Assembly (NCBI GenBank): GCA_002952755.1
Contig: CP025011.1
Span: 570,001 to 602,000 of the forward strand
Source of the DNA: Candidatus Saccharimonadota bacterium
GTDB lineage: Bacteria; Patescibacteriota; Saccharimonadia; Saccharimonadales; UBA4665
Direction: 5' to 3'
DNA: 32,000 nucleotides
A program made the translations under genes and the position numbers. The notes beneath the pieces are model-generated. The model was not told the origin of the DNA, searched no databases, and worked only from the letters and a program-made list of their open reading frames with translations. How positions within the stretch are numbered: position 1 is the stretch's first letter; each line of letters begins with the position of its first letter. Positions 1 through 32,000 of this stretch are shown piece after piece.

Positions 1-104
1 TATAATAGTATGTATAATCTTGAGACAATGTATCATGAGCCATGAAGCAATAGAAAATGCTGGTGAAGTCGATTATTTCCACCACCTCGACCCAAGAGGG
101 GTAG

Positions 105-128
105 ACTGCCAATTGACCAATTGGCAGT
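105..128. repeat. Perfect inverted repeat ACTGCCAATTG-AC-CAATTGGCAGT just upstream of the methyltransferase start; possible operator
   Basis: Read directly: 11-nt arms at 105..115 and 118..128 with a 2-nt spacer. No T-run follows, so it is not a terminator. It overlaps the end of an unsupported 31-codon ORF (35..130). Confidence 0.6.
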
Positions 129-137
129 AACTAGCTT

Positions 138-896
138 ATGAGCGCGTTCGAAGAGGCATTTGGCACAGAGCCCCCTTATATCCCAGAGCTAACTCGCCTC
201 AGCGCGGGACCCAACTATACTACGTACTGTCATAAAGACCGGACGCTCGCCGTCCATGAAACTCTCCTCGGTTTTTCTGCAGCCGAACTACCTGCCGGGG
301 CACGGCTTTTGGTTATCGGACCTGGTGCGACGCGGCGGTTTGAGCGGCAACTTAATGAGGCGCGTCCAGACATATATGCAGTTAGCGTAGACCCGCTTCT
401 GCGATATGGAATACGAGAGCGGCATCTTGAATCAATTCGTTGGGGTGGCCGTCGTAAAGGAAGCAGCTTTATCTATAAGAAAGATGAATATCCAACCGAG
501 ATTATGAACGGCCATCCCTACTTTCGACAAGCGGCTGTTTGCGGTGGCTTTGTAGCGCTGCAGCACGATGGAGCGGGCGGACAGTCCGAGACGCAGTATA
601 ATTATCTTCCTTTTCGGGACGATACCTTTGATGCGATTCTAGGGTTGCATTCGGTCCCGCAATATGTCCCAACGGAACATATACCGGCACTTATGGCGGA
701 CATTATACGCGTTGCTAAGCCCGCTGGCCATGTGGCATTGTTTCCTGTTCTCAACGAAGATATTCCCGCTGTTACCGAAATAATTAAAAAATCCCCGGAC
801 ATAGGCGAACCATTGCTCGATGATCCCGCACACTCCTATTTCGATAGTATCTGGCCGGACGAGGGTAAGCGATTCAGTTTTACCAAGGTGGCGTAG
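138..896 (+). CDS. Class I SAM-dependent methyltransferase-like protein
   Basis: ORF of 252 aa. It has a glycine-rich motif I (LLVIGPGATRR), an acidic loop (AVSVDP) and a later FDAILGLHSV block typical of the Rossmann-fold MTase order. An unusual insertion sits between the motifs. Confidence 0.55.
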   Translation: MSAFEEAFGTEPPYIPELTRLSAGPNYTTYCHKDRTLAVHETLLGFSAAELPAGARLLVIGPGATRRFERQLNEARPDIYAVSVDPLLRYGIRERHLESIRWGGRRKGSSFIYKKDEYPTEIMNGHPYFRQAAVCGGFVALQHDGAGGQSETQYNYLPFRDDTFDAILGLHSVPQYVPTEHIPALMADIIRVAKPAGHVALFPVLNEDIPAVTEIIKKSPDIGEPLLDDPAHSYFDSIWPDEGKRFSFTKVA

Positions 897-900
897 TCTT

Positions 901-916
901 GGCAATTAAATAATTG
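901..916 (+). repeat. Degenerate copy of the IS1595-type terminal inverted-repeat tip (possible solo IR relic)
   Basis: GGCAATTAAATAATTG matches the first 16 nt of the transposon IR (GGCAATTATATACTTG) at 14 of 16 positions by hand alignment. It starts 5 nt after the methyltransferase stop. Confidence 0.3.
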
Positions 917-1055
917 GAACGCTGGCTAACGAAAAACCTAGAGGGCGCCAATGAGTATGGGGCCAGGGTTGCAAGAAAATCTCGGGTGAGGCTATTAAAA
1001 CCGGAAGACTTTCTAAGTATCTCTGTCCAACTCCTATGGCTCGAATGCCGCGGCT

Positions 1056-1475
1056 TTATGCGCTAAGTTGGCGCATCATACTGCCACTGTCCCAATATTC
1101 GCGGGAACGAATGATCTTGCCATTCTGAATATTAGCCAAAAAACAAATCTGTAAAGTGATTTCTTTCGTAACACCTGCCGGTATCTTGATGTTATGCGCG
1201 TCCATGGGGCCTTGCACTTGAGAAACGACAGTGTATTCTGCACAAACCCAATCGTTATCGGCAAAAATATGAGTGAGCGTTTTGCGGCCGTGCGATTTAA
1301 CTGCCATTTTTGCTGCTTCACGCAGTTCATCGATGCCGTCGTAGATTTTCCCGGTCGGTACAATAGTCATCTCGGCGTGGTCGTCCCAAAAAGCTAATTC
1401 ACCTTCGACATCATCACGATTGTGCGCTTCTAGCCAATCTTCTATGACCTGGATGTTTGCTGCCGTGTTACTCAC
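1056..1475 (-). CDS. SnoaL-like / NTF2-fold protein (ester-cyclase-like)
   Basis: 139 aa. The N-terminal pattern (IEDWLEAHNRDDVEG...FWDDHAEM) and C-terminal pattern (NGKIIRSREYWD) are typical of SnoaL-like polyketide-cyclase-fold proteins. Confidence 0.65.
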   Translation of the reverse strand: MSNTAANIQVIEDWLEAHNRDDVEGELAFWDDHAEMTIVPTGKIYDGIDELREAAKMAVKSHGRKTLTHIFADNDWVCAEYTVVSQVQGPMDAHNIKIPAGVTKEITLQICFLANIQNGKIIRSREYWDSGSMMRQLSA

Positions 1476-1516
1476 TTTTTCTCCTTTATTTTATGCGGGT
1501 AGCTACCTAAGCGCCT

Positions 1517-1996
1517 TTATGGCGAAGAGGTAGCCGCTAGCTCTTCAATGATGTGGGTGAGCATGGTGTTAGTTTGCTGACGATGTGTAATGAGATCTTG
1601 AATAGCGCTGTTGCTCGTATTTTCTAGAATGCTTTGTAATTCAGTTTCGGAAAGTTTGCGGATAGCCTGGAATTGCTTCGGCAATTGTTTTGGACGAATA
1701 ATGGCACGGCGCTTGTCATGCGGGTCGCGCTCTCTACTGATAAAACCGCCTTTTTCAAGCCTGATCAGTGCAGCAGTAGTTGCGCCGGTCGTGAGGCCTG
1801 CTATTTTGCTTACTTGGCTGGCGGTGGCAGCTTGGTTTTCGTATAGAAAAAACAAGATGGCTGCGTCCGTGGGATAAATCCCTGCGAAGGTAGCGGCAGC
1901 ATCGTTCCAGGCTATAGCCAGGCGCATCTCTTCGCGGATAGTTGCTGTTAGCCTGCTCAACAATTTTTGACGCTCATTCGACGAACCGGAGGACAT
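1517..1996 (-). CDS. MarR family transcriptional regulator
   Basis: 159 aa. Winged-HTH signature: ASQVSKIAGLTTGATTAALIRLEKGGFISRERDPHDKRRAIIRP. Confidence 0.85.
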   Translation of the reverse strand: MSSGSSNERQKLLSRLTATIREEMRLAIAWNDAAATFAGIYPTDAAILFFLYENQAATASQVSKIAGLTTGATTAALIRLEKGGFISRERDPHDKRRAIIRPKQLPKQFQAIRKLSETELQSILENTSNSAIQDLITHRQQTNTMLTHIIEELAATSSP

Positions 1997-2046
1997 ACTA
2001 ATAACTTTACCATGAAGATATCCCTATTAACGATTATTCGCTTTCA

Positions 2047-2775
2047 TTAAGTCGATGGCTTATACACTACGTCGGTTGGAAATGTTGCTATATTGTATAT
2101 TTCTGTGGCGGTATTAACCATGTCTTCTGGAGTGGAGTGAAGGGAGTGTGTGCCGTCAACAGTGAAAACACCCTGAAGACCTGCTACCGAATTACTCGCT
2201 TCACTATTCCAGTCCCTTGTTGGTAAAACCAATTTTAGCAACCTATCTTCTAAAAGTCTTTTTACTCGCTCTAAAAAGTCTCTAGAGTTGGCGGCAACGT
2301 CTGCAAAGTATGAATCGTCAATACGAACATCAATCGGAGTTGGGGCTAAAGCGCTCGGGCCACTGGCGCCAAGCGCAAACGAGTAGCTTGGCATCATATA
2401 TTTCCCTTTAACCTGGTGCATTCTACTAACTATGCGTGAATGGTGTAAGAGCTTCAACGGATCTGGTAGCGGAGGAGCAATGGCAACTGCTTGGACCTGA
2501 GTATTCGAACTATGCTCTAAGTAGCGAACGGCCGCTAGCGCGCCAAGGCTCTGAGTGTATATGAGTGAGCGGGTATTTCTTGATCCATCCAAGATTTTGT
2601 CTACTATACGCGCTTGATCGGAAGGCGAGGTTGCTACGAGGCCGTTATCAGTTTTCTCGCCTCCGTCAATGTAGTGAACGTCCTCTCCTTGATGAAGCGA
2701 AGCAAGGAGAGATAAAGGCGCCAAGTTAGCTCCTTTGCTGGCCATACCGGCAATAATTAGAATATTTCGAGGCAT
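2047..2775 (-). CDS. Putative alpha/beta-fold hydrolase
   Basis: Features are an N-terminal beta-strand (NILIIAGM), a nucleophile-elbow-like YTQSLGA and a C-terminal DGTHSLH. The start is ambiguous: ATG at 2775 (MPRNILII) or the ORF-track start at 2826. Neither has a clear SD. Confidence 0.45.
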   Translation of the reverse strand: MPRNILIIAGMASKGANLAPLSLLASLHQGEDVHYIDGGEKTDNGLVATSPSDQARIVDKILDGSRNTRSLIYTQSLGALAAVRYLEHSSNTQVQAVAIAPPLPDPLKLLHHSRIVSRMHQVKGKYMMPSYSFALGASGPSALAPTPIDVRIDDSYFADVAANSRDFLERVKRLLEDRLLKLVLPTRDWNSEASNSVAGLQGVFTVDGTHSLHSTPEDMVNTATEIYNIATFPTDVVYKPST

Positions 2776-3004
2776 GAAATAGTAGATACTACAGAGGTTG
2801 GGTTTAGTCAAACTAAACGCCTGCACAAAGGGCTGCCGCTATAAAACGGACAACTCTACCCCACTAAGATCCTGCCTTGACAGTGAAGCTACTTATTGTC
2901 GTTCTGGCGCTACTCGCTTTTTTAGTTTCCTATTCGTCGCTCTGATGCCCTGTAAACGCCTGCATGGCCTCCATGCGAGTGGGGGTCGGCACAGCCCTTG
3001 GACA

Positions 3005-3229
3005 TTACTTTTGCTCCGCACCAAAGAATCTGGCAATCTTTTGCTGCCAACCTACCAACACTTTCGGTTTGCGGTTTGGATGACGAGTATGCGCTCTTCG
3101 CAGCGGCCGGTTCGGTAGTCCTCCGCGGCTATTGAGACGTTTCGCCTCACTGTGTTTCGGCATACCTGGAATTCGGTGCATGGCTTTGTGTGCTTGCGCC
3201 GGCAATGTTTTCTCATTATTTTCACTCAT
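3005..3229 (-). CDS. Small, very basic hypothetical protein (74 aa)
   Basis: The internal ATG at 3229 (MSENNEK...) is preceded by AGGAAAGGGGG as an SD. It is divergent from tetR across the operator region. No family recognised. Confidence 0.4.
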   Translation of the reverse strand: MSENNEKTLPAQAHKAMHRIPGMPKHSEAKRLNSRGGLPNRPLRRAHTRHPNRKPKVLVGWQQKIARFFGAEQK

Positions 3230-3242
3230 TTGTGCCCCCTTT

Positions 3243-3271
3243 CCTAACACTGTTAGCCTAACGATGTTAGG
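3243..3271. promoter_or_regulatory. Two tandem 15-bp palindromes (CCTAAC-ACT-GTTAGc and CCTAAC-GAT-GTTAGG); putative TetR operators
   Basis: Read directly in the divergent intergenic region between 3229 and 3319. The second palindrome is perfect (6-bp arms, 3-nt spacer). The first has 5-bp perfect arms. Confidence 0.5.
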
Positions 3272-3287
3272 ATATTACCTCGTTATG

Positions 3288-3296
3288 TGCTATACT
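3288..3296 (+). promoter_or_regulatory. Extended -10 promoter element TGcTATACT for tetR
   Basis: TG at 3288..3289 and TATACT at 3291..3296, about 23 nt upstream of the ATG at 3319 and just downstream of the palindromes. Confidence 0.35.
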
Positions 3297-3318
3297 GTCA
3301 AGCTAATAGGTGAGATCT

Positions 3319-3972
3319 ATGACGTTGCAGCGAAAAGACATAGTAATCAAAGGTTTAGAAATCCTCCAGCGCGGCGGCGTAGACGGCTTGACACTGCGCA
3401 AACTGGCGTCGGAGCTTCATATCCAGGCCGCCTCCCTCTATACGCACGTCAAAAATAAACGTGATTTGTTGGATGAAATGGCCGAAGAAATGCTGCGTGC
3501 TCAGTTCCCGAATATGCCCGAGCCGAGACATGCAGAAATGTGGCAGGTATGGTTCAAGCGCATAGTACATGGTGTGCGGGGAGCACTGCTTATTTATCGC
3601 GACGGCGGTTTAGTTGCAGCAGGGGTTAACCCTAGGCGCGCAAAAACGTATGCGAAACTGGGCGCGCACATGCTGAGCGTATTGTGCGAGACATATGATT
3701 TCGATGTTGTTGCAGCTGGTAATCTAGTTGCGACAGCGCTGGTATACACCTATGGTTCGGTTATTGAAGAGCAGAACTCGCCTAGCGCAGAGGAAATACA
3801 AGAAACCGGAGCGTCGGTAGGAGACTATTTCTCACCGGAGATGAAGCGAAAATTAGCTGACGCCGCCAGAAAGTTCAAAGGAACTACCGACTTTTTTGAT
3901 CAAGCTCTAGACTTGATGATATATGGGGTTCAAAGCGAGATACATGGCCGCCGCGCAGGACTAGAGCGCTAA
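3319..3972 (+). CDS. TetR/AcrR family transcriptional regulator
   Basis: N-terminal HTH: GVDGLTLRKLASELHIQAASLYTHVKNKRDLLDEM. The C-terminal ligand-binding region is helical. ATG at 3319 with AGGTGAG upstream; the ORF-track GTG at 3310 is an alternative. Confidence 0.85.
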   Translation: MTLQRKDIVIKGLEILQRGGVDGLTLRKLASELHIQAASLYTHVKNKRDLLDEMAEEMLRAQFPNMPEPRHAEMWQVWFKRIVHGVRGALLIYRDGGLVAAGVNPRRAKTYAKLGAHMLSVLCETYDFDVVAAGNLVATALVYTYGSVIEEQNSPSAEEIQETGASVGDYFSPEMKRKLADAARKFKGTTDFFDQALDLMIYGVQSEIHGRRAGLER

Positions 3973-4084
3973 ACAGATGAAAGATGTCGAAATGCAAACG
4001 CTTTTCTTATCTGTAACGATGTCGTAACTGTTTCCCATAAAACAACACGCCGCTCCACTGGGATGCTTGTACAATGAGACAAGT

Positions 4085-4903
4085 ATGAGAGATCAGTTAT
4101 TAGTCAGGCTGAGAGATGCAAGCGACATTAGCATAGTAGGGGGTAAGGCCAGTGCGCTCGGCACGATGCTGCGTACGGGCTTTCGAGTCCCGGATGGTTT
4201 TGTGTTGCCTGCGAAAGCTTTCAATAAAATGACTCCCCAACTCGAAAACGTATTGATGCATTCTTTTGATGAGCTGGATGCACGTTTCGTAGCCGTTCGC
4301 TCAAGCGCTATCAACGAAGATGGCATAGATGCGGCATGGGCAGGGCAGTTAGACACTTTTCTTAATTGCATCCGGAATGAATTAGTGCAAAAAGTGAAGA
4401 GTTGCTGGAAGTCCGTTAATACTGAACGTGCTCAGTCTTATGCCTTGCAAAAAGGAATCAAAAGTTCGCGAATTGCGGTAATAGTGCAGGAGATGATCGA
4501 TAGTGATATCAGTGGGGTGGCCTTCTCGGCACACCCTGTCTCTGGAAATGAAGCGCTTGTTGTGATAGAAGCAGGGCTTGGCTTAGGAGAAGCTGTGGTT
4601 TCTGGCGAAATCACCCCCGACACCTATATCGTCAATAAGGAAGACGGACAATTAGCCGAAAAACATGTCGCCATGCAAAAGAGGATGCGCATAAAGAGTG
4701 AGGCTGGAGAGAATATTTGGGAGGACGTTGGCGATAAGGGTAGCGCACAAAAATTGTCAGCGGAACAGATTGATGACGTGTATAAGCTGACGGTAAAACT
4801 TGAGAAATTCTTCGCGTACCCTGTAGATGTTGAATGGGCAATTAAAGGCAACACCCTCTATGTTTTGCAGTGCCGTCCAATAACTACCCTACTGCACCCA
4901 TGA
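4085..4903 (+). CDS. PEP/pyruvate-binding (PPDK_N, ATP-grasp) domain protein; nucleotide-binding subunit of a split dikinase-type enzyme
   Basis: GGKASALGTMLRTGFRVPDGFVL, VAVRSSAINEDG, GVAFSAHPVSG and the C-terminal YVLQCRPIT are the hallmark blocks of the PEP synthase / PPDK N-terminal domain. Start taken at ATG 4085; the track TTG at 4067 is an alternative. Confidence 0.8.
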   Translation: MRDQLLVRLRDASDISIVGGKASALGTMLRTGFRVPDGFVLPAKAFNKMTPQLENVLMHSFDELDARFVAVRSSAINEDGIDAAWAGQLDTFLNCIRNELVQKVKSCWKSVNTERAQSYALQKGIKSSRIAVIVQEMIDSDISGVAFSAHPVSGNEALVVIEAGLGLGEAVVSGEITPDTYIVNKEDGQLAEKHVAMQKRMRIKSEAGENIWEDVGDKGSAQKLSAEQIDDVYKLTVKLEKFFAYPVDVEWAIKGNTLYVLQCRPITTLLHP

Positions 4904-4934
4904 GATAGAATTATTAAACGAAGGAGGTGATACC

Positions 4935-6032
4935 ATGGCCGACGATAAGCTCGCAGAATTACTAAAAACGCAGAAATCCCTGACCGAATGGCTGGAAGAT
5001 ATTAAACATTCCGACGCCACGCTTATTCGAAAAGAAGATAACGATAAACGTGAGCGCTTAAAAGTGTTGCATGAAGTCATAGGCCTTCCTTTTGACAAGC
5101 CCACTCAATTTGAAGCGACTGAACTAAGCGAAGACAACCAGAAGTTTATGGCCTTCCTTAAAGAGCGGGGAGCTGAGTTGTGCGCATTAAGGCTAATGCC
5201 TAAGAAGGAGGGGCTACCGAAACTTCGCATGCGCGGGAAGACAACAACAGACGCGTATGCATGGTTTAAGGAGCAAAAGATTGACCCAGCTGACTACCGG
5301 GCAGATTTTATCCCTCACGCACCGGACTCATTATGGGCAACTATATTTATAGTCAACCAACATGGTATCCAGGGTGAAATTATTGACGGTGGGCATCACC
5401 AGCTTACTCAGGGTTTTCATGACGCCGCAGCGCCAAGCGTATTTAGATATGATTTTAAGGCCTGGTCTATTACTCCGCATAACGACAGGGCACTTGAACA
5501 CCTGAAAAAGATTTCTAAGTTTATATATGTGCCCGATCGTTCCCGGCAAAACAAACTGAGCGAGATGCTTCATGCAACTTTTGAGCATGACTACCTGGCT
5601 GGCTACTTTGAAACGACAGAATCTTCCCTGGGTACCTGGTACATAGACTATAGCCAATATCTTGGCGATATATATAAAGATGTTACCTTGAGGACAGAAT
5701 CGCCAAAAAGCGACGGCATAGTTACCGGGCAAACAGGTAGCTCGGGCAAGGCACGAGGTGAGGTATGTATCGTTGATCCGGATAACCTAGACATAGATTT
5801 TCCAGAGAATGGAGTGCTCGTTTGTGCAGTAACCACTCCTGACTATGTTCCGCTGATGCAAAAAGCGAGCGCCATTGTCACAGACCAAGGTGGTATACTT
5901 TCGCACGCTGCCATCGTCGCCCGTGAATTACATAAGCCATGTATTGTCGGAACGGGTGATGCTACCACGAAACTTAAGGATGGCGACTTAGTGTCTGTTG
6001 ATGCGGATGTCGGCGTAGTAGTTGAGGGTTGA
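4935..6032 (+). CDS. PEP-utilising-enzyme mobile (swivel phosphohistidine) domain protein with about 260-aa uncharacterised N-terminal domain
   Basis: Strong SD (GAAGGAGGTG) upstream of the ATG. The C-terminus has GKARGEVCIV...LVCAVTTPDYVPLMQKASAIVTDQGGILSHAAIVARELHKPCIVG with the catalytic-His motif (SHAAIVARE). The protein ends right after the swivel domain, with no PEP-binding TIM barrel. Confidence 0.8.
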   Translation: MADDKLAELLKTQKSLTEWLEDIKHSDATLIRKEDNDKRERLKVLHEVIGLPFDKPTQFEATELSEDNQKFMAFLKERGAELCALRLMPKKEGLPKLRMRGKTTTDAYAWFKEQKIDPADYRADFIPHAPDSLWATIFIVNQHGIQGEIIDGGHHQLTQGFHDAAAPSVFRYDFKAWSITPHNDRALEHLKKISKFIYVPDRSRQNKLSEMLHATFEHDYLAGYFETTESSLGTWYIDYSQYLGDIYKDVTLRTESPKSDGIVTGQTGSSGKARGEVCIVDPDNLDIDFPENGVLVCAVTTPDYVPLMQKASAIVTDQGGILSHAAIVARELHKPCIVGTGDATTKLKDGDLVSVDADVGVVVEG

Positions 6033-6175
6033 TCTTACAATTACGATGCTGACAGCGAAGAAAGGCGATATTGAACCGAGAGGATAGTAGGGTGTTCGGG
6101 CCTAACGGGTGAGGAGCTCGAGCTATACCAAGGTGAAGTAATCATCCCTGGGCTGATGATGCATTGCAGGCAATG

Positions 6176-6490
6176 CTACTTCCATTCCCGTTTCCGGTTC
6201 TTCTCCTCTTTCTCTCTGACTGCCTCAAGCATATCAACACCGAGCATGGTTGCAAGGCCAAGCAGAACTATTTGCACATCAGCCAATTCTTCACGTATGT
6301 CTGTTTGCTGAGTATTATCGGCGAACTTCAAACCTGCAACCTTGCGAGTGGCCTTAGCCAGCTCGCCAGCTTCTTCAAGGAGCATTACGAGCTTTTTGCT
6401 TGGGTCTGTCGTGTTGAAACCGCGAAGCTTGTTCATTTCCCAAATATATTTTTGGAGTTTCTGTAGCGAGCCGTCAGTGGGCATATCCAT
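6176..6490 (-). CDS. MazG-like nucleotide pyrophosphohydrolase
   Basis: 104 aa. EEAGELAKATRK ... EELADVQIVLLGLATMLGVD matches the EExxE...ExxD helical MazG signature. Confidence 0.75.
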   Translation of the reverse strand: MDMPTDGSLQKLQKYIWEMNKLRGFNTTDPSKKLVMLLEEAGELAKATRKVAGLKFADNTQQTDIREELADVQIVLLGLATMLGVDMLEAVREKEEKNRKREWK

Positions 6491-6859
6491 ATATCTATCT
6501 TACCTATTGTCATAGGAAGATGCCATGGCTACAAATTTTTGAGACGTATCATCTACTTATAAACCATGGCCGAATTTACTGGCATAGAGTAATTGCAGGG
6601 GGCTAATGTAGCTGCCGGATGACATGAGGGGGTCATGCTTCGTAGCATGACACTACGATTAAACGACAGAATATATCCTAGCAGGGCAGGCCCTTGAGTT
6701 TGGAATCATTACAAGCAAGGAGCGGCTCGTGCCATTGTGAAGTACTACTCATAGCAGTCTGTCAAAGTTGTCTTGCAGTTTGTTGTGTTTTCTACGTTTT
6801 GTAATTCTTCCGGTGGATCTATAGTGAGCTTATTAGCACAAAGAGAAGGAGTTATAGGT

Positions 6860-7183
6860 ATGTCAAAGTACGTTCTTATCTACAAAGCAAATGAAGCTTA
6901 CGACTGGAGTAAGTTGCCAGAACAAGAAGTTAAGAAAGTAATGGATGTATGGGGTGAGTTTCTAGGATCGATGGGGCCCGCACTTATTGACAGGGGTGAC
7001 GCTTTTAAATTCGGCGGTAAAAGTCTTAGCAAGTCTGGAGCAAAGGATGCGGATAATTTGCTTACGGGTTTTTCCATTGTCGAAGCAGAGGATTTGGATG
7101 AAGCGCTCGAAATGGCGAAAAACGCACCCGGCGTTCTAAGTGGCCAAGGCACCGTAGAAGTGTATGAAGCTTTTGGGGTTTAG
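6860..7183 (+). CDS. YCII-related (dimeric alpha/beta-barrel) protein, paralogue A
   Basis: ATG at 6860 is preceded by AGAAGGAG. 107 aa: MSKYVLIYK...GFSIVEAEDLDEALEMAKNAP. 67 of 107 hand-aligned positions are identical to the ORF at 20308..20628. Confidence 0.7.
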   Translation: MSKYVLIYKANEAYDWSKLPEQEVKKVMDVWGEFLGSMGPALIDRGDAFKFGGKSLSKSGAKDADNLLTGFSIVEAEDLDEALEMAKNAPGVLSGQGTVEVYEAFGV

Positions 7184-7254
7184 CGTGGCTCCCTCGGATG
7201 CAACCATGGAGCTTGCAGTATATATAAGGCAGGCCTGTTGTGCCGCCCGAAAGG

Positions 7255-7683
7255 ATGTGTAACGTGTCTATTCATATCTCGTTCATAGGAGTGTTATTAA
7301 GTACGGCTGCTGCAATGGTTATAGGCGGGTTATGGTATAGTCCGTTCCTATTTGGTACGCCATGGATGAAGGCCATTGGTCTGACCGATAAGGCTATGAA
7401 GGCGCGCACGAAGGGTGCTCTTGGCGTGCTTGTAGTGGTCTATGCGGTAACTGCCTACGTGCTTTCACTTTTTACTGCGTATTACCATGCCTATAGCGGA
7501 GGCAGCGGGTTAAAGGGCGGCCTCGTTACCGCGCTCCTGGTCTGGTTGGGCTTTGGTGCAACAACAATACTTGCTCATGGTGTGTTTGAACCGCGTGACA
7601 GGTCGGTGCTGTATATAAACATGGGCAATCGCTTCGTTACGCTTGTCTCCATGGGACTCATCGTCGGCGCGTGTTTTAAATGA
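7255..7683 (+). CDS. DUF1761-like integral membrane protein
   Basis: GGLWYSPFLFGTPWMKAIGL follows a first TM helix, and there are 4 predicted TM segments. Start ambiguous among 7240 GTG, 7255 ATG and 7264 GTG. Confidence 0.6.
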   Translation: MCNVSIHISFIGVLLSTAAAMVIGGLWYSPFLFGTPWMKAIGLTDKAMKARTKGALGVLVVVYAVTAYVLSLFTAYYHAYSGGSGLKGGLVTALLVWLGFGATTILAHGVFEPRDRSVLYINMGNRFVTLVSMGLIVGACFK

Positions 7684-7727
7684 TACGCTAGAGCTCCTTA
7701 GCCATGACTCATCGCTCTCATTTCGCC

Positions 7728-8228
7728 TCAAGTGGTATATGTTGCTTTGATTCGCGCCTCATTTTCAGCAAGAGTGTTAAGTCCTACGCTAGCTCGTCGT
7801 TCATCGACATGTTTCGGGTCTTCAATTGGGAACGGCTCCCAGCCGTCGCCAACATTACGAAACTGCGTGCCATATACTTGTGGTTTATTTTCCATGGTGA
7901 GCAGACGATCTTCCAAAAAGGCAATATTAGCTGGCCGTACATCATGAGGCGTTTGCTTCATTAGCTCCAGGCACCGTTTCATAAAGTCTGCCTCGGCGTA
8001 TGCGTGTTGTATGAGGAGCCAGGCTGCTTGCGAAGCTTCCGCTCCAACTTTCGAAATTGTAGGCCATCCTATCTCGGCAATAATTTCTTTAAGTCGAGCT
8101 GTGTTACGAGCGTCGATAGAATTATCCCACTCGTCCATGTTGGCCTGTGCCTTCATGCGCATATCTTGATCGGCTTGTGACATTTTGTGCAATTCGCGTG
8201 CTATTGGGCTTAATGGTTCATCTCCCAT
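7728..8228 (-). CDS. Conserved hypothetical protein (DUF6624-like; AAWLLIQHA motif)
   Basis: 166 aa. The pattern RLKEII..GWPT.S.VG..AS.AAWLLIQHA...FLEDRLL...KPQVYGTQF is recalled from a family of unknown function. Confidence 0.4.
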   Translation of the reverse strand: MGDEPLSPIARELHKMSQADQDMRMKAQANMDEWDNSIDARNTARLKEIIAEIGWPTISKVGAEASQAAWLLIQHAYAEADFMKRCLELMKQTPHDVRPANIAFLEDRLLTMENKPQVYGTQFRNVGDGWEPFPIEDPKHVDERRASVGLNTLAENEARIKATYTT

Positions 8229-8465
8229 ACCCTACAGCTTAACAGCCAAGTTCGCAGCGGGATACCTGGCCGCTGTACATATTCCGTCTTGTAGGGCATC
8301 CCAGGGTTTGCGCCTGAAGCTATCGATCAAAAAATAACCATTACCAGGTTACTTGGCTTTTCCTAATGACCTGGTACATTAGAGTATGTGAGTAAACAAA
8401 GGAGCCGCTCATGAGATTACAATGGTCCGGTACGAAATAAAAGTAACTGGTGAGGAGAATTAAGT

Positions 8466-8777
8466 ATGGTGCGTTTACTTGTCTTATATAACAAGCCTAA
8501 TGATGCAGAGGCGTTTCATAAACACTTTGATGAAGTAGTTGCCCCCCTCGCTAAGAAAATGCCGGGTGTGCGTCGTTATACCGTCAGTCGTGATGTGATG
8601 CCTAGTCAAAGCGGTGAGCCGTATTATATGGTGGCCGAAATTGATTGGGATGATATGGAATCTCTGAAGCGAGATTTCGAATCGCCTGAAGGGAAAGCGG
8701 CGGCAGTTGAAGCGGCTAAGGTGTCCGAGATGAGCCCAGGAACACGCAGTATGATTTATGAGTTCGTAGAAGTGTAA
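8466..8777 (+). CDS. EthD-family (TIGR02118-like) dimeric alpha/beta-barrel protein
   Basis: 103 aa. MVRLLVLYNKPNDAEAFHKHFDEVVAPLAKKMPGVRRYTVS is a typical EthD N-terminus. GAGGAG is the SD. Confidence 0.75.
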   Translation: MVRLLVLYNKPNDAEAFHKHFDEVVAPLAKKMPGVRRYTVSRDVMPSQSGEPYYMVAEIDWDDMESLKRDFESPEGKAAAVEAAKVSEMSPGTRSMIYEFVEV

Positions 8778-8799
8778 AGGACTGAAGCTTAGGTAGACT

Positions 8800-8827
8800 A
8801 AAAAGACCGTAAGCTCGCGGTCTTTTT
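8800..8827. terminator. Bidirectional rho-independent terminator
   Basis: AAAAAGACCG (8800..8809) pairs with CGGTCTTTTT (8818..8827) around an 8-nt loop. A-tract and T-tract flank it. It lies between convergent genes. Confidence 0.75.
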
Positions 8828-8946
8828 AGTCTGGAATTGCTTGGCCGGGACTAATGCAGGTAATATAACTTTTGACCTTAAAGGCGTCGATGGTGATATA
8901 TAAAAAATACGTAGGCTCTAGAATCTCATCTGCAGACCAGTACGAT

Positions 8947-9234
8947 CTATGATATTTTCTTTTTCTTATTACGGCGTCGAATAACTAGTGAGGCAGCGCC
9001 AATTAGGAGTGTGATAAGCAGCGCACCGGAAACATATAGTACCGTATTATTTACGGTAATGGTTTTGGACGGATTATTTTTCAAACTAAAAGTGGTCGTT
9101 TGTGGTTGGCTTTTTAGGCTTCCATCCGGGTTGCATAAGCGCGCAAAATCTTCGTTAGTAAGCGAATGTGTGCGGCACGCTTCTCCTGCTGAAAGCTCAG
9201 GTTCAGTATTCATATTTCGTAGTATAGCAGTCAT
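8947..9234 (-). CDS. Hypothetical protein with C-terminal TM helix and polybasic tail
   Basis: 95 aa, ending in LYVSGALLITLLIGAASLVIRRRNKKKKIS. No N-terminal signal peptide and no LPXTG motif seen. Confidence 0.35.
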   Translation of the reverse strand: MTAILRNMNTEPELSAGEACRTHSLTNEDFARLCNPDGSLKSQPQTTTFSLKNNPSKTITVNNTVLYVSGALLITLLIGAASLVIRRRNKKKKIS

Positions 9235-9450
9235 GAAGGGCTGTTTGCTTCTGTAGTCTGAACACCTATGTTATATTGGCGGACTAGTAGATCCGACCTA
9301 GTAAGGAGAGCTATTCAACACTTCCGCGATTGCTAACTGGACTGTGCCTTGTGGCGCTAAGCAATGAAAATGGCGCAGAACGAACTGGACGGACCGGCGT
9401 ATACCTAACGCAAGTTACGGATAGCGTGGGGCAATTTTTGTAGTGTTAGC

Positions 9451-10785
9451 TTAGAGTTGTTTGCTTACTTCCGCCGGCCACTCCCGTCGAATAAACGGCT
9501 TGCCCTCAACCTCTTTGGCGAGCTTTTGTATGAGCGCTTCTAATTCTGCGAAACCCCCATCAATTTCTTTTTGCCCGATTGCTATCTTATGCGGCACGAG
9601 GTCTTGGTGGGCGGATTTGAGTTTGGCGCTCAAACTCACACTGCGGTCATCTAACTCTATTCTAAGTGGCAGGTTGGCATATTTTTTGGCTAACTCTAGA
9701 CTAGCATCAACAAATGCTGCGCCAACAGGCAACAGTCGAACTTGCACCGGCTGCAACCAAAGCGGCAGGCCTTTTTCTTCAAAGTCATTGAATAGCAGGT
9801 ATAGATACCGCTCAATACCGCCCGGAATAGCTGAGTGAATGATGACTGGGTGCTTTTTGCTGCCATCCTTGTCTACGTAATGGATATTCAAGCGCGGTGC
9901 GTTGCCAATGTCTACCTGGATGCAACCGATCTCTCGTTCCTGACCCAGCTTATCAATAATCTTGTAATCGACATTTACGACCCAATAGCGGTCAACGCCA
10001 TCTTTCAGGATATTTACAAGCACGTCAGCGCCAAGCTGCCCGGGGATTTGCTCGATATGGCTTAAATACTCTTGCCATAGCTTTTCAGAAGGCACTTCGA
10101 TGACGACTTGGTACTCCCGCTCAGCGTCTTTAGCTGCGCTAACAATCTTCTCCTGCATTTTAGGGAACCACGCAAAGGCTTCGGCTGCGTCCTTAAAGTA
10201 GGGATGAATATCTGGCATGAAGAACCGGCGTTGCCTGAGAAGCAACATCATTTCGCCGCTCTGTTCGTGGCGGTAGCAATCAGATATTGAGAAATGAGCG
10301 AATGGTAGTTGCTTGTAGCTGAGCGGCGCTTTGGCTGCCAGATTGAACTGCGGATAGCTGGCATCATAGCTCATGACTACATCGTTGTCGCCAGACTTGA
10401 ATTGATATAGCCTATCGCCAAACAATGAGGCATATGCCCCAACGACAGGGTGATTTAGATTAAACATGTTTGCCCCATTCACTTCATACACTGGCATACC
10501 GAGCTCATATACGAGCTGGCGGGCATAGTCTTGTACTAACCGGCGCATGAGGTTGGCTTTGTAGTCGTACTGCACATGGCCAATGTCGGCGTTTTGCTCC
10601 CAGCGGAAACCGAGTTTGTTGGCATACTGCAAATAGACTGGTTTGTCGTTGGAGTGTTCAACCAGCACTTCATGTAGCGCCTCACGCCGAATAAACCGGG
10701 CAAATTCGGGATTGATGTCAGGCTGCTTGAGGTAGTCGTTGATCTCGACTACTTGCTTATCTTGTTTTAATACAAAGTATTTCAT
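9451..10785 (-). CDS. thrS: Threonyl-tRNA synthetase, catalytic core plus anticodon-binding domain only (no TGS or editing domains)
   Basis: Class II motif 2 region: SDCYRHEQSGEMMLLLRQRRFFMPDIHPYF. Motif 3 region: VIIHSAIPGGIERYLYLLF. Then LPLWLQPVQVRLLPVG opens the anticodon-binding domain. The Cys/His/His positions that bind zinc in E. coli ThrRS appear conserved. Total length is 444 aa. Confidence 0.8.
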   Translation of the reverse strand: MKYFVLKQDKQVVEINDYLKQPDINPEFARFIRREALHEVLVEHSNDKPVYLQYANKLGFRWEQNADIGHVQYDYKANLMRRLVQDYARQLVYELGMPVYEVNGANMFNLNHPVVGAYASLFGDRLYQFKSGDNDVVMSYDASYPQFNLAAKAPLSYKQLPFAHFSISDCYRHEQSGEMMLLLRQRRFFMPDIHPYFKDAAEAFAWFPKMQEKIVSAAKDAEREYQVVIEVPSEKLWQEYLSHIEQIPGQLGADVLVNILKDGVDRYWVVNVDYKIIDKLGQEREIGCIQVDIGNAPRLNIHYVDKDGSKKHPVIIHSAIPGGIERYLYLLFNDFEEKGLPLWLQPVQVRLLPVGAAFVDASLELAKKYANLPLRIELDDRSVSLSAKLKSAHQDLVPHKIAIGQKEIDGGFAELEALIQKLAKEVEGKPFIRREWPAEVSKQL

Positions 10786-10981
10786 TTAGTAACTCCATAG
10801 GTTAGTAGGTTTGATCCCTACTTTTGGTCCTAGAGGAAGTTTTGTTTCGAGATAAACAAAAACTCCCGCCACCTAGGCGAGAGCTTTTTGAATCAGCGAA
10901 AACCAAGGCGGGCTAGGACAATAGCGTCGTCATTGTTTGGAGATGGTTGCTGATTCGAGATATCATTGTATTAGTATAACA
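10786..10981 (-). promoter_or_regulatory. Structured 5' leader of the thrS-like gene with mutually exclusive helices (attenuator-like) and an extended -10 (TGTTATACT)
   Basis: On the minus strand, GAAUCAGC (10949..10956) pairs with GCUGAUUC (10890..10897). CCCGCC (10907..10912) pairs with GGCGGG (10865..10870), followed by AGUUUUUGUUU. The two helices cross and so cannot coexist. The -10 is at 10973..10981. Confidence 0.3.
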
Positions 10982-10989
10982 TTAAAGAT
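10982..10989. repeat. Left copy of the 8-bp target-site duplication TTAAAGAT
   Basis: Identical to 20166..20173 on the same strand. It directly abuts the outer end of IR-L. Confidence 0.85.
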
Positions 10990-11016
10990 GGCAATTATAT
11001 ACTTGACGTTACCAAA
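10990..11016. repeat. Terminal inverted repeat IR-L (GGCAATTATATACTTGACGTTACCAAA)
   Basis: Exact reverse complement of 20139..20165. Confidence 0.9.
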
Positions 11017-11019
11017 ATG

Positions 11020-11045
11020 AAAAAGAGGCTATTTGGCCTCTTTTT
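11020..11045. terminator. Rho-independent terminator (bidirectional) overlapping the stop of the 56-aa gene
   Basis: AAAAAGAGGC (11020..11029) pairs with GCCTCTTTTT (11036..11045) around a 6-nt loop. The T-run extends to 11047. Confidence 0.7.
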
Positions 11046-11199
11046 TTGGTGGCGGAGTTTGGGAGATCTTCTTAACGGCTTTCCTGAAAGGCGTGTTTAA
11101 CTTTACCCGCTTTTCAGCAGGATTTACCTTAGCTTGATCAACTTTAATTTGTTTGGCCAGCTTCTCTAGTTGCTCTTTGCTCGGCTGGTTGTCTGGCAT
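11029..11199 (-). CDS. Small lysine-rich hypothetical protein, 56 aa (not in the ORF track)
   Basis: ATG at 11199 is preceded by a perfect AGGAGG with 5-nt spacing and a TATAAT about 20 nt further upstream. Translation: MPDNQPSKEQLEKLAKQIKVDQAKVNPAEKRVKLNTPFRKAVKKISQTPPPKKEAK. The terminator sits at its stop. Confidence 0.5.
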   Translation of the reverse strand: MPDNQPSKEQLEKLAKQIKVDQAKVNPAEKRVKLNTPFRKAVKKISQTPPPKKEAK

Positions 11200-11432
11200 A
11201 GAAACCTCCTGCCACTATTATAATCTATAGCGAGCTGTCGAAAACGGATGGATATCAACTATTCTTTCTCGACACTTATCCCTTGAGCCTTTTATCTCAT
11301 CGCTTTCCGTCATACTAAATGCATCTTGAAAGCGCTATAGGTCTGACATATAAAAACAGAAGCCTCAAAAAAAGCTGATAGCCAGGAACGGCTGAACTCA
11401 TCAGGGGCTTTTTAATAGTCTACCTGTTCGTT

Positions 11433-11795
11433 ATGGTCTATCAGCTGGTTCATGGCCTTGTCTTAACAGGTGGCTCTAATGTCTTATATAACAATCCGGC
11501 CCTTGCAAAGACACAAGATTTCTCTCTGCCTTTAAGCGGTTTACTAGTATACGACATACCGAACTTAATCTTAGCCGCCCTAGGAGTAGTCTTCCTGATC
11601 TTGGCCTTTAAGAAAATGAAGGCGGCAATCGCCTGCGGCCTTGTTCTAAGTATTCTATGGCCCGTTGTTCTCCTTATTTGGCATGTGGCGGGAGAAAAAT
11701 CTCATTTCGGTACCATTGTGGATATACTGCCAAATATCATTAATATCTTTTATCTTTTGCTGTCCAAGCGGGTAAAAGCTCCATTCGTTAAGTGA
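11433..11795 (+). CDS. Hypothetical small membrane protein
   Basis: 120 aa with 2-3 hydrophobic helices (ILAALGVVFLILAF, ACGLVLSILWPVVLLIW). No family recognised. Confidence 0.4.
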   Translation: MVYQLVHGLVLTGGSNVLYNNPALAKTQDFSLPLSGLLVYDIPNLILAALGVVFLILAFKKMKAAIACGLVLSILWPVVLLIWHVAGEKSHFGTIVDILPNIINIFYLLLSKRVKAPFVK

Positions 11796-12036
11796 TTCCC
11801 TAGTTTGCGGCATTGGTTCATCTTGCAGAAAGTAAGCAGTAAAGGGTCAACACAGACGTTTATTGCCAAACGGTATGGGGAGGATGACACATTTGCTTAA
11901 GGCTAGCTTAACTACAGGTCATATGAGCCGACATTAAGATAACATATAGCCTATTAAAACCATGGTTTCAAAGCTGCATTAAGGAAATTCTTTCGTCTCT
12001 TTATTCGTACCGTTGGATGGACAAGCAGCGAAATAA

Positions 12037-12839
12037 TCAGGCACTGCCAGGCGGCAGTAAGCTTTTGCCGCCCATCGTATCCTGCAAGGCAGCAACGATC
12101 TCAGTCTCACGCGTAGTCTGGGGAGCGATTCGTTCATACCGTTTGCTCGGTAATCCCTGGGTTTTACGTTCTACCAGTTCACGAACTTGTTCGCTGTATG
12201 CGTCATGATAGTCTTCTAAATATAATGGGCCACTGAATCGTTTTACTACCATGCTCAATGCCTCCAACTCTGCCGGAGCGAGTTTCGGAAGGGCAGGCGT
12301 TTGAGTGTATTTCTCGGAATAATCTTAGCGGCAAAATGCAATTGCTGGAGTACTATAACGTCGCCCTGAACTCCAAGCACCGCGATATGCTCATGAGCGT
12401 ATATGACGAAATGGGCAACTGCTACCTTGTGCTGCCGATCCAACACCTCACGCATTAGAGCATAGGCGCGTTCGCCACCTTTGGAAGGTACAATATAAAA
12501 TGGTTTATCAAAGTACAGAGTAGGTATGGCTTCCGGTTCACAAAACTGTAGGATACTAATTGCCTTGCTCGACAAGTTTTTACTGGTGGTCAGTTCATCA
12601 TCGGTAAAAGTGATATAGCGCCCCGGTTCATACTCAATACCACGCACTACTTCCGAAGCATCTATTTTTCGGTGTTTTATCTGGCAATGCAGCTCACGTT
12701 CGACGGGTGATCCATCCGCTTCATGTAATTGTACGAATCGGGGCCGGATTGACTGAATAGCCGTATAGAGCCGGACTGGGATACCCAACCTTCCTAACGT
12801 GAGATACCCCTGCCATGCTGCATGGTTGGTGTGTGCCAT
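12037..12839 (-). pseudogene. ku: Ku (NHEJ DNA-end-binding protein), split by a frameshift
   Basis: The N-terminal ORF (12255..12839) starts WQGYLTLGRLGIPVRLYTA, the typical bacterial Ku start, and has a Ku core. The C-terminal part continues in another frame as ...TPALPKLAPAELEALSMVVKRFSGPLYLEDYHDAYSEQVRELVERK (12037..about 12324). The frame switch must lie within 12255..12324. Confidence 0.75.
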
Positions 12840-12934
12840 GATAAACGTATCCTTTAGTATTTATAGGTGATGAGTCAACTAGCCAGTAAACGTGCAGACA
12901 ACTGCTTAGCTGAACTGTCCGACCGACTGCAAAC

Positions 12935-13834
12935 TTATGGCAAGTGATTGCCGCCCGTAACCCCTAGTACCTCTGCTGTAATATAGCTCGATTCCTGTGA
13001 CGCAAAAAACACATACGCTGGTGCAAGTTCTGCTGGTTGCGCCGGACGGCCAAGTGGCACCTGACTACCAAAATCTGGGACTTTCTCCTCTGGTTGACCG
13101 TGGCTCGGCTGCAGGGGTGTCCAGACCGGACCTGGCGCCACCGCATTAACGCGGATACCCTTATCAGCTAGTTGTTTCGCTAAAGCTTTTGTAAACGCCA
13201 CAACGGCTGCTTTAGTCGAAGCGTAATCGAGTAACGTCGGTGAGGGCTGGTACGACTGGATAGAGGCAGTGTTTATAATAGTCGCCCCCGCTGGCATATG
13301 TGGGATCGCATATTTACAGAGCCAGAACATGGCATATACATTGGTACGGAATGTTTTGTCGAACTGATCGGTGCTAACGTCAGCTATATCTTCGACCGCT
13401 CGCTGCTTGCCTGCGATATTCGCAAGTATATCGATACCACCAAGTTCTTTGACAGTAGTCTCAACGAGTTCTTTACAGAACCCCTCGTCAGTGATGTCAC
13501 CGGGGCATGGTACGGCTTTGCGACCAGCCTGCGTAATGAGCTCGACCACTTCCTGGGCATCGGTTTCTTCTTCAGGTAGATAGGACAGTATGATGTCTGC
13601 CCCCTCTCGGGCGAATGCTATAGCGGTCGCTCGGCCAATACCTGAATCTGCTCCCGTTACTAACGCCTTACGGCCGGTTAGTCTACCCCTCCCCTCGTAG
13701 GATTCTTCCCCGTGGTCGGGTTTGGGATTCATGTCTTTGGCAAGTCCGGGCTCTGACTGCGTTTGTTTATCAAATGGTGGCTTGGGGTACTGTTCAGTCG
13801 GGTCTTGCATAGTTGTTTGGTCAATATCTGCCAT
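12935..13834 (-). CDS. SDR-family oxidoreductase of the YdaD/YghA (general stress protein 39-like) type
   Basis: A long N-terminal extension precedes [35 protein letters not shown], then NIAG and the SIQSY...Y..TK catalytic region. Confidence 0.85.
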
Positions 13835-13854
13835 ATAAAGTATTCTCCTTGTGT

Positions 13855-14130
13855 TTAAGCGTTCGTGTGGTGAGATCGATGCTGAAAGGCATTAAGCAGA
13901 AATACGAGTATTAGAGAACCGACAAATGACCAGGCGAGTCCAACCCATGAAAATGATAGATAGGCTTGACTGCCACCGCTCAATAGACTTGATAGCAGAC
14001 CACCAATAATCGATCCAACGATGCCGATGATGACGCTGGCGATAACACCTTCTTCACGGCCCGCTACTTTTGCTGCCAACCAACCAATAAATCCACCTAT
14101 AATTAGTGCGATAATAAGGCTCATAATCAC
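13855..14130 (-). CDS. GlsB/YeaQ/YmgE-family stress-response membrane protein
   Basis: 91 aa. [13 protein letters not shown]...[11 protein letters not shown] glycine-zipper TM repeats are typical of the transglycosylase-associated family. Confidence 0.8.
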
Positions 14131-14314
14131 CCCCGTTTCTTTAGTTGATCCTTACTGCCTACGATCTTCAGTCCCCTCCAGCTCTTAATGAGCCAACTAC
14201 CGTTTTATCGCCCCTTTGACTGCGAGCTTCAGTACACTTTTCAGAATTCCCATAATGCTAACTCCTATACCTTTACGTATTATTGCTTTTCTCCTACTGC
14301 CTAACAGGACAGCT

Positions 14315-14545
14315 CTAGGACCTTGGATGCCACTTGCCATCGTCACCCTTCTCGTACTTTTGCTTAACGGCCTGCCATGCTACCCGGTGAGCGACCTCCT
14401 CCCGGCTGCTATCACCCCGCCGATCTTTCGGCTCTTTGTATTCATCCCAGGCGCTGTCGAAGGCTTCACGGTATATATCTTGAGCATGAGCAGGAAGGAC
14501 GTTCGTCACGCTATCAGGTAATTCGCTGTTCTGCTTGTAGGGCAT
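14315..14545 (-). CDS. chaB: ChaB-family protein
   Basis: Internal ATG at 14545 with GGAGGGGAG as SD, 19 nt after the upstream gene's stop. MPYKQNSELPDSVTNVLPAHAQDIYREAFDSAW...VAWQAVKQKYEK matches the ChaB pattern. Confidence 0.75.
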   Translation of the reverse strand: MPYKQNSELPDSVTNVLPAHAQDIYREAFDSAWDEYKEPKDRRGDSSREEVAHRVAWQAVKQKYEKGDDGKWHPRS

Positions 14546-14564
14546 GGTCGGCTCCCCTCCCCGA

Positions 14565-15128
14565 TTACTGTGTGATTGCCGCCGCGATTCGTGCCGGTAA
14601 ACTTTGGTGCTCAATGACTGCTAGCTGCTCAGCGCCATGTGCTTCAAAGCACTTCTGTACTTCTTGCTCGCTTACTTTGTTATCCTCTACGCCCAATAAG
14701 ACTCCACCGGCCTTAATGACAGATTCGTGGTGTTTTGCCGTTTCCTCCGGTATGCCGAGTCCGACCAGTGCGCCGACAATGCCGCCTGCCGTGGCTCCCA
14801 CGGCACCACCGGTCACGGTAGCTAATGCCACCCAGCCGAGGCCTGCTAGCAGCACGACCGGGCCAGCTACGAACATACCGGCCGTGGCGACGGCTCCCGC
14901 TATAAGCCCGGCAAGTCCTCCGGCCACTCCACTGACTGCAGCGCCGCCACCGGCTACTTTTCCGCTGGTGGATTCAGCAATCGTGCCCTTGAAGTTGTCA
15001 GTCTTCTCTGTATCTTCTTGGCCTATGACTGAGAAATCCTCCGGCGGAACACCCGCTTCCTCAAGTTCCATAATTGCTTCGTTTGCTTCCTTCCGATCAG
15101 GGAAGGCACCGATTACTAGTTTTGCCAT
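14565..15128 (-). CDS. YflT/GSP17M-like general stress protein with central Gly/Ala-rich membrane segment
   Basis: The N-terminus (KLVIGAFPDRKEANEAIMELEEAGVPPEDFSVIG) and C-terminus (GIPEETAKHHESVIKAGGVLLGVE) flank a G/A-rich hydrophobic core. Confidence 0.6.
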   Translation of the reverse strand: MAKLVIGAFPDRKEANEAIMELEEAGVPPEDFSVIGQEDTEKTDNFKGTIAESTSGKVAGGGAAVSGVAGGLAGLIAGAVATAGMFVAGPVVLLAGLGWVALATVTGGAVGATAGGIVGALVGLGIPEETAKHHESVIKAGGVLLGVEDNKVSEQEVQKCFEAHGAEQLAVIEHQSLPARIAAAITQ

Positions 15129-15158
15129 AAGCTCCTCCTTACTGTGCTTAACGTTTGC

Positions 15159-15518
15159 TTATACATGTGCGTGCGGTTCGTGGTGGTGGGTATTTACCGT
15201 GATCGCACCGCTTGCCCAGGCAAGGACCGCCACGACAACACCAACAATCACCTCATTCCAGCGCGCTGCGGTCGTTGTACCAGATATTGCCCATGTGGCA
15301 ATAATGATCCAAATTCCGATCAGTAGATTTATCCAACTTGGCCAAGCCACGTTCGGCGCAGCCAGACGGATTATTCCAAGTATCGCAATGATCGCCCCGC
15401 ACATTACTTCCTGCCACTTATTACCGCTTGAAGCATAGTTTAGTACGAAAGGTGCGATAATCAGCCAGAAACCGGCTAACACGTTAATGCCGCTTAATGT
15501 TCTTGTTGAGTCATCCAT
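15159..15518 (-). CDS. SPW-repeat membrane protein
   Basis: Two repeats of the SPW-family pattern: NVLAGFWLIIAPFVLNY and WINLLIGIWIIIATWAISG. Four TM helices. Confidence 0.65.
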   Translation of the reverse strand: MDDSTRTLSGINVLAGFWLIIAPFVLNYASSGNKWQEVMCGAIIAILGIIRLAAPNVAWPSWINLLIGIWIIIATWAISGTTTAARWNEVIVGVVVAVLAWASGAITVNTHHHEPHAHV

Positions 15519-15534
15519 GGTGTAACTTCCGGCC

Positions 15535-15762
15535 TTACATATTTACACTCAACGCAATATAGGTGTTCAGAGTACTCTTCTTTGTACAAGGGAACCAATC
15601 ACTCCTGCCTAATGTGATGGGCGTGAGCTCACGTAGATTCCCCATCGTCGAAGGTGTAACTAGGGCAGTCGCTTTGGGGGTCATGTTTTCCGGGCTTTTA
15701 ACCGGAAGTATGACCTCTTGGCTGTCCTGGCTGGTATCCTTCTTTGGTAAAACATTAGACAT
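15535..15762 (-). CDS. Hypothetical protein (weak call)
   Basis: 75-aa ORF with AAGGAAGG about 10 nt upstream of the ATG. It fills the gap in a co-directional chain. No family recognised. Confidence 0.3.
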   Translation of the reverse strand: MSNVLPKKDTSQDSQEVILPVKSPENMTPKATALVTPSTMGNLRELTPITLGRSDWFPCTKKSTLNTYIALSVNM

Positions 15763-15787
15763 AAGCCATTACCTTCCTTTAGGGGTT

Positions 15788-15811
15788 AGAGGAGAGCCGA
15801 AGCTCTCCTCT
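15788..15811 (-). other. Stable intercistronic RNA hairpin with UUCG tetraloop
   Basis: AGAGGAGAGC (15788..15797) pairs with GCTCTCCTCT (15802..15811). On the transcribed minus strand the loop reads UUCG. No U-run follows, so it is not a classical terminator. Confidence 0.5.
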
Positions 15812-15818
15812 AGAGCGT

Positions 15819-16025
15819 CTACTCATTTTCACTGCGACGACCGCCGCTGTGACTGTTCTCGCCACCCTTAACTTTTGCTTCGTGGGGTTCTGCTTCAGCA
15901 CCCCTCTTCCCAAGCTTTGACATGTCCTGCTTTGAGCTGCTGGCTTGACCGCCTTTGCTGGCTATTTCACGCTGTTTGTCGTCATCCATCGCTGCAAATC
16001 CACGGTTGCTGTTGTTGTCTGCCAT
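15819..16025 (-). CDS. KGG-repeat stress-induced protein (YciG/GsiB-like)
   Basis: 68 aa. RGFAAMDDDKQREIASKGGQASS and KVKGGENSHSGG repeats. AAGGAG is the SD. Confidence 0.8.
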   Translation of the reverse strand: MADNNSNRGFAAMDDDKQREIASKGGQASSSKQDMSKLGKRGAEAEPHEAKVKGGENSHSGGRRSENE

Positions 16026-16061
16026 AATATTTCTCCTTCTTCCTTAGATAAACTTCGCTCG

Positions 16062-16175
16062 CTATTGGTTGTTATTGCTGCGACCACCACGGCTGGCTTT
16101 GCCGCCTTCACTGGCAACCCGCTTGCGGGTCTTCTCGTCGGCACTGGCCAAACCACGCTTGCTGTTCTTTGCCAT
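16062..16175 (-). CDS. Second KGG-type stress protein, 37 aa (not in the ORF track)
   Basis: ATG at 16175 is preceded by AAGGAGG. Translation: MAKNSKRGLASADEKTRKRVASEGGKASRGGRSNNNQ. It parallels the N-terminal half of the downstream paralogue. Confidence 0.6.
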   Translation of the reverse strand: MAKNSKRGLASADEKTRKRVASEGGKASRGGRSNNNQ

Positions 16176-16285
16176 AACGCCCTCCTTCGCTTACGTTGAT
16201 ATTGCAAGTTTTACTGTAGCTTGATTGCCCAAAGCATGCCGTTAGCTTCCTCGCGGTACAAACCTCCCAAAGCTAACGATGAACT

Positions 16286-16301
16286 TGTGAGACCTGACAC
16301 A
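16286..16301. promoter_or_regulatory. CRP/FNR-type site TGTGA-N6-ACACA
   Basis: Located in the divergent region between the stress gene chain and the crp/fnr-like gene. The left half is perfect and the right half matches 4 of 5 positions of TCACA. Confidence 0.3.
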
Positions 16302-16377
16302 GGATCAGAGGTAATATATCGCTTACGAGCAAGGCGAGGCAGCGGCTATTTCCTAGCTATGGCGCATTTTTTTAGCT

Positions 16378-17061
16378 ATGCTAAAAACGGAGAATCAACC
16401 TATGCCACCCGCATTACGCAAACTACTCGAAGGCTCCCGCTTGAAGCACGCCCCAAAAGGACAAATTCTTTTATATGCGGGCGACCGCCCTACTGAGGTG
16501 CAGCTGATTAAAGAGGGAGTGGTGAAACTCAACAACATTGATGATCAAGGCAATGAAAAGATACTCCACTTGTTACGGGCCCCGATGATTGTTCCCCTCG
16601 CTTTCTTCTCTCGGCCGGAAATCGCTACCCGCTGGTATTACACGACGCTTACGAATTGCGAATTGTATGTACTACGGCGAGAGGAGTTGGAGCACCTTAT
16701 GGAGACGGACGCATGGACTATGCGCTTTCTCATCAACAATTTCTCTGAGGAAGTGCATGAAATACTGACAAGGCTCGATAGCCTGGGCAAGTCTGATAGT
16801 ACTTATAAGTTGCTTATTGCCCTGCGCTATCTAGTAGTTTGCTACGGCGTAAAGGGTCGGGGCGGTTGGTGGGAGATACCATTCTCGGTTAACCACCAGC
16901 TGCTTGCTGATATGATAGGCGTCTCTAGAGAGACGGTCTCGCTGGCCATGAAGATATTAAGCGACGACAAGATCGTACGTAATCCACGTCTCGCGCGACT
17001 ACAGATTAATTTTGATAACTTGAAAGATTACATAACGAGCCACAGTACGGCTGCGTCATAG
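16378..17061 (+). CDS. Crp/Fnr family transcriptional regulator
   Basis: An N-terminal cNMP-binding-like beta-roll (ILLYAGDRPTEVQLIKEGVVKL) and a C-terminal HTH (LADMIGVSRETVSLAMKILSDDKIV). The alternative start at ATG 16402 has a better SD (ACGGAGA). Confidence 0.8.
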   Translation: MLKTENQPMPPALRKLLEGSRLKHAPKGQILLYAGDRPTEVQLIKEGVVKLNNIDDQGNEKILHLLRAPMIVPLAFFSRPEIATRWYYTTLTNCELYVLRREELEHLMETDAWTMRFLINNFSEEVHEILTRLDSLGKSDSTYKLLIALRYLVVCYGVKGRGGWWEIPFSVNHQLLADMIGVSRETVSLAMKILSDDKIVRNPRLARLQINFDNLKDYITSHSTAAS

Positions 17062-17167
17062 TGTCTCTAGTTTTAGCGGTAACTACCGCATGCCGATTTT
17101 GTAGTATGGCGCACTCTTTCTACTGGCAGTGCTCTATCAGGTTAACAACGAGGAGCAGATCTAATAG

Positions 17168-17242
17168 GGCCATAAGGCTGCGATTATGGGCGGGTGGGGT
17201 ATTGGGTGAGCGACAGCTATCGCCTTCGCTCATGAGGGCGCC
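17168..17242 (+). pseudogene. Remnant of an SDR N-terminus (paralogous to 12935..13834) with in-frame TGA
   Basis: Translation GHKAAIMGGWGIG*ATAIAFAHEGA compares with [26 protein letters not shown] of the intact SDR. The stop at 17207..17209 replaces the Arg codon. No recognisable continuation follows. Confidence 0.5.
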
Positions 17243-17396
17243 ACCACTCCTTCCCATATCCTTCCCTTAAAGCCTTGCTGCTTTATTGACTCGACCGTAG
17301 TGAACCGCATATGTATATTTTCTGTATCCCACGCATCTTCCAGAAGCTTTCTCGTCGCTCGCTTGCAGTAGATCATATCGGCTTTGGTAGGACAGA

Positions 17397-18657
17397 TGTC
17401 AAGCTCCGGTTTTTCCGGACACCTTGTCTCTTTCCAGCGGAGCCGGGATGAGACTGGCAGCGTAAGCTGCCGGGCTCATCTTGAGAGCTAGGTGGATACG
17501 GTTGTGGTTGTAGTAATGTACCGTCAGGGCAATGGCTTCGTAAAGCTGGCCTAGGTCTTGGTACTGCGCTAGCTTGCACAGCTCGGGCTTGAAACTGCCA
17601 AAGAATCTCTCCATGAAGCCATTCTGCCACGGACTGGCTCGTTTGCTGCAACTGAGGGTAATCTCGAATTGGTCGCAGACCAATTGGTGCTTGTAGCTCA
17701 GGTATTCACTGCCTTGGTCACTGTGGAGAATGGTTGGAGCGGGATACTTGGCCAGTGCATCTTTTAGGGCAGCGAGCTAACGCTCGCTGCTGTGCCTGAG
17801 TCCTAACTTCCAGCCAACCACTTGCCTGGTCTTGAGGTCAAGCACGACCGCCAGGTAGTGCCAGCTCCGCTGGAACCACAAGTAGGTGAAGTCTTGTACC
17901 CAGCCTCCGGAGTCCGACATGGCAGCGTAGCTCATGCCATCTTGCGGTCTGCTTTCGTTGCGGTAGTGGGCGAAACGCTTGGGCACATTGGGTGCAGCCA
18001 GTATCTCGGCTGGTGCCGAGATACTGTAGCGTTTCTTCTTGGTTGGGCGGGCAATGGTGACGTTTGCAAGTGTCCGGATACGCCTTGCTTTGTGCTGACT
18101 CCAACCGAGGTGCAAGCTGAGCCGTCGGACACCGTACAGCGGATGCTGTACATGCGCTTCGCGCAGTGTGGCCACTGCTTGTTTGTCCCGCTCACGGAGT
18201 GTGAGCGGCTGCGCGTAGTAGCTACTACGCGCAATGCCAAGCTTGGCCACGAAATGTTTGTGCCATCCTGGGTTGACCTCTTCCAGGATGGCTAGTCTTT
18301 TGAGCGGTGCATTTCGGCCGTTGCTCGTCCGAGCAGCTTGTACAGCTGCTCGTTTTCTTTGCGAAGCTTGTTGAGCTCGAGCACAAGGTTGCGGTTGCCG
18401 TCGACGACGTTCTTCCGCAGCCAACGGTAGATGCTCTTGCTGCTGACGTTGTAGGTGGCACTCGCGTCAGTGACGCTCATGCCACCATCTCGGATCTTAG
18501 CCAAAATGGTTGTTTTGACCTACTGGTCGGTTGGTTTGCCTGTGGGCATACAGAAAAAGCTCCTTTCACTAGCAGCGCTGACGCGCTGCTAGTTTTATGT
18601 TACCAAATGAGTCAATTCCGGAAGAGACTACGTGTCTAGTTTAATGGGAGCCTGACA
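17397..18657 (-). mobile_element. IS3-family insertion sequence (1,261 bp), decayed
   Basis: Imperfect terminal IRs start with TGTCA and match at 27 of 38 hand-aligned positions. OrfA (HTH/leucine zipper) and orfB (rve DDE core) are in the -1 frame relationship, with a TCAAAAG slippery-like site near 18292. Visibly more GC-rich than its surroundings. Confidence 0.85.
17399..18549 (-). pseudogene. IS3 transposase orfAB, disrupted by two in-frame TAG codons
   Basis: OrfA reads MPTGKPTDQ*VKTTILAKIRDGGMSVTDA (TAG at 18520..18522). OrfB reads ...GLRHSSER*LAALKDALAKYPAPTILHSDQGSEY (TAG at 17777..17779) within the DDE domain. Confidence 0.8.
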
Positions 18658-18939
18658 CTAGTATTTGAGTATGTGCTCTCCATGTATGTTCAGTTGTCTG
18701 AAGCGACGTATGGCGTTGATGCCTAGGTAATAGACTGCCGGCTTGGTCTTCTCAGCAAAATGCGTTGAGTAGATCCACTCAACATACTGCTTTTCACGTA
18801 GGTCTTTCAGCCATAGGTTAGTGTTCTTGTAGTCCTTTTGATTCAGTAATGCCTGTATCTGTATACGATTTAAGAATCTATGTTCATACAAAAGATTGAT
18901 TATATTCCTTTGTCTCTCGGTTATTTTCGGTAAGTTCAT
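18658..18939 (-). pseudogene. Replication-relaxation-like winged-helix protein, 3'-truncated at the IS3 junction
   Basis: ITERQRNIINLLYEHRFLNRIQIQALL...LWLKDLREKQYVEW...KPAVYYLGINAIRRF resembles the N-terminal wHTH of the replication-relaxation family. The stop codon directly abuts the IS3 end (18657). Confidence 0.4.
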
Positions 18940-19117
18940 AGGGATAGGTAGATATTAAGTAAAAGTAATAGTTAGTAGTTTTTAGATTTTTATTTGCGTA
19001 TTGTTGTGAAGTTTTTCGTTTGTGTCAGCAGCTAGTAAGTAATTAGCCAACCCCACCTATCCGTATATTTATAATATAGATAACACGAGTATACAAACAT
19101 TAACAGATTAAATATAG

Positions 19118-19155
19118 GTGCATTTATACCCTAGCGCGCAAGGGTATAAATGCAC
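19118..19155. terminator. 15-bp perfect hairpin downstream of the transposase gene
   Basis: GTGCATTTATACCCT (19118..19132) pairs with AGGGTATAAATGCAC (19141..19155) around an 8-nt loop. A T-run follows on the + strand; the U-tract on the minus strand is weak. Confidence 0.55.
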
Positions 19156-19175
19156 ATTTTTCCAACATGGGTGAG

Positions 19176-20117
19176 TCAGGCTTTCTTAGTGAGCGTTTTA
19201 TAGGTTAAACGTTTCCCGTTAAAGTTCGCAAACCACTCCTCAAACCGTTCGCCGTCGTTCATCTCTCGCGTGTTCCAACGGTAGCTATACTCGTCGCAGT
19301 ATTTCTGTAAGTGCTTTGGGCTGACATGGTGGTAAATACCGTTAATGCCACGCTTGAGATGTGACCAAAACGATTCTGCTGTATTGGTGCTAGCCATGCC
19401 ATTTACAAACTCTTTAACGCCATGATTGACGCTTTCGTGTTTGTAGCCGATCTTAGGCAAAGTACGGTAAGGCATGTGCTCGTCAGTGTACACTGTAGCG
19501 TCAATATCAATGTGCTTGCGAACTAGGCCCATGAGAGTTGCGCTGCCGGTATCGCTTGTTACTACGGCATGGAGGCTACCGCCACGTTCTACCATACCGA
19601 CGACTGGAGTTTTACTATTCTTGCTGCCAAAGCCTTGAGCGCCTTTACCAGTGAGGTACTTGGTGCGCTTCGTGGCGTGTTTATTATTATCCTTGCCACC
19701 GATGTAGGCTTCGTCCATTTCTACAGCGTCTTTGAGTTTTTCAAAGGTGCCGCTCTCGAAGACGTAGCGAATGCGTTGGAGCATGAACCAACTTGTCTTT
19801 TGGGTGACGTTTAAGTATCTGGCAAGTTGGATTGATGAGATTCCTTTTTTTAGGCTTGTGCAAAGGTAGATAGCAAGGAGCCATTTCTGTAGCGGAATCA
19901 TACTGTCTTCAAAGATGGTGCCCATGCGGACAGTAAAGGGCTTGCGGCATTCCGCACATTTGAGGCGGCCACTGGCAAGTTTGTAAGCTTTGATGCCAAC
20001 AACGCCACACTTCGGGCAGATAATCTCATTGCCCCAACGCTGCTGTGCTATAAACTCTGCACACTTTGCTTCTGAGGCAAATTGATTGAAGAAGTCGATG
20101 AGATTACCCGCATTCAT
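19176..20117 (-). CDS. IS1595-family transposase (N-terminal zinc ribbon plus ISXO2-like DDE domain)
   Basis: CPKCG...KCAECRKPFTVRMGTIFEDSMIPLQKWLLAIYL, then VEMDEAYIGG, VYTDEHMPY, VNH and NTAESFWSHLKR. This is the characteristic IS1595 domain order. Confidence 0.9.
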   Translation of the reverse strand: MNAGNLIDFFNQFASEAKCAEFIAQQRWGNEIICPKCGVVGIKAYKLASGRLKCAECRKPFTVRMGTIFEDSMIPLQKWLLAIYLCTSLKKGISSIQLARYLNVTQKTSWFMLQRIRYVFESGTFEKLKDAVEMDEAYIGGKDNNKHATKRTKYLTGKGAQGFGSKNSKTPVVGMVERGGSLHAVVTSDTGSATLMGLVRKHIDIDATVYTDEHMPYRTLPKIGYKHESVNHGVKEFVNGMASTNTAESFWSHLKRGINGIYHHVSPKHLQKYCDEYSYRWNTREMNDGERFEEWFANFNGKRLTYKTLTKKA

Positions 20118-20138
20118 ACTCTTAGTTTACAGGAGTAG

Positions 20139-20165
20139 TTTGGTAACGTCAAGTATATAATTGCC
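20139..20165. repeat. Terminal inverted repeat IR-R
   Basis: Exact reverse complement of 10990..11016. It lies 21 nt from the transposase ATG. Confidence 0.9.
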
Positions 20166-20173
20166 TTAAAGAT
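20166..20173. repeat. Right copy of the 8-bp target-site duplication TTAAAGAT
   Basis: Identical to 10982..10989. It directly abuts the outer end of IR-R. Confidence 0.85.
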
Positions 20174-20240
20174 TAGAATGGTAAAGTTAATTTTGGCGAG
20201 GGCACTCTCCCCCACACGGCTCGCATAATCTGTTGACTTT

Positions 20241-20268
20241 TTTACATTTGAGAAGTGATCTCTATAGT
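20241..20268 (+). promoter_or_regulatory. Sigma70-like promoter TTTACA-16-TATAGT for YCII paralogue B
   Basis: Hexamers at 20241..20246 and 20263..20268, about 40 nt upstream of the ATG at 20308 (SD AAGGAAAAGGAAG). Confidence 0.35.
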
Positions 20269-20307
20269 TCACACTTGGTCATGTAGGTTTAAGGAAAAGG
20301 AAGAAAT

Positions 20308-20628
20308 ATGGCACAATATATATTAGTCTACAAATCTAATCAGGCTTTTGACTGGAGTCAATTGCCCAAAGAAGAAGTTACTAAAGTTATGGACGCTTGG
20401 GGCGCCTGGCTTGGCATGATGGGTCCCGCCGTTAAAGGTGGCGACGCATTTAAGTTCGGCGGAAAGAGTGTTACCGAGAATGGCGATAAAGAGGCCGACA
20501 ACCTGCTTACTGGCTTTGCCATTATTGAGGCCAAGGATTTTGATGAGGCGCTAAGTTTTGCCCATAAAGCTCCAAATGTCGTTTCAGGGCAAGGCAGCAT
20601 AGAAGTATATGAAGCGCTGATGATGTAG
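20308..20628 (+). CDS. YCII-related protein, paralogue B
   Basis: 106 aa. 67 of 107 hand-aligned positions are identical to 6860..7183, including GDAFKFGGKS and ADNLLTGF. Confidence 0.7.
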   Translation: MAQYILVYKSNQAFDWSQLPKEEVTKVMDAWGAWLGMMGPAVKGGDAFKFGGKSVTENGDKEADNLLTGFAIIEAKDFDEALSFAHKAPNVVSGQGSIEVYEALMM

Positions 20629-20655
20629 TCCGAGTGGACCATCCAGATAATACAA

Positions 20656-20690
20656 AGAAAAAGGATTGAGGAATCGTCAATCCTTTTTCT
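20656..20690. terminator. Bidirectional rho-independent terminator
   Basis: 14-bp perfect stem: AGAAAAAGGATTGA (20656..20669) pairs with TCAATCCTTTTTCT (20677..20690) around a 7-nt loop. A T-run follows. It lies between convergent genes. Confidence 0.75.
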
Positions 20691-20728
20691 TTTTTGCAGG
20701 GCATAAGTCCAGTTAAAGAACTTTTAGC

Positions 20729-21787
20729 TCACCAATTGTCACGTTCGGTGGTCGTACCTTTTTTGAATGAATAGCCAGAGTACAGCAATATCAGCATTGG
20801 CACGGTTGTGGCCGCCCCCACCAGGATACTGGATGATTGGCCGGAAAGCACGCCGATTCGGGGTAAGACACTACAATATATTACTGATGCCAAGCACGTA
20901 AAGATCATACATGTACGAAGTGTGCGCATTGACGTGGCATATCCGGTTGTGACTTTGGCGACGATGCCGTCCGCAAGCCGAAAGTTAAAGAACGATAGAA
21001 CGAGTATCATGCTGTCACTCGCTATTGCAAAGTCGAAGAATGCCGGTTCGGGGACGGTAGTATGAGGTTGTAGTATGGCGATGAGTCCAATACCGAGGAG
21101 CGCGAGTACTAGAGTGGGAAGTCGGATCCAGCGAGAGGTTATACCCACTAGCATTGCATAGCTGCGAAGCCCTAGATACATGAAGACAAATGAAATCGTC
21201 GCCAATAGATTAAACCCACCATACTTGAATAAGGGCTTATCGCCGATATGCAACAATTGAACCATCGTAAAATGCACAAACTCTATGCCAATCCAGACAA
21301 CACCGAGACATAAGTATAAAAATGCTTTACGGAACTCCATCTTGAAATTTTGCAGCGCAGACGCATAAAACCAAATCGTGCCCAAAGCTACAGTCAGCAA
21401 GAAAAGCGGAATAGCAAGCAACAGCCGTACTGACTTAGAGCTTACTATAAAGTTTATGCCCGCAATGCCAATACCCACAACAATTGTGCCATAAAATTGC
21501 ATGGCAAATTTGGACATTCTAGAATGGGTCTGTCCAAGGTTTTGTAGTCTTTGGTCTAGTGTTTGTGCGGTAAAATCTCTCAAAGGATCATCATTGATAA
21601 GGTAGCTTTTAAGGTCTTCAAGTAGTTGTTGTAATGAATCTCTGTCTTGTTTTTTTAATGGTGACGTCCGATCCCAGGAGACCGTTACTGAACGCAATCT
21701 GTCGAGCATTGGATCGATAACTGCAGATGATGAAGCTAATGATGCAAGATAGATAATCTGATCTATAAGCAGCCCATCTTTTTGCAT
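20729..21787 (-). CDS. Hypothetical polytopic membrane protein with about 95-aa soluble N-terminal domain
   Basis: 352 aa. About 8 hydrophobic helices follow a helical N-terminal region. No family recognised. Confidence 0.45.
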   Translation of the reverse strand: MQKDGLLIDQIIYLASLASSSAVIDPMLDRLRSVTVSWDRTSPLKKQDRDSLQQLLEDLKSYLINDDPLRDFTAQTLDQRLQNLGQTHSRMSKFAMQFYGTIVVGIGIAGINFIVSSKSVRLLLAIPLFLLTVALGTIWFYASALQNFKMEFRKAFLYLCLGVVWIGIEFVHFTMVQLLHIGDKPLFKYGGFNLLATISFVFMYLGLRSYAMLVGITSRWIRLPTLVLALLGIGLIAILQPHTTVPEPAFFDFAIASDSMILVLSFFNFRLADGIVAKVTTGYATSMRTLRTCMIFTCLASVIYCSVLPRIGVLSGQSSSILVGAATTVPMLILLYSGYSFKKGTTTERDNW

Positions 21788-21928
21788 AACCTTATATTAT
21801 TGCACGGTGCACCAAACGTAAAGTTTATGATTTTCATGATAGCAGTAAGCTACTAGAACTTTCAATATTTATTGAGAGATGTATAATTGTCTCTATACGA
21901 AAGCACAACCGTAATCAAGGGGCGAGAT

Positions 21929-22822
21929 ATGAACATGGCAATACGAATAAACAATCTAACGAAGCGATATGGTAGCTTCACGGCGCTAGACAATCTAAAT
22001 CTTGAGGTAAAAAAGGGAGAGATCTTTGGTTTTCTAGGGCCAAATGGCGCAGGTAAAACGACAACGATTCGTTTGCTGCTTGGCCTGATTCGGCCTACAG
22101 CCGGACTGGCGGCCATATTCGACCTGGATACTCAAAAGCAAAAAGAGGCAGCACACAAACTGGTTGCGTATGTACCCGGCGAAGCTAATCTATGGCCATT
22201 TCTGACTGGCGCTGAAACGCTGCATTTACTGGAAAAGGTGCATGGTAAAGTTGACGAAAAATACCGTGACGAATTAATAAAACGCTTTGCGCTTGACCCG
22301 AATAAAAAGGTGCGTGCTTACTCAAAAGGCAACAAGCAGAAAGTGAGCTTGATTGCCGCCCTTGCCTCACGGGCAGAACTACTCATACTTGACGAGCCGA
22401 CTTCGGGATTAGACCCGCTCATGGAACAGGCATTCCGGGACAGCATCAAAGAAGCGCAAAGTAACGGTCAAACCGTCTTCCTGTCATCGCATATATTAGG
22501 CGAAGTTGAGGTTTTATGTGATCGGGTTGCGGTGCTTAAATCTGGTAAATTGGTTGAATTAGGTACGCTTGCTGAAATGCGGCATCTGTCAGCGGTCACG
22601 ATTGAGGCGACATTTGCCGGAAAGCCGCCAACGGTTGATCACCTTGCGGGTGTCGGCAATGTCAAAGTACATAATCATCATCTGAGCTGCCAGGTAAACG
22701 GTCCGATTGATGAACTTTTGCGCGTTATTACTCCCGCCCGGCCTATAACTTTATTGAGTCGTGAGCCGTCATTAGAAGAGCTATTCTTGTCGCTGTACGG
22801 CGATGGTGGGGGCAGGAAGTAA
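21929..22822 (+). CDS. ABC transporter ATP-binding protein (ABC-2 / DrrA-like exporter type)
   Basis: Walker A (GPNGAGKTT), Q-loop, signature (YSKGNKQKVSL), Walker B (LLILDEPTSGLD) and H-loop (SSHIL). ATG at 21929 with AAGGGG as SD. Confidence 0.9.
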   Translation: MNMAIRINNLTKRYGSFTALDNLNLEVKKGEIFGFLGPNGAGKTTTIRLLLGLIRPTAGLAAIFDLDTQKQKEAAHKLVAYVPGEANLWPFLTGAETLHLLEKVHGKVDEKYRDELIKRFALDPNKKVRAYSKGNKQKVSLIAALASRAELLILDEPTSGLDPLMEQAFRDSIKEAQSNGQTVFLSSHILGEVEVLCDRVAVLKSGKLVELGTLAEMRHLSAVTIEATFAGKPPTVDHLAGVGNVKVHNHHLSCQVNGPIDELLRVITPARPITLLSREPSLEELFLSLYGDGGGRK

Positions 22823-24477
22823 TGGCTGCTACCACTTTGGTTATTGATAGTAAACTCGCTAGGGGTACGAAAAGTGTTATCCGCCGCTTTACGTTCAGGA
22901 GGGTACTACTAAGTGCCAGTCTCTTTGGCTTATTTACCGCTATAGAGAGCGTGGCGCAGAGTGCTGGCATCATTGCAGCCTATCCAGATGTAGCCCCACG
23001 GGCTAGGTTTATACATGGCTTAGCGAGTAATGGTGCTTTGGGGCTATTCTATGGCGATAGCCATGTCGACATCATCAGCGCAGGAGGCTACATGGACTAT
23101 CGCATTTTGCCCATACTCTCTTTGGTACTGGCAATTTGGAGCCTGATGTTCATTACTAAAATGCTACGAGGCCAAGAAGAGAACGGCCGCTGGGAACTGT
23201 TACTTACTGGCGATACGTCCGCAACCAGCGCCACTCGTGATACTGTTGTTGGCGCTGGAGGTGGGGTACTGTTCATTTTTTTGGTGGTGGCCACCGTACT
23301 CGGGTTGTCTAGCAAAAGTCCTAAGCTCTCATTTTCATTCAGCAGTTGCTTGCTGTATAGCTTGACAATAGTAGGGGGCGCGGCAATTAGTATCGGGATT
23401 GGCACTATAGCCAGCCAGTTGGCAGCAACCAGGCGACGCGCAAATTTGTATGGAATTGGGATATTACTGCTGTTTTTTATCCTACGAGGCATCGGCAACA
23501 CCATAGAAAGTCTTGCCTGGGTCAAAAACTTAACTCCGTTTGGCTGGATTGATAAGTTACACCCTTTCGTAGGTGCCTCACCCGTCTGGCTATTTCCAAC
23601 CGCACTGCTTACCTTAATTACCTGTAGCCTAGGAATCTGGCTGGCGGGTAAGCGAGATATAGGTGAAAGCTTTATCGCCGATTCAGATAGTGCGAAGCCG
23701 AATCTTAGACTGCTTCATTCGCAGCTCGGTTTTGGGGTACGCCAGACTCGTTCAGTACTAGGCGGCTGGCTGTTCACTAGTGTTGCACTATCGGCTTTAA
23801 TTGCCAGTATCGATAAGACGGTTGCTAAATCAATGAGTAGTACAAACGGTGTTACGAAAACCCTGAGCAATCTAACGGGTAACTCGGCCGCTCATATCCA
23901 GATAGCTTACCTTAGTGCGGCCAGCTACATCACCTTGATCATCCTCATGATGGTAGCCGCTACAGGCCTCGGCGCGGTACGGGAAGAAGAAGCTAGCAGC
24001 CGACTAGACAACTTTGTCAGCGGTACTATCAGCCGAAGCAGCTGGTTGAGCAAGCGTCTTTTACTGCTCGAGGGTAGCGTGCTGGCGATAACCTTGCTTT
24101 CTGGTCTAGCGGTCTGGCTACTGGCGGCGGGGCAGGGTATTCATACTAGCTTTGCGGCCGTAGTTTTAGGTGGCCTGAATATACTTGGGCCGATTGCATT
24201 TCTACTTGGCCTCGGTACTTTATTGTATGGCACTATGCCACGTTTGGCAGTTATTGCTATGTATGTTGTAGCGGCTTGGTCATTTACGATTGATCTCATT
24301 GCCTCGGCCGGTACTATTAATAAATACCTTGCAGATACCTCGCTGTTGCACCATGTCGCTCTTGTACCTGCCGCCGCTCCACACTGGGAGTCGTTTATCC
24401 TCTTAACGCTCACGGGGCTGGCCTTTACGGCTTTGGGTGTGCTAGGCTTTCAGCGGCGGGATCTAGAGGCGGAGTAA
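22822..24477 (+). CDS. ABC-2-type exporter permease (large, about 12 TM)
   Basis: The start overlaps the ATPase stop (TAATG). 551 aa with many TM helices in two halves, resembling the large fused permeases of drug or polyketide exporter systems. Confidence 0.65.
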   Translation: MAATTLVIDSKLARGTKSVIRRFTFRRVLLSASLFGLFTAIESVAQSAGIIAAYPDVAPRARFIHGLASNGALGLFYGDSHVDIISAGGYMDYRILPILSLVLAIWSLMFITKMLRGQEENGRWELLLTGDTSATSATRDTVVGAGGGVLFIFLVVATVLGLSSKSPKLSFSFSSCLLYSLTIVGGAAISIGIGTIASQLAATRRRANLYGIGILLLFFILRGIGNTIESLAWVKNLTPFGWIDKLHPFVGASPVWLFPTALLTLITCSLGIWLAGKRDIGESFIADSDSAKPNLRLLHSQLGFGVRQTRSVLGGWLFTSVALSALIASIDKTVAKSMSSTNGVTKTLSNLTGNSAAHIQIAYLSAASYITLIILMMVAATGLGAVREEEASSRLDNFVSGTISRSSWLSKRLLLLEGSVLAITLLSGLAVWLLAAGQGIHTSFAAVVLGGLNILGPIAFLLGLGTLLYGTMPRLAVIAMYVVAAWSFTIDLIASAGTINKYLADTSLLHHVALVPAAAPHWESFILLTLTGLAFTALGVLGFQRRDLEAE

Positions 24478-24479
24478 TT

Positions 24480-24935
24480 ATGGCCCCAGCGAATCACAAA
24501 TCAGATTTAGAAGTATACGTAGAAAAGATGAGCGTTTTTTTTGGTATGGAGACTCGCATGCCCCATAGTATTGCCCGCGTTCTCAGCCATTTGCTAGTGA
24601 GTGAGCCGCCCTATCAGTCAACCAATCAAATTGCGGCTAGCCTCCAGTTATCTGCCGGTTCAGTTAATAATGCCGTAAACATGCTCTTGCAAGCCGGCCT
24701 CGTGAAACGTGTAACGCTAACCGGCGACCGGCATTACTATTACGAGTCCAATCCCGCAGGTTGGAAGCAAGTCATGCTACTGCGTTTGCAGTCGATACAC
24801 CATGGCGTTGCGCTCGCTGAGGAAGGCATGAAGCTGTCTAAAGATTCTGCGCGGCTCAAGGCTATGTACGATACCTATACCATATTTGAATCAGAAGCTG
24901 AAAAACTTATTGAACGCCTTAACGCTATAGGATAA
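24480..24935 (+). CDS. GbsR/MarR-like winged-helix regulator
   Basis: The ATG is 2 nt after the permease stop. MPHSIARVLSHLLVSEPPYQSTNQIAASLQLSAGSVNNAVNMLLQAGLVKRV matches the GbsR-type pattern. Confidence 0.65.
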   Translation: MAPANHKSDLEVYVEKMSVFFGMETRMPHSIARVLSHLLVSEPPYQSTNQIAASLQLSAGSVNNAVNMLLQAGLVKRVTLTGDRHYYYESNPAGWKQVMLLRLQSIHHGVALAEEGMKLSKDSARLKAMYDTYTIFESEAEKLIERLNAIG

Positions 24936-25040
24936 ATGACGAAGCTTGGTCCGCCCATGCGGGTTGAGCTGTGAAATTATGATTATGGAGAGTAGTTCGG
25001 CTCTTACTAAGAGGCTCGTCGCGTCGACGTAGGGATGTGG

Positions 25041-25379
25041 CTAATCCCGCGGATTCGTGTACCGTTTACCCCCGGCGGTTACACACACCGCAGGGTAACT
25101 TTGCTCAATGTAGCTCCCTTTGGCCTTCGTACAGTCGTCATACTCTTGGACAGTAGCCGAATGTGAGCCTGCCTCGCTATTTGTCGGGATGCAGACAGTA
25201 GGATAGATTTCGTTACTGTTGCCATCATTGGTTTGCTGACAGCCATTATTACCTTGATTATCATTGCGCGAGTTTAACGCATGGTTTGATCGCTTTACAT
25301 GCCACCCGACGGTAATAGCCCCCACGACTACTATAATTATTATGAGACTCGTAACTGCAACTGGACGACGTATTTTCAT
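25041..25379 (-). CDS. Small signal-anchored, Cys-containing hypothetical protein
   Basis: 112 aa. N-terminal TM or signal anchor (VAVTSLIIIIVVVGAITVGW), then an N/G/Q-rich linker and 4 Cys. Confidence 0.4.
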   Translation of the reverse strand: MKIRRPVAVTSLIIIIVVVGAITVGWHVKRSNHALNSRNDNQGNNGCQQTNDGNSNEIYPTVCIPTNSEAGSHSATVQEYDDCTKAKGSYIEQSYPAVCVTAGGKRYTNPRD

Positions 25380-25560
25380 GGGATTATCCTCTGCAGTGTA
25401 TTTAATGGCATAGGCTAGTGTATGTCAATGAACCCTTGTGCTCGCCAGACGCGAAGGGCTTGGAGTTCCATTAAGCTGCTGGTCGTACTGATTTTGCGTA
25501 AATATGGTCTTGAGTCTCAGAAGGTCTCACCCTATTTGATGTTCCATGTGGCTTACGTGT

Positions 25561-26130
25561 TCATTCTGCGGCATGAGTATCCCTCTCGGCATAGCACTTG
25601 AGATTATACAGCTGCCTGCGCATCATGAAGAGATCGGCGGCAGCGAATACTGGGACTGGGCCAGAAAATCGTAGGCGGTCCAGCCAGCTGCGGGTCGGCA
25701 AGTCGATACATACAATAATACGGGAAGACTGAGGGCTGGTAGCGACAACGAGGTACGTAATGGCTTGCCTGCCTGCAATAGCTTGCAGGCGCGGCCTTAC
25801 AGTACCCGTCAAGTGTCGGCCGGGTACAAAGTCGGCAATTTCGAATAACATAAAATGTTGTCCTTTGGCGAGATGCTCAGTGCCGGGCCGGAGCTGAGCT
25901 GGACTGCGTCGTCCGAGGTTGTCAATCCAGTCATAACTGTATGGTGCAAGTTTTAGCTGGCAGATCCACCGAAAGGTCACATCGGCTGGTGCCTGTACGT
26001 TTACCGCCCTTGTAAGACGACAGCGTGGCAGTGGTACATAGGCGTCGCTTGGGTAGGCTGCCATATGTTCTTTTGGTGTGGTGTTCCAGGCAACGAGACG
26101 GGAAATGCGCATCTTATTTAACCCTGCCAT
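25561..26130 (-). CDS. SRPBCC-fold (polyketide cyclase/dehydrase-like) protein
   Basis: APADVTFRWICQLKLAPYSYDWIDNLGRRSP..L.PG...L..GQHF..FEIADFVPGRHL is a pattern recalled from SRPBCC-family proteins. It is the last gene of the MarR-VOC-SRPBCC chain. Confidence 0.5.
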   Translation of the reverse strand: MAGLNKMRISRLVAWNTTPKEHMAAYPSDAYVPLPRCRLTRAVNVQAPADVTFRWICQLKLAPYSYDWIDNLGRRSPAQLRPGTEHLAKGQHFMLFEIADFVPGRHLTGTVRPRLQAIAGRQAITYLVVATSPQSSRIIVCIDLPTRSWLDRLRFSGPVPVFAAADLFMMRRQLYNLKCYAERDTHAAE

Positions 26131-26133
26131 TGC

Positions 26134-26574
26134 CTAGGCGCACCAAAACATCCAGTGTACCCCAAACTGATCGGTGCAGGCACCCAGGTATTCGCCCCAC
26201 GGCATCTCCTGGAGGCTCATGTCTACATGACCGGCTTTCGATAGGGCAGCAAATAGCCTATCTGTTTCTTCGCGGGTGTCAGGCTCAAGATTAATATACA
26301 CGCTATTGCCTTCAACGATCTTATCCGCACCAATGGCCTCGGGCACATCTGATCCCTTTAGCGAGTGGCCGCCTAAAATTGGCATTGAAATATGGAATAC
26401 AAGGTTCTTTTCTTTCTCGGAAAGAGGGGGTTGGTCTGGGCGGCGGGGTATATCTCCAACACGAATAAAGTATCCGCCGTTCTTGAAAAAATCGCTGCTA
26501 AAAACTTCATCATAAAAAATAAAAGCTTTTTCGGTTTTACCGACCAGGGTTAGGTAGGTACTTACTGATGCCAT
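26134..26574 (-). CDS. VOC / glyoxalase-superfamily protein (PhnB-like)
   Basis: An N-terminal YLTLVGKTEKAFIFYDEVF and a C-terminal QEMPWGEYLGACTDQFGVHWMF are typical of the PhnB/3-demethylubiquinone-MTase-like VOC domain. Confidence 0.7.
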   Translation of the reverse strand: MASVSTYLTLVGKTEKAFIFYDEVFSSDFFKNGGYFIRVGDIPRRPDQPPLSEKEKNLVFHISMPILGGHSLKGSDVPEAIGADKIVEGNSVYINLEPDTREETDRLFAALSKAGHVDMSLQEMPWGEYLGACTDQFGVHWMFWCA

Positions 26575-26590
26575 TTGGAAAACTCCTTAC

Positions 26591-27049
26591 TTAATTATTT
26601 TTGTTCTTTAAGCTACCTTCGATAATGTCACCAATGTCGATTAACGCTGTAACGGTGGTGGCCAGCTGTCCTTTATCCACTATCGCTACTACCTTCTTTG
26701 CCCATTCCTCATACGATGCTTCAATATTCGACAGCGTCTCCAAACCTTTTGGCGTAAGTTCTAGTAATTGTGTGCGTCGATCGCTTGGATTGGCTTTATA
26801 CACAGCCAAACCCTCTTTCACCAAAATATCGGCGATACGCTGCACGCTCTGTCTCGCATTCCCCATGTCGCGAGCCATCTGTGCCACCGTACGAGGTTCA
26901 TAGTGGATGCGGCCAAGTACCTGCCAGCGGGCGCTACTCTGGCCAACTGAGGCTGTAATCTGATCGCCGACGCTCGTAAATAAACCCTTCAGCCGAAAAA
27001 CATTCAATGCTAGTGCGCTAAAAGGATCATCTGGCTTTTTCACGGGCAT
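26591..27049 (-). CDS. MarR family transcriptional regulator
   Basis: Internal ATG at 27049 (MPVKKPDDPF...). RWQVLGRIHYEPRTVAQMARDMGNARQSVQRIADILVKEGLAVYKANPSDRRTQLLELTPKG. Confidence 0.8.
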   Translation of the reverse strand: MPVKKPDDPFSALALNVFRLKGLFTSVGDQITASVGQSSARWQVLGRIHYEPRTVAQMARDMGNARQSVQRIADILVKEGLAVYKANPSDRRTQLLELTPKGLETLSNIEASYEEWAKKVVAIVDKGQLATTVTALIDIGDIIEGSLKNKNN

Positions 27050-27370
27050 AGTCAAAATGTAGCAGAATGACAGCGTACTGTCAAATATACTGAACATTAC
27101 ATAGACGAATAACGATAGGCACAACCAGATTGATGTGGGCGACTATGATGAAAAAAATCATACCCCCCGTATGCCAACTAAGTTGCAAGTGGAGGATGCA
27201 TCTTATATTCCTTTTTGGCATAAGCCGGTGCGATATGGTTTTAGATGTTACAGGCAACCAAGTTGAAGTTATTGATAGGCGAAATATAAGCCGGCTTTAC
27301 CGACTTGACACAAATTCCAAGAAAAATTATTCTAATAAAGATATATCTTTATTATTACGGAGATCTTTAC

Positions 27371-27826
27371 ATGCCAACCAAGCGTTTGCCCCTTAATCAA
27401 GCACGGCGCGGAGACATCCGCATTATATTATTAGCCGTTTTAGCCAAGCAGCCCCGCCACGGCTACGGCATCATTCGTCATCTCGAACAGAAAAGTAAGG
27501 GTGCCTGGCGACCTAGCCCTGGTGCTATTTACCCTATGCTTCAGCAACTCGAAGAGGAGGAGCTGGTGATAGGCAAAAGGATAGACAGCAAAATCATCTA
27601 TCGCCTAACAGATAAAGGACAAAAGGAGGTTGAAGCGAGCTCGGTTGAAGGACCGTGGGAGTCAGATGAAGAGATGTTTCGGCATGTAGCCTGGATTAAG
27701 GAAATAACCGCACAGTTAACGCAGAGCTATTTACGATTGATCCAAGTTGCCGATACTGAAACGGTCGAAGCTCTTCGTACACATACAGAAGAGCTATTAG
27801 AACTAATACAAAAGGAGATAAAATAA
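27371..27826 (+). CDS. PadR family transcriptional regulator
   Basis: ATG at 27371 with ACGGAG upstream. IRIILLAVLAKQPRHGYGIIRHLEQKSKGAWRPSPGAIYPMLQQLEEEELV. Confidence 0.85.
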   Translation: MPTKRLPLNQARRGDIRIILLAVLAKQPRHGYGIIRHLEQKSKGAWRPSPGAIYPMLQQLEEEELVIGKRIDSKIIYRLTDKGQKEVEASSVEGPWESDEEMFRHVAWIKEITAQLTQSYLRLIQVADTETVEALRTHTEELLELIQKEIK

Positions 27827-28716
27827 TGACTGCTAAGAAAACTGTTTTAGTTGGTGGCGCTACTGGTCGCCAGGGTGGGGCTGTAGTGAATAGATTACTG
27901 GGCAATGGTCACTCGGTTATCGCTTATGTGCAGAACGCCCAAGCGCCTGCAGCACAGGATCTGCAAAAAAGGGGAGTAACCCTTGCTGTTGGCGATCTTA
28001 ATGATCCCGTAGCACTGAGGGAAGCTGCTGAGCCTGCCGATGCTATTTTCAGCATTACCATACCGTTTGGCCCCCAGGGGCAGGCTGGCGAGATAGATCA
28101 AGGTAAGAATCTGGCCAATGTGGCTGACGAGCTACAGAAACATTTAATCTATTCCTCGATTGCGGGCGCAAAGCCCACGGCAGATTTAAAGGTGGAACAT
28201 GCTAGCAGTAAGCAACAAATTGAGGCCTACCTGGCCACAAAAGAAGGTTTGCGAAGCACGATCATTGCACCGGTCTACCTTATGGAGAATCTGCTCAACT
28301 TTAAATTTAATGGGCTTGAGCGTGGTATATATGCGCAACCGCTATCATCTCACGCAAAGATTAACCAAGTAACGGTTCTGGATATCGCCAGCCTGGCCGT
28401 TTGGGCGATTGAACATCCAGCTACGATGGTAGGTAAACGTATCGAGGTAGCTTCCGATGACATTTCTGGGGAAGAAATCGTACAAATACTAAGTGAAGTA
28501 ATGGGACGTCCAATTAAATATTACCAAACGCCGTTGGAACAAGTGCGCCAAACCGCAGGCAATGAAATCGCTACAATGTACGAGAAGTTTGAAGCGACCC
28601 CATACAAGGTAGATATTGCGGCACTACGCGCAGCATTTCCTCAGATTGATTGGCACACCTTTAAAGAGTGGGCCGAGACGCTTGATTGGAAGAGATTGCT
28701 GCCAGTTCATGGTTGA
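27826..28716 (+). CDS. NmrA-family NAD(P)-binding protein
   Basis: Start overlaps the padR stop (TAATG). KTVLVGGATGRQGGAVVNRLLGNGHSVIAYV Rossmann motif, with length and order typical of NmrA-like proteins. Confidence 0.8.
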   Translation: MTAKKTVLVGGATGRQGGAVVNRLLGNGHSVIAYVQNAQAPAAQDLQKRGVTLAVGDLNDPVALREAAEPADAIFSITIPFGPQGQAGEIDQGKNLANVADELQKHLIYSSIAGAKPTADLKVEHASSKQQIEAYLATKEGLRSTIIAPVYLMENLLNFKFNGLERGIYAQPLSSHAKINQVTVLDIASLAVWAIEHPATMVGKRIEVASDDISGEEIVQILSEVMGRPIKYYQTPLEQVRQTAGNEIATMYEKFEATPYKVDIAALRAAFPQIDWHTFKEWAETLDWKRLLPVHG

Positions 28717-28834
28717 GTGTGAATCCGACGAAGGGAACAACCTGTTGACTGGCTTTATATATACAATCACTCGTGGTTTGTCTTAAAGAGCGGTTTAGAC
28801 CATGGTATACTTAAGCGTAATTAAAGGGCATTTT

Positions 28835-29086
28835 ATGGCCAAAACACCAGCCTCCATCATAGAATTGCCGTCCGCTTCCAACACTGTTTTTGGAGAGCTG
28901 ACACAGAGGGACACAGATACTACCCTCGGAGAGGGTGCGGTCGCAGGCTATTGGGCCACTCGGGTACCTACTGTCTTTGAAAAAGTCGATGGTGTCCTTG
29001 ATGAAAGTAATGACACAAAAATGACTTTTCCTACTGGTGATCCGGGAGACCCCCTTCCAATCCCCCGACCCCGACCCGGACCCTAA
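28835..29086 (+). CDS. Putative graspetide precursor peptide (83 aa)
   Basis: ATG at 28835 with AAGGG as SD, 56 nt upstream of an MdnC/MvdD-type ATP-grasp gene. The C-terminal region DESNDTKMTFPTGDPGDP is rich in Thr/Ser, Asp/Glu and one Lys. The tail is PLPIPRPRPGP. An internal repeat reads TVFGEL / TVFEKV. Confidence 0.55.
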   Translation: MAKTPASIIELPSASNTVFGELTQRDTDTTLGEGAVAGYWATRVPTVFEKVDGVLDESNDTKMTFPTGDPGDPLPIPRPRPGP

Positions 29087-29142
29087 GCCAAGGCCGCCAG
29101 GGCCACGCCCCGACGAGGTTTTTCTGTCCTAGGCTTGTTTTA

Positions 29143-30138
29143 ATGTCAAAGCAGATTTTTGTTTTTTCCGCAGCCCTAGACAAGCCGACCACCGCGCCTG
29201 TTATTGCCCTATTACTGCAGCGAGGCTACGAAGTTTTAGATTACGAAGCCGATAAGGTCGCAAACGGCGAGGCAGGTCTCTCGATTACTATTGGCAATGG
29301 TATCGATGCGCAGATTATCTACAAAGAGAAGTCGGTCTATCCGAGGAGGGTGGCCGCGGCATGGTGCCGTCGGCCAAACCTTTTTGGCCCTATCGCTACA
29401 GGTACTGACCGCGCCACCCGTGGTAGTCTAGATTTAGAGCGTCGTGCATCCCAGCAATTTATTGAGGATAGTATTCCGATTGGCCGTTGGCTCAATAGTC
29501 CGGATGTCCTAAGGCACCAAGAGGCGGATCATAAATTAGGCCAACTCCTCCTTGCTCAAAAGGTTGGCTTTCGGACACCGTTGACTATCGTAGGCAATGA
29601 GTGGAGACCTATTGCCTCTACCCTAGGGCCGGATATAATTTATAAATCATTTTGGGGGCAGCGTATGGGGGCCGACAAGCGACTTATGCTCTTTACGACG
29701 CCACTTAAGAATATGGGGCCCTATTCCCCTCCTATGAGGGGTCTGCCGTATCCAGGAATATGGCAAGATCAGTTACCGAAGCGACGCGAATGGCGTATTA
29801 CTGTCATTGGCGATCAAATATTCGAGGCAGTCATCTATCACAATAAGAGCCACACAAAGGACGACTGGCGACGGCATACCCTAGATGCTGGTATGCACTG
29901 GGAGCGAGGTAGCTTTCCGGCCGAAGAAAAAAAGAAATGTCTTAAATACTGCGAACAGGCACATTTGCGTATGGGGATGTTCGATTTTATTGAGGATTCT
30001 GGAGAAGAGCTGACTTTCCTTGAATGCAATCCGAACGGTCAGTACATGTGGCTTGAAGATGAACTGCACTTACCGTTATCCGAAGCTGTTGCAGATGAGT
30101 TGATACGGATTGCCGAGGGCGGGGCTCACCTTCTCTGA
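29143..30138 (+). CDS. ATP-grasp ribosomal-peptide maturase (MdnC/MvdD microviridin-ligase family)
   Basis: Blocks recalled from microviridin ligases: IFVFSAALDKPTTAPVIALL, VAAAWCRR, HKLGQLLLAQKVGFRTPLTIVGN, LMLFTTPL, EWRITVIGDQIFEAVIY, DWRR, MGMFDFIE...TFLECNPNGQYMWLE and PLSEAVADELI. Confidence 0.8.
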   Translation: MSKQIFVFSAALDKPTTAPVIALLLQRGYEVLDYEADKVANGEAGLSITIGNGIDAQIIYKEKSVYPRRVAAAWCRRPNLFGPIATGTDRATRGSLDLERRASQQFIEDSIPIGRWLNSPDVLRHQEADHKLGQLLLAQKVGFRTPLTIVGNEWRPIASTLGPDIIYKSFWGQRMGADKRLMLFTTPLKNMGPYSPPMRGLPYPGIWQDQLPKRREWRITVIGDQIFEAVIYHNKSHTKDDWRRHTLDAGMHWERGSFPAEEKKKCLKYCEQAHLRMGMFDFIEDSGEELTFLECNPNGQYMWLEDELHLPLSEAVADELIRIAEGGAHLL

Positions 30139-30249
30139 TGTGGCAGGGTGTGGGTCCGTCAACTGGCTCTCCTTGGTCGCAACTCTTATCCTTCTCGCAA
30201 GAAAAAATAGAACAACTTAGCTTTATTTATAATCAAGGAGGGATAATTA

Positions 30250-30597
30250 TTAGTGGTCCGGATGAGATTTGAAGTATGCTTTTAATTTTTCAATGTAAGA
30301 ATTTTTTAAGCGATCCTCTGTAAATGCTTGTTGGTCATGGTTGTAATAAAGCTTGTCGTCTTCATATCGCGGGAAGACATGAACATGAAAACGCCAGACG
30401 TCTTGATCTCCCGCTGGCTCATTATGCTGTCGTTTATTGCCAGAAACCGCACAGCGTAGCTAAATGCCAATAGCTTCGTCAAAATAGAGTAAAGACCGAC
30501 CTTATATTTACAACAGAGATCTAGAGTTAGCAAGGGAGATTGTAGATAAAGGTTGGGTAGGCCCAGGTAATCCTCAGACAACTATTGTTGCAAAGCG
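30250..30597 (-). pseudogene. HIT-family (histidine triad) pseudogene
   Basis: The C-terminal 69 codons are intact and contain NEPAGDQDVWRFHVHVFPRYEDD (HxHxHxx). Upstream in the same frame there are four stops: TAG 30460..30462, TAA 30502..30504, TAA 30508..30510 and TGA 30574..30576. Confidence 0.55.
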
Positions 30598-30650
30598 TAG
30601 CAGTTTTAAATATGATTTAAGCGTAAGTTAAATTCAGTGGAGGGTTTCCT

Positions 30651-32000
30651 GTGGGTGTGTCTGTATTTCGTGTGCCTAAAACCTTTATCAACTCTTTCCT
30701 GCGTGCTGGAAAGCGCCTGTCGGCGCTATTTTTATGCTTTTTCTTTTTGCTAACTTCTACAATACCCACGCTCTCTGCGTATGCAGCTGAACGGCTAGAC
30801 TCACCTCCCAAAGCTCCTATAGATCAAAGCATAACTGCTGCTCATTCTAAAACCCCACCTACAGGCCTCAACACGCCAATGAAAACAGACTATGCACCTG
30901 CTTTGTCGACACTTCAATCTAAGAACAAGTTAGCGGCTGACTATTCTCCTGCAGTTAAGGGAGCGTCATCAGTTTTAGGCATGACGAATAATACAACTCC
31001 GTCAAATAGCAGCGCAGCTGGCCTGCAATCTCCAGTCGTGCCTAAAACAGGTAAGACCGAGGAAATCATTAGCAAGCGAACCGCTAACTCGACTACGACG
31101 AAAAATGAAGACGGTAGCTATACCGTCCGAAAGTACGAAACCTCCAAATTCTACAAGCGGAATAACGACTGGAAAACGATTGACACTAAACTTGTAGAAG
31201 ACACCGACTCTGGTGATGCTGGCAATGTTCTTGGTGATATTTTTGGTAAGGCAGAATCATTATTTAAATCGACAAACACTTACACGGTGAAACAAAACGA
31301 CTGGCTGGCACGCTTTGCTCCGAGCGGCTCCAAGCAAGCCATGGTCCGTATAAAGAAGGGCAATCAGGAGGTTGGCTTCTCGCCGCAAAATGCTAAGGAT
31401 GGCGTTACGCCTATTGTTACAACTGACGATAACGGGGAGCAGACAGTCCATTACTATGATCTCTGGCCGGGCGTAAATCTTGAGTACATAGTCAAAGCGG
31501 ATGAACTCAAGGAAAACATAGTACTCAAAGACAAATTGGCCACAAGTGACTTTGCCTTTAATGTTACCGGCGCGACACTCAAGAAACCGGCAGCGAAGAC
31601 TGAAGTTGCCGGACCTATATACGATATCGATGGTGCATTGGGGAATGAATTTGCAGTAGCGCCCTTGGCTGTCGTGCTAAACGCATTTGGTGTCGAAGAT
31701 GCCGGTCCAGCCTTGCAGCACTCCTACGCGGATGGCGTGTTCAAGATTTCACTAACCCATGACTATGTATCTAATCTTCCGGGTAAGGCATTCCCTTTGG
31801 CAATTGACCCAACATATGTGCACCAAAATCACTTTGGGACACGTGCTGGCGGTAACTACGTAAGTTTTAAAAGTGACGGATACGTGTGCGACGCAACAAT
31901 TTGTAACCCATATTTCGGATCGGTGCTTGACTCTAATTACATATGGCGCAGCTGGCGCAGCATGCTTTTTTCTGACTATAGTGAAGTTAAAGGGCATCAG
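30651..32000 (+). CDS. Large secreted or surface protein, 5' part (open at window end; not in the ORF track)
   Basis: GTG at 30651 has GGAGGG as SD 6 nt upstream. 450 codons run to the window edge with no stop. Signal peptide: KRLSALFLCFFFLLTSTIPTLSAYA. Later blocks (YYDLWPGVNLEYIVKADELKENIVLKD, FPLAIDP) resemble N-terminal modules of very large RHS/DNRLRE-type wall-associated proteins. Confidence 0.7.
   Translation, partial: MGVSVFRVPKTFINSFLRAGKRLSALFLCFFFLLTSTIPTLSAYAAERLDSPPKAPIDQSITAAHSKTPPTGLNTPMKTDYAPALSTLQSKNKLAADYSPAVKGASSVLGMTNNTTPSNSSAAGLQSPVVPKTGKTEEIISKRTANSTTTKNEDGSYTVRKYETSKFYKRNNDWKTIDTKLVEDTDSGDAGNVLGDIFGKAESLFKSTNTYTVKQNDWLARFAPSGSKQAMVRIKKGNQEVGFSPQNAKDGVTPIVTTDDNGEQTVHYYDLWPGVNLEYIVKADELKENIVLKDKLATSDFAFNVTGATLKKPAAKTEVAGPIYDIDGALGNEFAVAPLAVVLNAFGVEDAGPALQHSYADGVFKISLTHDYVSNLPGKAFPLAIDPTYVHQNHFGTRAGGNYVSFKSDGYVCDATICNPYFGSVLDSNYIWRSWRSMLFSDYSEVKGHQ

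Follow-up and report, generated by a model that had tools for sequence, protein, structure and literature searches.

Most members of the IS1595 family of insertion sequences (IS) in ISfinder are about 1 kb long, and the family also includes larger elements that carry passenger genes. The ISNha5 subgroup comprises members of 3.45-7.9 kb with passenger genes and the end consensus CGGnnTT. For the ISNwi1 subgroup, we take the ISfinder criteria to be the end consensus ggnnatTAT and the catalytic signature DDEK + ER4. The concept of the passenger-carrying IS (tIS) reportedly goes back to Siguier, Gagnevin and Chandler in 2009.

Such tIS have been described as confined to the IS1595 and IS66 families (bioRxiv 10.1101/2021.05.26.445724). 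Insertion at a defined distance from a recognizable host motif has been described in other groups, namely the IS1202 group at dif/pdif sites (PMC10132070), the REP-targeting IS (PMC1525189), and IS110/IS1111 elements with a guide RNA (PMC11187229). In the window analyzed here, a 32,000-nt stretch of a Saccharibacteria genome, positions 10990-20165 very probably form one transposable unit, a tIS of the IS1595 family that belongs to a Saccharibacteria-specific clade and is inserted in the promoter spacer of a ThrS-like gene (Table 1).

Boundaries and family placement of the element

The unit spans 9,176 bp between the outer ends of two perfect 27-bp inverted repeats: IR-L reads GGCAATTATATACTTGACGTTACCAAA, and IR-R is its exact reverse complement. 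ATTATA occupies nt 5-10 and TTGACG nt 14-19 of each repeat. The 8-bp duplication TTAAAGAT has exactly two copies in the window, each abutting a repeat; as a lone 8-mer it is not rare (1.8 expected in the window), and the chance of identical 8-mers abutting both repeats is 4^-8. A third repeat match is absent from the window at up to 3 mismatches (shuffled expectation 0, 100 shuffles), as is any further copy from the identical locus L001 even at up to 7 mismatches. One candidate inner repeat, a partial match of 12/14 nt at 18594-18607, lacks the tip and was attributed to chance. The initial annotation had reported the perfect repeats and duplication, together with the lack of any repeat-like sequence near the transposase stop, and these observations are confirmed.

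The only intact transposase of the unit is the IS1595-type gene, whose ATG lies 21 nt from IR-R. Its assignment as the transposase of the element, also made in that annotation, is upheld by matches to PF12760 (E = 1e-11), PF12762 (E = 6e-45) and NCBIfam NF033547 (194.5 bits, cutoff 75). Across 24 homologues, the most divergent of which has 51% identity, residues D135, D212, E248, E276 and R280 are invariant; K255 is shared by 90% or more. Both defining features of the IS1595 family are present, i.e. a zinc ribbon plus DDE_Tnp_IS1595 transposase and terminal inverted repeats with an 8-bp duplication, as are those of a tIS: one transposase, one repeat pair, and non-transposition genes inside the repeats.

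Within the family, the tip GGCAATTAT fits the presumed ISNwi1-subgroup end consensus, as had been recognized earlier, and the DDEK residues with E276/R280 also agree. Assignment to this subgroup is therefore consistent with the sequence, as judged against that presumed consensus. Like ISNwi1 and the other members of its subgroup, the element combines a zinc ribbon with DDE_Tnp_IS1595, repeats of ∼27 bp, an 8-bp duplication and passengers inside the repeats. Unlike them, the members of the Saccharibacteria clade all carry a Replic_Relax-like gene and a small lysine-rich ORF, have shown no cargo-free form, and appear to target a fixed position in promoter spacers. With the ISNha5 subgroup the element shares large size, a single transposase, several passenger genes and the 8-bp duplication, but its tip does not match CGGnnTT. 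The nearest annotated plasmid relatives in PLSDB, labelled only 'IS1595 family transposase', are at most 42% identical in amino acid sequence to the Saccharibacteria clade. Among them, the Methylocystis relative ends similarly (GGGGACATATATAC..TTGACC..ACCAAA), but neither a distal partner nor a promoter-like flank was found for this repeat-like tip; in an Entomospira plasmid relative, no clear pair of repeats and no promoter-like flank were found.

In other Saccharibacteria genomes, 17 relatives could be delimited, in which the same repeats enclose 3.0-8.3 kb and are flanked by a perfect 8-bp duplication in every case (17/17). The backbone runs in the order proximal repeat, transposase, Replic_Relax-like winged-helix gene, variable cargo, small lysine-rich ORF and distal repeat, with 70-73% nucleotide identity among relatives over the distal small ORF and distal end. 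The size of the window element had been regarded as exceptional; this view is weakened, as one relative reaches 8.3 kb and the distal repeat was not reached within 10-11 kb at 8 loci.

Table 1. Features of the element and its insertion site (positions in the window).
Feature	Position	Strand
Host extended -10 (TGT TATACT) of the ThrS-like promoter, 0 nt from duplication	10973..10981	-
Left target-site duplication copy, TTAAAGAT	10982..10989	.
IR-L, distal terminal inverted repeat; outward strand has TATAAT 4 nt from tip	10990..11016	+
Terminator-like hairpin, after small ORF	11020..11045	-
Small lysine-rich ORF, 56 aa, conserved distal backbone gene; matches no known family	11029..11199	-
Cargo: membrane protein, 120 aa; no family above threshold	11433..11795	+
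Cargo: Ku, 194-aa ORF (Ku_bact positions 1-177 of 259) and overlapping 76-aa ORF	12037..12839	-
Cargo: SDR oxidoreductase, PRK06128 type	12935..13834	-
Cargo: Transgly_assoc (GlsB/YeaQ-type) small membrane stress protein	13855..14130	-
Cargo: ChaB-family protein	14315..14614	-
Cargo: YflT-domain (heat-induced stress) protein	14565..15128	-
Cargo: SPW-repeat membrane protein; missing from 414-bp deletion variant in L001, L002	15159..15518	-
Cargo: KGG-repeat stress-induced protein	15819..16025	-
Cargo: Crp/Fnr-family regulator, strand opposite to stress genes	16378..17061	+
Replic_Relax-like gene, C-terminal remnant (about residues 222-283)	17236..17396	-
Nested IS3-family element, 1,261 bp; 36-nt imperfect IRs with TG..CA ends; orfB broken	17397..18657	-
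Replic_Relax-like gene, N-terminal fragment (residues 1-95); residues 96-221 deleted	18658..18945	-
IS1595-family transposase, 313 aa, intact; conserved D135, D212, E248, K255, E276, R280	19176..20117	-
Transposase promoter-like site TTGACG-17-TAAACT; -35 within IR-R	20124..20152	-
IR-R, transposase-proximal terminal inverted repeat	20139..20165	-
Right target-site duplication copy, TTAAAGAT	20166..20173	.
Displaced host -35 (TTTACC), 6 nt from duplication, other side of element	20180..20185	-

Insertion sites and target choice

The host gene encodes a truncated archaeal-type ThrRS (threonyl-tRNA-synthetase-like). Comparison with 36 ThrS-like loci, about 30 of which have enough upstream sequence, reveals a conserved promoter (TTGaaa-17-TGnTATAAT) plus leader, and homology to the window ends at the insertion point. 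By this comparison, the insertion falls in the -35/-10 spacer of the ThrS-like promoter, and the occupied site reads TTTACC, 6 nt, ATCTTTAA, TGT, TATACT. The conserved promoter and leader bear out the earlier placement in the promoter region of a thrS-like gene. The cargo is present at the insertion site in 0/36 of these loci, which answers the objection that it might occur there without repeats or duplication. The leader has no credible Rfam match at E up to 1, and the whole window has zero Rfam matches at gathering thresholds. The empty-site 24-mer GTATAACATTAAAGATTAGAATGG has 0 exact matches in JGI metagenome contigs, and a search for exact matches to the YCII and ThrS-like flanking proteins gave the occupied locus only, with no empty site.

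Across the clade, the sites follow a pattern in either orientation: a -35 hexamer, 6 nt, the 8-bp duplication, TGn and a -10 hexamer. At 15 of 38 independent junctions the fit is strict, compared with a background rate of 0.55% of positions (P ≈ 1e-24), and both promoter halves are visible at 12 of the 17 two-sided sites. This geometry was noticed only after inspection of the data; three held-out junctions all fit perfectly. We lean towards the view that this Saccharibacteria-wide clade of cargo transposons actively recognizes sigma70-type promoters at a fixed spacer position and in either orientation, that sub-sites in the terminal repeats may aid recognition, and that the host gene stays expressed.

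The explanation that best survives beside this one, although unlikely, is that no active targeting occurs and that the pattern reflects an AT-rich or local preference together with the survival of insertions in the intergenic promoters of compact genomes. It would suit the AT-rich duplications, the short and promoter-rich intergenic DNA of these genomes, and the lack of a convincing promoter at about 12 of 41 junctions, but AT-rich 8-mers fit the pattern at a background rate of just 0.7%, the hexamer signal appears at offset 0 only, and separating a -35 from its -10 is normally expected to be selected against.

In the favoured model, the DDE transposase, with its N-terminal zinc ribbon, binds both identical 27-bp terminal repeats, and the whole segment is inserted through an 8-bp staggered cut. 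The unit landed in the sigma70-type promoter spacer of the ThrRS-like gene, in the habitual target geometry of the clade. The target may be chosen through hexamers of -35-like and -10-like type, read by the transposase or by its accessory proteins, and the repeat's own TTGAC and TATAAT sub-sites may be read likewise in the target, by the transposase or the winged-helix protein. Expression of the downstream host gene could be kept by the extended -10 and/or the outward TATAAT of the repeat tip.

As in the IS1202, REP-targeting and IS110/IS1111 systems, insertion occurs at a set distance from a recognizable motif, with no sign of a guide RNA in the Saccharibacteria clade, and, as in IS30/IS3-type repeat-like targeting, the target motifs resemble sub-sites (TTGAC, TATAAT) of the element's own repeat. 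Unlike in those site-specific IS, the motif is a generic sigma70 promoter (-35 plus extended -10) rather than a unique or repeated site, and insertion proceeds in both orientations by a DDE enzyme of the IS1595 family. No description of promoter-spacer targeting by this family was found in the literature searched.

The Replic_Relax-like backbone gene

In 36 of 37 related genome loci, a Replic_Relax-like gene is found close to the transposase, either directly beside it or elsewhere inside the element; the sole exception (L039) is a deletion derivative. The gene product matches PF13814 (Replic_Relax) from position 1 to 184 of the 191-position profile (E = 1e-10 to 3e-13) and has no PDB sequence match. 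The predicted model shows an N-terminal winged helix, and the only Foldseek matches of the full-length model are winged helices of the MarR/ArsR type. Searched alone, the C-terminal domain gives nothing significant (best E = 8e-3, TM ≤0.29; matches to RNase H-like proteins and EcoRI are scattered); a TnsA-like PD-(D/E)xK nuclease is unsupported by this search. The near-full profile match and the N-terminal winged helix are as in PF13814 proteins, whereas linkage to an IS1595 transposase inside terminal repeats sets the backbone protein apart from PF13814 in general.

The universal linkage of this gene to the transposase, and a Pfam family named for plasmid replication and relaxation, could also suggest a mainly integrative plasmid-like or mobilizable element, in which Replic_Relax drives extrachromosomal replication or transfer and the transposase serves as the integration module. 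We consider this improbable: the loci yielded neither a relaxase nor a T4SS, an origin or circular contigs, the smallest members are 3 kb, the model consists only of a MarR/ArsR-like winged helix and an unmatched alpha/beta domain, and the window copy lacks an intact Replic_Relax gene. Of the hallmarks of such elements, the window copy shows just this broken gene, and its proteins gave no match to recombinase or relaxase domains.

In that copy, the gene was later disrupted by the IS3 insertion and an adjacent deletion; no target duplication was found for the nested IS3 at 17397-18657. With the gene so broken, the window copy may not move unaided, i.e. it may now be non-autonomous.

Cargo, mobility and significance

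The cargo slot of the window copy (∼6 kb) holds a Saccharibacteria-type stress cluster with a Crp-family regulator, plus a split Ku gene that, being two overlapping ORFs, is probably frameshifted. Cargo varies among the 17 relatives, and in the clade it includes the regulated stress cluster, an AAA_21/DUF4276 pair, a reverse transcriptase, PLD nucleases and peptidases. The window cargo is absent from other clade members by blastn and tblastn, and a block of ChaB, Transgly_assoc and SDR genes is 91.8% identical on a contig without repeats of this IS1595 clade.

For one relative with an identical transposase (P0003), two unrelated sites share 2,819 nt at 100% identity, starting at the repeat tip; therefore, the unit moves. 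The exact window transposase was found at this locus only. Because neither a second copy nor an empty site of the 9.2-kb element was found, we infer the mobility of this exact copy from its repeats, its duplication and its relatives.

That the stress genes are native to the locus, with the ends having come separately or as a decayed composite of two IS copies, is very improbable. The cargo does resemble a Saccharibacteria chromosomal cluster, and similar clusters lie outside such elements in L083 and L089, but related ThrS-like loci have no cargo beside the gene, identical 8-mers flank the outer ends, and the insertion cleanly splits one promoter. A composite transposon was likewise rejected, given a single IS1595 transposase, an IR-L side that holds neither a second transposase nor any remnant, and a nested IS3 that is one internal copy. 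Least credible of all is a mobile ∼1-kb IS comprising just the transposase and IR-R, with IR-L an unrelated solo relic 9 kb off, for although it would match the usual size of IS1595 members and the single copy in the genome, no inner repeat was found at up to 7 mismatches, the perfect duplication spans the outer repeats, the 210 bp inside IR-L, including the 56-aa ORF, correspond to the conserved distal module of the relatives, the same long architecture with duplications recurs in all 17, and a cargo-free ∼1-kb form was found at none of the 40+ related loci. The original proposal that the entire 9,176 bp is the mobile unit is thereby supported, including against the two objections that it had itself raised, a short cargo-free IS elsewhere and a relic IR-L.

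Few mobile elements have been characterized in Saccharibacteria and other CPR bacteria, whose genomes are tiny and gene-dense, and the clade shows multi-gene cassettes travelling between such genomes on a single-transposase vehicle. The system needs little (27-bp ends, a transposase of 313 aa and perhaps an accessory protein) and accommodates 8 kb of cargo or more, which makes it a candidate natural tool for Saccharibacteria genetics. If the targeting reading is true, nucleotide-precise insertion in promoter spacers would be an unusual form of target selection for a DDE transposon and would bear on how insertions rewire transcription; these elements would then act as promoter-seeking gene shuttles, carrying cassettes for stress, defence and surface proteins from one ultra-small genome to another.

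Boundaries and gene content of the element

The initial annotation had described perfect 27-bp inverted repeats and a perfect 8-bp target-site duplication bounding an IS1595-type unit, and this is confirmed by a repeat finder, a mismatch search and shuffled controls. The two 27-nt arms are 100% complementary. With up to 3 mismatches allowed, the repeat has only two matches in the window and none in 100 shuffles, and the duplication TTAAAGAT is present at only two window positions, both abutting the repeats. The element thus delimited is 9,176 bp long, and the reconstructed empty junction reads ...GTATAACATTAAAGATTAGAATGG... Domain matches also recover the proposed cargo of a stress gene chain with its regulator, Ku and a nested IS3, with Ku split in the same way in independent assemblies and no LigD partner for it within the element.

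Features of the element and its insertion site (window positions), with element genes in order along the minus strand from IR-R to IR-L
Feature	Position	Strand	Details
Displaced -35 of the ThrS-like gene	20180-20185		TTTACC, 6 nt past one duplication copy
Proximal end	20139-20173	+	TTTGGTAACGTCAAGTATATAATTGCC (IR-R), then TTAAAGAT (duplication)
Transposase promoter, plausible			TTGACG-17-TAAACT, -35 within IR-R
IS1595 transposase, intact	19176-20117	-	PF12760, PF12762, NF033547
Replic_Relax-like N-terminal fragment			93 aa, between transposase and IS3
IS3-family element	17397-18657		Complete but decayed; 36-nt imperfect repeats, TG..CA ends, no duplication
Replic_Relax gene, last ~60 codons	17236-17396		Same gene as the 93-aa fragment
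Crp/Fnr regulator		+	
Gene chain		-	KGG, 75-aa ORF, SPW, YflT, ChaB, Transgly_assoc, SDR, then split Ku
Deletion in L001 and L002	15075-15484		414 bp, between SPW and YflT
Split Ku	12037-12839	-	194-aa ORF and overlapping 76-aa ORF
Membrane ORF			120 aa
Lysine-rich ORF			56 aa, then terminator-like hairpin just inside IR-L
Distal end	10982-11016	+	TTAAAGAT (duplication), then GGCAATTATATACTTGACGTTACCAAA (IR-L)
ThrS-like leader	10786-10972	-	~190 nt

The transposase, both repeats and the duplication of this copy are intact, and its Replic_Relax gene lacks residues 96-221, as it does in independent assemblies. The insertion is also carried by L001 and L002, two independent Logan assemblies from this organism. 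Both match the window at 100% identity apart from the 414-bp deletion, which joins SPW residues 1-11 to YflT (residue 20 onward) in a single reading frame. A second indel between the window and L001, of ~160 bp at 25754-25914, lies outside the element. The insertion appears to be fixed, with its cargo already in decay, and the autonomy of this copy is doubtful.

Related elements and their cargo

The transposase has ~7,800 homologues at E <= 1e-30. Among 24 homologues compared, D135, D212 and E248 are invariant and K255 is found in at least 90%. Its close relatives all come from MAGs of Candidatus Saccharimonadales, the group to which the organism of the window also belongs. Proximal and distal repeats were paired in 16 of 39 genome loci, delimiting elements of 3,048 to 7,589 bp, every one of them (16/16) with a perfect 8-bp duplication; one further relative, of 8,347 bp, has TATAAATT as its duplication. 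Inhibitor_I36-family genes occur on both sides of this 8.3-kb relative (L091 9426-9896 and 18576-19025), and on contig L095 the element's distal end is followed by an Inhibitor_I36-family gene and another proximal end; either tandem copies or an assembly join may account for this.

The cargo sits between two conserved modules. A Replic_Relax-like gene (~280-300 aa) lies beside or near the transposase in 36 of 37 related genome loci, L039 being the exception, and a small lysine-rich ORF adjoins the distal repeat in relatives. The 210 bp at the IR-L end of the window share 70-73% identity with the distal ends of four relatives (L006, L009, L011 and L012); together with the conserved small ORF, this identifies IR-L as a genuine distal end. 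The proposal that the mobile unit is the whole 9,176 bp is therefore supported. A cargo-free form of ~1 kb was not found among the related loci examined, where the sole short form is a deletion derivative at L039. In this 1.39-kb derivative (L039 9953-12170), two repeats enclose residues 1-223 of the transposase followed by the small ORF; a matching duplication is absent, and there is an extra solo repeat 0.8 kb beyond it. At eight loci with the transposase and the Replic_Relax gene (L005, L008, L013, L014, L020, L022, L026 and L032), the distal repeat and small ORF are absent within the 10-11 kb fetched, and these may be larger or decayed elements. Direct evidence that such units transpose comes from two copies of an element with the shared transposase P0003, which, starting at the repeat tip, match at 100% identity for 2,819 nt and lie in two unrelated flanks (L103 from 274 onward, L105 from 781 onward), one copy adjoining a perfect TTGACA and the other a perfect TATAAT.

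Each member has different cargo, for example a dUTPase alongside AAA_33 kinases and YecM, AAA_21 paired with DUF4276, a reverse transcriptase, PLD-like nucleases, a peptidase S51, a CN-hydrolase with DUF4037, or large proteins without known domains. Some of the cargo is defence-like, including an AAA_21 ATPase together with DUF4276, a reverse transcriptase in split form and a PLD-like nuclease (L009 15149-17002, L027 13224-14344, L016 10956-11438). In one subfamily, a PLD-like nuclease directly follows the transposase and the Replic_Relax gene is inverted at the distal end.

Parts of the window cargo are found elsewhere. On a JGI contig (L083 3637-5248), ChaB, a 47-aa ORF, Transgly_assoc and SDR form a block that shares 91.8% nucleotide identity with window 12935-14545, and a Crp-family gene (49% amino acid identity) and a KGG protein lie upstream; no repeats of the transposon family are present on this contig. 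PIN and PemK toxin-antitoxin genes flank the block. A second contig, L089, has a cluster of Crp, small proteins, SPW and SDR in a chromosomal context. These clusters indicate that the cargo is a captured Saccharibacteria-type, Crp-associated stress cluster and not foreign DNA; it is a mosaic that circulates in more than one context.

Insertion between promoter hexamers

The insertion had been placed in the promoter region of the ThrS-like gene, which comparison with orthologues bears out. Among 36 loci fetched with ThrS-like orthologues (65-92% identity), none has the cargo beside the gene, and nucleotide homology to the window starts at the gene and extends ~200 nt upstream of it, ending at the insertion point. 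A promoter (TTGaaa, a 17-nt spacer and TGnTATAAT) is common to the relatives, as is a leader of ~190 nt that contains a terminator-like hairpin. In the window, the duplication (gene orientation, ATCTTTAA) lies immediately upstream of TGT-TATACT and the displaced -35 lies beyond the element, so the promoter has been split between its -35 and -10. The search for an empty site yielded cargo-free orthologous loci; the exact site was recovered neither by exact-protein look-ups nor by an exact 24-mer search.

The ThrS-like protein is a truncated archaeal-type ThrRS of 444 aa (PRK03991 positions 155-609) without the N-terminal editing part. Its leader, conserved in 20 loci (among L047-L076) and without an Rfam match, is a candidate new cis-regulatory leader on sequence grounds: a stem (AATCAGC/GCTGATT) seems to co-vary (AATCAT/ATGATT), an intrinsic-terminator hairpin is formed by GCTCCCG..CGGGAGTTTTT, and the pairing AACTCCAT..ATGGAGTT would cover the ribosome-binding site.

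The relatives' reconstructed sites have the same layout, in which 6 nt separate a -35 hexamer from the 8-bp duplication and 3 nt (mostly TGn) separate the duplication from a -10 hexamer. Examples, with the duplication bracketed, are TTGACA TACACA [ATAATAAA] TGC TATAGT (L006), TTGACA GATTAA [ACTACTTA] TGT TAATAT (L011) and, in the opposite orientation, TTGACT ATATTA [TATTTTTA] TGA TAATAT (L035). Both promoter halves are present in 12 of 17 two-sided sites. At 38 independent transposase-proximal junctions, seven have at least a 5/6 match to TTGACA at the exact offset (five perfect), and eight have, in the other orientation and again at the exact offset, TG plus at least a 5/6 match to TATAAT. 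In all, strict fits number 15/38; the background rate is 0.55% for host positions overall (binomial P about 1e-24) and 0.71% for AT-rich ones (P about 1e-22). Moving the -35 hexamer by as much as 5 nt in either direction, or the -10 hexamer by as much as 4 nt, removes the signal; with larger shifts, spurious matches arise from the AT-rich duplication. Because the geometry was spotted post hoc, two further transposase clusters were fetched as a held-out set, and all three new independent junctions were perfect (TGT-TATAAT, TAT-TATAAT and TTGACA). The two orientations are about equally frequent, and a convincing promoter is missing at about 12 of 41 junctions. At many target promoters, a long ORF begins 6-13 nt after the -10 hexamer (flanks of L006, L027, L031, L034, L035, L008, L014, L007 and L021), which suggests that they serve real, often leaderless genes and that these Saccharibacteria commonly use leaderless mRNAs.

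What the sequences show is a DDE-type transposase with identical terminal repeats, 8-bp duplications and a fixed target geometry. Within the repeat, TTGACG occupies nt 14-19 and ATTATA nt 5-10, the latter reading TATAAT outward. In the inserted state, direct repeats 33 bp apart would be formed by the host TTGACA and the TTGACG of the repeat, and the host and repeat TATAAT would lie 21 bp apart; these spacings would place both pairs on the same helical face, suggesting that proteins reading the repeat sub-sites may also read the target. Expression of the host gene may persist from its own extended -10, from an outward TTTTCA-18-TATAAT at IR-L or from a junction site, TTGCCA-18-TACAAT. The Replic_Relax-like protein models well (pLDDT 86), with a winged helix of MarR/ArsR-like type and an alpha/beta domain, the latter without a significant structural or sequence match. 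Its universal linkage to the transposase suggests an accessory role in transposition or regulation.

Position among passenger-carrying insertion sequences

Sizes run up to about 4.75 kb among ISNwi1+ members and about 7.9 kb among ISNha5 members. Insertion sequences with passenger genes (tIS) form an established category that has been described as confined to the IS1595 and IS66 families (bioRxiv 10.1101/2021.05.26.445724; Siguier et al. 2009, as cited in PMC7986276), and the window element itself is therefore a large new member of that category. What appears to be new in the searchable literature is the Saccharibacteria clade, with at most 42% identity to plasmid-borne IS1595 transposases, its obligatory three-gene backbone, and its insertion into promoter spacers at a fixed offset.

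Follow-up and report, generated by a model that had tools for sequence, protein, structure and literature searches.

Graspetides are a fast-growing class of RiPPs with protease-inhibitor and other activities. The microviridins (group 1; MdnA, MdnB/MdnC, and the acetyltransferase MdnD) employ two ligases and a GNAT, with the leader motif PFFARFL and the core TxKYPSD(W)E(E/D). Plesiocin, with its ligase PsnB (group 2), and other single-ligase graspetides pair one ligase with one precursor and place the hydroxyl residues N-terminal to the carboxylates; the plesiocin core is a repeated TTxxxxEE module. Two-gene graspetide clusters are already known in groups 27, 28, and 35 (PMC13097080). For the candidate-phyla (episymbiotic) bacteria, whose graspetides have been flagged as unexplored, Makarova et al. 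2022 described two CPR branches (1 and 2) of graspetide ATP-grasps, the leader signature Phhx(1,2)h, and 'cluster 23', an uncharacterised neighbour found in abundance (PMC8939145). Carter et al. 2026 distinguished 43 graspetide groups, of which group 42 comprises 22 BGCs from candidate phyla and has DUF6624 in 82% of them; these authors suggested that this recurrent graspetide-associated unknown may be a new biosynthetic enzyme (PMC13097080).

The present study concerns a 32,000-nt stretch of a Candidatus Saccharimonadota genome (the window), in which an ORF for an 83-aa peptide (MAKTPASIIELPSASNTVFGELTQRDTDTTLGEGAVAGYWATRVPTVFEKVDGVLDESNDTKMTFPTGDPGDPLPIPRPRPGP in translation) is followed, after a gap of 56 nt (29087..29142), by an ORF for a 331-aa ATP-grasp protein (Table 1). 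An earlier note on this DNA had proposed a minimal two-gene graspetide unit that is not a microviridin. HMM matches, the fold, and the neighbourhoods of homologues uphold this central reading, and translation returned both ORFs exactly at the coordinates and with the sequences claimed. We give a probability of about 80% to the reading that the locus is a minimal graspetide (omega-ester-containing RiPP) cassette, whose enzyme would act on the peptide encoded upstream. The locus is a previously uncatalogued graspetide, ordinary in kind. Its leader motif is duplicated, its core (TG.P.DP) is distinct, its proline-rich follower is truncated, and its chemistry is what we infer. Hereafter, the near clade means the window together with the loci L087, L084, and L085.

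Table 1. Predicted features of the two-gene locus, in window coordinates
Feature	Position	Strand	Basis
Precursor peptide gene	28835..29086	+	83 aa; ATG 28835, TAA 29084-86; homologous ORFs precede the nearest ligase homologues
First TVF motif, N16-TVFGEL22	28880..28900	+	T17, V18, F19 invariant in 4 near-clade precursors
Leader spacer, L31-G32 ... G38-Y39	28925..28951	+	L31, G32, A35, G38, Y39 invariant in near clade
Second motif, P45-TVFEKV51, predicted ligase-recognition element	28967..28987	+	T46, E49 invariant; aligned with clade motif
Predicted core D56-P73 (DESNDTKMTFPTGDPGDP)	29000..29053	+	T67, G68, D72, P73 invariant and D[EG] at 56-57 conserved in near clade
Short proline-rich tail in frame 0 (LPIPRPRPGP)	29054..29083	+	Translation
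Frameshift site CCAATCCCCC, 10 nt without counterpart in L087	29057..29066	+	DNA alignment A5
+1-frame remnant of ancestral acidic proline-rich tail, DPDPDPKPRPPGPRPDEVFLS*	29067..29132	+	Ends 10 nt before ligase ATG
Graspetide-type ATP-grasp macrocyclase gene (predicted)	29143..30138	+	331 aa; HMM, PDB sequence, fold model, homologues
D281 ... E294-x-N296, predicted Mg2+/ATP-binding triad	29983..30030	+	Invariant in alignments A1 (37 sequences) and A4

With the microviridins, the window locus shares the enzyme fold and the catalytic blocks, MdnC and MdnB being the best matches of its ligase among solved structures, as well as a precursor in which a short leader motif comes ahead of a core rich in Thr/Ser and Asp/Glu. 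However, the window ligase is about 23-30% identical to the microviridin enzymes (23-24% in the fold alignment), does not reach the MvdC/MvdD equivalog scores, and is a single ligase with no GNAT nearby. Its precursor has TVFExV (TVFEKV) in place of PFFARFL, and the core TKMTFPTGDPGDP belongs to a family without a conserved Lys for a lactam. The loose echo of the microviridin TxKYPSD that had been seen in TKMTFPTGD did not survive the comparison of homologues. Neither the Lys nor the spacing is conserved, K62 being found in the window precursor only among those of the near clade, and the invariant residues are instead T67-G68 and D72-P73. The arrangement of plesiocin and other single-ligase systems, one ligase with one precursor and hydroxyl residues ahead of carboxylates, is also that of the window locus, and PsnB is a fold match to its ligase at E ~1e-17 with 18-19% identity. 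Whereas plesiocin repeats its core module, the window precursor duplicates the leader motif and not the core.

Like the CPR loci of Makarova et al. (branches 1 and 2) and of Carter et al. (group 42), the window locus combines an ATP-grasp enzyme with a small precursor in a candidate-phyla host. The relatives of the window ligase are also mostly from Ca. Saccharimonadia and usually have a DUF6624-like neighbour. In contrast to most of group 42, no DUF6624 gene adjoins the ligase in the window or its near clade. The suggestion of a possibly new graspetide group stands only in part. What the locus contributes is one more core and leader family, together with a handy test case; it changes no concept. 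Its ligase nests in a Saccharimonadia-centred clade, and CPR loci and DUF6624 neighbours have already been described (PMC8939145, PMC13097080). The published representative precursors of group 42 (one) and group 27 show no similarity in any locus compared here. Neither VLEALA nor TVFE nor 'Saccharimon' occurs as a string in the accessible portions of the supplements of either paper, and a literature search returned no paper joining graspetides with Saccharibacteria or Patescibacteria.

The ATP-grasp ligase and its relatives

The earlier note had read a microviridin-type ATP-grasp block order in the 331-aa protein. Every block that it quoted (VAAAWCRR, HKLGQLLLAQKVGF, EWRITVIGDQIF, DWRR, and TFLECNPNGQYMWLE) is present, and in the alignment these match the equivalent blocks of MdnB and MdnC. 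Among NCBIfam models, the ligase matched GRASP_SAV_5884 (TIGR04187; 4.2e-44), MvdC (3.7e-33), MvdD (4.9e-32), grasp-with-spasm (1.1e-12), and RimK (0.0056). TIGR04187, the best-scoring curated HMM, is matched at full length (residues 8-320) with 151 bits against a cut-off of 350, and the window locus lacks its partner O-methyltransferase. The corresponding values are 115 bits for MvdC (cut-off 425) and 111 bits for MvdD (cut-off 475). For rimK_fam, the score of 16 bits against 143 leaves the RimK/GshB housekeeping threshold unreached. Since every NCBIfam score lies far under its curated cut-off, the ligase falls in no curated equivalog. Pfam gave weak matches to the MvdD pre-ATP-grasp domain and nothing else.

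Structural comparisons point to the same lineage. A sequence search of the PDB with the ligase returned MdnB, MdnC, AMdnB, PruB, and CdnC (5.5e-24 to 1e-14). An AlphaFold (AF2) model built from 37 homologues has a mean pLDDT of 89.9, and in a fold search against the PDB, ranks 1-32 were all graspetide cyclases (MdnC, AMdnB, MdnB, CdnC, PruB, and PsnB; TM-scores about 0.63-0.84), with RimK structures at rank 33 or lower. Thus, by HMM and by fold, the best matches are RiPP maturases and not RimK/GshB, the outcome on which the earlier note had staked its reading. The ligase keeps all family-invariant residues, including K168, E216-W217-R218, D241-W242, D281, and E294-x-N296 (37-sequence alignment A1; A4), which we take to be ATP/Mg2+ and substrate-carboxylate positions of the ATP-grasp fold. 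The role of D281, E294, and N296 as a Mg2+/ATP-binding triad is presumed from ATP-grasp enzymes in general. Judged by sequence and model, the ligase is a predicted RiPP macrocyclase of the MdnB/MdnC-like maturase lineage, not a housekeeping ligase.

A word-indexed search with the ligase found 221 relatives. Three stand nearest, at 64%, 58%, and 56% identity, and a broad group comes next at ~45%. When HMMER was run exhaustively against 1.84 billion cluster representatives, 5947 matches were obtained at E<=1e-3 and 79 at E<=1e-30. The near clade was represented there by a single 50%-identity cluster (representative P0003, 59% identical to the window ligase). Among GTDB representative genomes, nearly every relative above ~33% identity comes from a Candidatus Saccharimonadia MAG, and an exact-peptide scan of these genomes with the window ligase detected no relative. 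In a neighbour-joining tree, drawn with no bootstrap, the window, L087, and L084/L085 nest inside a Saccharimonadia-dominated clade. The GC content of the window (48%) is inside the range of the Saccharimonadia loci. These comparisons mark the ligase as a putative rare sub-branch of a Saccharimonadia-centred clade.

The precursor, its leader, and its core

Homologous ORFs of 82-86 aa end 12-17 nt before the ligase start in all three of the nearest ligase homologues (56-64% identical), and a motif-bearing ORF occurs in most loci of the wider clade; the conserved neighbouring small ORF that the earlier note had looked to as a check is thus found. Across the near clade, the amino-acid identity of the precursor is 36-70%, with dN of 0.22-0.83 and dS > 1.7 or undefined, and dN/dS is qualitative only because dS is saturated. 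Identity kept despite saturated synonymous sites argues, in qualitative terms, for purifying selection on a translated gene. In the public annotation of the genome, the precursor starts farther upstream, at the ATG at 28802, and has 94 aa. We prefer the 83-aa start because the homologues begin at an equivalent MK.TP (MKQTP.., MKPNQ..). Pfam and NCBIfam gave no match to the precursor, and a profile search with the four near-clade precursors retrieved two database entries only. Small ORFs being rarely called, the spread of the precursor was read from the loci themselves. The ligase is accordingly accompanied by a linked small ORF with a conserved leader and a core of Thr/Ser and Asp/Glu, and on this comparative evidence the ORF is a real, conserved gene for a putative graspetide precursor.

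The four-sequence alignment of the near clade adds V47 and F48, which complete an invariant T46-V47-F48-E49, and V51 to the invariant leader residues of Table 1. T46 and E49 are invariant in 20/20 precursors of a fused alignment. In an alignment of 21 sequences, the second TVFE of the window aligns with the single leader motif T[VAL][LFVM]E.L of all other clade precursors, which in the wider clade is directly preceded by 'LG[RK]'. None of the 17 wider-clade precursors has the first TVF motif. Of the 33 clade loci, 21 contain a small ORF on the ligase strand that matches the regex T[AVLIM][FLVMI]E.[LVIM]; in 12 of these it immediately precedes the ligase, and in the other 9 it comes just before a DUF6624-like gene that intervenes. 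Set against a background of 17 matches in 227,774 residues, the motif is enriched more than 100-fold; the figure is post hoc, since the regex itself was built on these loci. In a six-frame motif scan of the window, the precursor was the sole motif-bearing small ORF.

The earlier note had pointed out two similar leader motifs and had considered two recognition/core modules. Both motifs exist (NTVFGEL at N16 and PTVFEKV at P45), and both are invariant in the four near-clade precursors. However, the TQRDTDTT stretch is not conserved, whereas LG...GY is, and only the second motif is orthologous to that of the wider clade. The first TVF motif is therefore best described as a putative near-clade-specific duplication within the leader and not as a second core.

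The C-terminal region, which had been described as rich in crosslinkable residues, is borne out as a core rich in Thr/Ser and Asp/Glu with T67 and D72 invariant. The four-sequence alignment gives T67-G68 and D72-P73, plus the tail prolines, as invariant across the near clade. Candidate ester partners would be T67/T64 for the hydroxyl and D72/D69 or D56/E57 for the carboxyl.

Most wider-clade relatives have a DUF6624-like gene of ~210 aa between or beside the precursor and the ligase, and these ligase-linked proteins match DUF6624 weakly (about 20 bits). None adjoins the ligase in the window, L084, or L085. If the DUF6624-like protein is an obligatory partner, the two-gene unit of the window might be incomplete. 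The locus also lends itself to comparison with the three-gene relatives that carry this uncharacterised protein. The three-gene unit of precursor, DUF6624-like protein, and ligase was observed in L012, L013, L014, L017, L018, L019, L091, L092, and L096 (also L008 and L015). Its precursors have the leader LG[RK]ITVLEALA, strongly conserved as LG[RK]ITVLEALAEET, and a core of the form ..(R/Q)ST(x5-6)D(F)(E/D)D, also written ..ST......DF[ED]DD. This Saccharimonadia precursor family was not found in the accessible portions of the catalogues of PMC8939145 and PMC13097080. A canonical DUF6624 ORF (Pfam 5.4e-22, 78 bits), the only DUF6624 gene in the window, is located at 7728..8228 (-), 21 kb from the ligase. 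It is unlikely to be a dispersed partner of the ligase because it is canonical, unlike the divergent ligase-linked proteins, distant, and on the other strand.

Proposed chemistry and the proline-rich tail

According to the proposed scheme, the 83-aa peptide would be made by the ribosome, and the ATP-grasp enzyme would bind its leader through T46-V-F-E49-x-V, the upstream TVF copy of the near clade possibly giving a second contact. The enzyme would then spend ATP in activating side-chain carboxylates of core Asp/Glu as acyl phosphates, and attack by Thr/Ser hydroxyls would close one or two macrolactone rings, most probably between the invariant T67 and D72; a second ring may form between T64 and D69 or through D56/E57. 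Leader removal and export would fall to enzymes encoded elsewhere. The binding mode, the ester (not amide) chemistry, and the choice of linked residues are our predictions. The locus offers a compact, easily expressed two-gene system with a defined leader motif, T-h-h-E-x-h.

The window precursor differs from its closest homologues at the C-terminus. All three near-clade homologues run on into a 20-25-residue acidic proline-rich tail (..DPFEPEPEPEPQPDPMPPHP), and the window sequence GAC CCC GAC CCG GAC aligns with the L087 coding frame GAC CCC GAT CCC GAT. The tail remnant of the window sits in a 31-codon +1 ORF (29037..29132), which overlaps the 3' end of the precursor gene and fills the 56-nt gap. 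Since the homologues encode the tail in one frame, the frameshift is derived. From these alignments, the window precursor has a derived truncation of the acidic proline-rich tail, and the 56-nt gap, rather than being intergenic in origin, is an out-of-frame remnant of that tail. Precursors of the wider clade have no proline-rich tail; the tail is therefore probably dispensable for cyclisation, and the frameshifted window allele would still be a substrate. If the tail carboxylates are ring donors, or if the tail is needed otherwise, the window allele could be impaired. The tail-less allele of the window and the tailed alleles of L084, L085, and L087 form a natural comparison.

The frameshift invites two other explanations. 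One takes the cassette as decaying or inactive, with the frameshift marking a function lost in the lineage and the ligase intact only because the event is recent. The truncation relative to 3/3 homologues would fit such a loss, as would the IS1595 and rve transposase genes near the locus and the absence of the ligase-linked DUF6624-like partner of most relatives. We nevertheless regard decay as unlikely. Both the leader and the conserved core as far as D72-P73 precede the shift and are undamaged, the ligase ORF has kept its whole length and every invariant residue, the lost tail is the part that the wider clade does without, and the frameshift-site sequence is the same in the window and in three Logan (SRA-run) assemblies. 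The other explanation is a programmed +1 frameshift at CCC-CGA (29063-68), from which two products would arise, one of 83 aa and one of 98 aa with an ancestral-type tail. A rare Arg codon after CCC-C makes a slippery context, and the +1 frame, which has no stop until 10 nt short of the ligase start, specifies DPDPDPKPRPPGPRP, a homologue of the relatives' tails. However, an open +1 frame of 21 codons is expected by chance at p ~0.36 by our own estimate, and the single-frame tail of the homologues makes the shift a derived state, so that programmed frameshifting seems extremely unlikely.

Whether the small ORF encodes the substrate at all is a separate matter. The ligase could act on another peptide, a protein, or a small molecule, the small ORF being a co-transcribed accessory or regulatory peptide; the link between enzyme and peptide is indirect, and in many relatives the DUF6624-like protein stands between the small ORF and the ligase. 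This appears very unlikely to us, given that the small ORF with T-h-h-E-x-h travels with the ligase in 21 of the 33 clade loci despite extreme variation in its C-terminal part. A constant motif next to a hypervariable C-terminal part is what a RiPP leader and its core look like, and the six-frame scan offered no other motif-bearing small ORF in the window. The graspetide cassette thus remains our preferred reading. As a tentative and rather doubtful extension of it, the window, L087, and L084/L085 may constitute a distinct, very rare graspetide group of four lineages nested among Saccharimonadia systems. Its bipartite leader with the duplicated TVF would perhaps contact both protomers of a dimeric ligase, the carboxylates of its acidic polyproline follower might serve crosslinking or targeting, and the window allele would be a natural truncation or a +1 frameshifting version of that follower.

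Genomic neighbourhood

On the 5' side, the locus is preceded by a PadR gene (27305..27826) and an NmrA-like gene (27826..28716). On the 3' side, ~510 nt separate the ligase from the gene of a giant secreted PA14/RHS protein. As the earlier note had remarked, no second ligase, acetyltransferase, methyltransferase, protease, or exporter adjoins the two genes; the neighbourhood contains no other adjoining tailoring enzyme either. Precursor and ligase are the sole unit common to the window and L084/L085. Scans for sigma-70 promoters and terminators around the locus gave nothing above shuffled sequence, no Rfam family was matched anywhere in the window, and the window contains no tRNA. A run of an ABC transporter ATPase, a 551-aa ORF without a Pfam match, and a MarR regulator (21887..24935, +), operon-like in its arrangement, was considered as an exporter of the cassette. 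It was rejected because it lies 4 kb off with unrelated genes on both strands between and is not conserved beside the homologues.

Several further observations concern the surrounding DNA. One public assembly annotates a 44-aa ORF (30138..30272, +), whose ATG overlaps the ligase stop (cTGATGt); this ORF has no conserved counterpart beside the homologues. The PA14 protein gene runs from ~30651 to the end of the window and onward in L001 from 7509; its 2486-aa product, which is secreted, has PA14 domains, faint RHS/YD-repeat matches, and a signal-peptide-like N-terminus. In L084 (2681..3676) and L085 (2671..3660), the gene upstream of the precursor encodes a ~330-aa protein that has no Pfam match and carries a GYSFG motif, possibly an alpha/beta-hydrolase nucleophile elbow. 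The two copies share 77% identity, and the window has none. Mobile elements occur ~9-11 kb from the locus, namely an rve integrase fragment (17777..18424, -) and an intact IS1595-family transposase (19176..20117, -). A PPDK_N domain (4067..4903) and a PEP-utilising mobile domain (4935..6032), both on the + strand, fall on two consecutive ORFs. The PEP-synthase/phosphotransferase-like enzyme that they represent is either split or frameshifted. Finally, a 443-aa ThrRS-like class II aaRS paralog (9451..10785, -) consists of the core and the anticodon-binding domain only. Its relatives, 70-90% identical, are found on many metagenome contigs, with conflicting MAG labels (Chromulinivoraceae, Verrucomicrobiae, and Saccharimonadia-type).
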